Shown here piece after piece: positions 1 through 64,000 of a DNA stretch of 64,000 nt. The position numbers were made by a program, and so were the translations under genes. Source of the DNA: Candidatus Binatia bacterium (GTDB lineage: Bacteria; Desulfobacterota; Binatia; UBA9968; CAXXLF01). The stretch is from contig CAXXLF010000002.1 of the NCBI GenBank assembly GCA_963664015.2, positions 1,472,001 to 1,536,000 of the forward strand, read 5' to 3'. How positions within the stretch are numbered: position 1 is the first letter of the stretch; each line of letters starts with the position of its first letter. The notes beneath the pieces are model-generated. The model saw only the letters and a program-made list of their open reading frames with translations, was not told the DNA's origin and searched no databases.

Positions 1-1409
1 TGACTAAGTTTTAACGAACCGTCTCCTCCCTCCACCGTGAGGACCGGATAGCCGCCCTGCTTGGTCCACGTATCCATGATTGCCTTGACCGGTTTGCCCG
101 AGGCCTCGCCCAGGGCTTGCCACAGGTCCTCGGTTGTGGCGTTGCTGTACTGATGCCGCTTCAGGTAATCGTGGAGCCCGCGGCGGAAGTCGTCTTCTCC
201 CAGAAAGGCTGCCAGCATGCGAATAATCGATGATCCCTTGCTGTAGCTAATGGCATCGAAGATCTCGCTGATCTCATTGGGATCCTTGACCTCCACCTCG
301 ATGGGATGGGTGCTCTCTAGACCGTCCAGATCCAGCGCTCGGCTGAGATCGCTATAGACAAACTGAGTCCATATCTGCCACTCGGGGAAGAGGTGATCCA
401 CGGCCAGATACTCGATCCACGAGGCAAAGCCCTCGTTGAGCCAGAGGTGCGTCCACCACTCCATGGTAACGAGATTACCGAACCACTGATGGGCCAGCTC
501 GTGGGCTATGACCACGGCAACGCGCTGGCGCGTGGCTTCTGAAGACTGCTCGGGGTCCACGAGTATGGCCGTCTCACGGTAGGTCACCGCGCCCCAGTTC
601 TCCATGGCACCGGCAGCGAAATCTCCAATGGCGATCAGGTCCATCTTTGGCAGCGGATAGGGGAGGCCGAAGTAGTCATCAAAGAAGGACAGGGTCCGAC
701 TGGCGACCTCTAATGCGAATCGCCCCTGCTCCTTTTTCCCCAGCGGCGTATAGACTCGTACCAACACACCTTCACGGCTCTTCTCCTCGACATAGTCCAA
801 CTCCCCGACGATGAAAGCGAGAAGGTACGTCGACATGATAGGCGATTCACCGAAACGGACGACCTTCCGCCCGCCGTCCTCTGTATAGCTCTCCACAATG
901 GGCATATTGGAGATCGCCACGCGATCCGGTGGGACCTTCAGTGTAACCTCGAAGGTCGCCTTGCGGGCGGGCTCATCCCAGCAGGGGAAGGCGCGCCGGG
1001 CGTCGGTGGCCTCGAACTGGGTTACCGCCATATTACGCTTGTCACCGCCTACGAGGTATTCGCTGCGATAAAAACCTCGCATCTGATCGTTGAGGGTACC
1101 TTTAGAAAACACCTTGAGGGTCGCCGGCCCCGTGTCAAGCGGCCGGTCGAACTCGAATGAAGCCGTCTCTTCCTTTTCGTCCAGTTGAATCCCCTTGGGT
1201 GTGTGTGACTCTCCTTTTTGCCGAAGCTCCACCGACTCAAATTCGAGCTCGGCGGCGTGGAGCACGATAAGGGACGTAGCCTTTTCAATCTGGATTTCGA
1301 TCTCGGTGCAGCCTTCAAAAGAGCAATGAGAAAGGTCGGGTGCTAGGGTAACCCGATACTTTTCAGGACGAACACCATCCGGCAACAGCACACGTTGCAA
1401 TCTTTCCAC
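1..1409 (-). CDS. M1 family zinc aminopeptidase (3' end runs off the window)
   Basis: Not in the ORF track; translated by hand from GTG 1409 (GGGAGG RBS upstream). Contains TQFEATDARRAFPCWDEP, AGAMENWG, HELAHQWFG, WLNEGFA and YSKG. Confidence 0.95.
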   Translation of the reverse strand, partial: MERLQRVLLPDGVRPEKYRVTLAPDLSHCSFEGCTEIEIQIEKATSLIVLHAAELEFESVELRQKGESHTPKGIQLDEKEETASFEFDRPLDTGPATLKVFSKGTLNDQMRGFYRSEYLVGGDKRNMAVTQFEATDARRAFPCWDEPARKATFEVTLKVPPDRVAISNMPIVESYTEDGGRKVVRFGESPIMSTYLLAFIVGELDYVEEKSREGVLVRVYTPLGKKEQGRFALEVASRTLSFFDDYFGLPYPLPKMDLIAIGDFAAGAMENWGAVTYRETAILVDPEQSSEATRQRVAVVIAHELAHQWFGNLVTMEWWTHLWLNEGFASWIEYLAVDHLFPEWQIWTQFVYSDLSRALDLDGLESTHPIEVEVKDPNEISEIFDAISYSKGSSIIRMLAAFLGEDDFRRGLHDYLKRHQYSNATTEDLWQALGEASGKPVKAIMDTWTKQGGYPVLTVEGGDGSLKLS

Positions 1410-1553
1410 AACAGCCTCCCTAAACCTCTGACACGAATTGTAATGACTCTGGTGGGACTGACCGGATCTATGGCCACCCCACCCTGACCCTAATAATTAG
1501 CATCCCAAGCTCACTACTTGCCAGAGGTAAGTCAATTATGTAACTTTTAATTG

Positions 1554-1826
1554 ATGCCTGATTCCATTGAGGTTACCCGGAAGGATTCTAAAACCTTTAC
1601 GGTCACCGTGAATGCAGCTACTCCAACCACACACACGGTTACCCTCGAACCTGAATACTATGAAAAGCTCGCCGGCGGCAAGGTCACGCCGGAAACGCTC
1701 ATTGAGAAATCCTTTGAATTCCTGCTTGAACACGAGAGCAACACGTCGATTCTATCCAGCTTCGACCTCCCCGTGATCGGCCGTTATTTCCCCGAATACG
1801 AACGGTCCGTCGTTCAGCGACTGTAG
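1554..1826 (+). CDS. Small conserved hypothetical protein
   Basis: Natural-looking 90-aa ORF with SFEFLLEHE...ILSSFDL.VI..YFPEY; function unknown. Confidence 0.7.
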   Translation: MPDSIEVTRKDSKTFTVTVNAATPTTHTVTLEPEYYEKLAGGKVTPETLIEKSFEFLLEHESNTSILSSFDLPVIGRYFPEYERSVVQRL

Positions 1827-1829
1827 GCG

Positions 1830-2135
1830 CAAACCAGTAAGACAGTAGGCAGGGGGCAGCAAGACGCAAAGCGACAGAAGTCAGAGATCAGCGAGGCCAG
1901 AAATACAGCAAGGCAGCGCTAAGATTTCAGCTTTGACCGCAAAGCGCATGGAGCATAGCGCAAAGCGTTCCGGTCTTAGCTATCAGCACTCAGCTTTTAG
2001 TTCCGGACTAGCCCGCAATTAGTGTTCGGTTGATAGGATTCGAATTCGAATTTCTTGCTGTGTTCTGCATACTGCCTTTCTGCTCACTGTCTTTCCGACC
2101 TCTGACTCCTGATCTCTGGCCTCTGATCTCCGGCG
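1830..2135. repeat. Mosaic intergenic repeat tract with imperfect nested inverted repeats
   Basis: Purine-rich left half (aagacagtaggcag, gaagtcagagatcag..ggccaga) is mirrored by a pyrimidine-rich right half (actgcc..actgtcttt, ctgatctctggcctctgatctc). Confidence 0.65.
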
Positions 2136-2342
2136 GCCCCCCCCCGGGGAACCTTTGGCGTCGGACAATTGTTATATCTACCGATATATAAGGATATAAG
2201 TATGGCTAGTAAGGAAAAAGGCTATCGACCCACCTGAGCTGGCAAGGCATGGGGCGCGCTCCTGTTAGGGGCGGTCATGGTTGGGGTTTGGCTCATAAAG
2301 TGTCTGATGGGTTGAGGAAATCTACAATTTTCTGAATCCGGG

Positions 2343-2875
2343 CTAGTGCTTGGCCCCGGGGACGGAATTATTAACGGCCCCCTCGATCGACTTGGCCCGC
2401 CTCCGCTCGTTGGCTGGCCGGCTCTTACCATCCCACCCGATCTGGTCCATGGCTGCGTAGATCTCGATATTGAAACCGTTAAAATCCTGAAACTCCACCC
2501 CCACATTGCATCCCGGTCCCCGGCGACCTTCGAACTGGATCACCAAACCCTTGGCTCGCAAGAAATCACGAATTGTATATAGCTCCGAGACGCTGCTCAC
2601 CTCCAGGGCACAGTGGCTGAACCTGACCCCATCGGCATTAGGAACCTTGCCCGAATCCACAGCCGGGGCCAAGCCCATGGTATGGTGATCCGAGGTATTG
2701 CGTAAAAAGACCATACCCCGGTCGTTTCGGTCCGTGATGTGAAAGCCCATGATCTCGGTCCAGAAACGGGTGGTCCGCTCTACGTCGGAGACATTGAAAA
2801 CCACATGTCCTACTTTCTGACCCGCACCGGCGAGTTCTGCCCTTCAGCCTGCGTGTTGGATCCTTCGTTGGCCAT
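2343..2875 (-). pseudogene. VOC/glyoxalase family protein with a 1-bp frameshift near the 5' end
   Basis: ATG 2875 reads MANEGS...PVRVRK then stop; the other frame continues KVGHVVFNVSD...DHHTMGL...FSHCALEV. One A is missing in a short A run near 2815, which could be a sequencing error. Confidence 0.75.
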
Positions 2876-2928
2876 GCGACACCTCCCCTGATTTACACCG
2901 GAATTAAAAGTTTAAACTCGATAGTGGG

Positions 2929-3930
2929 TCAAATTTTTAGCAACCGCCGGGCATTTCCCTCGAGGATCTCCCGCTTCTCCGCTTCGGGACAATCAAGGCC
3001 CAGGACCGTTTCCACGTTCATAAAATCTCCCAGGGTATACGGATAATCGGTCCCCACCATGAGCCGGTCCGAACCGGCAATACGTTTCAGGTATTCGAGA
3101 GTATCTACGCGATAGACGAGCGTATCGAAGTAGAGGTTCTTTTTGAGGTAAACGCTGGACGCCGAGACTGAATCTGCACCCCGTGCCCCCATACGAACCT
3201 TATGGCCCCGGTCAAAGCGCCCCAGATGGTAGGGAAAGAAACCACCGCCATGGAGGGAACAGAGCTTCAAGTTGGGGAAGCGATCGAAGACGCCGCTAAA
3301 GCTCATCAGGCCGAGAGAAAGGGCGCTGTCCGCCGGATTGCCGCAGATTTGGAGCATTCCATAAGGGTCCATACGCTCCGCTCCGGCCACGTCTTCGGGG
3401 TGCATAACGATCAGAGCATCCAGCTCCTCGGCCTTCTTCCAGAAGGGGTCGAACTCCTGGCTGTTGTAATAGTTCCCGTTCACGTTGGTGCCGATATAAC
3501 CACCGCGGCACTTGAGCTCTACCATGGCATGCTTGAGAACCTTGGCGGCCCGCACCGGGTCCTGGAGCGGCACGGCGGCCATGGTAACGAAACGGTCCGG
3601 ATACTGCCGCTCGAGTTCGGCCAACCCTTCATTATAGAGGCGGCACCAGGTCTCCCCCCCCGGACCGTCCAGTTGGTAGCTGAGACAGGCCGTATGGGGC
3701 TCGAGGGCGGCAATGGCGATCATCCCCTTGTCCATGGCCTCCAAGCGGGGTTCCACCCCCACGAGGCTGGGGATAACGACAAAGGATTTGCGTCCGGCAA
3801 AAGTGAATGTGGGCTGCCCTGCTTTACCCTCCCCGACTTCTACGCCGATGGACTTGCCGCTTTTTCTCATCTCCTCGATCAACCCCGGCGGGACGTAGTG
3901 ATGGTGAATATCTATAGCGCATCGATCCAT
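2929..3930 (-). CDS. Amidohydrolase family 2 protein (ACMSD-like decarboxylase)
   Basis: IDIHHHYVP, MHP, GVFDRFPNLK..HGGG, GTDYPY motifs. Confidence 0.9.
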   Translation of the reverse strand: MDRCAIDIHHHYVPPGLIEEMRKSGKSIGVEVGEGKAGQPTFTFAGRKSFVVIPSLVGVEPRLEAMDKGMIAIAALEPHTACLSYQLDGPGGETWCRLYNEGLAELERQYPDRFVTMAAVPLQDPVRAAKVLKHAMVELKCRGGYIGTNVNGNYYNSQEFDPFWKKAEELDALIVMHPEDVAGAERMDPYGMLQICGNPADSALSLGLMSFSGVFDRFPNLKLCSLHGGGFFPYHLGRFDRGHKVRMGARGADSVSASSVYLKKNLYFDTLVYRVDTLEYLKRIAGSDRLMVGTDYPYTLGDFMNVETVLGLDCPEAEKREILEGNARRLLKI

Positions 3931-4123
3931 AATGGGTCTCCTGTCTACGGCCCGGTTAGCATACTGCCGCGATTAACGTCAATCCCACTGCGTGATTCGT
4001 GGGACGACCTGTTCTTACACGATTTATAATAAACTATATCAACCACGGGGTTTAAATCCTCGTGTTCTATATAACTTTAAAAGGAAAGAGCTACCGCTTC
4101 TCCCCTTTGGAAGCCCCATCAGT

Positions 4124-4200
4124 CCTTCGACTCTGCTCAGGATGGTGAGCGTGCCCTTTGAGAGCCTCAGGGCCATGAGCTTGTCGAATCGGTCGAACCA
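4124..4200. repeat. REP-like palindromic repeat (CCTTCGAC..GCTCAGG / TGAGC.TGTCGAA family)
   Basis: ccttcgactctgctcaggatggtgagc...catgagcttgtcgaa; related copies near 26013-26050 and 30343-30390. Confidence 0.65.
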
Positions 4201-4237
4201 TTATGTGCCCGCGGCAAGCCGCGGGGCTCCCTAATAA

Positions 4238-4651
4238 TCAAGACGATCCATCCAGAATGGGTAGATGGGACTCGTCAATTGCCGCCCAGTTCACCCGGCT
4301 GGCCCACTGCTTGTGAGCTGTAGGCCGGGTCGCCGGTTCGTCGTCCAGCGTCCCGGCGGGGATGATCACCTGCTCGCCGTTGCGCGTCGCATGGGGCACA
4401 GGGGAACCGCAGTGTCTGCAGGTGCAAGTGGCAAAGCTCTGGGCCTCCGGCAGGTCGTAGCGAAATATAAGCTCCTCCCCCACGGTCCAACGGAACTGAT
4501 CCATCGGCACTGCTATATTCGTCGCCCGCACCCCACCCGTCGCCTTCCTGCAGCGCCGGCAGTAGCAGTGGCTGAACCTGAGGAATGGGGTATCCACCTC
4601 ATACCGAACCGACTTGCAAAGACAACTTCCGTGAAACACTGTTTCCGCCAT
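4238..4651 (-). CDS. GFA (CENP-V) family Zn-binding protein
   Basis: GSCLC..VRY, HCYCRRCRK, CRHCGSP motifs. Confidence 0.9.
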   Translation of the reverse strand: MAETVFHGSCLCKSVRYEVDTPFLRFSHCYCRRCRKATGGVRATNIAVPMDQFRWTVGEELIFRYDLPEAQSFATCTCRHCGSPVPHATRNGEQVIIPAGTLDDEPATRPTAHKQWASRVNWAAIDESHLPILDGSS

Positions 4652-4734
4652 TCGACCTCTCCTTTTTCCCGGCCCGCCAGACTTAAAGATAACCTATGCA
4701 ACCTTCCAAACCTTAGCAAGTACTCACGACATAG

Positions 4735-5065
4735 AGCAAAGCACTAGACAGTAAGACCGTAGGCAGTATGCAGAGGGCTGCAAGATGCAAAGCACATAGG
4801 GCAGGGCGCAGCAGAAGTTAAAAGGGAAAGGTAAAAAGGGAAAAAACAAAGAAGGCTGTCAGCTATCAGCTTTCAGCTCCGGACTCACGAGTGTCAAGAT
4901 TTGGACCATGAATTCTCTTCGTTGATCACTTAATACTATTCCGGCCCCCCCCGGTCTTCTGTCTTTCTGACTTCTGACCTTCGACCTCTGATCTATGATC
5001 TCCGTCTTACTGCTTACTGTCTTTCTTTTCCCCCATACTTTACGCTATGCTCTTGGCTCTTTGCT
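4735..5065. repeat. Mosaic intergenic repeat tract
   Basis: agacagtaag, gcatagggcagggcgc, aagttaaaagggaaaggtaaaaagg and tcagctatcagc modules on the left; complementary ctgacttctgacct, cttactgtct, cgctatgctc modules on the right. Confidence 0.65.
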
Positions 5066-5133
5066 GTAAGGGTTTCATGCTCGCATCCAGACCAAGGAAT
5101 TTAAAATAGTCCTGAGAACAAAGGAAATGCCCT

Positions 5134-6375
5134 GTGAGCAACGCTAAGCCTAAAAGTGGGATTTACTCGCGCTACAATTTTTTATCCATTTACATCCCGG
5201 CAATGACGCTGGCCGTAGGGACAGGGATCATCATCCCGGTCCTCCCCATCTTCGCAAAATCCTTCCAGGTTACCTTTGAAGTTGCCTCCCTCGTCATTAT
5301 CATGCAGCAGCTGGGGGTAACCCTGGCGAGTCTCCCGACCGGTCTTCTTCTGGACCGCATCGGACGCCGGAAGGTGGTGCTGGCTGGCCCGATACTGCTC
5401 TCTCTCTCATCGTTCCTCACCGTTATAGCGCGCTCATTTCCAGAGTTGCTCTTCTATCGCTTCATCGGCGGGGTAGGACAGCAGATGTGGCAGCTCGGCC
5501 GACTGACAATGATCGCCGATACGGGGGCTGACCGGGAACGGGGACGCCAAATCACGACCATGAGCGCCATGGAGAACGCCGGACGGCTCTTCGCGCCAGC
5601 CCTCGGAGGGTTTGTCGCCGTTATTTGGGACATCCGCGCCCCGTTTATTGTCCATGGGTTGCTCTCGCTCGCAGCCATTATCCCAAGTTTCAAGTTGGTG
5701 CGAGAGACGGCTCCCCACCTGACGAATGATAGTAAGGGTGAGCAAGCCGATTCAGGGCCGGACGCGGGATTCAGGGCGCTGCTCACGTATCAGGTGATTA
5801 TATTCTTTGTCGCCCAATTCTTGGCTTCACTGACAAGGGGCCCGATATTTTCCGGACAGATCAACTTTTACGGTGCCTACGCCTATGACCTGGGACCGCA
5901 AACCATCGGCATCCTCGCAACTGCGGTGACGGCCATTGCCATCCCTATCACGCTGGGCGCGGGTTACATTATGGACCGCTACGGGCGCAAGGCCACTCTA
6001 GTACCCGGTTTCTCCTTGCTGACTGTAGCACTGATTTTTATCGGTATTACGGATTACACAAGCTCGTCCTTCAAGATCTTTGTGATCGCGTACCTCTGTG
6101 TCTTCACCAGCAACGCCATTACCGGCAGCAACATGCAGGCACTGGGGTCAGACATCGCCCCCAAGAAGGCCCGGGGAAAATTCTTCGGAGTTTGGACTAC
6201 GGTGGGGACCTTCGGCGCTCCTACCAGCACATCCATTTTCGCTTTGCTCTCTGCTGCAAGGGGATACTGGGCAGCCTTTGGCTTCCTCAGCGTGATGGCG
6301 CTCAGCACGGCCGTTATTCTCGGTACCCAGGTGCGTGATCGCTTACGAGAAAAGCCGAACCCCAAGACGGAGTGA
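5134..6375 (+). CDS. MFS transporter
   Basis: About 12 hydrophobic segments; MFS motif A twice (GLLLDRIGRR, GYIMDRYGRK). Confidence 0.92.
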   Translation: MSNAKPKSGIYSRYNFLSIYIPAMTLAVGTGIIIPVLPIFAKSFQVTFEVASLVIIMQQLGVTLASLPTGLLLDRIGRRKVVLAGPILLSLSSFLTVIARSFPELLFYRFIGGVGQQMWQLGRLTMIADTGADRERGRQITTMSAMENAGRLFAPALGGFVAVIWDIRAPFIVHGLLSLAAIIPSFKLVRETAPHLTNDSKGEQADSGPDAGFRALLTYQVIIFFVAQFLASLTRGPIFSGQINFYGAYAYDLGPQTIGILATAVTAIAIPITLGAGYIMDRYGRKATLVPGFSLLTVALIFIGITDYTSSSFKIFVIAYLCVFTSNAITGSNMQALGSDIAPKKARGKFFGVWTTVGTFGAPTSTSIFALLSAARGYWAAFGFLSVMALSTAVILGTQVRDRLREKPNPKTE

Positions 6376-6497
6376 AGGGGGTGGGAGGAACGGTCTCGGG
6401 GTTCTGATCTAGCGGGTCAAAGATAAGAAAGATAAGCACGCCCACGAACGTCGAACACGGCCATGAGTGCAATCAAGGAGGCAGGGAGGAAAGATCT

Positions 6498-6911
6498 ATG
6501 ACCATTGCGGAAGCCAAGGAGTTTTTGAAAGACAAACACCACGGCGTCCTGGTAGCGCGGAAGAAGGATGGCTCGCTTCAAATGACACTGGTTTCTCCCG
6601 TACTCGGTTTCTCGGGGAACGTAATCATCACTAGCCGGGGGGGGACCTACAAGGTCAAAAACATCAAACGCAATCCGCAGATTTCACTGCTAATCTTTGG
6701 CGATGAGTTTCACGGTTCCAACTACATCCAGATCGACGGCCAGGCAGAGGTCGTCCCCCAACCCCAGGCCATGGATCTCGTTCTCGACTGGCACCGCCAG
6801 ATCCGGGGAGAGCCGACCGACTGGGGTGCGATCCGAGAAAAGACCCTGGCTGAAGACCGCATCGCCATGCGGATCACCATTGAAAGAGTCGGCCCCCAGA
6901 AGAACAATTGA
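6498..6911 (+). CDS. PNPOx-like split-barrel protein (PPOX class, possibly F420-binding)
   Basis: GVLVARKKDGS.Q, KVKNIKRNPQISL, EDRIAMRI patterns; GGGAGG RBS. Confidence 0.8.
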   Translation: MTIAEAKEFLKDKHHGVLVARKKDGSLQMTLVSPVLGFSGNVIITSRGGTYKVKNIKRNPQISLLIFGDEFHGSNYIQIDGQAEVVPQPQAMDLVLDWHRQIRGEPTDWGAIREKTLAEDRIAMRITIERVGPQKNN

Positions 6912-6943
6912 CGGTTTCACGAGCACGAGACACGTCGAAACAC

Positions 6944-7426
6944 TTAATGCAGATAGCCGCTACCGCCGGAGCCCTGCGACAGGGCGAAGGAGAGATTGGA
7001 GCGAACGGCCCCCATATGGGGATTGATCTCGAGGGCCTTACGAAAGCAGATCGCCGCCTCGTCAAACTGATCGAGGGACATATGGCATAACCCCTGACCC
7101 GAGTAAGCGGCAAAGTGATTGGGATTGCGCACTACGGTCTCTCGGCAATCGTCGATAGAATCCGCATACCTCTTTGCCATGAAACGTACCGTGGCGCGCT
7201 TGTTCCAGCCTTCGGCAAAGTCGGGGGCAAGACCCATCACACGAGTGAACAGCTCTTCGGCCTCGTCCAGTTCGCGGCGCTGTAGGGCCTCGACGCCGGA
7301 TCGAAAGACCTTGTCCGCTTCCGGGCTGTTCGACCGACACCAGCAACTCCAGAGAAAGGCTTCCGCCGTCGCCGCCAGCGTACGGTCCTTGCCCTTCAAA
7401 GCTGTCAAAGCCTCCGCCTCAGTCAT
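6944..7426 (-). CDS. Tetratricopeptide repeat protein
   Basis: TPR repeats with PDFAEGWNKRATV and NPNHFAAYSGQG; paralog near 20980-21537. Confidence 0.85.
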   Translation of the reverse strand: MTEAEALTALKGKDRTLAATAEAFLWSCWCRSNSPEADKVFRSGVEALQRRELDEAEELFTRVMGLAPDFAEGWNKRATVRFMAKRYADSIDDCRETVVRNPNHFAAYSGQGLCHMSLDQFDEAAICFRKALEINPHMGAVRSNLSFALSQGSGGSGYLH

Positions 7427-7511
7427 TCTCACCCGCAAAGCGCATTGCGCATAATGTTTGTCTTTGGCGTTTAGTGTTCAGTTACCGTCCTTAGTCGTTA
7501 GTCGCTGATGA

Positions 7512-7670
7512 GATCTCAAATTTCAAATAATGCCAAAATCCGGAACTCTAAACAATATCAAAATTCAAATTACCAAAGCCCTAAACTATCCAATGCTGTA
7601 GTTTCGAAATTAGGCATTCTGTTATTTGACTTTATTTCGGATTTAGGATTTCGTTATTCGATTTTCGAAA
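7512..7670. repeat. AT-rich imperfect inverted repeat (aaattccaa/ttcggattt type)
   Basis: Left arm aaatttcaaat..aaatccggaactctaaacaa..aaattcaaat; right arm atttcggatttaggatttcgttattcgattt. Resembles the flanks often seen around four-helix-bundle genes, here with no gene inside. Confidence 0.6.
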
Positions 7671-7806
7671 CTGTCTTTTTTCTTGGCATGGCTGACAGCC
7701 TTCTTTGTTTTTTGCCTTTTTACTTTTCCCTTTTAACTTGTGCTGCGCCATGCTCTTTGCCCTTTGCTATATTCTTGCATGACCTCTGTCTCTTTCCGCC
7801 TTGCCT

Positions 7807-8892
7807 CTACGGAAAATTAATCACCGCCTTGACCACCCGGTAGCTCGCCATGGCCTCCAGCGCCTCATTAACCTGTTCCAAAGAATAGCTGGCAGTAATC
7901 ATCTCCTCGAAGGGGAAGGTCTCCTTACGCGATGCCAGGAAGTCGATTGCTTGCAGCCAGTGACGGGGTTCCCCGGACCGAATGGTGTGGAATGTGATCT
8001 CTTCGGGAATCCGGTTCACGGCGATCTCGGCTTTTCCGCCGGCGCCGATGCACACGTACCTACCGCCAGCGCGCAGAAGGGTGAGTCCCTCGGGCACCGC
8101 CATGTTGTTCGCCACCTGAATCACGACATCGGCCCCACGCCCGGCGGTGTGGTCGTGTACCCACATTTGCCGATCGGCTGCGTCGGTCACCTCTTCCAGG
8201 TTCAGAACCTCGTCCGCACCCATACGCTTTGTCACCTCCAGGCGCGCCGCCGGTGCCCCGATCACCAGCACCTGTTTAGCCCCGTGGTCTCGCGCCACCG
8301 CAGTCGCGAAGTTGCCCAGGGGACCGCTCCCCTGGATGACCACCGTCTCGTGGCTCTTGATCGCTCCCAGCCGGTCGTAACCATGCATTACCGTACGGTA
8401 CGCGCAGGCGGCGGCCGCCGCCGATGCGGAAGAGACCTCCTCGGGTACCCGCACGATCTGGCACTCGGGCGGGACGTACATGTACTCGGCGCAGCTCCCC
8501 AGGAGGTACGGGTGGCGATCGCTCCGGTTATGCCCCCACGAGGCACGACCACGGCAGATGCAGGGTTGCACCGCAACGGTACAGTAGTAGCAGTGTCCGC
8601 AGCTAACGTAACTCCACACGACCCGGTCGCCCGGTTTTACCGGGTTGCCCAAGATGTCCGTTCGCTCCCCGTTGATCTCTTCGATGATCCCGCACGGCTC
8701 ATGCCCCGTGATGATGGGCAGTGAATCTTTAGCCGTCAGGGGACCATGCCAGCGGTGGACGTCGGTTCCACAAAGCGTCGAGGCCACGATTCGCACCAGT
8801 AGGGAACCCGGGTCCAGCTTTGGGATCGGGACCCGTTGGATCTCCAGCGGTTGGTTATGTGCCGTGATGACGGCGGCGCGACAGTCGTTCAT
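7807..8892 (-). CDS. Zinc-dependent alcohol dehydrogenase (MDR family)
   Basis: CGTDVH, GHEPCG, CGHCYYC...C structural Zn site, GSGPLG Rossmann motif. Confidence 0.93.
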   Translation of the reverse strand: MNDCRAAVITAHNQPLEIQRVPIPKLDPGSLLVRIVASTLCGTDVHRWHGPLTAKDSLPIITGHEPCGIIEEINGERTDILGNPVKPGDRVVWSYVSCGHCYYCTVAVQPCICRGRASWGHNRSDRHPYLLGSCAEYMYVPPECQIVRVPEEVSSASAAAAACAYRTVMHGYDRLGAIKSHETVVIQGSGPLGNFATAVARDHGAKQVLVIGAPAARLEVTKRMGADEVLNLEEVTDAADRQMWVHDHTAGRGADVVIQVANNMAVPEGLTLLRAGGRYVCIGAGGKAEIAVNRIPEEITFHTIRSGEPRHWLQAIDFLASRKETFPFEEMITASYSLEQVNEALEAMASYRVVKAVINFP

Positions 8893-8905
8893 GGGTATTT
8901 CTCCT

Positions 8906-9991
8906 TTACAGCGTCAGCTTATAGAACCGTTCAGCATTGCGATAGAGGACGGCTTCCTTGTCTTCCTGCGTCAGGTCGTTACTTTCCAGTAACTCCCAGA
9001 TATCATGCTTACAACTCTCGTTGGTCACCTCATGGGGAAAATCAGAAGAGTAGAAAAAAGGTTCGTTGCCCACTACCTTGATAGCAAATGGCATGGTCAG
9101 CTCCTCCGTCTCACAGCCGATATATAAACGGCCCTCTTTAATCTTATCGATGATGTACTGGCTCGGACGCTCTCCCTCCCTTATACCGAACTCGCCCTCG
9201 GGAATATGTTGAAAATGGGTTTCATGAGACGCATGAAATCGCTCCAGACACAGTAACAACCAGGCTACCCCACCCTCGAGAAACGCGATGCGCACGCGCG
9301 GGAAGCGGTCGAAGATTCCGTTAAAGACGATGCTCGCGCAGCTGATGGTTAGACCCCAGGGGTGGCCCAAGGCGTGCACCGGAACGTACATGTTCATGTG
9401 ATCCATGCCAAAGCGATCATGAGCCCCCCCGTGGACCGCCAGACAGCATCCTAGCCGATCGGCCTCGGCGTATACAGGCCAATACATTTTGGAGCCCAGG
9501 GGTGACGGCAGGCCGTTGGAGGGCATCATCCCGCCCAGCATTCCCAGCTCGGTCACAGCGCGGCGCAGCTCCTTCACGGCTTCCTCGGGATCCTGCATTG
9601 GGATGATTGCCATGCCCTTGAAGCGAGGGTCAAACTCCACGTAGGTGTGAAAAAGCCAATCGTTGTAAGCACGAGCTGCCACCACCGCGTAGTCGAGACT
9701 TACGATTTTACCGTAGGCAAGGGCTTTAGTTGGGTAGAGGACGGTCCAATCGATACCCACGTCATCGAGAAATTCGAGCCAGCCCTTAGGACCGACTCCG
9801 GGCCGGCCATCCCGCACGGGGGGTGTCTCTACCGCGCGTCCGGCGTGGAGGTGATCCAGGGGTGGAAAGACCATGTTTCTGCGTTCTGCTATTTTCCGGT
9901 AAGGGGAAGACATATGGGCAATGATTCCCTTGTTGTCCTCCTGAATGTGGCCGTCGCCATCGATGATTCTGGTCGCAAATTGCTTTGGCAT
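8906..9991 (-). CDS. Amidohydrolase family 2 protein
   Basis: IIDGDGH, RAYNDW, GIFDRFPR...FLEGGVAW, SSDFPH; start at MPKQF after a GGAGG RBS. Confidence 0.9.
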   Translation of the reverse strand: MPKQFATRIIDGDGHIQEDNKGIIAHMSSPYRKIAERRNMVFPPLDHLHAGRAVETPPVRDGRPGVGPKGWLEFLDDVGIDWTVLYPTKALAYGKIVSLDYAVVAARAYNDWLFHTYVEFDPRFKGMAIIPMQDPEEAVKELRRAVTELGMLGGMMPSNGLPSPLGSKMYWPVYAEADRLGCCLAVHGGAHDRFGMDHMNMYVPVHALGHPWGLTISCASIVFNGIFDRFPRVRIAFLEGGVAWLLLCLERFHASHETHFQHIPEGEFGIREGERPSQYIIDKIKEGRLYIGCETEELTMPFAIKVVGNEPFFYSSDFPHEVTNESCKHDIWELLESNDLTQEDKEAVLYRNAERFYKLTL

Positions 9992-10528
9992 CCCTAGTCC
10001 CTCCTGATGAAATAAAGTTAGGATAGTTGTGTTGTCGTCATGGCATTGGATGGTGATCTTATAACCCAGGATGAGTTCGAGGATCAAGCTAAAGTCGGGG
10101 TTATTACCGATGCCAAATTTGCCGGGGTAGTCAATTTTCCCGTGGTTGGGGGTTTGGCAGCGTTATACGGCAGCAATAGACTCAGCCCTCACCGCTGCTG
10201 CTACTGGATTTGGATTAGACAAATCCACCAAGATTTTACAAAAAATTAAAAAGAAGGGGGCCAGACAATGAACCAAATACGCGGATATGCCGCACGGATT
10301 GATTATGACTTATCGATGGATGTGACCAAGGTGAAGGATATGGATGCTGGGACTACATCCGTAAATGCAATGGTGAATGAGGGCCTGCGTTTGATGCGTG
10401 GCCAGAAGATGGAACAGGTTGCCCAACAGAGGAAACGCAGAAATTCGCTATCTAGCTGGTGTTGGTCAAAACGGGGCAGTTGTCTCACCGTCTATCTCGC
10501 ATACGCACAGACGTGCTTTAGAATGAAT

Positions 10529-12742
10529 TCACCTCTTGAGCCCGGTAAAGATCTTCTCAGCATTGAGGGGCAGCGAGAGAACCCTCAAACCCACTGCGTC
10601 CTCTATGGCGTTGGCGATGGCCGCCGCCGTGGGCACATTGGCCACTTCCCCTATAGGCATGCTGTTGTACGGCCCCGGCGCAGCACTTACCGATTCAAGG
10701 ACCGAAGTCTTGAGCGGCGGGACATCGCGTATGCAGGGGATTTTATAATCTCCAAAGTTGGTGGTTATCACCTTCCCGTCTTCGAACATCAGGTGCTCCG
10801 TCAAGGCATACCCCAGCCCGAAGACGATCCCTCCCTCGATCTGGCCCTGGTGAGCAAGCGGGTTAATAACCTTTCCCGTCGTATGGGAGGAAACCAGCTG
10901 CCGCAGCTTGACCTGGCCCGTCTCGGGATCCACTTCGACCTCGGCTACCTGTGCTGCCACGGTCGAAACGTGCGGCTTTTGAGAACTCTTGTAGTATCCC
11001 CGCGCGTCGATAGGCGACCCTTTGGTCCGCACTACCTCGGCAAAGCTCATACGCCTTTTGCTCGGACGATGGACTACAAATTCGTCGGCCAGGGTTAGCT
11101 CCTCTTTTTTGACATTCAAATGCCCGGCGGCGACCGCAAGGATCTCCTCCCTGGCTTTTACGGCCGCCTCGAAGGCCGCGTTGCCGTACACCCGGGTCGC
11201 CCTGCTGCCACCCACACCGCCGTCGCTCTCGACGGTCGTCGTGTCCAGATGTTCAAACTTCATGGCCTGAGTGGAGGTTTTCAGCTCTTGGGCGATAACC
11301 CCGCAGATGACCGTGTAAGTACCGGCCCCTTGATCCACCACGGGAGAGGCTGCCGTGATAGTCCCCTTTTCATCGATCTTGACGAAGACGTTCCCTTCAC
11401 CGCCACCGGGTCCCCACTCGGCAAAGGCCAGTCCCCGGCCCACGTTCTTTGCTTTCGGCTTATGGTACCCGGACAGGACAATGGCCTTATCCAGGGCCTC
11501 CACCGCCTTGATATGCTCCATGGTCTCACCCATAGGTGAAACGTCACCGTCTCGCAGCAAGTTTTTCCGCTTGAACGCGATGGGGTCCATACCCAGCTTG
11601 CGTGCCACGATATCCATCTGACTCTCATTGGCGAAAAACCCTTGTGGATCACCGGGTGAACGCATATGGCCGCACGGGACCTTATTTGTATAAACCATCT
11701 TTTCTTCAATTCGGGTATTGGCGATCCGGTAGGGCCCTGCGCAACTCATGGCGCCGCGAAGGTAGCCGGCGGGTTTCATCGAGCCGAAGGCACCGCTGTC
11801 GAAGATAAACTCCATGTGGTGGGCGACAATGGTTCCATCCTTCCTGACTCCGGTCTCCACCTTGATGATCGAGGCGTGTCGCGGGTTGGCAGCGCTCAAC
11901 TCCTCCTCGTAGTTCATGACCACTTTGACCGGGGCGCCGCTCTTGAGTGAGAGAAAATAGGCGACGGGGATATTCATGAATCCACCCTTACCGCCAAAGT
12001 CGCCACCGATGTGGACCGGGTGGCAGACGATCTTCTCCGGAGGGATCCCCACCGCAGTGGAGAGCTGCTTGCGCACGCCAAACGGGGCCTTGGAGCAGGA
12101 CCAGATTTCTGCACCTCCGGAAGGGTCAGCCTTGACCACGCAAGCATGGGGTTCGATGTAGGACTGGTGCACGACCTGAGTCTCGAAGGTGTTTTCGACC
12201 ACCAACTCGGCTTGTTGAAAACCAGCGTCGATGTCGCCGCTCCCCCAGCAGAAGTAGGCGAACAGATTGCTTGCGGTCTCGAGCTTGGACGGGAGACCTT
12301 TATAGGAAAGTACGTCGGGGTGAATCAGCGGGGCCGTCGGGCTCATCGCCGCGACGGGATCCAGGACCGGTTCCAGTTCTTCGTATTCGACCTCGATCAG
12401 ACCGAGCGCCTGTTCCGCAGCCTCTTCCGTAACCGCGGCAACCGCCGCCACTTTGTCGCCAACAAATCGGACTACATCGTCGGCCAGGATTGGCGTGTCG
12501 TAGATCTGCCTGCCGATCCGCATCCCGGCCACGTCCTGACCGGTAACAACGCACCTGACACCGGGGACCTGGAGGGCCGCACCGATCTCTATCCGCTTGA
12601 TGCGACCGTAAGCAATCGGGCTGCGAAGGATCTTACCCCAGAGGGTCCCTGGCAATGCCACGTCCGCACTATAGACAGCGCTACCGGTAACCTTTTCTAA
12701 TCCCTCGATCTTCGGTGTGGATCGTCCAACAACCTGAGCCAT
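10529..12742 (-). CDS. Xanthine dehydrogenase family molybdopterin-binding large subunit
   Basis: KVTGSAVY, IGGDFGGKG, GVGGSRAT, AEVEVDPETG, GQIEGG, IGE motifs. Confidence 0.93.
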   Translation of the reverse strand: MAQVVGRSTPKIEGLEKVTGSAVYSADVALPGTLWGKILRSPIAYGRIKRIEIGAALQVPGVRCVVTGQDVAGMRIGRQIYDTPILADDVVRFVGDKVAAVAAVTEEAAEQALGLIEVEYEELEPVLDPVAAMSPTAPLIHPDVLSYKGLPSKLETASNLFAYFCWGSGDIDAGFQQAELVVENTFETQVVHQSYIEPHACVVKADPSGGAEIWSCSKAPFGVRKQLSTAVGIPPEKIVCHPVHIGGDFGGKGGFMNIPVAYFLSLKSGAPVKVVMNYEEELSAANPRHASIIKVETGVRKDGTIVAHHMEFIFDSGAFGSMKPAGYLRGAMSCAGPYRIANTRIEEKMVYTNKVPCGHMRSPGDPQGFFANESQMDIVARKLGMDPIAFKRKNLLRDGDVSPMGETMEHIKAVEALDKAIVLSGYHKPKAKNVGRGLAFAEWGPGGGEGNVFVKIDEKGTITAASPVVDQGAGTYTVICGVIAQELKTSTQAMKFEHLDTTTVESDGGVGGSRATRVYGNAAFEAAVKAREEILAVAAGHLNVKKEELTLADEFVVHRPSKRRMSFAEVVRTKGSPIDARGYYKSSQKPHVSTVAAQVAEVEVDPETGQVKLRQLVSSHTTGKVINPLAHQGQIEGGIVFGLGYALTEHLMFEDGKVITTNFGDYKIPCIRDVPPLKTSVLESVSAAPGPYNSMPIGEVANVPTAAAIANAIEDAVGLRVLSLPLNAEKIFTGLKR

Positions 12743-12975
12743 TTGTTTTCCTCCTGGAATAGTAATCAGTCTTCAGTTCTGAGTGATCGGTGTTTAGTGT
12801 TACGCTTCAACCGGTAGATTTCCCGTTATTATCACTCCGGCTTTACCCCGCCGGCTCTTTGATTGTCAAGATCCGTTTCACGCCTTGCGCTCTGCGCTTT
12901 TCCTTTTTCTTACCTGATCGCTGAAAGCTGACGGCTGACAGCTAAATTCCTCAGCACTATGACCTGTCCTGGTAT

Positions 12976-13004
12976 TTGACAGTCCATCGGTGGGGTAATA
13001 GACT
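12976..13004 (+). promoter_or_regulatory. Sigma70-type promoter
   Basis: TTGACA-N17-TAGACT upstream of the hydrolase start at 13051. Confidence 0.65.
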
Positions 13005-13050
13005 GCGGCCCAATTCAGCAAACCGATTCATCGTACGATGGGAGGACGCT

Positions 13051-14148
13051 ATGGCAAAGGACATGAAGACCGAAGGAAAGCCCGATGTGAAGCTCCAGGT
13101 GGCGCGCGCAAGCTGGGGACCACGCTACAATGCTGCCGGCATTCCCAGCGCGGACTTCGAAGAGGTCTCCCAATCCATTGACCGCTGGGACGATTGGTGC
13201 AAGGCCTGGTCCGAGCGCGGCGCCGTCCATGAAAAGATCGGGCGCGAAGCCCTCGCCAAAGGGTACAAGTTAAGCGCAGGTCGCCACCTGACCACAGCGG
13301 CGCTCTGCTATCACTTCGCAAAGTGTATGTTCGTGGACGATATGAACCAGCTACGCGCGGCCCACAAAAAGGCCGTAGAGTGCCGCACCCTGGCGATGCC
13401 CTACCTCGATCCCCCGGGTGAGCGCATAGAGATTCCGTACGAGGGCAAGTTCCTTGCAGGTAACCTGCGCAGGCCCGCCGGCCAGCCACAGCCGCCCGTG
13501 GTCGTAATTATCTCCGGTATGGACTCGTGCAAGGAAGAACACCACAACGTAGAGCAGGTCTTTCTCGAGCGCGGCATGGCGACCTTCGCCTTTGACGGAC
13601 CTGGCCAGGGCGAGGCCGAATACGACTTTCCGGTACGCCACGACTTCGAGGTGCCCGCCGGCGTGGTCTTCGACTGGATCGAAACCAGAAAAGACCTCGA
13701 TGCCGGCCGTATCGGTGTCCTGGGAGGCAGCATGGGCGGGTACTACGCAGCGCGGGTGGCGGCTTGTGAAAAGCGGGTCAAGGCCTGCATCGCTGCTAGC
13801 GGCGCCTTCAGCGTCCTGGAGAACTTCGATCCACGACCCCCGACCCTGAAGGACGTTTACAAGCTGCGCACGCACTCCAAGACCGTGGAAGAAGCACGCG
13901 AAAAGATCAAGGCCTTTAGCCTCGAGGCAGTGGCCAAGAATATCACCTGCCCGATCCTGGTTATCGCCGCCAAGGAAGACAAGATCACGCGCTGGCAGGA
14001 CGGTGAGAGGCTATCACGCGAGGTGTCGGGTCCGGCCAAGTTCCTACTTATCGAGGGGGCCAACCACGTGGCCATGAACCGCACCTATCGCCACTGGACG
14101 CAATCCGCAGACTGGATGGCAGACCAGATGGACCTTCCGAAGCGGTAA
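13051..14148 (+). CDS. Alpha/beta hydrolase, 2,6-dihydropseudooxynicotine hydrolase/FrsA-like
   Basis: GMDSCKEE, FDGPGQGE, GGSMGG nucleophile elbow, GANH; GGAGG RBS before ATG 13051. Confidence 0.88.
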   Translation: MAKDMKTEGKPDVKLQVARASWGPRYNAAGIPSADFEEVSQSIDRWDDWCKAWSERGAVHEKIGREALAKGYKLSAGRHLTTAALCYHFAKCMFVDDMNQLRAAHKKAVECRTLAMPYLDPPGERIEIPYEGKFLAGNLRRPAGQPQPPVVVIISGMDSCKEEHHNVEQVFLERGMATFAFDGPGQGEAEYDFPVRHDFEVPAGVVFDWIETRKDLDAGRIGVLGGSMGGYYAARVAACEKRVKACIAASGAFSVLENFDPRPPTLKDVYKLRTHSKTVEEAREKIKAFSLEAVAKNITCPILVIAAKEDKITRWQDGERLSREVSGPAKFLLIEGANHVAMNRTYRHWTQSADWMADQMDLPKR

Positions 14149-14159
14149 AATACAATCGG

Positions 14160-14640
14160 CTCTTAGCTGTCAGCCTGACCGAGCCAGAGGTCGGCGATCA
14201 GAAGTCAGAGAGCAGAGGGCGGATGTCGGAAACACTGCAAAGGGCAACACGCAAAGCACGCCAAATAGAGAATTCGGGACTCGAAAACTGGGAACTGCGC
14301 CCTGATAACTGATAACTAGACTCCCTCAGTACTCAGCACTCGTTACTCAGTACTGACCTGCTGATCACTGATACCTGAACTCTTACCCATGATCTCTGAC
14401 TTCCGACCCCTGATATCTGATCTCTGACTTGCTGCATACCACCTGCTGTCTTTCTATGTTCTGGCTCTGTCCCTATCTCTATCTCTGTCCGTTCGTAGTC
14501 CCGTAGTGGGTAGTCCGTGGTCTCTTCCTGCTTTGCATCGCTGACGGCTGACAGCTAATTGCTCTTTGCCCTTAGCTCTATGCGCTTTGCTTCTTTCTTT
14601 GCTGACCTCCGACCTCTGGCCCTTGCCCTCTGCTCCTAGC
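14160..14640. repeat. Mosaic intergenic repeat tract with nested inverted modules
   Basis: ccagaggtcgg..gagcagagggc on the left pairs with ccgacctctgg..gccctctgctc on the right; heptamer runs ctgataa, actcagt, ctctgac, cgtagtc inside. Confidence 0.7.
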
Positions 14641-14646
14641 CCCCCG

Positions 14647-14674
14647 TTGACACATAGCATCGCCGTGTTAGACT
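14647..14674 (+). promoter_or_regulatory. Sigma70-type promoter, possibly giving a near-leaderless transcript
   Basis: TTGACA-N16-TAGACT ends 9 nt before ATG 14684; no SD sequence in between. Confidence 0.55.
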
Positions 14675-14683
14675 ACCTCCGTT

Positions 14684-15781
14684 ATGTCCATCGACACGGG
14701 TTTATACGAACGGACCTTTCGCGGTACTACGGTTGGAGCCACGGAGAATGTCCTCTTCTCCTCCGACTCCCATGTCATAGAGCCCCAGGAGGCCGTACAG
14801 AGCCGCGTAGCCAAAGCCTTCCAGGACCGTGCTCCTCGCTTTCCCGAGCTGAAGACTGGAGAGGGGTTTCAGACCCACCCCGGCGGGTCGGACCCTCGGC
14901 TACGCATCAAGGAGATGGCGACCGACGGTGTCAGCGCCGAGGTCCTCTACCCCACCCATGCACTGAGTATCTTTGCCATGGATGACGCCCCCCTCCAGGA
15001 GGAGTGCTGCCGGGCGTACAACGATTGGCTGATCGAGTACTGCCAGGTCGACACGAGCCGACTGGTCGGCATCCCGATGATCTCGACTTACAACATGGAC
15101 AATGCGGTCAAAGAGCTCGAACGGTGCGCCAAGACGGGTCTCCGCGGCGCCCTGGTCTGGCAGGTCCCGCCCAAAGAGATCGCCTTTACCACCGAGCACT
15201 ACGAGCGGTTCTGGGCTGCGGCCCAGGAACTTCAGATGCCGGTGAACCTCCACATCCTGTCCGGGTTCGGCTACGCGAGGAACCGTGAGGGCCGCGAGAA
15301 GGGCGTCGAACGCTACCGGGCCAGTGTGAACCTCAAACTGGCAGAGGCCACCAACGCATTGATGGACGTGATCTTTTCCGGGGTACTGGAGCGCTACCCG
15401 CGACTCAAAGTCGTCCTGGTAGAAAACGAGATCGGCTGGTTGCCCTATGTCCTTGAGCAGTGGGACTACTACTTTGGCCGCCACAGTCCAAGTGCGCCTT
15501 TGACCATCGACAAGCGTCCCAGCGAGTACTTCAACCGACAGGTCTTCGCGACCTTCTTCAACGACTCGGTCGGCGCCCATCTCTTCTCCTGGTGGGGCGT
15601 GGACAACTGCATGTGGTCCAACGACTACCCCCACGCTAATTCGACCTGGCCCCACTCGCGGGAGGTGATCGCACGGGACCTGGGACACCTTCCTCCCGAG
15701 GCCCGCGCCAAGCTCGTCCGCGAGAATGTCGCCCGCCTGTACAATATGTCCATCCCCGAGCCTCTGGCGACCACCAGCTAG
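14684..15781 (+). CDS. Amidohydrolase family 2 protein
   Basis: SSDSHVIEP, RAYNDWL, GVLERYPRLK..VENEIGW, WSNDYPH. Confidence 0.9.
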   Translation: MSIDTGLYERTFRGTTVGATENVLFSSDSHVIEPQEAVQSRVAKAFQDRAPRFPELKTGEGFQTHPGGSDPRLRIKEMATDGVSAEVLYPTHALSIFAMDDAPLQEECCRAYNDWLIEYCQVDTSRLVGIPMISTYNMDNAVKELERCAKTGLRGALVWQVPPKEIAFTTEHYERFWAAAQELQMPVNLHILSGFGYARNREGREKGVERYRASVNLKLAEATNALMDVIFSGVLERYPRLKVVLVENEIGWLPYVLEQWDYYFGRHSPSAPLTIDKRPSEYFNRQVFATFFNDSVGAHLFSWWGVDNCMWSNDYPHANSTWPHSREVIARDLGHLPPEARAKLVRENVARLYNMSIPEPLATTS

Positions 15782-15912
15782 TGTTTAGTTCTCAGTAATC
15801 AGTTTTCAGTATTAAAGTTCGAATTGCTTCCTGATGCTACAATCCTATACCTGCTCCAAGGTTGGTGCAGATTGGTGGGGAATGAAAATTAAAACGTTTA
15901 AGGATTAAAGGA

Positions 15913-16122
15913 ATGCCCGGGAAATGCACACAATGTGGATCGAGGACCTACCTGGGTCGAACCACGATACAAACCGACCTACTTGAGATCCGCAACGTCC
16001 CCTGCACCGCTTGCCAAGAATGCGGGAATGAGGAGATAGGACATCAGGTTCAGAGTAGAATCGACAAGCTAGTGGAACGATCAGGCAAAGGAAAACTAAA
16101 GGATCGAGTAGTGACAATGTAA
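15913..16122 (+). CDS. YgiT-type (MqsA N-terminal-like) zinc finger protein
   Basis: CTQCG...IRNVPCTACQECGNE pattern. Confidence 0.8.
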   Translation: MPGKCTQCGSRTYLGRTTIQTDLLEIRNVPCTACQECGNEEIGHQVQSRIDKLVERSGKGKLKDRVVTM

Positions 16123-16216
16123 GGGGTTACGGCGAGATCCCTTTAATCTTAGATGACGGCTAACAGCCTTCTTGGGTTTTTTTCCTTTTTACTTTTTACT
16201 TTCGCCTTGCCAACTA

Positions 16217-17728
16217 CTACACCCCCATCGTACTCACCGGGGGTCTTCGGTGCTGGGTTGCCTGCTCGTAAGAGTAAGCCAACTTGATCATAGTTCCATC
16301 ATCGTAGGGCCTTCCGAGAAAGCATAAACCGGCAGGAAGGTGGTCCCGCGTGAATCCCGCTGGGACAACGATGGAGGGAACGAATACCACGAAGGTGTTT
16401 AGCTGGGCCACCCCCTTGGTATCCACGTAAGGCGGATTGATCCCCTCGCTAATCAGTGTGGGCTGATGCTCCACGGCCTTGTGTACGATGGCGTCCAGCC
16501 GATTATCCGCCATAACCTTTAATAAATCGGTCATCAATTCCTCTCGTACCTTCAGGTACTCGTAGTGCCTGGTCTCATTTGACGATGATGCCCACCTATC
16601 CCGTGAGCGTTTGTTCACCTGTTCGAACTTCGGGGACTGCATGACCTCATCCTGGGACTTGAATGGAGGATTCTTGCTCCTACCGAAGTACACCTCGAAG
16701 GACTCCCTCCCCCCACCAGGGCCTCCCGCCCGTTTTGTAAGCGCCTCTTTTATACTTGGAATGACGATGGGGTCAACGAGCTCGGCACCGGCGGCCTTCA
16801 GTTCGTCTAGCGCGTGATCGAAAACCTCCGTGATCTTTTTGAAGTCTTCCGAATCCGGCTCGGACCCGATCCCTATGGGTTCGCGCAAAACTCCGATACG
16901 GGCTCCCGACAAGCCGCTGTTATCGAGATATTCTGTGTAGCTCTCGGGGATATGCCCCACACCCCTTGCGGTTAACGGGTCTTCCGGATCGTAGCCCACC
17001 ATGACGTCCAATAGAGAGGCCAGGTCTCTGACCGTACGGGCCATGGGGCCGAGCGAACCGTTGATATCCGGCCAGCCCGCGTAGACACCGCCGCGGCTCA
17101 CCAAGCCGGCCGTAGGTCTCATCCCCACGATGGAGTTCCAGGTCGAGGGCCTGCGGATGGATGCCATACCCTCCTGTCCAACGGCTACCGTTGAAAAGTT
17201 CGCTGCAACACTCGCCGCGGAACCGCCGGAGGAACCTCCGACCGTTCGATCCAGTGCATAAGGGTTCCGGGTGGATCCGAAGAGGGACCCATGAGTGTCC
17301 CCACCACCCAATTCTCCCAGCGTGGCTTTTCCCAATAGTATCGCCCCGGCCCCTTTCAGCTTCTCCGCTACAAAAGAATCTCGATCCGGGTAGTAGTCCT
17401 CGAACAGGACCGAGCCCAGGGTCGTTGGCATGCCCTTGGCGTCGAACTGATCCTTGAGGATGACGGGTATCCCATGCAGCGAACCCACCAGACCCTTCGT
17501 CTTGAATGCGGCATCGAGCCGATCGGCCTCCTCAAGGGCCTTGGAGTTCAACGTGATAATCGCGTTAAGGGCGGGGCCCTTCTTGTTGTACTCCTCTATA
17601 CGATCCAGATACATCTGGACCAGTTGGCGCGCTGTGAGCCGCTCCGATTTATAGGCGCTATGGATATCCGCTATGGTCGCCTCAAGGATGCGAAAGGGTA
17701 CTATTGCTTTCCCAGCATTTACAGCCAT
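16217..17728 (-). CDS. Amidase signature family protein
   Basis: LHGIPVILKD (catalytic Lys), TRNPY, GGSSGGS, SIRRPS; GAGGAGG RBS before ATG 17728. Confidence 0.92.
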   Translation of the reverse strand: MAVNAGKAIVPFRILEATIADIHSAYKSERLTARQLVQMYLDRIEEYNKKGPALNAIITLNSKALEEADRLDAAFKTKGLVGSLHGIPVILKDQFDAKGMPTTLGSVLFEDYYPDRDSFVAEKLKGAGAILLGKATLGELGGGDTHGSLFGSTRNPYALDRTVGGSSGGSAASVAANFSTVAVGQEGMASIRRPSTWNSIVGMRPTAGLVSRGGVYAGWPDINGSLGPMARTVRDLASLLDVMVGYDPEDPLTARGVGHIPESYTEYLDNSGLSGARIGVLREPIGIGSEPDSEDFKKITEVFDHALDELKAAGAELVDPIVIPSIKEALTKRAGGPGGGRESFEVYFGRSKNPPFKSQDEVMQSPKFEQVNKRSRDRWASSSNETRHYEYLKVREELMTDLLKVMADNRLDAIVHKAVEHQPTLISEGINPPYVDTKGVAQLNTFVVFVPSIVVPAGFTRDHLPAGLCFLGRPYDDGTMIKLAYSYEQATQHRRPPVSTMGV

Positions 17729-17875
17729 TGAACCCTCCTCATTTTTGTTGGCCAATTTCACGCCATCCATAGTTCAATCACCAACAAAAGTCCACCTCCC
17801 TTACCACCTTGGCATATTTCCTGCCTCTCATGTTCCAGATAGCGGAAGTAACGCCATTCATAGGGAGATTTGTTT

Positions 17876-18082
17876 ATGGGACGTCAGAAAAATCTATCAG
17901 ACCAGGATCCGGCACGTACAAAAATGCCCGAGCAGACAAGGCTCGGCTAGAAGTGGGATTCGACAAAAGACCGCCTGGCAGCCGCCATTAGTGATTTAGA
18001 GGAAAAAGATACTTCAGAAATTCCCGAGGATTTACTAGCCCTCGAAAAACTTCTCTACGGCAACCGTAATAAGGAGGAGTAA
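17876..18082 (+). pseudogene. Small hypothetical ORF interrupted by an in-frame TAG
   Basis: GGGAG RBS; MGRQKNLSDQDPARTKMPEQTRLG*KWDSTKDRLAAAISDLEEKDTSEIPEDLLALEKLLYGNRNKEE*. Confidence 0.35.
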
Positions 18083-18356
18083 CCACGGGCATGGGGTGGT
18101 CTCAGATTGCGCCCAGCGTCTCGAGACATCACACTCCCGATCGTTAAAAAGTGGCCCGCCCTATTTTTTTGATTATCTGTAATCCTGAAGTGTATAGACC
18201 CTTAGCTCTTAACTGAGAACCGACAACGGATAGCTATCTTCCTGCCCACTGCGTTCTTCGATGCAAAATTAATTATCTCCGATAATCGGCGTGAATCTGC
18301 GGCTGGGAACTCTTAACGCTTTGCCTTTTTACTTTTTCCTTTTAACTTGCGCAGCT

Positions 18357-19403
18357 CTATCCCCTTTGCTGCGCTTCCACCCCCACAACCGTCTCCGCCT
18401 CGGCCAGCCCCGGATAAAACCGCCGGGCATTTTCTCCAAGGAGGTTGCGCTTGTTCTGGTCGGTAAGATCGTCTCGCTCCACCATGGTCTTCGTAGCATT
18501 GGGGAACTCGCCGTCCCAGTGGGGGTAATCCGATGAAAACATCAGAGTCTCGTCGGTCCCCATATACCTGATCACGACAGGCAACATCCACTCCCCCGAC
18601 TCGATCCCGAAGAACATGCGCCCTTCGCGAAAATACTCGGTCGGTTTCTTCGTGAGCAGTGGCGCCTCATGGGGTCTCCTCTTGTACTCCTCATCCATCC
18701 GTTCCGCCATGGAGGGTACCCAACCTGCCAGGCCCTCGAGAAACCCCACCTTCAAGCGCGGGAATTTATCCAGCACCCCGCAGTAGACAACCATCAGGGT
18801 CGAGCATATCTGCTCATGGGTATGACCTATGTGTGCTCCGCTAGATAAGGTGTCGAATCGATCGAGTTCCGATCCCGAGGCATGAAATGCGATGGGCACG
18901 TTGTACTGCTGAGCACAGGCATAGAGCTCGTCGTAACAGGTTTCGCCCACGTGGTGATTGTAAACCGTCGTGTGCGCCATGCCCCCGATAAACCCCAGTT
19001 GGGTCACCGCCCGCTCCAGTTCCCGTGCAGCCTTATCCGGCTCTATCATCGCCAAAGCCGCTACCCCTTTCAATCGTTTGGGATCGTGACGGCAAAAATC
19101 CGCCAGCCAATCGTTGTAGGCACGATGAAGCTCGACGCACAGCTCGCGTTCCTTGATCCTCCACATTCCGAGCGTTCCCGTCCCGTAAAGCGTCATGATA
19201 TCGATCCCCTCGACGTCCATATCCTCAATCTGTATGGCAGGATCTTTGTGGTGCTTGCCGTATTTTCCCCCCTGGCTCCTGTCCACGTTACTGCGGGGCA
19301 AGAGAGGCCGGTTGCGAAGCTGCGGAGCCATATAGGGTTTCAACGCTGCCTCGTCGTCACAGACATGACCGTCCGCATCGATAATAAAATATCCGTTTTT
19401 CAT
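18357..19403 (-). CDS. Amidohydrolase family 2 protein
   Basis: IIDADGH, RAYNDWL, GFLEGLAGW, SSDYPHWD; AAGGA RBS. Confidence 0.9.
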   Translation of the reverse strand: MKNGYFIIDADGHVCDDEAALKPYMAPQLRNRPLLPRSNVDRSQGGKYGKHHKDPAIQIEDMDVEGIDIMTLYGTGTLGMWRIKERELCVELHRAYNDWLADFCRHDPKRLKGVAALAMIEPDKAARELERAVTQLGFIGGMAHTTVYNHHVGETCYDELYACAQQYNVPIAFHASGSELDRFDTLSSGAHIGHTHEQICSTLMVVYCGVLDKFPRLKVGFLEGLAGWVPSMAERMDEEYKRRPHEAPLLTKKPTEYFREGRMFFGIESGEWMLPVVIRYMGTDETLMFSSDYPHWDGEFPNATKTMVERDDLTDQNKRNLLGENARRFYPGLAEAETVVGVEAQQRG

Positions 19404-19582
19404 AGGAAAACTTTCCTTTCCGAATTCAGAACGCCGGATCTCCCTCGGCTCGAAAGTTTTAGACTCACCGCACCCCCCCCCCCGATCAACCACCCCTATT
19501 ATCTTTAAGCCCCTCCCCTTGTCAATGCCCCCATCCGCCGACTCCCCCCACCCTCTGCCCGCTGCGCTCCGCCGTAAACAAA

Positions 19583-19691
19583 TGATTATCTGCGTTAGCC
19601 GGCGTAAATCTGCGGTTAAAAACTCTTAACCCTCTGATTCTCTTACCTCCGACAACGATTTTTACCTTTTTACTTTTCCCTTTTAACTTGC
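19583..19691. repeat. About 110-bp dispersed repeat, inverted copy near 30496-30605
   Basis: aatctgcggttaaaaactcttaaccctc..cgacaacgatttttacctttttacttttcccttttaacttgc is nearly the exact reverse complement of 30496-30585. Confidence 0.85.
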
Positions 19692-19715
19692 TTAACTTGC
19701 CATTCGCCCTGCGCC

Positions 19716-19744
19716 TTGACAGCGTAGGGGCACGGTTATAGCCT
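19716..19744 (+). promoter_or_regulatory. Sigma70-type promoter
   Basis: TTGACA-N17-TAGCCT upstream of 19777. Confidence 0.6.
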
Positions 19745-19776
19745 CGGCGTTGGGCCCCAAGGATCGGAGGGAATAA

Positions 19777-20841
19777 ATGGGAGAAATGTTAGGAATTGGC
19801 ACCAGCCACTATCCAGGTCCAATAGTTCCCGATAGCTACATGGCTGCATTTTTGCGCCGCACCCTGGAAAGCCCCCGTGTTCCTGATCACCTGAAGAAAG
19901 TGGAGAGCTGGCCGCGTTCCATGCAGTTGGAGTGGGGCAACGACGGGGGGACCCAAGCGGCGGGTCAGCATCGAGAGCGAATCGTCGGTGCGTTTCGAAA
20001 GATTCGCACGGAAATCGAAGCGTTCAAGCCCGATTTCATCCTCATCTGGGGTGATGACCAGTATGAGAATTTTCGTGAAGATATCATACCGCCATTTTGT
20101 GCCTATATATTCGAACAGGCCCAGTACACGCCCCTGGCCGGAATAGATAAGTGGGCCCGTACGACCCAGAATGTATGGGATGAGTCCCCCGACAAGATCT
20201 TTAACGTAAGAGGCCATGTCCCCGGCGGACGATACCTGGTAAGCCGGCTGCTCGAAGAGGATTTTGATCTTCCCTACGCCTACACTCTGCGTTATGCTCG
20301 CGGACTCGCCCATTCCTTCAGCCAAACGCTTCTCTATTTGGACTATGACAGGCAGGGCTTCGACTATTGTTTGGTCCCGTTTCACGTGAACTGCTACGGA
20401 AGCTCGGTCATACGCAGTCGAGGTGGAGGTGCGCCCCTGACATCGGAAGGGAAAGACGGGCCGGATCCCCCGGCCCCATCTCCCAGGAGGTGCTTTGATA
20501 TAGGGAGAGCGGTTGGCCGTGCGCTTAAAGAGAGTCCCTGGCGGGTAGTCCTTATGGCCTCATCCAGTTGGTCTCATGCCTTCCTCACTGAGAAGAACCA
20601 CTGGTTGTATCCGGACATGGAAGCAGATCGGAAGCGGTTTGAGGAGCTGAGAGACGGAGGCCACAGCTCGTGGCGGGGACTCAGTCTTTCACAGATCGAA
20701 GCGTCGGGTCAAAACGAGATATTGAATTGGGTATGCCTGGCAGGGGCAATGACCGAGTTGAACCACCGGATCGAAGTCATCGACTATGTGGAGAGTCACG
20801 TCTTCAACTCCAATAAGTGTTTCACCGTGTCCCGGCCCTAG
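19777..20841 (+). CDS. LigB/MhpB-type (class III) extradiol ring-cleavage dioxygenase-like protein
   Basis: GIGTSHYP, PDFILIWGDDQYENF, GLAHSF, SSSWSH, EILNW; paralog of 54351-55439. Confidence 0.85.
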   Translation: MGEMLGIGTSHYPGPIVPDSYMAAFLRRTLESPRVPDHLKKVESWPRSMQLEWGNDGGTQAAGQHRERIVGAFRKIRTEIEAFKPDFILIWGDDQYENFREDIIPPFCAYIFEQAQYTPLAGIDKWARTTQNVWDESPDKIFNVRGHVPGGRYLVSRLLEEDFDLPYAYTLRYARGLAHSFSQTLLYLDYDRQGFDYCLVPFHVNCYGSSVIRSRGGGAPLTSEGKDGPDPPAPSPRRCFDIGRAVGRALKESPWRVVLMASSSWSHAFLTEKNHWLYPDMEADRKRFEELRDGGHSSWRGLSLSQIEASGQNEILNWVCLAGAMTELNHRIEVIDYVESHVFNSNKCFTVSRP

Positions 20842-20979
20842 GCGGTTAGTAGATCTTCTCTGAACTTGGCGCCCTTCGCGTCTTTGCGCGAGCTATCTTT
20901 TTCCGTAATTCTACGATTAAGAATTCTAATCGCTTTGCCTTTTGCCTTTTTACTTTTCCCTTTTAACTTGCGCAGCGCT

Positions 20980-21537
20980 ATACGCTACGCTGCTATCATC
21001 GCCATAAGCCTGCTTGCATTATTATGGGTCGCACCCCCTGCTGGGGCGAGCCAGACTGACGAGCGACTGGATACCATTTTCGATCGCATTAAGACCACCG
21101 ACAACAACGCTGAAGGCGCAGCCCTCGCCGAGTTGATCTGGGAGATTTGGCTCCAGTCCGACAATGACATCGTCAACGATCTCATGTCCAAGGGCATCGA
21201 GGAGATGTCAGTCCGGAATTACAAGGCAGCCTTGACTGCCTTCAACAAAATGGGGGAGATTGACCCTGAATTCGCCGAAGGCTGGAACAAGCGGGCGACA
21301 GTGTATTATTTGATGGAAAATTACAGAGCCTCAATGCGCGATATCGAACGGACTCTAACCCTTGAGCCACGCCATTTTGGGGCGCTCTCGGGTCTGGGTT
21401 TGATCTTTTTGGCCATCGGTAACGATGGGGCTGCACTTAAGGCCTTCGAAGCGGCCCTTGAGGTCAACCCACACATGCCTGGCCCGCGAGCGTACGTAGA
21501 GGAACTGCGCCAACGCTTTCGCAAAAAATCGTTCTGA
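20980..21537 (+). CDS. Secreted tetratricopeptide repeat protein (start uncertain)
   Basis: Signal-peptide-like RYAAIIAISLLALLWVAPPAGA, then TPRs (PEFAEGWNKRATV, EPRHFGALSGLG). The upstream part of the predicted ORF is repeat sequence. Confidence 0.75.
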   Translation: MRYAAIIAISLLALLWVAPPAGASQTDERLDTIFDRIKTTDNNAEGAALAELIWEIWLQSDNDIVNDLMSKGIEEMSVRNYKAALTAFNKMGEIDPEFAEGWNKRATVYYLMENYRASMRDIERTLTLEPRHFGALSGLGLIFLAIGNDGAALKAFEAALEVNPHMPGPRAYVEELRQRFRKKSF

Positions 21538-21613
21538 GAAGAATATAATTTGTTTTGCAGGAAAGGAGTGAACAAGGACGCGGGAGCAAAAAGAGCTGCG
21601 TCCCCTTTTATTC

Positions 21614-22840
21614 ATGCTAACGAAATCCGAAAACTACCTCCTGACCCAAACCGGTCCCGGCACGCCCATGGGAAAGGTGATGCGGCGTTCCTGGCAGCCC
21701 ATTGCTAAGACCGACGAGCTCGCGGCAGGCGCAGCGCCCAAGACCTTCAAGGTTTTGGGGGAGGACCTCGTCCTCTTCCGCGACGACCGCGGACGTCCGG
21801 GTCTTCTGGGCCTCCACTGCTCTCATCGCCGGACGGACTTGAGCTACGGGAGAGTCGAAGACGGGGGGCTTCGCTGCATCTATCATGGCTGGCTCTACGA
21901 CGTTCACGGCCGCTGCTTGGACCAGCCCGGGGAGACAGAGGGAGGGACGAACCGTGAGTCCTTCCGCCATCCCGCCTACCCATGCGTGGAAGCCGCCGGT
22001 CTTATCTTCGGCTACCTCGGACCGGGCGATCCGCCCCTCCTCCCCGCCTATGAGTCGCTTTCTGCTTCCCGGAACCATATCGGGATCAGGAAATACTATC
22101 AGGAGTGTAACTACCTCCAGGGGAACGAAGGCAACATCGACCCGGTTCACCCCTCGTTCCTCCACCGCCAGTTTGATGGGAACGAGGGATCCGACCAGAG
22201 GCAGGGCTCGGGCGTCCGCGGCTCGGACGCAACCCCCGACGTTCTTTACGCTCGGGACACGGCACCGACCCTCGAGACCGAGCTCGCCGATTTCGGCGTC
22301 CGAATCTATACCATCCGGAAAGCCGGTCCGGATCAGATTTACCTTCGCGTCACCAATTTCATCCTGCCCAACCTTTGCGCCGTCCCCGGGGAGACCGGAG
22401 GAGACGGGTACAACATGAATTGGCATGTGCCCATCGACGACACTCACCATTGGAAATATATACTGACCTACCGACGGAGCGGGCCCGTGGACCAGGATGT
22501 TTTTACCAAGCTAAGTGCCGCGCAGATCACGGGCGATTTCCGCCTTAAAAAAAATCTCGCCAACCGTTACCTTCAGGATCGGGAGGAAATGAAGACAAAG
22601 ACCTTTAGCGGCATGGGACCCGTCTTTCCCGTACACGACGCCTACGCGACGGAAAGCCAGGGCCCAATCCAGGATCGCACGGAGGAGCACCTCGTCTCCT
22701 CGGATCAGGCCATCATCGCCTCGCGAAAGCTCTTACTCAAAGCGGCCGCCGATCTTGGGGAGGGAAGGGAGCCGGAGCATGTCCTCCGGGAATTGGATAT
22801 TGTTCTCCTTAAACGAATGAGGGGTGGTCCGTTTGCCTGA
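21614..22840 (+). CDS. Rieske non-heme iron oxygenase alpha subunit (phthalate 4,5-dioxygenase-like)
   Basis: LTQTGPGTPMG, CSHR...CIYHGW Rieske site, EGNIDPVHPSFLH, D..ATESQG; the extreme C-terminus may be truncated. Confidence 0.9.
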   Translation: MLTKSENYLLTQTGPGTPMGKVMRRSWQPIAKTDELAAGAAPKTFKVLGEDLVLFRDDRGRPGLLGLHCSHRRTDLSYGRVEDGGLRCIYHGWLYDVHGRCLDQPGETEGGTNRESFRHPAYPCVEAAGLIFGYLGPGDPPLLPAYESLSASRNHIGIRKYYQECNYLQGNEGNIDPVHPSFLHRQFDGNEGSDQRQGSGVRGSDATPDVLYARDTAPTLETELADFGVRIYTIRKAGPDQIYLRVTNFILPNLCAVPGETGGDGYNMNWHVPIDDTHHWKYILTYRRSGPVDQDVFTKLSAAQITGDFRLKKNLANRYLQDREEMKTKTFSGMGPVFPVHDAYATESQGPIQDRTEEHLVSSDQAIIASRKLLLKAAADLGEGREPEHVLRELDIVLLKRMRGGPFA

Positions 22841-22890
22841 CGGCAACCGCCTGGCCACCCCTCAAAAGCAACGTCCTGAAAATTTAAACG

Positions 22891-24025
22891 CTATTTCTTT
22901 TTACCAGCCGCTTTAGCTACGTCGGCTCTCCCTTTAGTGACGAGCTTCTTAAGCCCGCGCCCATCCCTGTATTGGGGTAGGCTGGCAACCAAATACCCCC
23001 CCCGGGGTTGGCGACAGGGCACTGATCGCTGATCATATCCTTGGGAATATCCATGCGCATGGAGTTGTGTTCCGAATTATTCTGCCATGCCAGTTGACCG
23101 TCTTTGGATATCATCCAGTTTGCGAAGACCTTCGCCGCGTTGGGATGGGGGCGCCGGTTCATCACCGCGACGTACTCCCCTCCCCCCCGGAGAGATGCCC
23201 CTCGGTCTTGGGTGCACGATAGACGTCAACGGGCAAACGCTGTTTTTTGGCAGTCTGAACCTCCGCGTTCCTGGCTCCAATGTATAGCTCATAGCTACCC
23301 TTGGCGATCCAGTCGATCATCAGCCTGATGTCTCTCCCAACAGTAACGTCCATCTCCCTGAACAATCGCTGGATGAATTCCGGGCCAAGGCTCTTGTTGT
23401 AGTAGATGCCCTTCCACGTCCCCAACTGGCCTCGGCTCATGGGATCAAAGACCACCATCTTACCGCGCCGCTTGGGATTGAGAAGGTCTTTGATGGTCTT
23501 AAGCTCACCGGGCTTGTGCCTCTTGGTGTTATAGAGTGCGATCGTGGAGGTAACGGTCCATTCCATATTAAACAGGGGGGGGGTTGGATCCGCGTACAGG
23601 TGTTTTTTACCGAACCAGACCGACTGGTCCCTGTTCTCCGGTAAGATCAACACCGGTGGAAACGGATCAAAGAAACCCTTCCCGGCCAGGATGCCACCCG
23701 TTCCGGAACCGTTAATAAAAATATCCGCGATGAATTTTCCCGCGCGGGGTTCGGCACCGAGCCGGTTGGCGTGTTGGCCCCCGGTACCCACGACAGAGAC
23801 CATCTTGATCTTGGGATACACGCGTTTAAATGATTCGATGGCGTTGATGTACTCGGTCCCCGGCGGTCCATAGACCTTGACGTTTTCCTCTTACCGTGCC
23901 GCGGCCAGGGTTTTTTCCCAGTCGGCCTTCCAGTCCGCTTGTACCGGCCTATTAAACGACAGCAACAAGGGACTTAAAAGAGTGCAGAATATGAGTTAAC
24001 ATTTCAGACGATTAAGCATTTTCAT
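22891..24025 (-). pseudogene. Decayed ABC substrate-binding protein, paralog of 31630-32757
   Basis: ADWKADWEK, YPKIKM, RLGAE..AGKF, HPNAAKVFANW pieces spread over several frames with stops. Confidence 0.88.
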
Positions 24026-24065
24026 TACCTCCTCAGATTACAGGATCATTATTGAGGACCGGCGT

Positions 24066-24094
24066 AGCCTATTGAGAATGAGGGACACTGTCAA
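24066..24094 (-). promoter_or_regulatory. Sigma70-type promoter of the decayed SBP gene
   Basis: TTGACA-N17-TAGGCT on the minus strand; spacer resembles the promoter at 31559. Confidence 0.55.
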
Positions 24095-24445
24095 ATCCCA
24101 AAATACCGACCAGATTGGGGGTCAGGTCATGCAATACGACAATATAGAGATATCTCCCACCGCAACGGGGCCAGGCTGAGCTGACCCAATTGACGATTAT
24201 GCGAACTAGGTACTGATCTAGTACATCGGGTTGACATAACATCCCGTTATCGAATACTCTGCCCCCCATAAATAGAGGTCTGAAGCTGGTCGCCCTTTCT
24301 GGCTCTTAAAAGCAATGTTGGCAGGCGATGGTAGGGGGGAGTTCTTGAGTTCTCAGTAGGCGGCCCTTTAAAGCGAGTTTCTATCATTTCAAATCCGGAT
24401 GCATGAGTCCGCGAGGATGCACTGCAGACGCTGAGAGGGGGAATC

Positions 24446-25507
24446 ATGCTAAACATGATTGAACAGGTGAGTTCCGACACGCAGATGAAAGATTTCGAGG
24501 CTCACGTGACGGCGCTCGAGGCGGACTTGGAGTACTGGAGGGCGAAACGCTGCGAGCCGCATGTGCTGCACTTCGTGCGGCGCAACTTCTTACCGCTGCA
24601 CGCGCTGTTCGCGACGGCCGCGAGAATGGGGACCGATGGAGCGGGTAAGCCCATCTTCATCCGATCTGACGGGAAAACCGGCGAAGAGGAGCACAACCAT
24701 GAACACGACCACAAGCACGAGGAGCTCGAGGAGCGCATCCGAAGCCTAGAGGATCGGCTGGACGACTACGTGCGGGCTATCGCGCTCTCAGCCACGGACC
24801 CAGGCAAAGTGGACTTCGTGATCGACGACTCGCGCAAAGAGAGCGGGGCCTACGACCCCTTCTTCAAGCTCACCAAGCGCGCGCACGGGGGCTCCTTGGA
24901 GGAGCGGATTGCACAGCTCGACCGAGAGCTCAAGCAGAACATGCAGGTGCTGGAGACGTTCACCCGCTGCCTGATGGAGAACGGGCTGCTCACCGAGGAG
25001 ACGATAGCGAAGCGGCGCGCCCAGCAGGAGAACAACGGGGCCAAGAACGGCGCGAGGGTCGTGGCGCGGGCGTGGGTTGATCCGGATTTCAAAGAGAGGC
25101 TGATAGCTAACGGTCGGGAGGCGATGCGGGAGCTGGACATCCCGCCGGGCCTGCTGGCGAAGCTGGGGGTAGCGGAGAACACCGACTCGGTGCACAACGT
25201 GGTGGTGTGCACGCTCTGCTCCTGCTACCCGCGCGCCCTGGCCGGTGACCCGCCTTGGTGGTACCGGCACGACAGCTACAAGCAGCAGATCGTGCAGGAC
25301 CCGAGAGGATTGCTGGGGAAGATGTTCGGGCTAAAGGTTCCGGAGGAGGTGACGATCCAGGTGCACGACAGCACGGCGGATCTGCGTTGGATAGTTCTGC
25401 CGCAGCGTCCGGCCGGGACAGAGGGGTGGAGTGAGGAGGAACTGGCGGAGCTGGTAACCATTGAGAGTATGGTCGGGGTGAGTAAGCCGGTCATAAGACG
25501 TGAGTAA
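24446..25507 (+). CDS. Cobalt-type nitrile hydratase alpha / thiocyanate hydrolase gamma-like subunit with a long N-terminal fusion
   Basis: NGARVVARAWVDPDFK, VVCTLCSCYPR, VHDSTADLRWIVLPQRPAGTEGW; about 150 extra N-terminal residues including HNHEHDHKH. Confidence 0.9.
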   Translation: MLNMIEQVSSDTQMKDFEAHVTALEADLEYWRAKRCEPHVLHFVRRNFLPLHALFATAARMGTDGAGKPIFIRSDGKTGEEEHNHEHDHKHEELEERIRSLEDRLDDYVRAIALSATDPGKVDFVIDDSRKESGAYDPFFKLTKRAHGGSLEERIAQLDRELKQNMQVLETFTRCLMENGLLTEETIAKRRAQQENNGAKNGARVVARAWVDPDFKERLIANGREAMRELDIPPGLLAKLGVAENTDSVHNVVVCTLCSCYPRALAGDPPWWYRHDSYKQQIVQDPRGLLGKMFGLKVPEEVTIQVHDSTADLRWIVLPQRPAGTEGWSEEELAELVTIESMVGVSKPVIRRE

Positions 25508-25511
25508 GCGA

Positions 25512-25829
25512 ATGAGTAGCGAGCCCAAGAACACACCCTGGTCGGGGCCGGGCGCGAGGAAGGAGGGTCTGGAACACCGGTTCAAGGCGGGCGAGCGAGT
25601 GCGAGTGCGGATGAGCAGCACGGGGGCCAACCCGCGCACGCCCACATATTTACTTGGCAAGACGGGCATGATAGCGGAGCTCCACGGGGCGACGTACGCT
25701 CCGCACGATCACCGAGGGGTCTACCCCTACCTGTACACAGTGGCGTTCGACGTGAGCGAGATCAGCGGCAAGGCGTCGAAGGACAAGATCCTGGTGGACC
25801 TGACCGAGGAGTGGCTGGAGCCGGTGTAA
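25512..25829 (+). CDS. Nitrile hydratase beta C-terminal SH3-like domain protein (thiocyanate hydrolase alpha-like)
   Basis: RFKAGERVRV, PRTPTYLLGKTG, LYTVAF, VDLTEEWLEP; directly follows the alpha-like gene (alternative GTG start at 25500). Confidence 0.88.
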   Translation: MSSEPKNTPWSGPGARKEGLEHRFKAGERVRVRMSSTGANPRTPTYLLGKTGMIAELHGATYAPHDHRGVYPYLYTVAFDVSEISGKASKDKILVDLTEEWLEPV

Positions 25830-26182
25830 GCCGCACTGCCTACCGCTTGTGAAGTGAAGGGGTCTGAAGGGGTCAAGTCTTTTGTTGACAAATAGGCTCA
25901 CGGAATGAGCTGTCAGCTATCAGCTAAAAAGAAAGCAAAGAGCAGAGGGTTAAGAATACTTAACCGCAGATTTTCGCAGATTAACGCAGAAAAAGATTCA
26001 CCGCAGAGCCGTCCCTCGAGGCTGCTCGGGACCCTGAGCCTGTCGAAGGGCAGAGAGCGCAGAGAACTCATATTTTGTTTGTCGAGAGACGGCGACAAAC
26101 AAAAGCATCTCCATTGCGGACAATAGCCTGACTTAATACCCGAGAACTCTCAACTGAGCGTATCGATCACCCAGACCTGGCT

Positions 26183-26800
26183 CTAAAAGGGGCCCCATGC
26201 CCGCTGGACGGCGGGGCGCGCGGCGATGGCATCGTGCCAGCGCCTCAGGTTCGGCCAGTCGTCGAGACCGACGCCGTATGAATCGTGCAGGTGCACGTCG
26301 GGGTAGCAGGAGATATCAGCGACGGAATATTCGCCTGCTAGATACGCATTGCCGGCTAACCGCTTGTCGAGAATGCCGCACATGTCGCGATACTGATCTG
26401 CGTAATGTTTCTTGGCCGGTGGTACGTCTTCGCCGAAGCGGTTCATAAACAGGCCTAGTTGCTGAGCGTGGGAGGTGAAGGTCGCGGACCCGTAGAACAG
26501 CCATTGATCGACGATGACCCGCCGCACCAGATCTTTGGGGTAAAGTTCACTGCCCGATTTTTCCGCCAGGTATTTGAGGATGGCGCCGGATTCACAAAGC
26601 GTCACCCGCATTCCACCCGGACCGTTGTCGTCCACCAGCGCAGGAATTTTGTGGCCCGGACTGATTTTCATAAACTCCAGCGAAAACTGCTCGCGCTTGC
26701 GGATTTCCACTGGTTTGAGCCTGTGCTCGAGTCCGATTTCCTCGATCGCCTGGCGCGCCTTGTAACCGTTGTCAGTTTTCCATAAATAGAGATCAATCAT
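26183..26800 (-). CDS. Glutathione S-transferase, YfcG/YghU-like
   Basis: MIDLYLWKTDNG, ISPGHKIPAL, ESGAILKYLAEK, YSVADI, RPAVQRA; GGAGG RBS. Confidence 0.9.
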   Translation of the reverse strand: MIDLYLWKTDNGYKARQAIEEIGLEHRLKPVEIRKREQFSLEFMKISPGHKIPALVDDNGPGGMRVTLCESGAILKYLAEKSGSELYPKDLVRRVIVDQWLFYGSATFTSHAQQLGLFMNRFGEDVPPAKKHYADQYRDMCGILDKRLAGNAYLAGEYSVADISCYPDVHLHDSYGVGLDDWPNLRRWHDAIAARPAVQRAWGPF

Positions 26801-26899
26801 CACTGCCTCCCGGTTATGGTTCCGTTTAAATAATGGAATTCGCGTTTGAATGTTAGCAGCGGACAATATCCGATGACGGGGTAGGATGTCAATTGAAGG

Positions 26900-27145
26900 G
26901 GGCAAGGGGAAAGTAAAAAGGGTGGCAAGGCAGAGAGAGCGACAGGGACAGAGAGCAGAGGTCGGAGATCAGAGGTCAGAAACCAGGGGAGAAGGCAAAA
27001 CGAGATTGGCTATCAGCCGTCAGCATTCAGCTATCAGGAGAATACCAGGGACAACGGACTACTGACCACAAGACGACGGACAGACGGAGAGAGACAGACA
27101 AAAGCAAAGCGGTAAGCGTGCTGAGTAATGAGTGCTTGGAAAAGT
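26900..27145. repeat. Purine-rich mosaic repeat tract
   Basis: gaaagtaaaaagg, gagcagaggtcggagatcagaggtcaga, ctatcagccgtcagc, gacaacggactac, tgctgagtaatgagtgct modules. Confidence 0.65.
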
Positions 27146-27209
27146 GTCAAGCGTTAAGCGAATTCGGAAGGTTCTAAAAAGCGAGGAGTAACAATGAGGG
27201 GACGTGAAA

Positions 27210-27239
27210 TTGACAAGGCAGTCCTAACCCGCATAAGAT
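27210..27239 (+). promoter_or_regulatory. Sigma70-type promoter
   Basis: TTGACA-N18-TAAGAT upstream of the cupin gene. Confidence 0.5.
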
Positions 27240-27346
27240 AACTCCGGTTTCAGGGGCAGACGTAGTACGTTTGCGAATCAGCTGGTATCTAGCACCGTGA
27301 CAAGGTAACAGGACGCCGGTGGGTTTTGTTTTTTATGGAGGGAAAC

Positions 27347-28456
27347 GTGGCAACCGTTCAGTCCGAAACACCATCAAGAGGCCGGCAACTTCCTTATGAT
27401 GCCTGGGTACACACCCTTGGAATCCCTATCTACGGGGGGCACTCCGTAGAGGCTTCCCTTACCTTGGAGCTTGGATGGTGGGAGTCACGTGGGTGAAATG
27501 CGGCCATCATCAGCCTCGCGGGACAGAAGGGGGTGAGCGAGGCACGGATCACTGAGGTTCCGCCAGCCGGGACGCTGCCCGCACAGAGGTACGCCTTTGC
27601 GGAGGTGGTGTACGTGCTGAACGGACACGGGATGACGACCGTGTGGGACGACCACGGCGGTCGGAGGACTTTCGAGTGGCAGCCACGGAGCCTCTTCTGC
27701 CTTCCCCGCCACTGTCACCACCAAATAGCGAATGCGAGAGGCGACCGCTCCGCACGACTTCTGAATTACAACTACTTGCCGATGGCCATGTCGGCTATTC
27801 CGGAGCCTGAATTCTTCTTCGACAACCCTTTTGCAGTGGCGAGCCCCTTAGTCGACCTGGAAGAATCCTTCTCCGAGGCGAAAGTGCTTGTGGACCCGGA
27901 CGAGGAAGGGGGCCGCTGGCGTGGCGACAGGGCGGTCTGGATCGGCAATTTCTTTCCGGACATGCAGACCTGGAACAAGCTCATCCCCTTCCACGGGCGC
28001 GGCGCTGGAGGCCGAGTGGTTTGTATTCAGTTTCCACGTGCGGGAATGGGAGCCCACATGTCCGTGTTCAATTCCCAAAAGTACAAGAATGGTCACAAGC
28101 ACGGTCCTGGCCGGGTCATCGTCATTCCTAAAGGGGAGGGGTCCTCCGTCCTGTGGCCAGAAGGCGGCGAGAAGATCGTCTGTCCTTGGAATGAGGCCAC
28201 GATTTTTGTCCCTCCAGAAAACTGGCACCACCAGCACTTCAACGTGGGCAGCGGGGAAGCGCGCTACCTGGCTCTTAGCCTGGCGCCCCAATTCCGAGGA
28301 ACCAACTATCGACATTAGTTCGAGTATCCAGACGAGGATCCCTGGATCCGCGCGAAGTTTTCGTCCGAACTGGTCAAACACGGGCTCAAGAGTCTCATGC
28401 CCGACAAATGTTATGAAGACAGGGATTTCGAGTGGGATTACGGTGACGATGACTAA
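27347..28456 (+). pseudogene. Bicupin (gentisate 1,2-dioxygenase-like) with two in-frame stops
   Basis: One frame from GTG 27347 to TAA 28456, interrupted by TGA 27494-27496 and TAG 28316-28318; EVVYVLNGHG, HKHGPG, WHHQHFN, EYPDEDP. Confidence 0.85.
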
Positions 28457-28670
28457 GGATTTGGAGTCAAGTCTGCTCTTGGCTCTTTAGCTAGCAAGTT
28501 CGGTCGGTTTGTCATGGAGGTCAGGTCTTGTCATGGAGGATAGAAAGCAAAGGCAAGAATTTATGATTCCAAGACTCGACCCTCTTCCCTTAGTATTATC
28601 TTGCCGATGAAAAATAGCGGAGAGGGCAGGACGCCTCTTACGGGAGCCCCCCATCTGAGGAGAAAGTGGT

Positions 28671-29394
28671 ATGGGAGAGAAAAGCACAATGCCATTGATT
28701 ATTGGTATTATCATTGCGGTTCTAGCTGCAGGGGGTGGTGCCGTCACATGGATTGAGTATTTCACCGCAAAACCTGAGAACGCAGACGTGCTAACGTGGG
28801 AATCTCTTCAGTCTGATTATCTTGAATCTTTCGACGTTGCATACACAGATCCAAGAATGAAGTCCACATCGCCAACCTTTAGGGATGCTCAATGGACAGG
28901 CTGGACCAGTGACGGGAATTATTGCTACTCCAGCAATAGTGATAAAAACAGCGCTCAGTATCATTACGCTGGGGTAGGCGAAAGGGACATTTACAACACA
29001 CCTGCCTCAGTCGAAGTAAAAACTAAGAATCTCTCGAATAGCACACCAATATCTGCTGGTGGATTATTGTACCGCTTCGATAAGTCAAGGTCATATTACT
29101 ACGCATTTACCATTACCAATCAAGGAGGTGGTCTACTTTTATAAGAAAAATAAGGATGGTTGCAACGTCGTTTATACTGGAAGGTCAAAGTTATTTGTAG
29201 CGAACAACTCTAACAAGCTTGCGATAATCGGCGAAGGTAGTTCTCTTCATTCGTACATAAACGATTCTCTTGAAAAAATTGTTGAGGGCGAGGAGTTAAA
29301 GCTCGGCGATTCGGGCATTATCGGTATTGGGATTGGACAAAACTGTTTTGACAACTTTACGTTTCCCAAAGACATAGACAAGCTGCCCAGTTAG
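28671..29394 (+). pseudogene. AT-rich membrane-anchored beta-sandwich (concanavalin/LamG-like) protein, frameshifted near 29125
   Basis: N-terminal TM helix; GLLYRF..YYAFTI; second frame continues NKLAIIGEG..YIND..GDSGI..FDNF; visibly lower GC than neighbours. Confidence 0.55.
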
Positions 29395-29574
29395 CTCGAT
29401 AGAAAAGAGCGTAAAAGGGTCGAATCTGCTCTCGTTTCGCTCCGCTCCCGCTAACAGCTAATTTCGACAGTCGCCCCTCCAGCCTCCTTTAGTTGCGGCT
29501 CTTAGATGGTTTGCACTTACCACACGCTGGTACTAGATTCGCAATGGTTCAATCAAACTCACGAGGAGACGTGA

Positions 29575-30219
29575 ATGGAAATCACTCTTTACTACGCCCC
29601 CAACACCTGCGCACTCGCTCCCTATATCACGCTGACCGAAGCGGGTGCCGATTTCGAGGCGCATGCGCTCAACTTCCGCAAGCGGCAGCATTTCTCGGCC
29701 GAGTATCTGAAGATAAATCCCAAGCACAAGGTGCCAGCGCTCGTGGTCGACGGTAAGATACTGACCGAGAACGTCGCGATGCATCAATGGGTCCATCGCA
29801 CCTTCCCCGACGCAAAGCTCCTGCCCGCCGATCCGTGGGACGAGTTGCAGGCGATCTCGCTGCACGCCTGGTATGCCACCGGCATTCACCCCTACCTGGC
29901 CCGGATCAACAATCCGCCCAAGGTCTGCGACGCAGCGGGCGCGTCCGACAGCATCGTCAAGTTCGCCACTGAAACCCTGTTCGAGAGCTTCCGAATCGCC
30001 GACGAGAAGCTCGCCGGGCATGAGTACTTCTTCGACCATTTCACCGCCCCGGATGCGCATTTTTTTTGGTGTTGTCGCCGCGCCACCCAGTTGGGGGTGG
30101 ACTTGTCAGGCTTCCACAACGTCGGCGAGCATTTCAAGCGCATGCTGGAGCGCCCGAGCGTTAAAAAGCTGCTCGCCTACGACAAAGAAGTGGAGGAACG
30201 GTTCGCCAACATCGGGTAG
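29575..30219 (+). CDS. Glutathione S-transferase family protein
   Basis: LYYAPNTCAL, INPKHKVPAL, LTENVA, RPSVKK. Confidence 0.9.
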   Translation: MEITLYYAPNTCALAPYITLTEAGADFEAHALNFRKRQHFSAEYLKINPKHKVPALVVDGKILTENVAMHQWVHRTFPDAKLLPADPWDELQAISLHAWYATGIHPYLARINNPPKVCDAAGASDSIVKFATETLFESFRIADEKLAGHEYFFDHFTAPDAHFFWCCRRATQLGVDLSGFHNVGEHFKRMLERPSVKKLLAYDKEVEERFANIG

Positions 30220-30224
30220 ACAGA

Positions 30225-30760
30225 GATAGAGAGCAGCAAGGAAAAAGGCAAAACGAATTTAGCTACCAACTGTCAACCACACAAGCCAGAGAACAGATGT
30301 CAGAAGTCTGAGGTCAGACGACAGAGACACGATACTCGCGCACCCTTCGACCCATCGACAGGCTCAGGGTCCCGAGCATAGTCGAGGGAAAGACTCCGCC
30401 AAAGGACGGATCAGCCTTGGGCTAAGCAAAGGGCGCCAAGCTTTAAGAAACCAAAGAAACCTTTAAGAATTCACCGCAGAGATGCAGGGCGGAGCGCAAG
30501 TTAAAAGGGAAAAGTAAAAAGGTAAAAATCGTTGTCGAAGGTAAGAGAATCTGAGGGTTAAGAGTTTTTAACCGCAGATTTTCGCCGATTATTGCAGACA
30601 ATAGTTGTGTTTGTTTGCCGGAAGACGGCGACAAACAAAAGCTTAGCTGTTGCGGACAATAACCTGAGCTAACTTCCTCACAATTGATATTACCGCAGAT
30701 TTCGCAGACCAGCAAAGCGTTAAGATTGGACAACGGACTACGGAGCATAGCTGCCTCTCC
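30225..30760. repeat. Mosaic repeat tract with a REP-like palindrome and accgcagattttcgc module
   Basis: Shares modules with 25905-26125, 32760-32920, 46590-46640 and 47960-48290 (acacaagccagagaacagaggtcagaagtc, ctcgcgcaaag..aaagggcgccaag, gacggcgacaaacaaaagc). Confidence 0.75.
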
Positions 30761-31004
30761 GCCATTAGCACTTCCGACAGATGAGGTCTCCTTTTAAAAA
30801 TGAAACAAGCGTGCAGTCTATCCGAGGGTCGTCTTCCGCCCGCTTGATGATCTCGGTTTGGTGCCGTGGGGAAGTTATGTTGTCGATGACGAGCCAACCG
30901 CCCGGCACGAGGCGCGGTACCACCAAATCGTAGATCTTGCCGTTGTGTTCCCGGGGGTGGAAATCTGAAAAGCAAAAGGCGAGGTTGTCGAACCGGGTCG
31001 CGAA

Positions 31005-31307
31005 GTCGAAGGCGTCGTCATGTGGCAGAAGATGCTCGCCGAGCAGATCCAGATCCTTGAGAATGGGGGCGATCCCATTGCGGTGATCCGGGACCCGGAC
31101 AAGGCGCGCAACATTGAAGTCCCGGTCGAGTGGGAAGGGGGGACGAGCGGTGGCCGAACGGATCCCAGCAGCATTACCCCCCTACGGAGCAGCGCTTCTG
31201 CCCAAAATGGATCCCGTGGCCCGACCGCCCGCGAGGCCGACAAGACCATCGACATGTGGCGAGAGTACCTCACTACTCAAGAAGAGGCCGCCCACGCCAC
31301 CGCGTAG
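31005..31307 (+). pseudogene. Orphan C-terminal fragment of a Rieske oxygenase
   Basis: GVVMWQKMLAEQIQILENGGDPIAVIRDP resembles the C-terminal tail of phthalate-dioxygenase-like subunits; no upstream body. Confidence 0.55.
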
Positions 31308-31558
31308 GTTACGATCGCTCAGATACACCAGAAGGCTCCGCAGGGCAACGGAGACTTCCTGGCTCCACTAGTGAAGGGGGCAAGGAAAAAGGCGAAAGAG
31401 CTGTCAGATCTCGTCAATTAAATAACTGGTAAGAATAAGCTGGGGGGCAATCTCCCGTACTTTTGAAACATGGGGTCAGCCGGCTCCTTACCACCTGATA
31501 CACATCACAACATCAGAAGCCTGCCTCTGCTAAATTATACCCCACTCAATTCGGGTGT

Positions 31559-31587
31559 TTGACAGGGGTGGTCATTCTCCATAAACT
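31559..31587 (+). promoter_or_regulatory. Sigma70-type promoter
   Basis: TTGACA-N17-TAAACT; AAGGAGG RBS downstream. Confidence 0.65.
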
Positions 31588-31629
31588 GCTCAGGTTCTCG
31601 ATCATCATGCAGTCTAAGGAGGTATCCAT

Positions 31630-32757
31630 ATGGTTAATCGGGTGAAATTATTGCCTGTTTTGAGCACCCTTATCACTATTATGGCACTGTTTCTTCATGT
31701 GCCGGCGCAAGCGGACTGGAAGGCCGACTGGAAAAAAGCCCAGGCCGCGGCACGAAAAGAGGGGGGTATCCGGGTCTATGGCCCCCCGGGGATCGGGTAC
31801 ATTAATGCGATTGAGACATTTAAAAGCGTCTATCCCAAGATCAAAATGATCTATGTCCCCGGTACGGGGAGCCAGCACTCCAACCGGCTCGGCGCCGAGC
31901 GCCGGGCGGGAAAATTCCTCGCGGATATCTACATTGGAGGCTCCGGAACAGGCGGGATATTGGCTGAGAAGGGTTTCTTTGAACCGCTGCCGCCCCGGTT
32001 GATCTTACCGGACGTCACGGATCAGTCGGCCTGGTTCAAGAAACAGCACCTCTATGCGGATTTCAAAAAGACCCTGTTTATTTTACAGGGGAACGTTACC
32101 ACTACCATTGCGGCCTACAACACCGCCAAGCACAAACCCGGTGAGCTCAAGAGCCACCGGGACCTTCTCGACCCCAAGTGGCGCGGCAAGATGGTATCAT
32201 TCGATCCATCGGGGCGGGGAGCGCTCGGGTCCTGGAAAGGCGTCTACTACAACAAAAACCTCGGGCCAAAGTTCATCCAGCGGTTGTTCAGCGAGATGGA
32301 CGTGATCATCGCGAGCGACTTCAGGATGGCGGTGGACTGGGTCGCCTCGGGAAAATATGAACTCTTTATTAAGGGCCGGTCCACCGAGGTGTCGGACGCC
32401 ATGAAAAAAGGGATGCCCATTGACATCTTTCGCTCCCCGCCGGAAGAAGGGTATCTCTCAGGAGGGTACGGCCACCTAGCGGTTATGAACCGGGCACCGC
32501 ACCCCAATGCAGCCAAGGTATTCGCAAACTGGATTCTTTCCAGGGAAGGTCAAACGGTCTGGCAAACCAAGTCGGACAACAATTCCATGCGCATGGATAT
32601 TCCCAAAGACATGCTCACCAAAAAGCATTCCATCGCCAAAGCAGGCGGCGGATATCTTGTTAGCAGTTTGCCCGAATACAGGGATGTTAGCGGCCTTAAG
32701 AAACTCGTCCGCAAAGCGAGAGCCGACGCGGCCAAAGCGGCTAGAAAGAGAAGATAA
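31630..32757 (+). CDS. ABC transporter extracellular solute-binding protein (AfuA/Fe3+-thiamine-like family)
   Basis: Signal peptide, AARKEG, DLLDPKWRGK, APHPNAAKVFANWILSREGQ. Confidence 0.9.
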   Translation: MVNRVKLLPVLSTLITIMALFLHVPAQADWKADWKKAQAAARKEGGIRVYGPPGIGYINAIETFKSVYPKIKMIYVPGTGSQHSNRLGAERRAGKFLADIYIGGSGTGGILAEKGFFEPLPPRLILPDVTDQSAWFKKQHLYADFKKTLFILQGNVTTTIAAYNTAKHKPGELKSHRDLLDPKWRGKMVSFDPSGRGALGSWKGVYYNKNLGPKFIQRLFSEMDVIIASDFRMAVDWVASGKYELFIKGRSTEVSDAMKKGMPIDIFRSPPEEGYLSGGYGHLAVMNRAPHPNAAKVFANWILSREGQTVWQTKSDNNSMRMDIPKDMLTKKHSIAKAGGGYLVSSLPEYRDVSGLKKLVRKARADAAKAARKRR

Positions 32758-32936
32758 ACGGGAAAGGAAAAAGGAAGAACGAAATTAGCTATCAGCTTAA
32801 TGCGAGAACAAACAAAAGATACTTAACCGCAGATACACAGAGAAAGATAACTCGCGCAAAGGCACAAAGGGCGCCAGGTTTGGAGAAGATACCATAACCG
32901 CAGATTTTCGCAGATTCATGAATTAGGGGTAGGCCG

Positions 32937-33299
32937 TTATTGTCCCGGCTCGGCTCCAGTATTTACGCCCAGGTAGGAAAGCCTGCTTTCGCCCGTGTTG
33001 CGGGGAACGACGAGAAACTGGCCGGCCTTGATGGGTAGCGGCGGGGCTCCATCCCTCAAGACCTCCCCGCTTCCCTCAAGGACATAGAGGCAGTGGGCGT
33101 TTTCCGGATGGATGTGGAGATCCGAAACCTGCCCTGGCTCAAAATTCCTGATGGTGATGTGTCGAATATCGATCCCATCTCGATAGACCCCAACGATCAT
33201 GGGCCCGTCGGGATGAAAGGACTGAAACTCTTCAGGGTTTAACACTGCGACGTCCCCTGCCTCTATCTTCACCTCTTTAGTGTTGTCTCTAGGCATCAT
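32937..33299 (-). CDS. Cupin domain protein (second motif apparently deleted)
   Basis: LHIHP..AHCLYVLEGSG; VVPRNTGE lacks the motif-2 His; GGAGGAG RBS. Confidence 0.7.
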   Translation of the reverse strand: MMPRDNTKEVKIEAGDVAVLNPEEFQSFHPDGPMIVGVYRDGIDIRHITIRNFEPGQVSDLHIHPENAHCLYVLEGSGEVLRDGAPPLPIKAGQFLVVPRNTGESRLSYLGVNTGAEPGQ

Positions 33300-33756
33300 G
33301 CTCCTCCTGCAAGCTGGAATGGTACCGAGCAAATACGGAGTATACCCTCACCGCCGCCTTCCGACCTCACTGGTTTGTTCAGACGCCATCACGGGTCGAG
33401 AGCTACGCGATCGCCACCATCCCGAAGCCACGCTTGAAGAGCGGCTTGCTGCCCTTCTCAGTTACTACTATGCACCTCCCCAGACGTCTACAATGCAATG
33501 GGGGTCGGGCATAACAACCTTATCATACTGCATTACCTGCACGGTTACGATAAAGCGGTCGCCTATGACAAACGCCGTCAAGAGGGTAAAAGCCTCCTGA
33601 GCAACATCGACTCTTGGCTACGGAAACAGGAGGGCGCAAAGGGAATAGCGCCAAGCCTAGAGAGGCATAAGGCAACAAAAACAGCTTTGAGCTCTCAGCA
33701 AGAAAATCAGAAGAACAATCCAAAAAGATGCGTAGGAACAGGGGAACAGCCCTGGA

Positions 33757-34072
33757 TTAGGCTACGTGACGGCGATTGTCTTCAAGACCGACCACTAACC
33801 TGACCCCGAGGGCGTGAGCGATCTTCTCCAGGGTTGTTAGAGAGTAGTTTGTGTAATTTGGGTTCTCCCGTCGCGCAATTCCTGAGTGAGTTTTACCCAC
33901 CTTCCGAGCAAGCTCCGATTGTGTTAGCCCTAAACTTTCCTCGCAAATTGGTGATCTGGTCAGCAAGGCATGTCCAGCTGAATTCTCTTTGAAACGCTCT
34001 CTTGAATGCCGGAGTTTTCAACTCTTTGCCGAGTCTTAAATCCAATGGCATGGCTTTTCCTTTTTTCTTCAT
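33757..34072 (-). pseudogene. XRE-family HTH antitoxin (HigA-like), frameshifted
   Basis: MKKKGK..PAFKRAF..QITNLR, then a frame change near 33940 to LGLTQSELARKVG..IARRE..LTTLEKIAHALG. Confidence 0.8.
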
Positions 34073-34073
34073 G

Positions 34074-34394
34074 TTATACTTCCCGCTGTCTGCTTCTCGC
34101 CAGGTCCAACTCCTTGCGCGGGATGGCCCGACTCTTCTTATTAAAGGCGTGTAGCAATATGATGCGGTTGCCGGGCTGGAAACAAAAGAAGACCCTATAG
34201 GACCGCACACGCAACTCGAATAGGCCACCACCCAGGCTCTTTGTATGGGGTTCCCTTAGCCTGTTCCCTCGTTATTGTAGATAATACAGCTGGGCTTTTA
34301 ATACCGCACGCCCCTCCAATGGTAAAGATTCTATAAACTTCTCAACAGGGCGGTAACCTCTAGGATCCTCGTATTGCTGTAGAACCCAGACCAC
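34074..34394 (-). pseudogene. RelE/HigB (Gp49-like) type II toxin with an internal stop
   Basis: Hand translation: YEDPRGYRPVEKFIESLP...LQ*RGNRLREPHTKSLGGGLFELRVRSYRVFF..IILLHAFNKKS..PRKELDLAR; TAA at 34272-34274. Confidence 0.82.
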
Positions 34395-34538
34395 AACCAA
34401 GTATCATATTGTTGCGATGTTATGTAAAGCCCGATAAAAAAGGGTCGGATGAAAAATGGCGTCAGTGAAGGGGGCGACGTGTAATGGGAGCCTACCATAG
34501 GATTTTGCAGATTGCAGGACATTAGGGGAGGGAGTGAT

Positions 34539-34580
34539 GGGGGTCAGGTCTATGGATTCTTGTTTTTGACCTAATCAATA
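34539..34580 (+). repeat. About 42-bp direct repeat flanking selO (left copy; right copy 36261-36302)
   Basis: GGGGGTCAGGTCTATGGATTCTTGTTTTTGACCTAATCAATA vs GGGGGCAGATCTATGGAATCTTGTTTTTAACTTAATCAAATA. Confidence 0.8.
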
Positions 34581-34732
34581 CATCAAAGGGTGGGTGACGA
34601 TTCCAAACATCAAAGATGAGATCGGACTGTTCACTATTGACCTACGAAACGGTGATATATAGATATTTCTATAGATATCGAGAATAATGGAGCCAAGGAT
34701 TCACTAATCCCCCTGACCAAGAAAGACACACG

Positions 34733-36229
34733 ATGACGTACGTCCCTAACAACGCTGCCGCCGCGCGATTCGCTTTCGACAATACGTATGCGCGTGAACT
34801 TGAGGGCTTTTACATAACCTGCAAGGCGGCGCATGCGGCGCAGCCGAGGGTGGTTCAGCTCAACCGTGAGCTGGCTGAAGAATTGAAGCTGGATGCCGAT
34901 GCTCTCGATTCAGAGGAAGGCGCGAAAATCTTTGTGGGCAATGAGACACCCGAGGGAGCGGTCCCGCTGGCTCAAGTGTACGCCGGCCACCAGTTCGGCG
35001 GCTTCTCGCACCAACTTGGCGACGGGCGGGCGTTGCTCCTGGGTGAGGTGATCGACCGCAACGGCCGGCGCCGTGACATTCAGCTCAAAGGCTCTGGCCC
35101 CACTCCCTTTTCGCGCTCCGGCGACGGCCGGGCAGCGCTTGGACCAGTGTTACGTGAATATTTAATCGGTGAAGGGATGCACGCGCTTGGTATCCCGACG
35201 ACACGGGCGCTTGCCGCAGTGGTCACAGGTGAGCCTGTCTATCGCGAGATCAGGCTGCCGGGCGCGGTTTTGACGCGCGTTGCTGCCAGCCACATTCGTG
35301 TTGGCACCTTTCAGTTCTTCGCCGCTCGCGGGGAACAGGCCCAGGTGCGTCGCCTGGCCGATTACGTGATCGATCGACACTACGGGGAGCTAAAGGGCCA
35401 CGCAACCCCCTATCTGGGATTGCTTGAGCGCGTGTGTGATAGACAAGCGGCGCTCATTGCTAGCTGGATGCATGTGGGCTTCATTCATGGCGTGATGAAC
35501 ACCGACAATATGACGATCTCCGGTGAAACCATCGATTACGGCCCGTGCGCCTTTATGGATCATTATGATCCAGCGACAGTCTTCAGCTCCATCGATACGC
35601 AGGGCCGCTATGCCTACGCCAATCAGCCAAGGATCGCGCAGTGGAACCTTGCACGGCTTGCGGAGACGCTTGTACCCCTGATCGATGCTGATGAAAACCG
35701 CGCCATGGCACGCGCGACTGAGGTCCTCAATGCCTTTCCAGAACAATACGAACTGCAGTGGCTAAAAGGCATGCGCGCGAAGCTCGGACTGGTCAGTGAG
35801 GACGAGGCCGATCTCAACCTCGCCACGGGGTTTCTCGCCGCAATTGAGGGCAAGAAAGTTGACACCACGTTGGCTTTCCGTTACCTCGCTGATGCCGCCT
35901 TGGGCCAAGAGGAGCCGATTCGCTCCCTGTTTACCGATGCGTCGGCCTATGAGCTCTGGAGCGGACGCTGGCAGGCGCGGCTTGCCCGCGAGGCGGCGAC
36001 GCCTTTGGCGCGGGCGCAGGCGATGCGGCGTGTGAATCCCGCGTTCATCCCGCGCAATCATCGAGTTGAGGAGGCCTTGAGTGCTGCAACGGAACGCGAC
36101 GATTACGCGCCTTTTACAACACTGCTAAATATCGTATCGCACCCTTTCGACGATCAGCCGGAGTTTGCCGCCTTTGCCCAACCTGCGCCAGACGGACGAC
36201 CGCGCTACCAAACCTTCTGAGGCACCTGA
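34733..36229 (+). CDS. selO: Protein adenylyltransferase SelO (YdiU), candidate selenoprotein; ends at 36220 if UGA is a stop
   Basis: YAGHQFG, LGDGRA, QLKGSGPTPFSR.GDGRA, GFIHGVMNTDN, TIDYGP, NPAFIPRNH; C-terminus YQTF-TGA-GT-TGA. Confidence 0.95.
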
Positions 36230-36259
36230 CTAACGCGTCCGGGCGACGCAAAAACGTCA
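36227..36259 (+). promoter_or_regulatory. Candidate bacterial SECIS element
   Basis: Upper stem GCGTC (36235-39)/GACGC (36245-49), loop CGGGC, lower pairing TGAC/GTCA; the loop begins 20 nt after the UGA at 36218-20. Confidence 0.6.
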
Positions 36260-36470
36260 TGGGGGCAGATCTATGGAATCTTGTTTTTAACTTAATCAAA
36301 TAGGTCGACGAACCGGTGCATCGCCAGAATCCATCGAAGCAAAACCGCGATTTTCACCAAATACACGTTGGCTTGACGACCCGCCGGTTCGACGCTATAT
36401 CTTTCGACAGAGTAAAAGGCCATTTAAATTTCCGTTAAATACAATCGACACAAGACCAGGAGGTAAGATT

Positions 36471-37067
36471 ATGGCAACCACAACAGAGCGCCCTCTCGCC
36501 GATGCGCTCACAGCAATCAGGACACGCCGTGCGATGAAAGAATACCTTCCCACCGAAATTCCTCGGGAGTGGATCGAGGAGCTGCTCGACGCCGCCCATT
36601 GGGCACCCAACCACAAATTGACCCATCCCTGGCGTTTCCACGTGTTTTGCGGAGAGGGGCGCGAGCGATTGGTCGAAGCCCGACAAGCAGCAGTACGTTG
36701 GGGCGCGGAGAAAAAGGGTGAGCAGGTGACCGAAGAGGCTCTCGGCTTCGCTCGGGCTAAGTGTTTTTCGTCCCCAGTCGTGATCATCGTTTCTATGGTG
36801 GGCGATGAGAACAAAATCATGGACCAGGAGAACTTCGCGGCCTGCTGGTGCGCTATTGAGAACCTGCTGGTCGCCGCGACCGCGCGAGGCCTGGGCAGCT
36901 ATCCCAGCACGGGCACCTGGATCGACGAAAACTTCCTTGGCCCAATCCTCGGACTCACAGAGAAAGAGCGACCGGTGGCGTGCGTTTTCTTGGGGTACTC
37001 GGAGCAGGAGACTATGGCAAAGCGCCTGCCCGTGGATCGCCATACCACCTGGTACACAGACAAATAA
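36471..37067 (+). CDS. Nitroreductase family protein (YdjA-like)
   Basis: AIRTRRA, AAHWAPNHKLTHPWRF, AIENLLVAATARGLGS. Confidence 0.9.
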   Translation: MATTTERPLADALTAIRTRRAMKEYLPTEIPREWIEELLDAAHWAPNHKLTHPWRFHVFCGEGRERLVEARQAAVRWGAEKKGEQVTEEALGFARAKCFSSPVVIIVSMVGDENKIMDQENFAACWCAIENLLVAATARGLGSYPSTGTWIDENFLGPILGLTEKERPVACVFLGYSEQETMAKRLPVDRHTTWYTDK

Positions 37068-37117
37068 TAGGAAGACAGTTAGCAGCCACACGGTTGAGAG
37101 GTCAGGGGGCAACCAGC

Positions 37118-37705
37118 ATGGCGACGAACGTTGCGACCATTGGTGAACTGCGAAGTAAGGTCGCCCTATCGTGCAGAATCCTACCGATGGCGCTCGGCCG
37201 AACGGCCGGGCACGTGAGTGCGCGAATACCGAGAACGGATGAGATGCTGCTGCGTTGTCGTGGCCGCGGAGGGGCCGCCCTCGACGCGACTGACGTTCAT
37301 CACATCCGTCGCCTGGACTTCGATGGGGAGGGCACTGGCCTTGGCGACGGGTACGCGGCGCCCCATGAGACTCCATTGCATGGAGAGATTTATCGCGCTC
37401 GGCCAGACGTGCATGCAGTGGTGCACGTACACTGCATGTTTGCCCTCTTGTGCGGCGTAGCCGGCGTAGAGTTCCTTCCCGTGTTCGCCAGTTACAACCC
37501 GGGACTCCTTAGAATCATCCTGGATGGCGTGCCGATTTACGAGCGCGCTGCCACCGTTGTGAATCTCGAGATGGCGGCGGAAATGATCGAGGTCATGGGG
37601 GAGCGCGACCTAGTACTCCTGCGTGGCCAAACTAGAGCGGGAGGTTGGACTGCCCACGGAAGAGGCAGGGGGCAAGGCAAAAGTAAAAAGGTAAAACGAA
37701 ATTAG
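37118..37705 (+). pseudogene. Class II aldolase/adducin family protein, C-terminally truncated
   Basis: GHVSARIP, E.PLHGEIYRARPDVHAVVHVH; ends at VLLRGQ (normally LLRGHG) and runs into repeat sequence. Confidence 0.75.
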
Positions 37706-37966
37706 CTGCCAGCCATCAGAATTAACCTCCATGACTTCAAAACACTTTTTTGAGTCTTCAGCCAGCGAGTCGGCTACTACACCCCGCTACACGAGTCAAG
37801 GACGGCTTTGGGGATTGACTCAGTAGAACTTCTTTGGCAATGTTGCCGCCAGCGCCCCACAGCGTTAGTGTAGGGCAGCGGTTTGAAGGGTACCTCCTGG
37901 CGCGTCCGCGCAGAATGACTGGCAACGACATGTGCCGGGATTCGCAGGTGGTACTGGCCAGGAGCA

Positions 37967-38368
37967 ATGTGCAGGAGCAAGGGAAGGTTGGTTAGTTTCG
38001 ACATCGATGGCACGATGGTGTTCGGCGACCCGCCCGGAGATATTACGGTGGAGGATGTTCGGAAGGTAAAGGAGCTCGGGTTCATAGTGGAAAGCGCGTC
38101 GGGTCGTACCATAGTGGAGCAGTCGGAGATGTGGCATGATGCCGGGATCGAGGTCGAATTCGCTTCGCTGAAGCATCGGCTCGCGCAAGTAAAGGAACAT
38201 TTTCCGGTCACACGGTACGTCCACATCGGAGATACCATGGCCGACAAGCGGCTTGCGGAACAGGCGGGGTTTGACTTCGTCTGCAGCAGCGATGTACGAC
38301 GAGGGGACTTTTTGCTTTTACTAGCTGGAGAAGTAAGTTTCGGACCGGGTCCCGCAAAGTATGGGTAG
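37967..38368 (+). CDS. HAD superfamily hydrolase (minimal, capless)
   Basis: SFDIDGT motif I, SASGR motif II, HIGDT..D...A..AGFDF motif IV. Confidence 0.78.
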   Translation: MCRSKGRLVSFDIDGTMVFGDPPGDITVEDVRKVKELGFIVESASGRTIVEQSEMWHDAGIEVEFASLKHRLAQVKEHFPVTRYVHIGDTMADKRLAEQAGFDFVCSSDVRRGDFLLLLAGEVSFGPGPAKYG

Positions 38369-38389
38369 ACACCCACGTTAGAAAACGAG

Positions 38390-39571
38390 ATGGTAGACAA
38401 TCCCATCAAGGACAAGACGGCTGTTGTGGGGATCGGTTGGACGGCGTTTACCCGACGGTCGGGTACGTCCACGGCTGCGCTGGCGGCTCAGGCAAGCCTC
38501 ATGGCGATTGAAGACGCGGGCCTGCGGGTTGAGGACATCGACGGTGTCGTGAGCTACTACCACAAGCACAATGACACGGTTGATCCTAAAGAGCTAGCAC
38601 ACTACCTCGGCATACCGCGATTAGACTACCACCTGCTCCACGACGGTGGCGGGAGTTGGAACGCGGGCTCCATTGTCGCTGCCGCCGCGCTGGTGCACGC
38701 CGGCCTTTGCAAGAACGTCCTGGTGTATCGATCCAAAAATACCTATAGCGAGGGACGGGCGACCGCTCCCAAGCGGGCCCACGAGGTGACTGGTGCGGAC
38801 CAGTTCACCACTCCGTTTGGCATGCATCATCCAGCCGCAAATTTCGGGCAATACGCGACAGCACACATGGCGAGATATGGAACAACCACGTTGGACTTTG
38901 CCCATCTTGCCGTTACAGAGCGGAAGCACGCCATGTTGAACAAGAAGGCCCAGATGCGTAAGCCGATGACCATTGAGGATCATCAGAATTCTCGCTGGAT
39001 CGTTTATCCCTTCCGATTGCTTGACTGCTGTCAACAAACCGATGGATCGGTCGCCGTCGTGGTGTCATCGGCGGAGCGTGCACGTGACCTTCGGCACAAT
39101 CCCGTCTACATCATGGCGGGGATCGGAGGGAACGCCTACGTGGCGGACCTGTGGCAGACTTACGGGGTCTACAGCGGGCCTCGGCTTTTCGAGATGGCGG
39201 AGATCACGCCAAAGGACGTGAGCGTAGCCGAGGTCTACGACCCGTTTACCTTCATGTGTATGACCCACCTGGAGGACTTCGGGTTCGTCCCCAAGGGTGA
39301 GATAGGACCGTGGGTCCGAGAGGGGCACAACGCCCTGGACGGAGATCTTCCCGTCAACACGCACGGTGGCCTGCTCTCGGAAGCCCACATTCACGGGCTC
39401 AATCATATTATTGAGGCGGTTCAGCAGCTCCGCACCGAGGGAGTGGTAGATGATCTTTGCGACGGACCTCACACCTTTGATCGATCCGTCTGCCGCCAGG
39501 TCAAAGAGCCGCAGATCGCCTTCGTGTGTGGTGAAGGAGCAGGGAGCGCTATTCTGCTGCGCAAAGGGTGA
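38390..39571 (+). CDS. Thiolase-like (SCP-x/lipid-transfer, Ltp2-like) protein
   Basis: TAVVGIG, PFRLLDCC..TDG, EVYDPF, PVNTHGGLLSE.HIHG; no thiolase nucleophile Cys. Confidence 0.88.
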   Translation: MVDNPIKDKTAVVGIGWTAFTRRSGTSTAALAAQASLMAIEDAGLRVEDIDGVVSYYHKHNDTVDPKELAHYLGIPRLDYHLLHDGGGSWNAGSIVAAAALVHAGLCKNVLVYRSKNTYSEGRATAPKRAHEVTGADQFTTPFGMHHPAANFGQYATAHMARYGTTTLDFAHLAVTERKHAMLNKKAQMRKPMTIEDHQNSRWIVYPFRLLDCCQQTDGSVAVVVSSAERARDLRHNPVYIMAGIGGNAYVADLWQTYGVYSGPRLFEMAEITPKDVSVAEVYDPFTFMCMTHLEDFGFVPKGEIGPWVREGHNALDGDLPVNTHGGLLSEAHIHGLNHIIEAVQQLRTEGVVDDLCDGPHTFDRSVCRQVKEPQIAFVCGEGAGSAILLRKG

Positions 39572-39579
39572 GAGGGATC

Positions 39580-40002
39580 ATGGTCATGGAGTACACAAAG
39601 CCGTTGCCGACCCCGGACCAGGACACGCTGCCCTTTTGGGAGGCGTGCAAGCAGCACGAGCTTAAGGCTCAAAAATGCTCTTCCTGTAGTTCATATCGTT
39701 GGCGGCCCCGAGGACTGTGTCCCAAATGCCGATCATGGGAGTTCCAGTGGGTGCCTTTGAAAGGGACAGGGACGGTATACTCCTACGTGGTCGTGCATCA
39801 CGTTACTGTTCCAGAGTTTGCAGACGATGTACCCTACGTGATTGCCCACGTAACGATCGACGGCACCGACGACGAAGTGCGAATCACCACCAACATCATT
39901 GACTGCCCTTGGGAGAATGTTCAGGTCGGCATGAGGGTAACGGTTGTATTTGACGACGTCACACCCGAGTTCACGCTGCCCAAGTTTCGTCCGCTCAAAT
40001 AA
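39580..40002 (+). CDS. DUF35 Zn-ribbon/OB-fold protein (ChsH2-like)
   Basis: PFWEAC, C..C, PR..CPKC, GTGTVYSY, GMRV.VVF, LPKFRP; directly follows the thiolase-like gene. Confidence 0.9.
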   Translation: MVMEYTKPLPTPDQDTLPFWEACKQHELKAQKCSSCSSYRWRPRGLCPKCRSWEFQWVPLKGTGTVYSYVVVHHVTVPEFADDVPYVIAHVTIDGTDDEVRITTNIIDCPWENVQVGMRVTVVFDDVTPEFTLPKFRPLK

Positions 40003-40187
40003 GGGATCAAGTCTGCTCTTGGCTTTTTAGTTATCAAGTTCGATTTGATTTGCGTCGTTCGCCGCCCCCCCCACTCAAGAAGTCATCAGTGTCCCATAGC
40101 AAGAAATTGTTTATCCCGGAATTTTTCTGATATAAGCGAAACGAGGGCGAGAGGACAAAGCTCGACAGCAGAGAGGAGAAGACACCG

Positions 40188-41209
40188 ATGCCTGTGAAAT
40201 TCGGATTCTCTATCCGTGGGATAGAGCCAATAACCAGAATGGCTGAGCTCGCCCAGCGAGCCGAAGAGGCCGGGTTTGACCAGCTCTGGACAGCCGACTC
40301 ACATGCCATCTTCAAGGAGCTCTACGTCACTTTGACCGCGATGGCTCTCAGGACCCGTCGTCTGAGTATCGGGCCGATTGCCACGAGTAACCGGACACGG
40401 CATCCGACCGTAACAGCCGCAGCCATGGCTGCTCTCGATGAAGTGTCTCGAGGCCGCGCCCTCTTGGGGTTCAGCGTTGGTGGTAGCGCAAACAGGGCCA
40501 TCGGTGCAGAACCATCCAGGATCAAGGAGTGCGAAGAGTTTATTGGGCTGATCCGAAAATTCTGGCGCGGTGAGCCGGTGACAACTGCAAATCCCCCTTT
40601 TCGCTTTCCTTGCCGCCAGATTCCTCTCTACTTCACTGGTTCAGGGCCGCGCGTTCTGACCATGGCGGCAAGGGTGGCCGACGGAGTGATCATCAGTGCC
40701 ACCGCTTTTCCACTAGCTGTTCGGAAAAAGGTCGGAATGGTCCGGAAAGCAAGCCAGGAAGCGGGTAGGAGTCCTACCAGCTGAAAGTAGGTTGCGAGGT
40801 TCACTGTTGCGTTTCTGAAGATTCCCAAACGGCAAAAAACTTGGTGAAACCCCTAATCGTCCACCTGGGAGTGACTCAGCCTGAACTTTTCCAACTTGCC
40901 GGCTTTGACATTGATATGAACCAGTTCCAAAAGGCGCATTCCAGTCAGGATGATCTGATGCATTCCAGCCGGTGGGAGAATGCTATTAAGGCGTCAGACT
41001 TTGTCACAGATGAAATGGTGGAACAATTCTTTGTGGCAGGCACCGCCGCGGAATGCCTCAGTAAGGTCAAGGCCCTTGCGGCCGAAGACCTCGACCACAT
41101 CATCATACGCCCCTTTCTCTCCTCCCCAGACCCGTCACGGTTGGAATTCGACCAGTCTTACATCATAGATAGCTTCGGGCGGGAAATCATCCCACGCCTG
41201 GCGGGCTAG
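40188..41209 (+). pseudogene. LLM-class (Mer-like) flavin/F420-dependent oxidoreductase, disrupted
   Basis: AEEAGFDQLWTADSH, TRHPTVTAAA, SRGRALLG, GPRVL..A..VADGV; stops and frame break at 40782-40840; C-terminal part ends FGREIIPRL. Confidence 0.82.
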
Positions 41210-41405
41210 CCCTGCCTCTTAGCGCCTTGCCCGGTGACAGGGTCGTATCCAATATCAGTTCTCAGCTAATCAGGACCGGATCCTGACGATATCGTTGCCT
41301 GATTGCGACCACCGGGATCGAGCACCGGAGGATTCCAGGCTACTTGACAAACGAAAGAAAAAAGTGAAAGGTGCCGGGAAATCGTGATGACAGGAAGGAG
41401 TCGCG

Positions 41406-42158
41406 ATGGGCAGCACCGCGCAAACCAGTACATACAACCGGACATCATTTACCCGGGATGACCTTCATGGCCGCGACCGATCTAAGGCCGACTTCCAACC
41501 GAACCTGCACGTTGGCATGGAAGCCGTGGATTTCCCGCTGGTGGATCTGGACGGCCGAGCCATGCGGCTGTCCGACTATTGGGACAAAAAGCATCTCGTC
41601 GTGGAATTCGGTTGCATCACCGCACCGGTCTTTATTAACGACCTGAGCAGTCTCCACCGGATGCAACGGCAATTCAAAGACCAGGGAGTCCAGTTTCTGA
41701 TCATATATGCGCGGGAGGCTCATCCTGGAGCTCATTATCCGGCGCATACCTCCTTCGAACAAAAATTGAAACACGCACAGGACCTCAAGCATCAGGAAAA
41801 AGTGGACATCCCCGTTTTGGTCGATTCACTGGAAGGCCACGCACACCACGCTTACGGCGTCTCGCCAAGCCCGGTATACGCCATCGATAAAAACGGTATC
41901 GTGGTGTACAAATCGTCCTGGCTTAATCCCGGAGACCTCAAGTCCTTCCTCGCGGAGCTTCTCAGGAGCGAAGCCCTGAAAGCCAGTAGCGAACGGATGT
42001 CTCGGGTTGTCTACTCGGAAAAGCTCATGACGGTCCGGAGCAATTACGAAGTGCACGAGCAGGTATTTGAACGGGCTGGCCCCGGAGCCCGCGAAGACGT
42101 TAATAAGGCCTTCGGTGTAGACCCGGTGGAACTTGCCCGTAAGCAAAACAGCCGATAG
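41406..42158 (+). CDS. Iodothyronine deiodinase-like thioredoxin-fold protein
   Basis: DFPLVDLDG..RLSD, VVEFGCITAPVF, FLIIYAREAHPG, VLVDSLEG..H.AYG..P...Y.ID..G.V.YK. Confidence 0.8.
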   Translation: MGSTAQTSTYNRTSFTRDDLHGRDRSKADFQPNLHVGMEAVDFPLVDLDGRAMRLSDYWDKKHLVVEFGCITAPVFINDLSSLHRMQRQFKDQGVQFLIIYAREAHPGAHYPAHTSFEQKLKHAQDLKHQEKVDIPVLVDSLEGHAHHAYGVSPSPVYAIDKNGIVVYKSSWLNPGDLKSFLAELLRSEALKASSERMSRVVYSEKLMTVRSNYEVHEQVFERAGPGAREDVNKAFGVDPVELARKQNSR

Positions 42159-42446
42159 CAACCATGCAAAGTAGTGGCTCAAGGATGCTCTTAAATCTTA
42201 TGAACTGCCGGGATTAAGTTTATTGTTGGTATTAACTTCACCCAAATAACTATCAGTCAATCGCAAGAGAAAGACAGTAAGCAGCAAGCAGGGGGCAGCA
42301 AAGCAGAAACTACAGACTAACGACAACTCCAAGGCAAAGCGCATAGAGCAGAGCGAAAATAGGTGTCAGCGATCAACTAATAGTAAAGGATTAATAAGAA
42401 TAAACCACGGAAGAGCAGTCAGGAGAGAATTTAAGGAGAAAGTCCT

Positions 42447-43892
42447 ATGAAAACAGACCTTGTGATTGTTGGCGCAGGATTGGCCGGTCTGGTGGCAGGG
42501 ATCGAAGCGAGGTCGCATAATGCAACGGCGCTGATCCTCGACAAACTTCCCCCACCCGAGGAGTGGAACGCCGTAACCCAGCTTCCCGGCGGGACCGGCA
42601 ACGACACCTTCCGGGCAGGGGGTGGCGGGTTAGCACGGTTCTCCGCCAAGATCCTGGCGGAACATCTGGAGCACGGCCTCGAGGAGGTCTTGGCTGGGGA
42701 TGATCCGGTCGAGATCCTGCTGCGGCGCCACAAAAAGTGGGGCTGGGATGCTGTTGACACCGATCTGCTCAGGACATACTTCGCTCACATCTTTGAAGAC
42801 TGTTGCTGGTTGAGAGACGAGCTAGGCTTGCCCTACGCCGGTCGGTCAGTCAAGGGCAGGGGTATTGGGCTCTATCGCTGCCTGTACCAGGAGGCTAAAG
42901 CCAGGGGCGTGGAGATGATGTTCAACAGCAGGGCCGAACGCTTGCTTGTCGACGACACGGGCAGGGTCTACGGCGTGCACGCTGCCCGGGAGGGGGAGGC
43001 TCTGCTGGACATTGAAGGGAACGCGGTGGTCTTGGCGACGGGCGGCTTTCAAGGTGACCGGGAGATGCTCTCGAAGTATGTCGATCCGAATATCGCCCAG
43101 CGTATTCAGACGGTCGGCAGCCCAGATAACACCGGGGATGGTCATCTGATGGCCCAGGCCCTCGGAGCTCAGGTCCGACATCTCGGCACCTGTCACGTGC
43201 GTACAACGGACATCTTCTTCGGACAGGGACCGTCTCGCCACATGCTGAACATCTACCGCATGGGCGTTTACTTCAACGAGCGCTTCGAACGGTTCGTGGA
43301 CGAAGGTGCGGCAGACAGTGACACCATTGCCAATGCCATCGCCCGTCAACCGGGAAATCAGGCCGGGTTGGTCTTCGATGAGAAAGCCAGGGTGCAGTAC
43401 CCGCGCGAATACGAAAGCTACCCTCGCCGGGACCAGGTAATCAAAGCGGCCGGCTCAATCGAGGAACTCGCTACCAAGATGGGGGTTTCATCTGATGGGC
43501 TGAGCAGGCTCATCACCTCCTTCAATGCTAACGTGAAAGAGGGTGAGGCATCGGGTCCCAACCTGCCAAAAACCGGGTCCGCCTACAAGATCGACACCCC
43601 ACCTTTCTATGGCTTCTATCCGGTACGACCGGCTTTGAACCACACGCTGGGCGGGTTGGTGATGAATGCAAACTGCCAGGTGATGAACTTGGAAGGCAAT
43701 CCGATTCCGGGGCTGTACGCGGCGGGTACTGTTACGAACTGGGCCTATGGACAGACATACGATATAAATGGCGTTACATCGTATCAAGGCAGCTATCATG
43801 CGGGTGCGACCAGCGGTGCGGGCATTGCGCTTGTGTTTGGCCGTCTCGCCGGCAAACACGCCCTCGAATCGGCTAATGCCGCTCCTGCATGA
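42447..43892 (+). CDS. FAD-binding oxidoreductase (flavocytochrome c/fumarate reductase flavoprotein family)
   Basis: DLVIVGAGLAG, AVVLATGGF, NTGDG, HTLGGL, IPGLYAAG, FGRLAG. Confidence 0.88.
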   Translation: MKTDLVIVGAGLAGLVAGIEARSHNATALILDKLPPPEEWNAVTQLPGGTGNDTFRAGGGGLARFSAKILAEHLEHGLEEVLAGDDPVEILLRRHKKWGWDAVDTDLLRTYFAHIFEDCCWLRDELGLPYAGRSVKGRGIGLYRCLYQEAKARGVEMMFNSRAERLLVDDTGRVYGVHAAREGEALLDIEGNAVVLATGGFQGDREMLSKYVDPNIAQRIQTVGSPDNTGDGHLMAQALGAQVRHLGTCHVRTTDIFFGQGPSRHMLNIYRMGVYFNERFERFVDEGAADSDTIANAIARQPGNQAGLVFDEKARVQYPREYESYPRRDQVIKAAGSIEELATKMGVSSDGLSRLITSFNANVKEGEASGPNLPKTGSAYKIDTPPFYGFYPVRPALNHTLGGLVMNANCQVMNLEGNPIPGLYAAGTVTNWAYGQTYDINGVTSYQGSYHAGATSGAGIALVFGRLAGKHALESANAAPA

Positions 43893-43935
43893 GATTCTCG
43901 TCTTATGATCAGCCCCAATTGACAACCTCAACTCC

Positions 43936-44075
43936 ATGGCGGTTCACTGCATCGAGTTCCCCCCATGGACGTATAAGAAGAAGCATCGCCACGGTGTCGG
44001 CGCCCACGTCATTGTGCTGAACGGACAGGGATACTCTCTGTTATCTTTCGAGGGTGAGAAGGAACCCCGGCGCAG
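43936..44075 (+). pseudogene. Short bicupin fragment
   Basis: EFPPWTYKKKHRHGVGAHVIVLNGQGYSL matches the second cupin of the 27347 family; no flanking gene body. Confidence 0.65.
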
Positions 44076-44209
44076 CGACAATTTAAATTCAAAGGTGGAC
44101 GTTGGATCCGATCTTTTGGTATGCTTTAATGCCGTGATGAAAAACATGTGCGCCTGAGACAACGCTTCTTCCAGACTATAAATCCGTTGAATCCACAGAA
44201 GGTACCCCT

Positions 44210-46573
44210 ATGACCCAAAGCATTTCAGAAACCACACAGATGAAGATTGTGCGACTGATCGCTACGGAACTTGCGGTGAGGCCAGGGCAGGTCGCCGCCG
44301 CCGTGGCCCTCCTCGACGGAAGCTCGACCGTCCCTTTCATCGCGCGCTATCGCAAGGAGGCCACCGAGAATCTCGACGACACGCAGCTACGCACTTTGGA
44401 GGAGAGGCTGTTTTATCTGCGCGAGCTCGAAGAGCGGCGCGCGACAATCCTCGCCTCCATCGACGAGCAGGGCAAACTCACCGACGAACTGCGTGCCTCC
44501 ATCGAGTCGGCCGCCACCAAGCAAACTATGGAGGATCTGTATCTGCCCTATAAGCCCAAGCGCCGCACGCGGGCGCAGATTGCCCGTGAGGCCGAGCTGG
44601 AGCCCCTTGCCGATACCCTGCTCGCCTATCCCATGCTGAGTCCGGAGCAGGAGGCAGTGAAGTATGTGAACGACAGACCTGCTACTGAAAACGGCGTTCC
44701 CGACATCAAAACCGCGCTCGAAGGCGCCCGCGATATACTTGCCGAGCGGTTTGCCGAGACAGCCGAACTGCTGTCTAAACTGCGCGCGCGAATGTGGAAC
44801 GAGGGCCTTCTCACTTCCAAGGTCATGAAAGGCAAGGAATCCACCGCGGAAGAAAAGTTCCGCGACTACTATAATTATTCCGAGCCCATATGGAATATTC
44901 CCTCCCATCGCGCGCTGGCACTGTTTCGCGGCCGCAGCCTGGACGTCCTGACCCTCAATCTGACTTTACCCGAGGAACTCGAAGCCGCCGTGCCGCATCC
45001 TTGTGTTGGGATGATCGCGGCGCACTTCGGCATCGAAGAACGCGGGCGTCCCGCCGACGAGTGGCTAGCCGATGTTTGCAACTGGGCCTGGCGGGTCAAA
45101 GCCCATCTACATATTAGCACCGAGCTGCTCGTGCAATTACGCGAAGCGGCGGAAGCGGAGGCGATTAAAATCTTCGGACGTAATCTGCATGAGCTTATGC
45201 TGGCGGCACCCGCAGGCGCCAAAGCCGTGCTCGGCATCGACCCCGGCATACGCACGGGCTGCAAAGTGGCGGTGATCGATGCCACCGGAAAACTGCTGGA
45301 AACTGCAACCATCTACCCACACCAGCCACGCAACCACTGGCAGGAATCGCTAGGGACGCTGGCGCGCTTGATCGTCCATCATGGCGTGAAGCTGATCTCC
45401 ATCGGCAACGGTACCGCTAGCCGGGAGACCTATAAGCTCGCCGCCGAGCTAATCAAGTTTCTAGCCGTCAAAATGCCGGAGAGGAAGATCGATAAGATCG
45501 TCGTGAGTGAAGCCGGAGCTTCGGTCTATTCGGCGTCGGCATTTGCCGCTGCGGAATTTCCCCAGTTGGACGTGACCTTGCGGGGCGCCGTTTCCATCGC
45601 ACGGCGCCTCCAAGACCCTTTAGCCGAGCTAGTAAAAATAGATCCTAAATCCATCGGTGTCGGCCAATATCAACACGACGTAAACCAGCGTGCGCTGGCG
45701 CGTTCTCTCGACGCCACTGTCGAGGACTGTGTCAACGCGGTGGGCGTGGACGTGAACACGGCGTCGGAGCCGCTGCTCGCTCGCGTTTCGGGACTGAACA
45801 GTTTGATGGTGAAAAACATCGTTGAATTTCGTAATGCCAATGGCCCATTTCCAAATCGCAAAGCCATACGCAAGGTGCCACGCCTGGGCGACAAGACCTT
45901 CGAGCAAGCAGCGGGATTTTTGCGGATCAACGACGGCGATAATCCCCTCGACCGCTCAACGGTCCACCCAGAAGCCTATCCTGTGGTCGAGCGAATTCTG
46001 GCTCGCGTCGGCAAAGACATCGGCGAAGTGATGGGGCAGGCGGCACTGAAAGGGCTTTCACCCGCCGACTTCACCGACGATAAATTCGGTGTACCGACGG
46101 TTCAGGACATCTTTGCGGAGCTGGAAAAGCCCGGCCGCGACCCGCGCCCAGAATTCAAAGCCGCTACCTTCAAGGATGGCATCGAGACTCTCGCCGATCT
46201 GAAGCCGGACATGATTCTCGAAGGCGTTGTGACCAACGTTACTGCCTTTGGCGCGTTCGTCGACATCGGCGTGCACCAGGACGGCCTGGTTCACGTGTCC
46301 GCGATGGCCAACAAATTTGTCAAAGACCCCCAGGAAGTCGTCAAGCCCGGTCAAATCATCAAAGTGAAGGTCATGGACATCAACGAGAAACGCCAGCGCA
46401 TCTCGTTGACCATGCTCATCGAAAACACGGGCGGTGTTACGCCGCGCTCAAGTGAAATCCGTGCGGATGTTGCACGAGGCCCACGTAACCGGCGCCCCCT
46501 CGAACCCCAACGCGCTCCCCAGCCCAGGGGGGTTATCGCGTTGGCGCTGGAACGGGCCAGGCAGAAAAAATAA
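44210..46573 (+). CDS. tex: Tex (RNA-binding transcriptional accessory protein, S1 domain)
   Basis: TVPFIARYRKEAT, EDLYLPYKPKRRT, GIDPGIRTGCK, IGNGTASRET, SIGVGQYQHDV, FGAFVDIGVHQDGLVH. Confidence 0.97.
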   Translation: MTQSISETTQMKIVRLIATELAVRPGQVAAAVALLDGSSTVPFIARYRKEATENLDDTQLRTLEERLFYLRELEERRATILASIDEQGKLTDELRASIESAATKQTMEDLYLPYKPKRRTRAQIAREAELEPLADTLLAYPMLSPEQEAVKYVNDRPATENGVPDIKTALEGARDILAERFAETAELLSKLRARMWNEGLLTSKVMKGKESTAEEKFRDYYNYSEPIWNIPSHRALALFRGRSLDVLTLNLTLPEELEAAVPHPCVGMIAAHFGIEERGRPADEWLADVCNWAWRVKAHLHISTELLVQLREAAEAEAIKIFGRNLHELMLAAPAGAKAVLGIDPGIRTGCKVAVIDATGKLLETATIYPHQPRNHWQESLGTLARLIVHHGVKLISIGNGTASRETYKLAAELIKFLAVKMPERKIDKIVVSEAGASVYSASAFAAAEFPQLDVTLRGAVSIARRLQDPLAELVKIDPKSIGVGQYQHDVNQRALARSLDATVEDCVNAVGVDVNTASEPLLARVSGLNSLMVKNIVEFRNANGPFPNRKAIRKVPRLGDKTFEQAAGFLRINDGDNPLDRSTVHPEAYPVVERILARVGKDIGEVMGQAALKGLSPADFTDDKFGVPTVQDIFAELEKPGRDPRPEFKAATFKDGIETLADLKPDMILEGVVTNVTAFGAFVDIGVHQDGLVHVSAMANKFVKDPQEVVKPGQIIKVKVMDINEKRQRISLTMLIENTGGVTPRSSEIRADVARGPRNRRPLEPQRAPQPRGVIALALERARQKK

Positions 46574-46814
46574 AATGTATGAAAGGCCGACCGTTAAGAG
46601 TTTTTAACCGCAGATTTACGCCGATTATCACGGATAAGGATTCGGATATTTCATCGCAGAGACACACGAATAGACAGGGACAGGAAAAATGGACAAGACA
46701 AAAGGCAATGAGCGCGCCAGAATCCTAGCCACGGAGCAAAGTTAAGCAGCCACCTTTACCGTTGACTTGACCTCAAAAAAGCGGTAAACAGCCAACCTCG
46801 ATAGGAGGGAAGCA

Positions 46815-47948
46815 ATGAATACTACTATAGGCAAGTTTCTAGGTTTTTTGTTGTTCTCCTGGCTCGTTGCCGCACCTGTTTTTACTGGAGCCGGGAAGGC
46901 GCATGCTAACTGGGAGGCCGAATGGAAAAAAACGGTGGAGGCAGCAAAAGAAGAAGGCCAGGTCAGGATCTACCTCTCCTCTAACCAGAACACCCTGCTT
47001 ATAAAATCGGGGGCTTTTCAGAAGAAATTTCCGGAGATCAAGGTGATTCTCGCGCTGGGAAGTCCACTCCAACGCATCATGACCGAACGAAGAGTTGAGA
47101 AATATGTCGCGGATATCGCGTTCACCGGTCCAGGCAGTCTTTGGCAACTCTATCTAGCCAAGGTCCTGGACCCGGTTAGAGATACCATTATTTTACCTGA
47201 GGTCGCCGATGAATCGAAGTGGTTTAATGGAAAACACTACTACGTGGACAAAGAACGAAAATACATTATTGCCGGTGTTGGGAACGTCGACCTTGGAGCT
47301 ATTTTCTATAACACCAAACTCATCAACCCCAAGGATTTTAAATCCTTCTGGGATTTATTCCGTCCCGAATTAAAAGGGAAGATAATCTCCCGAGATGTGC
47401 GAAGCCAGGGCCCGGGCAGCGTTACCATGAGAATGTTCTATCACAATCCCAAGTTAGGGACAAAGTTCATCCATCGCCTCTTCAGCGAAATGGATATTAC
47501 CCTTTTCCGTAATCAACGGCAAGGAATCGATTGGCTTGCCACCGGGAAGTATCCTATCTGCTTGTTCTGCAGCAACTCGCGTATACATTTTGCCAAACGT
47601 CAGGGACTCCCGGTAGACAGTTTTGGACTGATGAAAGAAGGCGCAGGGCTAATTGTGAGTGGGGGGAGTATCAGCGTTGTGAAGGGGGCTCCTCATCCTA
47701 ATGCGGCGAAAGTTTTCATCAACTGGTATCTCTCCCGGGAGGGACAGATAGCGCTGCAATTGGGAGGTGGCGGCACGGCCAATTCGCGCCGGATAGACAT
47801 CCCCAAAGACATGGTCCAGCCTAATCGGCGCCCACAGAAGGGCGTCACGTATATCGATACTGAGACTTGGGATCGGATCTCCATGGAACCCGTGCTCAAG
47901 GTGTTAAAAGCTGCTTTGGCGGAAGCAGACAAAAGAAAGAAAAAATAG
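46815..47948 (+). CDS. ABC extracellular solute-binding protein (copy A)
   Basis: Signal peptide, WKKTVEAAKEEG, APHPNAAKVFINWYLSREGQ. Confidence 0.9.
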   Translation: MNTTIGKFLGFLLFSWLVAAPVFTGAGKAHANWEAEWKKTVEAAKEEGQVRIYLSSNQNTLLIKSGAFQKKFPEIKVILALGSPLQRIMTERRVEKYVADIAFTGPGSLWQLYLAKVLDPVRDTIILPEVADESKWFNGKHYYVDKERKYIIAGVGNVDLGAIFYNTKLINPKDFKSFWDLFRPELKGKIISRDVRSQGPGSVTMRMFYHNPKLGTKFIHRLFSEMDITLFRNQRQGIDWLATGKYPICLFCSNSRIHFAKRQGLPVDSFGLMKEGAGLIVSGGSISVVKGAPHPNAAKVFINWYLSREGQIALQLGGGGTANSRRIDIPKDMVQPNRRPQKGVTYIDTETWDRISMEPVLKVLKAALAEADKRKKK

Positions 47949-48299
47949 GCGACGGGACAGGAAAGGTTAGCTGTCAGCCGTCCGCCACACAAGCCAGAGA
48001 ACAGAGGTCAGAAGTCGGAGGTTAGACCACAGAGACAAAATGCTCGCGCAAAGAGCCTACTCCGCCGGAGCAGCGTCGGCTGCGAAGGCCGGGCACAAAG
48101 GGCGCCAAGCTCGGAAAAGATAAGTTAACCGCAGATTTACGCCGATTATCGCAAACAAAGGCCAGGCCATTCAAAGCGGAAACACAACAAATAGATAGAG
48201 ACAGAGACAGTGCGTGAGAAGAGAAAGACAGTAGACAGGAGCGGAGGGCAGAGCGCAAAGCCTAGTTAGCGATCAGCTTCCAGCGAGCAGCAAGATCTC

Positions 48300-48340
48300 A
48301 AACGGGCGCCTCATGCTCTATTCACACGAGGCGCCCGTTT
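48300..48340. terminator. Inverted repeat between convergent SBP genes, probable bidirectional terminator
   Basis: AAACGGGCGCCTC-N15-GAGGCGCCCGTTT followed by TT. Confidence 0.7.
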
Positions 48341-48351
48341 TTATAGGTCGC

Positions 48352-49485
48352 CTATTTTTTCTTCCTTTGATGCGCTTCCGCCAAAACAGCGTTGATTATC
48401 TTGAGCACCGGTCTCGTTGATATCCGATCCCAAGCGTCGACTTCAATATACTTGCCGTCTTTCATGAGCCGCCGGTTGGGTGGGATACTGTCCCTTGGGA
48501 TGTCCATCCGGCGGGAATTTGAGAAACCGCGTTTTAATGTTTGCAACGCTATCTGTCCCTCCCGGGAGAGATACCAGTTGATGAAGACTTTCGCCGCATT
48601 AGGATGGGGCGCCCGGTTGACAACGGTGAGACCGCCTCCTCCCGAACTCAACGCCGCGCCTTCTTTCATCAGCCCAAATTTTTCTACCGGGAGTCCCTGA
48701 AACTTGGCGTTTTCTATCCGCGAGCTGTTGCAAAAAAGACAGATGGGGAATTTGCCTGTGGAAAGCCAATCGATTCCTTGCCGTTGATTGCGGAAAAACG
48801 TGAGATCCATTTCACCGAACAGACGCTTGATGAATTTAACCCCGAGTTCGGGATTGTGATAGTAGAACTTGATGGTCACGCTACCCGGACCAGGGGATCG
48901 GATATCCCGGGCCGCCATCTTCCCCTTCATTTCAGGACGGAGAAAATCCCACATGGAACGAAATTTTTTAGGTTTAATCAAGTTGGTATTGTAGTAAAAA
49001 TTTCCCGAGTCCGGGTTCCCAATAGCGACAAAGATGTATTTTTCTTCTTTGTCTACGTACTGGTGTTTCCCCCTGAACCACTTGGACTCATCGATGACCT
49101 CAGGTAAAATCATAGCGTCCCTTACCGGATCCAGGACCTTGGCCAGATAGAGCCGCCAGAGGGTGCTAGGTCCGGTGAGTGCAACATCGGCGAGGTATTT
49201 TTCCACTCTTCGCTCGGTGAGGATGCGGTGGAGCGGGTTTCCCAGCGCGACAAGGAGTTTGATCTCCGGGTACTTTTTCTGAAAAGCCCCCGACTCTAGA
49301 AGTAGATTGCTCTGCCTGGACGAGGTGTAGATTGTAACCTGGCCTTCTTCTTTTGCGGCCTCCACCGTTTTCTTCCATTCGGCCTCCCAGTTAGCATGCG
49401 CCTTCCCGGCTCCAGTAAAAGCAGGTGCGGCAACGAGCCAGGACAACAACAGAAAACCTAGAAATTTGCCTATAGTAGTATTCAT
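48352..49485 (-). CDS. ABC extracellular solute-binding protein (copy B)
   Basis: 377-aa paralog of copy A; near-identical upstream region and first about 50 codons. Confidence 0.9.
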   Translation of the reverse strand: MNTTIGKFLGFLLLSWLVAAPAFTGAGKAHANWEAEWKKTVEAAKEEGQVTIYTSSRQSNLLLESGAFQKKYPEIKLLVALGNPLHRILTERRVEKYLADVALTGPSTLWRLYLAKVLDPVRDAMILPEVIDESKWFRGKHQYVDKEEKYIFVAIGNPDSGNFYYNTNLIKPKKFRSMWDFLRPEMKGKMAARDIRSPGPGSVTIKFYYHNPELGVKFIKRLFGEMDLTFFRNQRQGIDWLSTGKFPICLFCNSSRIENAKFQGLPVEKFGLMKEGAALSSGGGGLTVVNRAPHPNAAKVFINWYLSREGQIALQTLKRGFSNSRRMDIPRDSIPPNRRLMKDGKYIEVDAWDRISTRPVLKIINAVLAEAHQRKKK

Positions 49486-49732
49486 TGCTTCCCTCCTATC
49501 GAGGTTGGCTGTTTACCGCTTTTTTGAGGTCAAGTCAAGGTCGCGAATAGGGGGTTAAGTCTACGTTTGATTGGGCCCATCCTCTTCTCTATCTTTTGCT
49601 CCCTCCACTTCTTCCCTTCGAAGCTGTTGAGCTTCACTTGACGGCTATGCTAAAAGATATCGAAGTACAATCTAGCGCGCACCAAGCAATGGTGTTGATG
49701 ACGCGCTCAGACCATATGGAGGGAACCCAATT

Positions 49733-50341
49733 ATGAAACTTTATTATAAGGCAGGTGCATGTTCCCTGGCCTCGCATATCGCGCTCCGCGAGTCAGGACT
49801 GAGCTTCGAGCGCGAGGCCGTCGATACAAAAAGCAAAAAGACCGATAAGGACCGTGACTACCTTGCGATCAATCCAAAAGGTTACGTGCCGGCGTTGGGA
49901 CTCGACAACGGCGAAGTGCTCACCGAAGGTCCAGCCATTCTGCAGTATATCGGCGACCAAATACCCGAATCCGGGCTCGTACCGGCGGCGGGCACATGGG
50001 AGCGCTACCGTGTCCAAGAATGGCTCAATTTCGTCACTTCGGAGATCCACAAGGGTTTCAGCCCACTGTTGCGGCCGACAACGCCGGATGAATATAAGGC
50101 GATTGCAAAGGAGACACTCATCAAGCGCCTGGGCTACATTGCGCAGCACCTAGAGGGCAAGACCTACCTCGTCGGCGACAACTTCACGGTAGCCGATGCC
50201 TATCTTTTTACGATTCTAAACTGGCGCACACGTATCGGCCTGACTTTAGACCGTTGGCCGGTGCTGGAGCAGTATCAAGCCCGTTTGGCCGAGCGACCGT
50301 CCGTTCAGGCGGCGATGAAGGCAGAAGAATTGATAGCTTAG
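49733..50341 (+). CDS. gstA: Glutathione S-transferase, beta class
   Basis: MKLYYKAGACSLASHI, INPKGYVPAL, LTEGPAI.QY, WLNF.TSEIHKGF, FTVADAYLF, RPSVQAAM. Confidence 0.93.
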   Translation: MKLYYKAGACSLASHIALRESGLSFEREAVDTKSKKTDKDRDYLAINPKGYVPALGLDNGEVLTEGPAILQYIGDQIPESGLVPAAGTWERYRVQEWLNFVTSEIHKGFSPLLRPTTPDEYKAIAKETLIKRLGYIAQHLEGKTYLVGDNFTVADAYLFTILNWRTRIGLTLDRWPVLEQYQARLAERPSVQAAMKAEELIA

Positions 50342-50462
50342 TTTGTCAGTGCGATTTGATTTATACCGTGGGCTCCGGGTCGGACGGCAAAAATAGCAAA
50401 TTTGACACCGGTCCAGCACCATTCTCATTCCCAGGTGCTGGACCGATTCGGATCTAGTCACC

Positions 50463-51091
50463 TTAATTGGGCAGCATCTCGGCTGTTATCTGGCGCGGAC
50501 CGATACTCTCCTGGTATTTTTTAGTCTCCAGATCATACCGGCCGTGGAGATTGGTTGATATGCCGTCCTTTGCGCTTCGAATAATCACAGCGGCTGTTCG
50601 CTCGCCGATGTTAACCTCCAAATGGATGTCCCGTGGCCTGGCCAGGTGACATCCCCCGGCGCCGCCAGGTAATCAGAGGTCTTTTCCACTTCGGCGTGGT
50701 CAGGCTTGGACCCATCGTCGGTCCGCTTGTACAGCGTGATCCGCTCGTGCCCGTCCAACAAGCCGTAGGCAGTGTAGATGGCGCCATGATCGTGAGCACG
50801 TCTCGGCTCGCCCTGCGGCCGGCTCGCTTCATGGACCTGACCGTTTATGACAAACCCATAGTCCGGATCCTCGTAGAACAGCAGATTCCCGGCACGACGC
50901 TCTTCCGAACTAACAACAAAACCGGAGACTGGCCACCCCTTTGAGGCCTCACGAACCTCCGGATCTTCCAGAAGCTCCTTCAAGATGGGCGGCAGCGCCG
51001 CCCATCGTTTATCCAGGTCCGGCTCATCGGCGAACAGCTACCGCGTTTTGCGAATGAACCGTTCAAGTGCATTTTCGCCACGAGTTTCCAT
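50463..51091 (-). pseudogene. Cysteine-dioxygenase-like cupin, disrupted
   Basis: ATG 51091, in-frame TAG at 51038-51040, NLLFYEDPDYGFVING, HDHGAIYTAYG, frameshift near 50645, ends TAEMLPN*. Confidence 0.75.
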
Positions 51092-51107
51092 AACTACGGG
51101 ACCCTCC

Positions 51108-51938
51108 CTATCGAAATGACTCTAAACTTGTTATTGCCTGGTTGCTTCGGCCGGCGCCAGCTAAGGACGAATCGCTAATTGCATAGAAACGGGCGCAGTT
51201 GTCCCACAGGATCTTCCGCTTGTCCTCTTCAGACAGCGGCAGTTGCAGGAAACTCTCCGTGGCTTGCGGATAGCGAGAATCGCCGTGGAGATAGTCGGTG
51301 GAGTACACGAGGTTATCGTTACCGAGGAAGTCGATGGTGTAGCGTGCCGGAGTTTCGTCCGGCTCCACCGAGGCGACACACTGGCGCTTGAAGTACTCGC
51401 TGGGTACCATGGTAAGCTCAGGCATGTCGAGGTCGCCCTCTAACTCGTAGGCTTCATCCAAGCGCCACAACAGCCACGGCAGCCAGGAGCAGTTGGCCTC
51501 CAAAAAGGCAACCTTGAGGGTCGGGTGCCGCTCGAGGACACCGCCGCAGAGGAAGCTGCCCACACCGAACATCTGGCCGATGGGCTGGCCGTAAGCCCGC
51601 TGGATACCAGAGAGCTGGCCGAACCAGGGTTTGCATAGTTGGGGGATGCTCGACCCAGAAGCCTGATGAAAGCCGAGCGGGATTTGCAAACGTTCTAGGG
51701 TATTCCAGAGGGGCTCGTAATAGGAATCGTGCCAGGCTTTGCCGTTGATGACATTGGAGCGCAGGAAGACCGCCTTGAAACCCAAGTCTTTTACCACCCG
51801 GTGCGTCTCCTCGACAGCGTCGTTGATGTCGTACACTGAGATCATGCCGGCGCCCAGCATGCGGTGCGGATCGGCCTGACAGAGCTCGTACAGCCATTCG
51901 TTGTAGGCTCGCGCGATAGCAGGGGCAAAGGTTGTCAA
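51108..51938 (-). pseudogene. Amidohydrolase family 2 protein lacking its N-terminus
   Basis: Starts at AIARAYNEW; has FLEANCSW and STDYLH but no N-terminal DxDxH motif or RBS. Confidence 0.78.
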
Positions 51939-52055
51939 CCGTCATAAACCCCAATGGCTTTGCCCTACTGTCCCATTGTTGACAAGACCACGGGTGCAGG
52001 GATATGACTCACGGGTCAGGGCATCATCGATCAGCTTACAAAGAGGTAAACCAAT

Positions 52056-52886
52056 ATGGCGACAAGTATAGTTCTGGATTCGCGCGCGTCAGGAGCAAGA
52101 CGTTTTGTTGACAAAATCGCGGTCGTGGCCGGTGCAGGTCAAGGAATAGGAAGGGCAACGGCTCGGCGCCTTGCACAGGAGGGGGCAACGGTAGTGGTTG
52201 CTGATATCGTAGAGGCGACGGCTGAAAAAGTTCACAAGGAGCTTCAGGAGTTCGGTGCTTCTTCCGTCAGCTTCGTGGGTGATCTCTCCAAGCGGGAGAC
52301 CGCCCTGGCCCTGATGGCACATGCCAAGGTGACCTACGGGCGTATCGACGTCCTCGTGAACATTGTGGGAGGCACCATATGGGCACAGCCATTCCATCAC
52401 TACAATCCAGATCAGATTGAAGCCGAAGTTAACAAGTCATTCTGGGCACCCATATGGCTGAACTGGGCCGTGCTGCCGTATATGATCGAGCAGAAATCGG
52501 GTTCGATCGTTAACATGGGTTCCCATGCTGTCGTGAGTACCGATCGGGTCCCCTACGCGGCTTCCAAAGGTGGAGTGATTGCTCTGACCACGTCTCTGTC
52601 GAAGGAGGTCGCCCAATATGGCATTCGCGTCAATTGCGTCGCACCTCACGCTACCGTCGCCCAAGACCGGGTAACACCCAGAAACCCAAACCAAGCACTA
52701 AGCCCCGAGCAAAAGGCCGCGAAGGAAAAGGAACTAAACGAACGGCGGTGGCGTGAGATTCCAATGCACAGGACCGGCATACCGGAAGAACAGGCGGCGG
52801 CCATTGCATTCCTCAGTTCGGAAGACGCTTCATTCATCACCGGTCAGGTTCTGCCTGTCGGGGGGGGAGCCACTTTCCCCTTTTGA
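52056..52886 (+). CDS. benD: SDR, cis-diol dehydrogenase BenD/XylL-like
   Basis: GAGQGIG, VGGTIWAQPFHHY..QIEAEV, RVPYAASKGGV, LPVGGG; strongly BenD-like, substrate unverified. Confidence 0.75.
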   Translation: MATSIVLDSRASGARRFVDKIAVVAGAGQGIGRATARRLAQEGATVVVADIVEATAEKVHKELQEFGASSVSFVGDLSKRETALALMAHAKVTYGRIDVLVNIVGGTIWAQPFHHYNPDQIEAEVNKSFWAPIWLNWAVLPYMIEQKSGSIVNMGSHAVVSTDRVPYAASKGGVIALTTSLSKEVAQYGIRVNCVAPHATVAQDRVTPRNPNQALSPEQKAAKEKELNERRWREIPMHRTGIPEEQAAAIAFLSSEDASFITGQVLPVGGGATFPF

Positions 52887-52968
52887 CCGGACCTCCGGGT
52901 TTTTACCGCCTACGTACGAGTTCATGTGGAATGTAAAGGGAACCCACGGGCGTAAGCCAGTGGAGACT

Positions 52969-54306
52969 TCATTTGACTCCAAGCGACTGGTCTGCCTGGC
53001 GGACAAGCTTTTTCGCCGTAGTCTCCGGTGCGAGCTCCACGGTCTGCTGCATACCCCGGCCGTGCTCGATGATCAGCCTTCGGAACTCAACCATGAAAGA
53101 GTCCGTGGAAGATAGGAACTCGGGGTGTTGGTACTGAACGGAGCGCATGGCATCGTAGTCCTGGTCCGAAAAATTGAAGTGGATCTCCCAGTTGTGCAAT
53201 GGCCAGAGAATTCGCTCACGGATCTTGGCCCAAACGCTTGAAGGACGAGAAGAGCGTAGGTAGACAACTCGGGTGAGGTTCTCATCCACGGGGATGCACC
53301 AGCGGGTGTACATATGATTCCAATGATTATTCCGCACCATGGCGGGCAGTCGTTGCCCTTCCCATTCCTGCGGGGCCTCAAAACGTGGCTCGCGCTTTCT
53401 CATACGCTTGGCTAGGAACTCAAAATACCAGCTCCACAACAGGCGCCAGCGGCTCCGCGGCCAATAGGCACCGACTCGAGGGTAGTATAGCTGGAAGGGC
53501 ATCTTACCGTCCTTGGCATAATAATTTTCCGTGCCCCAGATCATCTGTGCGACTTTATTATTTATGATCTTGGCACGATACCCAATGGGAGTCCTCGGTC
53601 TGCCGCCCGTACTTCGTTTCGAAACGCGAAATGAATTCCGGTGGACGAAAAAACAGTTATGGGCATCGTGGGTATTTTCCACCGCGATTATCCAGTTAAC
53701 CTGCCAGTATCGCCACGCCCTCTGCACCAATGTATTCGCCTCGAAGAATTCGGGCGGCACATCTTCCTCAATGGGTACGGGTTTTTCTTCCCCCATCCAG
53801 ACGAATACGATGCCTTTTAGGGTCTGGGTTGGGTACTTGCGCACCTTGAGACGGCCAACCATCCTGGAGTCCGGCCCTTCAGTGATAAACTCAACACACC
53901 TGCCATTCCCATCGAAAGTAGCACCGTGATAAGGGCAGCTTAGGTAGCCCTTCCAGAAGCATTTTCCCCAGGAAAGATTTACGCCACGATGAGGACAGGT
54001 GTCCCAGAGTGCCTGCACCTCCCCGTTGGTGTCTTTAAAAAAAGCCAGGTCGGTCCCAAGCAAACGAAGGGCTACTGGTTTTTTCCAACCCAAGCCCTTG
54101 GCCGGTAAGGCCGGATACCAATATTCCCGAAGTCCTAACGGTGGGATAAAACTACGCACATCATCCCGGGAGGTTGGTTGGACAAAGGGCGGGGTTCGTC
54201 CCCAACGCATTCCGTCCGTGCCTCGAGCGTACTTCTTCCAGCCACCCGGATAGCCCGCCCGAATTTTACCAAGTCCCCTAATGACTTCTCGCAGAACTTC
54301 TTTCAT
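52969..54306 (-). CDS. Rieske oxygenase alpha subunit (CarAa/OxoO-like)
   Basis: LGLREYWYPAL, CPHRG..CPYHGATF, ENTHDAHN..FVH, FSDQD. Confidence 0.88.
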   Translation of the reverse strand: MKEVLREVIRGLGKIRAGYPGGWKKYARGTDGMRWGRTPPFVQPTSRDDVRSFIPPLGLREYWYPALPAKGLGWKKPVALRLLGTDLAFFKDTNGEVQALWDTCPHRGVNLSWGKCFWKGYLSCPYHGATFDGNGRCVEFITEGPDSRMVGRLKVRKYPTQTLKGIVFVWMGEEKPVPIEEDVPPEFFEANTLVQRAWRYWQVNWIIAVENTHDAHNCFFVHRNSFRVSKRSTGGRPRTPIGYRAKIINNKVAQMIWGTENYYAKDGKMPFQLYYPRVGAYWPRSRWRLLWSWYFEFLAKRMRKREPRFEAPQEWEGQRLPAMVRNNHWNHMYTRWCIPVDENLTRVVYLRSSRPSSVWAKIRERILWPLHNWEIHFNFSDQDYDAMRSVQYQHPEFLSSTDSFMVEFRRLIIEHGRGMQQTVELAPETTAKKLVRQADQSLGVK

Positions 54307-54350
54307 GGTTTTCTCTCAGTTACCTTTTTTCGCCAAGGGTGCGCCCCGCT

Positions 54351-55439
54351 CTATGGTAACAATCCGCCTCCCGCCCTGGGAGGGAACAGAGCAGCACACT
54401 TGCACGAGTTCATCAGGTAGCTTTCAATAAACTGGCACCACTCGGGAGTCTGCCCTAGCTGGTGCATCGCTCCTATCATGGGGACCCAGTTGAGAAGTTC
54501 GTGTTGCCCTGCCTCGTCCATCTCTTCTCGCGGGAGATCCCGCCACGCTGCAAAATTGCCCGTTTTGAGTTCCTCAAATCTCCGGCGGTCAGACGGTACA
54601 TCGGGATATAACCAGTGGTTCTTTTCAGTAAGAAATGCGTGAGACCAACTGGAGGATCCGATAAGGGCAATACGCCAGGGGCTGGCCTTGAATGCCCGGG
54701 CGATGGCCTCACCAAGTTCGAAGCAGCGACGAGGCGAAGGCGCAGGGGGATCCAGGTCCTGTTCGTCTGGGCCATATAAGTGCCCCGTTCCACCTTTGCT
54801 GCGTATGATACTGGAGCCATAGGCGTTAACATGGAACGGGATGATTGGATAATCCCATCCCTTTCGATCATAGTCCAGATAGAGAACGGCGCGAATGAAG
54901 GCATGCCCGAGCCCTTGGGGGTAGCGGGGTCGATAGGCATAAGAAACATCAAAGTTGTTCTGGAGTAGCTCCCTCGTTAGATACTTGGCTACACGGTCCT
55001 GGCCCTTGGTTAGGATGACTTTATCAGGGGGCTCATTCCAGACGTTGGGTTGGGGTTCAGCCCGGCCGCGGCCCTTCAAGAAGGGTTGGCTTTTGAACTC
55101 CTGAGAGATGAAAACACAAAATGACGGGATCACATCCTCAAGAAAGTTCTCGTACTGGTCATCGCCGAAGATAACCACGGCATCAGGTTTGAAGTCGTCG
55201 AGCGCCGCGCGTAGCCGACGGACCCCGGAGACGAACTCTTCCCGGTGCTTCTTCGCAAAGGTGAGTCCTCCGTCCTGGCCCCACTCCGCCTGCATCGGCT
55301 CAGGCCAATTTCGTACTTCCTTCAGCTCAGCGGGAATCTTGTTGCTCTTCATGGTCTGAGCCACACGCATAGCCATATCACTATCCGGGTACATAAACCC
55401 GGGATAATGGCTCAGGCCCAGTCCTAAGATTTCAGCCAT
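54351..55439 (-). CDS. LigB/MhpB-type extradiol dioxygenase-like protein
   Basis: GLGLSHYP, FGDDQYENF, GLGHAF, SSSWSH, ELLNW; paralog of 19777. Confidence 0.85.
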   Translation of the reverse strand: MAEILGLGLSHYPGFMYPDSDMAMRVAQTMKSNKIPAELKEVRNWPEPMQAEWGQDGGLTFAKKHREEFVSGVRRLRAALDDFKPDAVVIFGDDQYENFLEDVIPSFCVFISQEFKSQPFLKGRGRAEPQPNVWNEPPDKVILTKGQDRVAKYLTRELLQNNFDVSYAYRPRYPQGLGHAFIRAVLYLDYDRKGWDYPIIPFHVNAYGSSIIRSKGGTGHLYGPDEQDLDPPAPSPRRCFELGEAIARAFKASPWRIALIGSSSWSHAFLTEKNHWLYPDVPSDRRRFEELKTGNFAAWRDLPREEMDEAGQHELLNWVPMIGAMHQLGQTPEWCQFIESYLMNSCKCAALFPPRAGGGLLP

Positions 55440-55731
55440 ATCCCCGTCGCCGCTCCTTCCGCACCCCTGACATTTGATATAATATAGGGTCTAAATGCAG
55501 ATAATCTCAAAACCTGACGAAACCTATCAATAGGATATGAGGCCTGTCCATACAGGGACAACGGACTACGGAGAGACAGAGACAGAGTAAGAGAGGGAAA
55601 AGACAGTATGCAGTAGGCAGCAAGTCAGTACTGAGTGAGGAGTGCTGAGGAGAGTTAGCACTCAGCGAGCAGCAATATCTCACTCCAGCGACTCGTGACC
55701 TATTCGCTTGATGCCCTCACCTGTTGGTCAC

Positions 55732-56865
55732 TTATTTTTTCTTTCTCTTTTCCGCATCTCTTACACCAGCGATGAACGCTTTGAGCGCAGGGCGCATGGA
55801 GATCCGTTGCCAGTTTTCAGTATTGATATACCTGACACCCTTCTGAGGCAGCCGTGAAGGCATAATTTTATCTTTCGGGATGTCGATTCGACGCGAGTTT
55901 GTGGAGCCGCCTCCTACCGATTGCAGCGCTATCTGCCCCTCGCGGGAGAGGAACCAGTTAATGAAGACCTTCGCCGCGTTAGGGTGACGCGGCCTATTAA
56001 CAATACTTATAGCGCCCCCACTTACAATCAACCCTGCCCCTTCTTTCATCAATCCAAAACCTTCTACCGGAAGCCCCTGAGTCTTGCCTGTTTGTATGCG
56101 AGTGTGGTTACAGAAAATGCAAATAGGGTATTTGCCAGTAGCAAGCCAATCGATTCCTTGCCGTTGATTCCGAAAAAGGGTGATATCCATTTCGCCGAAG
56201 AGACGCCGGATGAATTTAGGGCCCAATTCAGGAATGGCATTGAACATTCTCATGGTAACGCTGCCTGGGCCTGGGGTTCGGACATCTCGCGCGGACATTT
56301 TCCCTTTCCATTCGGGCCGGAGAAAGTCCCAGAAGGATTTAAAATCCTTAGGATTGATTTGTTTGGTGTTATAGAAAAAAGCCCCCAGATCGACGTTTCC
56401 AACCGCAGCAAAGATGTATTTTTGTTCTTTGTCTACGTAGTAGTGTTTTCCCTGAAGCCACTTTGATTTATCAGTGACCTCGGGCAAGATAAACGTATCA
56501 CTAATTGGGTCCAGGACCTTGGCTTGATGGAGTCGCCAAATACTGCTGGGACCGGTAAACGCGACATCCGCGAGGTATTTATGGACTCTTCGCTCGGTAA
56601 GGATACGGTGGAGCGGATTTCCAAGCGCGACAAGGAGTTTGATCTCTGGGAACTTTTTCTGAAAAGCCCCCGACTCTAGAAGCAGGTTGTTCTGCCTGGA
56701 TGAGGTGTAGATCGTAACCTGCCCCTCTTTTTTTGCTGCTTCCACTGTTTTCTTCCAGTCGGCCTCCCAGGAAGCCTGCGCCTTTTCGGCTCCAGTGAAA
56801 GCATACGCGGCAATGAGACAGAGCCACAACAACAATCCCGGAAATTTTCGAACAATAGTATTCAT
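55732..56865 (-). CDS. ABC extracellular solute-binding protein (copy C)
   Basis: 377-aa paralog of copies A and B with a homologous upstream region. Confidence 0.9.
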   Translation of the reverse strand: MNTIVRKFPGLLLWLCLIAAYAFTGAEKAQASWEADWKKTVEAAKKEGQVTIYTSSRQNNLLLESGAFQKKFPEIKLLVALGNPLHRILTERRVHKYLADVAFTGPSSIWRLHQAKVLDPISDTFILPEVTDKSKWLQGKHYYVDKEQKYIFAAVGNVDLGAFFYNTKQINPKDFKSFWDFLRPEWKGKMSARDVRTPGPGSVTMRMFNAIPELGPKFIRRLFGEMDITLFRNQRQGIDWLATGKYPICIFCNHTRIQTGKTQGLPVEGFGLMKEGAGLIVSGGAISIVNRPRHPNAAKVFINWFLSREGQIALQSVGGGSTNSRRIDIPKDKIMPSRLPQKGVRYINTENWQRISMRPALKAFIAGVRDAEKRKKK

Positions 56866-57097
56866 GACTTACCTCCTATTCAAGGTTGCCTTTTTTACCA
56901 CCTTATTCGAGATCAAGTCAAGGTCGCGGGTTAGGTCTTGCAACACGGGAATTTGCCAGGGGTAGCCATTCTTTATACACTGCTCGGCTTTTTAATAATC
57001 CTACCGTCTGAGGTGGACACCCCATGTTCACGAGAGGCGATGATTGTGTCATGGATGGCCTCGCACGCATCACTATGGTTGCCAGGAAGGAGCCGGA

Positions 57098-58164
57098 ATG
57101 CGCGACGGGTTTAAGATTTTTGATTCGGACACGCACCTCAGTCCAAACGCCGAAACCCTGGCCCCCTACTTTGATGCCGCCATTCGCAAGCGGCTACCCG
57201 AGTGGGAGAGCTGCAAGGTTCCCTTTCGCGTCGGCTGGGCCGGCGAGATCCTCGAACCGCCTTACCGCCACCGCTACCAGTTCAAGAAAAGGGCCGGCTG
57301 GCGTGAGCGCCTGCGTATTTTAGGGGAAGCCGGTCCCAGGGAGCCAATCGAGCATCATTTCCCAACATTCATGGGAAGCCGCTTTTTGACGCCCGGCTCG
57401 GCTGATGACGACGTCGAGGTGGAGATCGGTTTTATCCGGGCCAACCATCGCTTTTCCAACGACTTCTGCAGCAAGCACCCGCACCGCCTGAAGTCTCTCC
57501 TTGTGGTGAGCAGCAGAGGCATCGGTGCAAGAAATCAAGGCATGGTCCCGTGCGCCATGGGTCGCCGGGATCCATCCCAACTTGGCTGAAGGCGTTCCCA
57601 TCGACCATCCGGACCTGAAGCCGATCTGGGCCGCCGCCAAGGACGCTGGGCTCTGTGTGGCGCATCACAGCGTCACTACCGGCTATCCCGGGTACCCGAT
57701 CTGTGGGACAACCCGTTCATCGGCCGGACCGCCTCGCACCCGTGGGGCGCCATGAGAGCAGTGACGGCATTTTTCGGCGCTGGGATTATGGAGCGCTATC
57801 CTAATATTGGATACTGCATTCTCGAGTCCGGCTTTGCCTGGCTCCCGTTCTTGGCGGCACGCATGGATGATCAATCCGTCTACATGCCTTACGCTCTGCA
57901 AGACAATCTGGCGCGCAAGCCCAGCGAATACATGACCGGCGGACGATTCTTCGCCAGCCTCGTGATCCACGAAGGCGAGAAGATGGCCGAATGGTCAGCG
58001 ACTTCCTTGGCGATGGCGTCTTGATGTATTCGTCCGACTACCCCCATGCGGAATCCCGGTTTCCCGAGTCCACAAACAAGGTGCTGGCGTGGCAATCTCT
58101 GGGCGGCGAGGTCATGGGAAAAATGATGTGGGACAACGCGACGAGATGCTTCGGAGAGCCATAG
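57098..58164 (+). pseudogene. Amidohydrolase family 2 protein, multiply frameshifted
   Basis: IFDSDTH, RANHR, PIDHPDLKPIW, ILESGFAW, SSDYPHAES, WDNA pieces across several frames. Confidence 0.85.
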
Positions 58165-58540
58165 AGGGGAAAGTAAAAAGGTCAGACTCATTAGCAAATA
58201 TTTATCAATTGGTAGGAATTGGATCCCGAGCATTCGTTCCTTGGCAATCCGCTCCGCATTCTCATATACGCCGTGCTTACTGATGCGGGGATCTTGTCCC
58301 CTTATTCAGTGTCCGTCAAACCCGAACAACCCCAGTTGCCTGTCAAACCATAGGCTCCGAAATTAGCCTACTGGAGCAGCTATGCTTCTTGTGATATCAA
58401 TGCCTTATTGGCCACCGGGGGTTTCGCCGGGCCTTATTCTAAGCCCAAAATCACTTTTTTTAACGCCTGTGAACTTTTCGTGAGGCTCTGGTGGTTTGTA
58501 GGGGAAAGGCAAACAACTTAGCCGGAAAGGAGAAAACAAA

Positions 58541-58690
58541 ATGAAAAGTATCTACACACTAGTCAGAATGGCGGTTTTGGGAACAATCCTGATGCTCAGT
58601 GCCGGAGCTGCAACAGCTATGGAAGTCGTTGAAGACGCTGGTGAAGAGAGAATCAATGATTCGTTGTACGAGGAAATTTATCATATTTAG
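58541..58690 (+). CDS. 49-aa secreted peptide (below the ORF-track cutoff)
   Basis: AAAGGAG RBS; MKSIYTLVRMAVLGTILMLSAGAATA-MEVVEDAGEERINDSLYEEIYHI; hairpin follows. Confidence 0.7.
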   Translation: MKSIYTLVRMAVLGTILMLSAGAATAMEVVEDAGEERINDSLYEEIYHI

Positions 58691-58708
58691 TTTTTACTAA
58701 CCGGCCAA

Positions 58709-58733
58709 GGGGAGGGGCAACACCCCCCTCCCC
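58709..58733 (+). terminator. GC-rich hairpin after the small peptide gene
   Basis: GGGGAGGGG-caacacc-CCCCTCCCC; no U-tract. Confidence 0.5.
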
Positions 58734-58913
58734 GATAAGAACATAAGACCGATTGCTAATTCTCAGAGACTTAAAGTCTTTCCACTAGTTCCAGATTTCC
58801 TGTCACGTTCAATTATTCCTAAAAACGAAAGAATAAGGAGTCAAGACTGCCCTTGGCTTAATGCCGCAACGTCCCACCCCTGGCTTAGATTATACTTGGC
58901 TCAAAGCATGCCA

Positions 58914-58942
58914 TTGACACAGCCAGATTGGTGGAATATCAT
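58914..58942 (+). promoter_or_regulatory. Sigma70-type promoter
   Basis: TTGACA-N17-TATCAT upstream of 59019. Confidence 0.65.
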
Positions 58943-59018
58943 CCAGTACACTGGAAGACAACACCCTTCGACAAGTTAACAAATTCCACCAATTACGAAC
59001 GCACCAAAGGAGGAACCT

Positions 59019-60260
59019 ATGGCGTCCAAATATATGATTCCACGTATGCCGGAAGTTAAAGAGCCGACATCGGCAAAAGAGATATTGCCGGCGCTGAAGT
59101 CGGTTGTAACCCGAAAGTCCCAGCGTGGCCTTTATGAGGGGCTCGGTCTCAAGCCGGGCGAGCGAGTATTTATGATCTCGGACAGCACCATCAATCCGAT
59201 TTTACCGGAGGCATTCGAACAGGCCATCCGGGATAGCGGCGGCCACTGCGACACGGTCAATCTCGAAGGCTATCCGGTCATGGACGACCCCCTAGAGCTG
59301 GTCGATGGGCCAAACACCACAAACTGGTACCCCGATTGGGTCTGGGAGGGCGCTAAACAATCAGACATTATACTTTGCCTGGCCTTCTTCAAGTTCCCGC
59401 ATACTCCCGCCCTTCCCTTCGGGCGAGAGGCACGCAAGGCTGGCACGGCCATCAAGGCTCGGGGAGTGCAGTGGGAGCTTCCTCCGGACATGCTGCTCAA
59501 TTCCTCGCTCACCTACCCGCTCGACGTCTGGGATGCCATTGATGACAAGACGTTTGACATGATTCGGGGTGCGCGCCGGATCGAGATCACCGAAGAGGAC
59601 GGCACCAACCTTACCTTTGACCTGACTGCCGAGGACTGGGCCAAGCTGGAAATGGAAGACAAGGAAAAGAGCGGCGGACGGCCCTACACACCCGGCCACC
59701 TATTTGTTCCGTTCCCGATGGGATTGAAACTCGATGGCGAGATCGCGCTGCGGAGCCTTACCTTTGGAGGCCCCTTGCCTTTGACTCGCCTCACGGTCGA
59801 GGGGCGCAGGGTGACCAAGATCGAAGGGGGAGGCACATTCGCCGATACGCTCCGGCGTTCCTTCGAGGAGTTCAAGGATAAGACTTATCCGGGTCTGCCC
59901 GGCCCGGGATCCAATTGGATCAGCACGTTCGCCATGTGCACCAACCCCAAGTTCCGTCGCTCGCCGTCATACGAGAGCACCCGAGGTTCGGCTCGAGTCC
60001 ACTCATGGTGCCTGGGGCACCGGCGCTCCGGATTCCTGCACGCCAGTATAGGATCAGGACTATCTTCTCCAAACCACAAGGTCATCCGCCACTTCGACAT
60101 GATGTTCCCCACAGTCGTCGCCGATGGCCGTGTAGTGATCGAAGACGGCCACCTGATGGCGCTCGACGACCCCAAAGTGCAAAGTATCGCCGAGCGGTAT
60201 GGAGATCCAGCAACTCTCCTGCGAGAGGACTGGATACCGGATAGGAACACAGCGATCTAG
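59019..60260 (+). CDS. M29 aminopeptidase-fold (NicX-like) metalloprotein of unknown function
   Basis: LKPGERVFMISD, RIEITEEDGTNLTF, LTVEGRRVTKIEGG, TNPK, LHASIG, HFD, VIEDG; AAGGAGG RBS. Confidence 0.6.
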   Translation: MASKYMIPRMPEVKEPTSAKEILPALKSVVTRKSQRGLYEGLGLKPGERVFMISDSTINPILPEAFEQAIRDSGGHCDTVNLEGYPVMDDPLELVDGPNTTNWYPDWVWEGAKQSDIILCLAFFKFPHTPALPFGREARKAGTAIKARGVQWELPPDMLLNSSLTYPLDVWDAIDDKTFDMIRGARRIEITEEDGTNLTFDLTAEDWAKLEMEDKEKSGGRPYTPGHLFVPFPMGLKLDGEIALRSLTFGGPLPLTRLTVEGRRVTKIEGGGTFADTLRRSFEEFKDKTYPGLPGPGSNWISTFAMCTNPKFRRSPSYESTRGSARVHSWCLGHRRSGFLHASIGSGLSSPNHKVIRHFDMMFPTVVADGRVVIEDGHLMALDDPKVQSIAERYGDPATLLREDWIPDRNTAI

Positions 60261-60488
60261 TTCCTCTACTTTCGGGGAAATGATAAATGGAAGAGAGGTT
60301 CGTCGGAAGGCGAACCTCTCTTCCGCTATTAGGGCTCGAAAACGATATGTGAATATGGCCAGGTCTTTGGTTTCATGTTTTCGACCTGATCAAATCATCA
60401 AAGGCTAAGTAGGTATCAGCCCATTAGGATTTTGGACACCATACTTTGCTCTGGAATTTCACTGGCATCCCTTACCCCCCTCCCCCAA

Positions 60489-60517
60489 TTGACAACCCAT
60501 CCCATCGGACATAAGAT
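60489..60517 (+). promoter_or_regulatory. Orphan sigma70-type promoter
   Basis: TTGACA-N17-TAAGAT with no intact ORF downstream. Confidence 0.55.
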
Positions 60518-60967
60518 GCCCCCGATAAAGGGATAGGGGTATTGAACAGTCGAGTAAGTACCCCAGTAGAAATCAAGCACCGGGACGAGACAATAGACTG
60601 GCGGTGCCTGGATAATTGCCGCGAAGGAATGTACATGTTAGGCTTATTCCGTACTGGAGGCCGTGTTAGCATGAGAGCAGAATCAAAGTAAAAAAACAAC
60701 TTCTGCCTAGGGTCAGACGACAGCAATCTTGCATGGGTTAGAGGGTAAGGCGTAGTTAGTTATAAGCCGTCGGCTATCAGTTTTCAGCGAATTTCTAGGG
60801 CCAGCGGACAGACAGAGATAGGGACAAGAAAGAGCGAAGGGCATAGGGCAAAGCATTCAGATAAGATCTCGGACTTCTGACAACAGGACTACGAGGAAGA
60901 AAACAGCAAAAACAGCTCCCGACGTCCTTGTAGACTTTCACCATTCTCCCCCACTTCCCTCCCGTAA

Positions 60968-60996
60968 TTGACAAGCCACCTCACCGGGCATATGAT
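60968..60996 (+). promoter_or_regulatory. Sigma70-type promoter
   Basis: TTGACA-N17-TATGAT upstream of 61075. Confidence 0.7.
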
Positions 60997-61074
60997 GCCT
61001 GCCGATCAAGAGTTTAGCTAGGGGAACAGGGTCATCAAACCGGGCGGTCGTACGCCCGATGGAGGTTAAACCAC

Positions 61075-61912
61075 ATGGCCAAAATTACTCTGGGTATTGG
61101 CTCATCTCATGCGCCGCAGCTCGCGATGCCTCCCGAGAACTGGCGAGAATACGGTGATTGGGCGCGGACTCAGCCGGAACACTGGTTCGAAGGGAAAACG
61201 TACTCCTTCCCGGAACTTGTCGAGGCCCGCGCGAAAGACCACTTCGAAAAGGAATGCACTGAAGAGAAGTTCCGGGCCCGCTTCGAATCTTGTCAGAAGG
61301 GGATCGCCCATCTCCGTGAAACCCTGGGTCGCATCGCCCCCGACGCCTGCGTCATTTTCGGTGACGACCAGAAAGAGGTCTTTGGCGACGACAACATGCC
61401 GCCCATCGCTATTTACCACGGCGCAACCGTCGACGACGCACCCAATGGACGCCGGGGGGGGGGTATAGCGGGGGCGGCCTGCTGTCCGTGACCCGATCAT
61501 CGATAACGCTCCGCCGGACCGCCTCAGCCATCCGGCAGAGGCCGGGTTGGGACAACACCTCATCGAGGCGCTGACCGCCAACGACTTGGATGTGACACGC
61601 ACCAATGCTCTCGGGGGACGCCTCGATGCCGGGATCGGACACGCCTTCTACTACATCTATCGCAGGTTAATGAACAACAAAACGATCCCCCACGTGCCGG
61701 TAATGGCGAACACCTACTATCCACCGAATGTGCCGATCGCTACGCGGTGCTATCGGTTAGGCCAGGCAGTGCGCCAGGTGATCGAGGAGGAGCTTGACTC
61801 GCGTATCCTGGAGAGCGTGCAGAACGACGATATGGCAAAGCTCACTGACTACCCCGACGTCCGGTTCCGTGCCGGCACTTCTGAGATCAAGAATTGGGTC
61901 ACCCTGGCGGGT
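61075..61912 (+). pseudogene. LigB/gallate-dioxygenase-like extradiol dioxygenase, disrupted
   Basis: GIGSSHAP, FGDDQ.E, GIGHAF, NTYYPPN, GTSEIKNW; frameshift in the G runs near 61455-61475; the SGGLSH segment is deleted; 3' end lost. Confidence 0.85.
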
Positions 61913-62201
61913 ACCCCCGTTGTTGATGACCACGTCGATGGTGCCGAACTTCTCCATCGCCTCCTCGTACATCTCGTTCACCTGGGATTGGAGCGTGATG
62001 TCTATGACCCCTATCAGTACGTTAGGGTTGCCTTTCAGCTCCTCGCGGAAATCGGAATCGTCGTTCGACACGCCCGTAGGCACCCACGACAGGTCCGTCG
62101 CGACGACCCTCGCCCCCCTCCTTGAGGAATACGCGGACCATCTCGCGGCCCATACCCCGGGCTTCCCCGGTTACTAAGACGACTTTATTTTCAACAGACA
62201 T
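61900..62201 (-). pseudogene. 5' fragment of an SDR oxidoreductase
   Basis: ATG 62201 MSVENKVVLVTGEARGMG, frameshift in a G run near 62115, then GARVVATD...FGTIDVVINNGG; truncated. Confidence 0.78.
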
Positions 62202-62364
62202 GGTCTCCCCCTCTCGGTGAGAATCGAAACGAGTTTTTCATTGCAACCCGATTTCGGCCCAGACAGTATCCGAGATGGAGCATTTATGTCACGACTCGGG
62301 ATTGGGCAAGTCGGAAAAGTAAAAAGGCAAAAAAGAGGTAGGGAAAGAGAACAGATATCAGCGG

Positions 62365-63537
62365 TCAAGGCACCGATTTGAAGGTTTTCTCCACCGCAGC
62401 TTGCATGAGTTCCGCCTGCCAGCGCAATAGGCCCCCACTCGTCATAATCTCATCGAGGGTCCGGGGCCGGCTCACGGCTATGGCCTCGAGGGCGGCTCTG
62501 GGTGCCAGAGTCGACGGAGCAATCTCCAGTTCCTTGGCGATCTTGGCACACTCGCCGCGCAGCGCGTTAATCTGCTCCTGGCAGTCGATGCGTGGCGTGT
62601 TAGAGCGCACGTGGCTTGTACGTTCCGGCCACTCCGTCGGCTTCAGGCCGGCTGCTCGAATGATCGCCTCCTCGAGCGTCCCTAGCCACGAGCCGACGAT
62701 ATTGCGCGGCAATTTAGGTCCTTGGTCCAAGGTCGCGGCGGGATGAGACTCTGCCCATTGGAGCAAGTCCAGTATTTGCTGGTTTCCAAAGACCTTAAAG
62801 GGCGGCCGGTTGGTGCGCCGGGCGTGCATGTCGCGCCAGAGCCAGATTTCCCTCAGATAGGCCAGTTGGCGACGGGTCAGCCTCCCGGCTCCTTTGATTC
62901 GCCAGGCTTCCTCGGGATCGCGTGAATTTTCACGCTCGGTGGAATCCACCATCGCGCGGCAACTTTCCCTATGCCAATCGACCCGCCCCCGCTGGTGCAG
63001 CTCCTCGTGCAGGCGTTCGGCGAGCTGCTCGAGGAAACGCGTGTCGTTGACCGCGTAGTGCAGCTGTTCTTCGCTAAGCGGTCGGCGCGACCAGTCCGAC
63101 TTCTGTGATCCCTTTCCAATCGTAAACTCCAAGAATCTTTCGATGAGGGCCGCCAGCCCGATCTGTTCGATACCGAGTAATTGCGCCGCTATCATAGTGT
63201 CGAAGATTTCACGGCGCGGCCTGAAGCCCATCCAGGTACGCATCATGCGCAGGTCATAGTCGCCACCGTGCACGATCAGCGGCTTCTCGGCCAGCGCCTC
63301 GACAAAAACCGTCAGGTCCAATCCGGCAAGCGGGTCGACAAGAAAATGCTCCCCTCCTAGGGAGAGCTGGAGCAAACAGACCTTTTCAAAATAGTTATGC
63401 AAACTGTCGGCCTCGGTATCCACCGCTGCCCTTCCGTCCCCCTTGATGCAACCGATCAGCCTTTCCAGCGCGGCGGGTCCTTGGACGTAGATGTAATCCT
63501 CCGACTCCGGCGTACACAACGAATCAATCTCCTTCAT
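62365..63537 (-). CDS. rnd: Ribonuclease D (3'-5' exonuclease plus HRDC)
   Basis: AVDTEADS, CLLQL, HGGDYD, FDTMIAAQLLG, SDWSRRPLS...YAVND, HRDC region WRD..ARR.NRPPFKV. Confidence 0.93.
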   Translation of the reverse strand: MKEIDSLCTPESEDYIYVQGPAALERLIGCIKGDGRAAVDTEADSLHNYFEKVCLLQLSLGGEHFLVDPLAGLDLTVFVEALAEKPLIVHGGDYDLRMMRTWMGFRPRREIFDTMIAAQLLGIEQIGLAALIERFLEFTIGKGSQKSDWSRRPLSEEQLHYAVNDTRFLEQLAERLHEELHQRGRVDWHRESCRAMVDSTERENSRDPEEAWRIKGAGRLTRRQLAYLREIWLWRDMHARRTNRPPFKVFGNQQILDLLQWAESHPAATLDQGPKLPRNIVGSWLGTLEEAIIRAAGLKPTEWPERTSHVRSNTPRIDCQEQINALRGECAKIAKELEIAPSTLAPRAALEAIAVSRPRTLDEIMTSGGLLRWQAELMQAAVEKTFKSVP

Positions 63538-63762
63538 CAAACTTGAGCCCCTTAGTTTGAACCCTTGGACCCCGAGACCCAAGACCTTAGTGTCTATCTG
63601 TGTGAGGCCTCTCCCGAAGCCAACCACGGTATTTTATTATCATGTGGTCAGGGGCAGGTCTATGGATTTCAGCAGCAAGTCAATGACTACGGGCTACTGA
63701 CGACAGGACTACAAAGATAAGCCCATAGCGATTCGAGAACAGATATGAATGAGAACTTCAGC

Positions 63763-64000
63763 CTAAGATCTGGCAGTGGTCCCTTGTACCGCCGCTTCGG
63801 CGAGGGCGGCTTCCCTACCAGCGATACGACCAAAAACACAGCACCTCGGCAAGCCGTGCAAGGCGAATCCGCCTGCCGACTCTCCGGCGCAGTACAGTCC
63901 CGGTATGGCCGCTCCCTTCATGTCTATCACCTGGCACTTGGTGTTAACTCTCAGTCCGGCCAAAGAATCGTGGAGTATAGGCGTAGACCATGCCGCGTAG
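63763..64000 (-). CDS. 3' end of an FAD-binding flavocytochrome c-type oxidoreductase (5' part outside the window)
   Basis: YAAWSTPILHDSLAGLRVN..CQVID....IPGLYCAGESAGG..FGRIAG. Confidence 0.85.
   Translation of the reverse strand, partial: YAAWSTPILHDSLAGLRVNTKCQVIDMKGAAIPGLYCAGESAGGFALHGLPRCCVFGRIAGREAALAEAAVQGTTARS

Follow-up and report, generated by a model that had tools for sequence, protein, structure and literature searches.

Does the selO gene of this Candidatus Binatia bacterium end at its first in-frame TGA, or is that codon translated as selenocysteine (Sec), with termination at a second TGA after two further codons? The gene lies within a stretch of 64,000 nucleotides that was analysed as a whole (the window). 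We consider selO very probably a selenoprotein gene, in which Sec496 would be directed by a hairpin in the 3′-UTR and translation would stop at the second UGA. The original prediction had proposed a bacterial Sec-SelO (a predicted AMPylase) with its SECIS mostly in the 3′-UTR, and the Sec machinery of the genome, the relatives, and the conservation of the hairpin argue for that reading. Coordinates are collected in Table 1.

Table 1. Features of the selO locus, numbered from the first nucleotide of the window
Feature	Position	Strand	Remarks
selO CDS, with UGA(496) read as Sec (proposed)	34733..36229	+	498 residues, end Y-Q-T-F-U-G-T, then stop
Cys272 codon (DYGPC, activation-loop region)	35546..35548	+	Candidate redox partner of Sec496
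Arg491 codon, five residues ahead of Sec	36203..36205	+	Mostly Cys in Cys-form orthologues
In-frame TGA, proposed Sec496 codon	36218..36220	+	Site of conserved antepenultimate Cys
GGC ACC, Gly497 and Thr498 codons	36221..36226	+	Proposed to be translated after Sec
Second TGA, proposed true stop	36227..36229	+	Invariant TGA in 25/25 Sec forms
Upper stem-loop, SECIS-like (stem GCGUC/GACGC, 5 bp; loop CGGGC)	36235..36249	+	Wholly in the 3′-UTR
GTCA, which may form the 3′ side of a lower stem	36256..36259	+	Pairs with TGAC 36227–36230, which takes in the stop codon

selO encodes a SelO/YdiU-type protein

In the ORF listing, the open selO frame runs from ATG 34733 through 495 codons ahead of the first TGA. 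Profile searches with its product gave matches to Pfam SelO (PF02696; 387.9 bits, cut-off 22.8) and NCBIfam YdiU (NF000658; 571.8 bits, cut-off 431); two NCBIfam SelO equivalog models scored under their cut-offs (433 versus 850 and 408 versus 900). The product could be aligned end-to-end with four solved SelO/YdiU sequences (9jym, 6iii, 6k20, and 6eac; E ~1e-100), with which it shares HGVMNTDNM unchanged and D[YF]GP and LGDGR as conserved motifs. These are kinase-like active-site motifs of solved, active SelO enzymes. By family assignment from sequence, the selO product is a SelO/YdiU-type protein nucleotidyltransferase, i.e. a predicted AMPylase.

TGA 36218–36220 aligned with the antepenultimate Cys of all four solved proteins; the site is common to them and to the selO product, but is Cys there and UGA here. 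In Pseudomonas syringae SelO, the C-terminal Cys is reported to form a disulfide with a Cys of the activation loop. The activation-loop Cys of the solved proteins ("fiCnhsd") aligns with Phe283 of the selO product, whereas the clade-invariant Cys272 lies eleven residues earlier.

The UGA codon is followed by a SECIS-like hairpin

The 3′ end of selO reads TAC CAA ACC TTC TGA GGC ACC TGA at 36206–36229, confirming the codons behind the predicted ending Y-Q-T-F-[UGA]-G-T-stop. The downstream hairpin consists of GCGTC (36235–36239), CGGGC (36240–36244), and GACGC (36245–36249). It starts 14 nt after the first UGA, and 19 bases intervene between that UGA and the loop, which occupies the sequence from the 20th base and has G at position 2; sequence, spacing, and loop G were all as originally described.

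The published description of the bSECIS model (PMC13188914) gives a loop of 3–9 nt, an upper stem of 4–16 bp, a G within the first two bases of the loop, a UGA-to-loop distance of 16–37 nt, and a minimum free energy (MFE) at or below −7.5 kcal/mol. In the selO hairpin, a 5-nt loop with G as its second base closes a 5-bp stem, at a spacing of 19 nt. Its MFE varies with the stretch folded: the bare hairpin, folded within 28 nt, just misses the threshold at −7.3 kcal/mol, and values of −8.9 (39 nt, with the lower stem) and −14.1 (50–60 nt) were obtained for longer stretches. Judged from its sequence, the hairpin is within the published bacterial SECIS criteria at a borderline free energy; the predicted fit to the consensus stands for loop, stem, G, and spacing, and for MFE it depends on the length folded. 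RNAfold drew both the upper hairpin and the lower TGAC/GTCA pairing that had been proposed, but judged by eye, relatives do not preserve the latter as such. The second UGA is 10 nt from the loop, under the 16–37 nt of the bSECIS model, and is too close to it for recoding; its assignment as the stop codon, made in the original prediction on these grounds, is borne out by its invariance in 25/25 Sec forms.

Fold energy was no better than that of shuffled sequences (71-nt fold, z = 0.03, with 102 of 200 shuffles folding at least as well; 50-nt fold, z = −0.21), and with z-scores near zero it was dropped as support for the hairpin. Searches at the hairpin gave no Rfam match, only two chance-level matches (E 4 and 6) being returned, and no terminator-like site on either strand.

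The source genome carries the Sec machinery

The original prediction had named selA, selB, selC, and selD as genes to be sought, and all four were found in the source genome (G000), which is 97.29% complete. SelA scored 521 bits, the wing-3 domain of SelB 73.6 bits within a 648-amino acid frame, and tRNA-Sec, with anticodon TCA (UCA), 74.2 bits. The selD match (372.7 bits) contains a single in-frame TGA, which falls at the canonical AG-U-AAK site, indicating a Sec-containing selD. In-frame TGA codons were also present in 10 of 20 AhpC/TSA matches, and these ten genes have hairpins with loops beginning 14–27 nt after the UGA. By these predictions the genome is selenoprotein-rich, and the many nonsense mutations that had been raised as a caveat for the window have no bearing on the selO codon. 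None of the four molybdopterin oxidoreductase matches in the genome has an in-frame TGA, and no FdhA-type reference SECIS was available from them.

The selD SECIS and the selO hairpin have the core GUCCnGnCGAC in common. As a genome-wide SECIS signature this core was rejected: it occurs 35 times, with a long in-frame ORF ahead only at selO and selD, and it is kept here as a resemblance. On the nonsense mutations remarked in the window, two crude scans for ORFs broken by a single TGA yielded 110–112 candidates, 72 after a motif filter, none convincing without homology.

The TGA is carried by contigs of two public runs

Read support for the TGA had been named as a check. Two public runs yielded contigs that extend across the TGA, the stop codon, and the hairpin, one without any difference (0) and one with 2. 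The best DNA holders among public runs may be the source sample and hence not independent. RNA runs X15 and X17 cover only 35700–35932 and 36038–36071, at ~90% likeness, and end short of the TGA.

TGA, stop codon, and hairpin are conserved together in the order

The order sample comprised 123 genomes, with a SelO match in 48 and a readable 3′ end in 44. Codon 496 is TGA in 25 of these 44 and TGC in 19 (22 loci). Codon conservation was counted over the 25 Sec forms that protein homology had identified; two pattern scans presupposed GGN-ACN-TGA and cannot serve as evidence for conservation of those codons. All 25 continue as U-G-T-TGA with changes at third codon positions only: GG and AC are invariant, and the third positions are C13/T9/G3 for Gly and C23/A1/T1 for Thr. 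The TGC forms have an equal GGN-ACN pattern, and the sequence 3′ of the second TGA varies freely among relatives. UGA acts as a stop in these genomes, because a UGA six bases on ends 25/25 Sec forms and TGA ends 17 of the 22 Cys-form loci.

The hairpin is found at a fixed offset in 25/25 TGA forms, and TGC forms are without it or have relics with up to 15/17 consensus matches. Median agreement with the 17-mer hairpin consensus was 16/17 for Sec forms (n = 28) and 9.5/17 for Cys forms (n = 22). Paired cells made up 88.2% of the hairpin alignment and 6.9–54.8% once the 3′ partner was slid. Covariation was slight (score 0.084 versus 0.056 in shuffles), most pairs being nearly invariant, in an alignment where four Reyranella-type rows and one metagenome locus (L189) are out of register. 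Conservation of the TGA, the next two codons, the second TGA, and the hairpin together in 25/25 forms clearly points to more than chance. Relatives had been proposed as a further check, and TF-TGA-GT with its hairpin does stand conserved beside TGC orthologues; the TGA is not private to the strain but occurs in 25 species-level genomes of the order.

Outside these genomes, 72 metagenome stretches have the TGA with SelO upstream and the hairpin. Locus L159, a Binatia-type SelO of 78% identity, has a re-paired stem and a GGU loop in the corresponding position; at L189, with a SelO-linked TGA, the hairpin is missing from where it would be expected. In the phylum sample, the other genomes with SelO, 22 in number, have no in-frame TGA in selO. 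SelA matched strongly in 22 of the 25 TGA genomes; it was above the cut-off in 114 of the 123 order genomes and has no power to separate Sec from Cys forms. Public relatives of the clade are labelled Candidatus Binatia or "delta proteobacterium". In two relatives selO is fragmented (G490, in three pieces; G484, split, with 2 TGA).

Two further columns differ in their behaviour. The Cys272 column is Cys in 18/18 Sec forms and 14/14 Cys forms of the order, and residue 491 is R12/H6 in Sec forms and C11/R1/G2 in Cys forms, so that an extra Cys five residues upstream is found in most Cys forms. The 120 closest protein clusters show the same trend at residue 491; of these, 70 end exactly at ...TF, including the window's protein, and 48 at ...TFCGT.

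A similar arrangement is found in relatives of Reyranella

Among relatives of a Reyranella-labelled MAG, 3 of 20 SelO loci read TGA-GGN-ACC-stop. Their hairpin, CUGCUCC-GUC/GGG-GGAGCGG, is of other sequence than the Binatia hairpin, with the loop starting at the same distance. SelA in the Reyranella-labelled genome scored 537.6 bits. The nearest Cys forms of this clade (L258 and L259) keep the hairpin, which there is not exclusive to TGA forms. From sequence comparison, this unrelated clade is seen to have the same UGA-stop-hairpin arrangement independently.

Alternative explanations for the in-frame TGA

Were the first TGA a genuine stop, SelO would end at ...YQTF without its redox Cys, and the hairpin would serve mRNA stability or regulation. 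Public gene calls do end at ...TF in 70 of the 120 closest clusters, the fold energy of the hairpin is ordinary, and hairpins past the stop are also present behind Cys-form selO of Reyranella relatives. Such a stop would, however, leave GGN-ACN-TGA untranslated, and this stretch is kept in 25/25 with the third-position-only changes of the TGC forms, whereas the later spacer varies freely; within the order the intact hairpin tracks the TGA and decays in TGC forms, the full Sec machinery is present, and no terminator-like site was found at the hairpin. We regard a genuine stop as unlikely. The coding constraint on the two next codons would also be explained by read-through without Sec, by near-cognate insertion of Trp or Cys or by a variant code with UGA as sense, although nothing specific speaks for either. 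UGA six bases on is the stop in 25/25 Sec forms, 17 of 22 Cys-form loci stop at TGA, the site is that of the conserved redox Cys in a classic Sec/Cys pair, and tRNA-Sec(UCA) and SelB are present, all of which make Sec-less read-through very improbable.

The TGA could also reflect an error of sequencing or assembly, or selO could be decaying and the TGA a mutation that recently inactivated it, and in-frame stops remarked earlier in the window and the fragmented selO of G490 and G484 might be cited for decay. The same TGA, however, recurs in the 25 species-level genomes and in the 72 metagenome stretches with SelO upstream and hairpin, it is present in contigs from two public runs, and the rest of selO is intact, with family models matched end-to-end. 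As far as comparative data allow, error or decay is already refuted, and we give it next to no weight.

Comparison with known systems

The original prediction had called bacterial SelO normally Cys-containing, a view outdated since 2025, when deep-Sep predicted a bacterial "selenoprotein O-like" protein in Desulfosediminicola ganghwensis IMCC35004 (PMC12013277). A Sec-containing bacterial SelO is therefore itself not new by that account, which describes a bSECIS-like structure after the UGA and TGA homologues in other Sec-using bacteria (PMC12013277); a 2026 listing gives the protein as PF02696 with one Sec (WP_136798779.1; PMC13188914). Going by these descriptions, which give no Sec position, the two proteins have in common the Pfam family, a Sec/Cys pair with bacterial Cys homologues, and a bSECIS-like structure after the UGA, but come from different lineages. 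None of 47 matches to Y-x-T-[FY]-TGA-GGN-ACN-TGA in 185,579 species genomes was a Desulfosediminicola record, so the exact motif with a TGA stop is not common to both. Binatia homologues may already be listed in the supplements of the deep-Sep paper.

Human SelO is described as having a CxxU motif, with Cys664 and Sec667 of 669 residues, and 75Se incorporation and redox behaviour via the C-terminal motif were shown (PMC3994087). Sec is antepenultimate in this family member as in the selO product (U496 of 498), whereas CxxU is not found here: R-Y-Q-T-F precedes U, with no Cys at −3 and Arg at −5. The animal SELENOO element is a eukaryotic kink-turn far downstream, in contrast to the 15-nt bacterial-type hairpin 14 nt after the UGA, and this selO is without the mitochondrial targeting context.

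In E. coli, a bacterial SECIS is functional when located in the 3′-UTR behind a C-terminal Sec (PMC10778597). The same source describes an engineered mammalian thioredoxin reductase that was produced there with a bacterial SECIS past the stop codon (Arner et al. 1999). Sec lies a few residues from the C terminus and the stop between UGA and hairpin in both cases, but the reductase is a laboratory construct with the E. coli fdhF element, and the selO arrangement is natural and clade-conserved. In a limited search of the literature for a natural bacterial SECIS in the 3′-UTR, only the engineered case was found.

Proposed mechanism and evolution

When the ribosome arrives at UGA 36218–36220, the stem-loop (36235–36249), 14 nt downstream, would be just outside it, with the G-rich loop 19 nt after the UGA. 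SelB with Sec-tRNA(Sec) would bind the stem-loop and deliver Sec to the A site, and Gly and Thr would then be added. At the second UGA the hairpin would already have to be unwound, and a release factor would thus end the chain. Stopping at the first UGA would also give a 495-residue Sec-less product, the ratio perhaps being set by selenium supply. Sec496 may be a redox switch or sensor, possibly with the clade-invariant Cys272.

In evolutionary terms, Sec appears to have replaced Cys in an order-level clade and to have gone back to Cys more than once, with the SECIS then decaying. A broader reading, possible but held only tentatively, is that SelO is a recurrent hot spot of Sec gain. As the redox Cys is antepenultimate, any stable hairpin just 3′ of the stop falls within the spacing of a bacterial SECIS, and one TGC-to-TGA change could be enough to co-opt it and make selO a selenoprotein gene, giving a natural, clade-wide SECIS wholly in the 3′-UTR. 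Sec and Cys would toggle with selenium supply, Cys at −5 would compensate for Sec loss, and the Sec-less isoform would let selenium tune redox control of the AMPylase. The Binatia-labelled clade, the Reyranella relatives, the published Desulfosediminicola case, and eukaryotes would, on the same tentative footing, be independent gains.

Implications

To the earlier prediction of bacterial Sec-SelO the locus appears to add three things: a Binatia-labelled clade of large size, repeated switches between Sec and Cys accompanied by decay of the SECIS, and a SECIS that naturally lies wholly past the stop. A stop between UGA and SECIS would be the natural counterpart of the design used for recombinant C-terminal selenoproteins in E. 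coli. For annotation, 70 of the 120 closest clusters end at ...TF and hence appear to be called three residues short, without Sec. Few selenoprotein and kinase-fold families are as widely conserved as SelO. In the Binatia-labelled clade the SECIS decays after Sec loss and a second Cys turns up five residues upstream; close orthologues that alternate between Sec and Cys would offer a natural experiment on the contribution of selenium to AMPylase function.

Sequence and product of the selO gene

The selO gene of the window is very probably a selenoprotein gene. Direct reading of the window confirmed the 3' end as originally predicted, a TF-[UGA]-GT-stop terminus with a SECIS-like hairpin mostly in the 3' UTR, and GGC ACC stands between the two TGA codons. 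Translation with UGA read as Sec gives a 498-residue product with the C terminus Y-Q-T-F-U-G-T, which matches Pfam SelO at 387.9 bits and the NCBIfam YdiU subfamily at 571.8 bits (cut-off 431); no selenoprotein-named model is among its NCBIfam matches. Four solved bacterial SelO/YdiU sequences (9jym, 6iii, 6k20, and 6eac) align with the product end to end (E ~1e-100), with HGVMNTDNM identical and D[YF]GP conserved, and their antepenultimate Cys aligns with residue 496. The column of their activation-loop Cys is occupied by Phe283, and Cys272 (DYGPC) is invariant in both Sec forms (TGA at the antepenultimate codon) and Cys forms (TGC or TGT there) across the alignment of the order (18 Sec and 14 Cys). 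Human SelO is described as carrying Sec667 of 669 residues within a CxxU motif (PMC3994087), so the Sec position of the window SelO is equivalent, but the CxxU motif is absent from it.

Features of the selO region in the window
Feature	Position	Strand	Basis or remark
XRE-type HTH gene	33757-33966	-	upstream neighbour of selO; PF01381, 43.6 bits
selO frame	ATG 34733, 495 codons up to first TGA	+	ORF reading
Residue 491 codon (-5 column)	36203-36205	+	Cys in most Cys forms, Arg/His in Sec forms
First TGA (proposed Sec codon)	36218-36220	+	sequence
Second TGA	36227-36229	+	sequence
Possible lower pairing	TGAC 36227-36230 with GTCA 36256-36259	+	RNAfold
Upper stem-loop	GCGTC 36235-36239, CGGGC 36240-36244, GACGC 36245-36249	+	sequence, RNAfold
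Nitroreductase-family gene	36471-37067	+	downstream neighbour of selO; PF00881, 95.4 bits

Read support for the TGA, as the original prediction had asked, came from contigs of two public runs (which may include the source sample); these bear the TGA and reach across it and the stop to include the hairpin, with 0 differences in one and 2 in the other. Among the differences listed for a relative ~92% identical, none fell at 36202-36411. Coverage in the RNA runs ended short of this site. Two 39-nt direct repeats (34540-34578 and 36261-36299; 87% identical, 1,721 bp apart) flank selO, with no other copy in the 3.5-Mb genome and none in the 274 loci compared; judged from these repeats, selO may be an inserted single-gene unit in this genome. 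A nitroreductase beside selO was not seen in the 21 relatives' loci checked.

Fit of the hairpin to bacterial SECIS elements

Criteria given for bacterial SECIS elements in PMC13188914 are 3-9 nt in the loop, 4-16 bp in the upper stem, G within the first two loop positions, a UGA-to-loop distance of 16-37 nt, and MFE <= -7.5 kcal/mol. The predicted consensus fit was borne out: the loop has 5 nt with G at position 2, the stem has 5 bp, and 19 nt lie between the first UGA and the loop; the MFE is borderline (-7.3 kcal/mol bare, -8.9 with the lower stem). The second UGA lies 10 bases from the loop, outside this spacing rule and too near for recoding, as had been proposed, and so fits a role as the stop. 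Both helices were drawn by RNAfold. Fold energy was unremarkable for a 71-nt stretch (z = 0.03; 102 of 200 shuffles folded equally well or better) and for a 50-nt stretch (z = -0.21 against shuffles), and the SECIS case therefore rests on comparison, not thermodynamics. No terminator-like site was found at the hairpin on either strand, nor did any Rfam family match it. In E. coli, a bacterial SECIS is reported to function from a position in the 3' UTR, downstream of a C-terminal Sec (PMC10778597).

Selenocysteine machinery and further in-frame TGA genes of the genome

The window's own genome (97.29% complete, 2.14% contamination) was searched for selA, selB, selC, and selD, and all were present: SelA (521 bits), a SelB wing-3 domain (73.6 bits, within a 648-aa frame), selD (372.7 bits; its single in-frame TGA falls on the canonical AG-U-AAK site), and tRNA-Sec (74.2 bits, anticodon TCA). 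The genome is selenoprotein-rich. In-frame TGA codons occur in 10 of 20 AhpC/TSA-family matches, in the contexts W-U-P-x-C or T-U-P-P-F, and the loops of the hairpins that follow begin 14-27 nt downstream (examples are C1:855686-856063, C2:1218197-1218538, and C2:587757-588155, on contigs C1 and C2). One of the two TGAs in C2:322616-323068 has no convincing hairpin.

The selD SECIS reads UGA-N12-GGUC-CUGCC-GACC and has the core GUCCnGnCGAC in common with the selO hairpin; as a general SECIS signature in this genome, the core was rejected after a genome scan. At C2:1714161 (- strand), an open frame of 100 codons runs into an in-frame TGA (...F-F-TGA-S-V-I-D-E-G-P-V-D-F), and 16 nt past the TGA stands GGUCCCGUCGAC, with the core that selD and selO share; the frame is possibly a further selenoprotein gene.

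Sec and Cys forms among relatives

The order was sampled with 123 genomes, the window's own among them. SelO was matched in 48 (counting an N-terminal fragment in G464, a genome flagged unpublished), and the 3' end could be read in 44. The Cys codon was TGA in 25 genomes and TGC in 19 (22 loci), so the TGA is not private to this strain. These 25 came from protein homology and hence carry no bias from a chosen motif. TF-TGA-GT with the hairpin is conserved beside TGC orthologues, as the original prediction had looked for in relatives, and all 25 have the hairpin at identical offset. In every one of the 25, GG and AC after the first TGA are invariant, variation being confined to third positions (C13/T9/G3 and C23/A1/T1), and the following TGA is unchanged too; variation in the same two codons of the TGC forms is equally wobble-only. 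This is the pattern expected of translated codons. The spacer past the second TGA and the sequence past the hairpin vary freely. Against a 17-mer hairpin consensus, the median score was 16 of 17 for Sec forms (n = 28, three further loci among them) and 9.5 for Cys forms (n = 22), the latter ranging from relics (15 of 17) to background (7-8 of 17). Across 400 other genomes sampled from the whole phylum, 22 had SelO, none with an in-frame TGA.

SelA was above cut-off in 114 of the 123 genomes (including the unpublished G466, G482, and G500), which is consistent with the Sec reading and lacks power to discriminate. A strong match to SelA was found in 22 of the 25 TGA genomes; the completeness of the remaining three is 93%, 66%, and 92%. 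Separately, selO is fragmented in genome G490 (C14:2683-4178, three pieces), which is 92% complete and gave no SelA match, and split in G484 (C13:143330-144815, two pieces, 2 TGA); either assembly error or real decay would account for these.

In a tree of 42 SelO proteins built with the Sec/Cys column excluded, the 32 sequences of the order form one clade (SH-aLRT 96), with its 18 Sec forms interleaved among 14 Cys forms; the 10 outgroup rows are Cys throughout. The best tree has seven Sec/Cys changes, at least two of them forced by the starred branches alone. Constraining the Sec forms to a single group lowers the log-likelihood by 80.5 units (p-AU = 0.032, a generous value because the group was named after the tree was seen). 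Given this interleaving and the hairpin decay downstream of nested Cys forms, the sequences would most simply be explained by a single gain of Sec in the clade and then repeated returns to Cys. The -5 column holds R (12) or H (6) in Sec forms and C (11), R (1), or G (2) in Cys forms, which mostly read C-Y-[RQ]-T-F-C, with a second Cys five residues upstream. One Sec form, L083 (genome G469), has Cys in this column.

A second clade and the structural comparison

A SelO locus from a Reyranella-labelled MAG (L119; 46% identical) ends N-Y-R-T-Y-TGA-GGT-ACC-TGA and is followed by CUGCUCC-GUC-GGAGCGG, a hairpin of other sequence with its loop at the same distance from the UGA as in the window; SelA in that genome scored 537.6 bits. 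In a sample of 41 genomes made up of this one and its relatives, 22 had SelO and 20 loci were read: three have TGA and the L119-type hairpin, and 17 have TGC or TGT. In one Sec form the final stop is TAA, so it need not be UGA. The nearest two Cys forms (L258 and L259) retain the L119-type hairpin, and farther ones have assorted GC-rich hairpins just past the stop. From these comparisons the group appears to be a second, independent Sec-SelO clade; its loci are L119/L255, L256, and L257, with L169, L177, L191, and L210 from metagenomes. In L159, a locus of the Binatia type whose protein is 78% identical, the stem is longer and re-paired and bears a GGU loop in the same place.

An alignment of 82 distinct SelO 3' regions was used for a formal count, in which the out-of-register rows, four of Reyranella type and that of locus L189, weigh against the structure. 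The stem with a sixth outer pair had 88.2% of cells paired, falling to 6.9-54.8% when the 3' partner was slid. The covariation score was 0.084, compared with 0.056 for shuffles (none of the 500 reached 0.084), with changes on both sides in three pairs and most pairs nearly invariant. Where the original prediction looked to hairpin covariation among relatives, conserved pairing was thus found, the covariation itself being slight; the signal is mainly conservation. The stronger structural argument is that three unlike sequences each fold to a small G-loop hairpin placed equally far from the UGA. The sole unexplained exception among the 82 regions is L189 (4403-4452; SelO 45% identical), which ends P-Y-R-T-F-TGA-GGG-ACG-TGA and lacks a hairpin where the SECIS would lie, the UGA itself being drawn inside a stem.

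Distribution in public collections

Scanning 185,579 species genomes for Y-x-T-[FY]-TGA-GGN-ACN-TGA gave 47 stretches, 27 at a SelO gene end and 20 by chance. The same hairpin was present in 26 of the 27, mostly from the species of the order sample, under labels such as Candidatus Binatia and delta proteobacterium. Metagenome contigs gave at least 118 stretches with this pattern; among the matches listed, 72 had SelO upstream and the hairpin, five had the hairpin and were too short for the SelO test, six were SelO-linked and scored below 14 of 17 (L205 is cut by the contig end inside the same hairpin), one was a short stretch of the second hairpin type, and 34 were chance. Since both scans required GGN-ACN-TGA, they carry no information on conservation of those codons.

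Public gene calls label the 120 closest protein clusters (identity >= 83%) as "YdiU family protein" or "protein adenylyltransferase". Their C termini are exactly ...TF in 70, including the window's own protein, ...TFCGT in 48, and ...TFCG and ...RTY in one each. Public gene calls thus commonly stop at the Sec TGA, and 70 of the 120 clusters look annotated three residues short, without Sec.

Relation to reported Sec-containing SelO

A Sec-containing bacterial SelO had already been reported in 2025: the predictor deep-Sep described a "selenoprotein O-like" protein of Desulfosediminicola ganghwensis as the family's first bacterial Sec form, with TGA homologues in other Sec-using bacteria (PMC12013277). 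We compared this case by description only; it is also tabulated in a 2026 review (PMC13188914). SelO is mentioned neither in a 2022 review nor in the main text of the BSepDB paper. To this, the present analysis adds a large clade and a second, apparently independent clade of Sec-SelO, apparent switching between Sec and Cys with SECIS decay, and what is very probably a natural SECIS past the stop codon.
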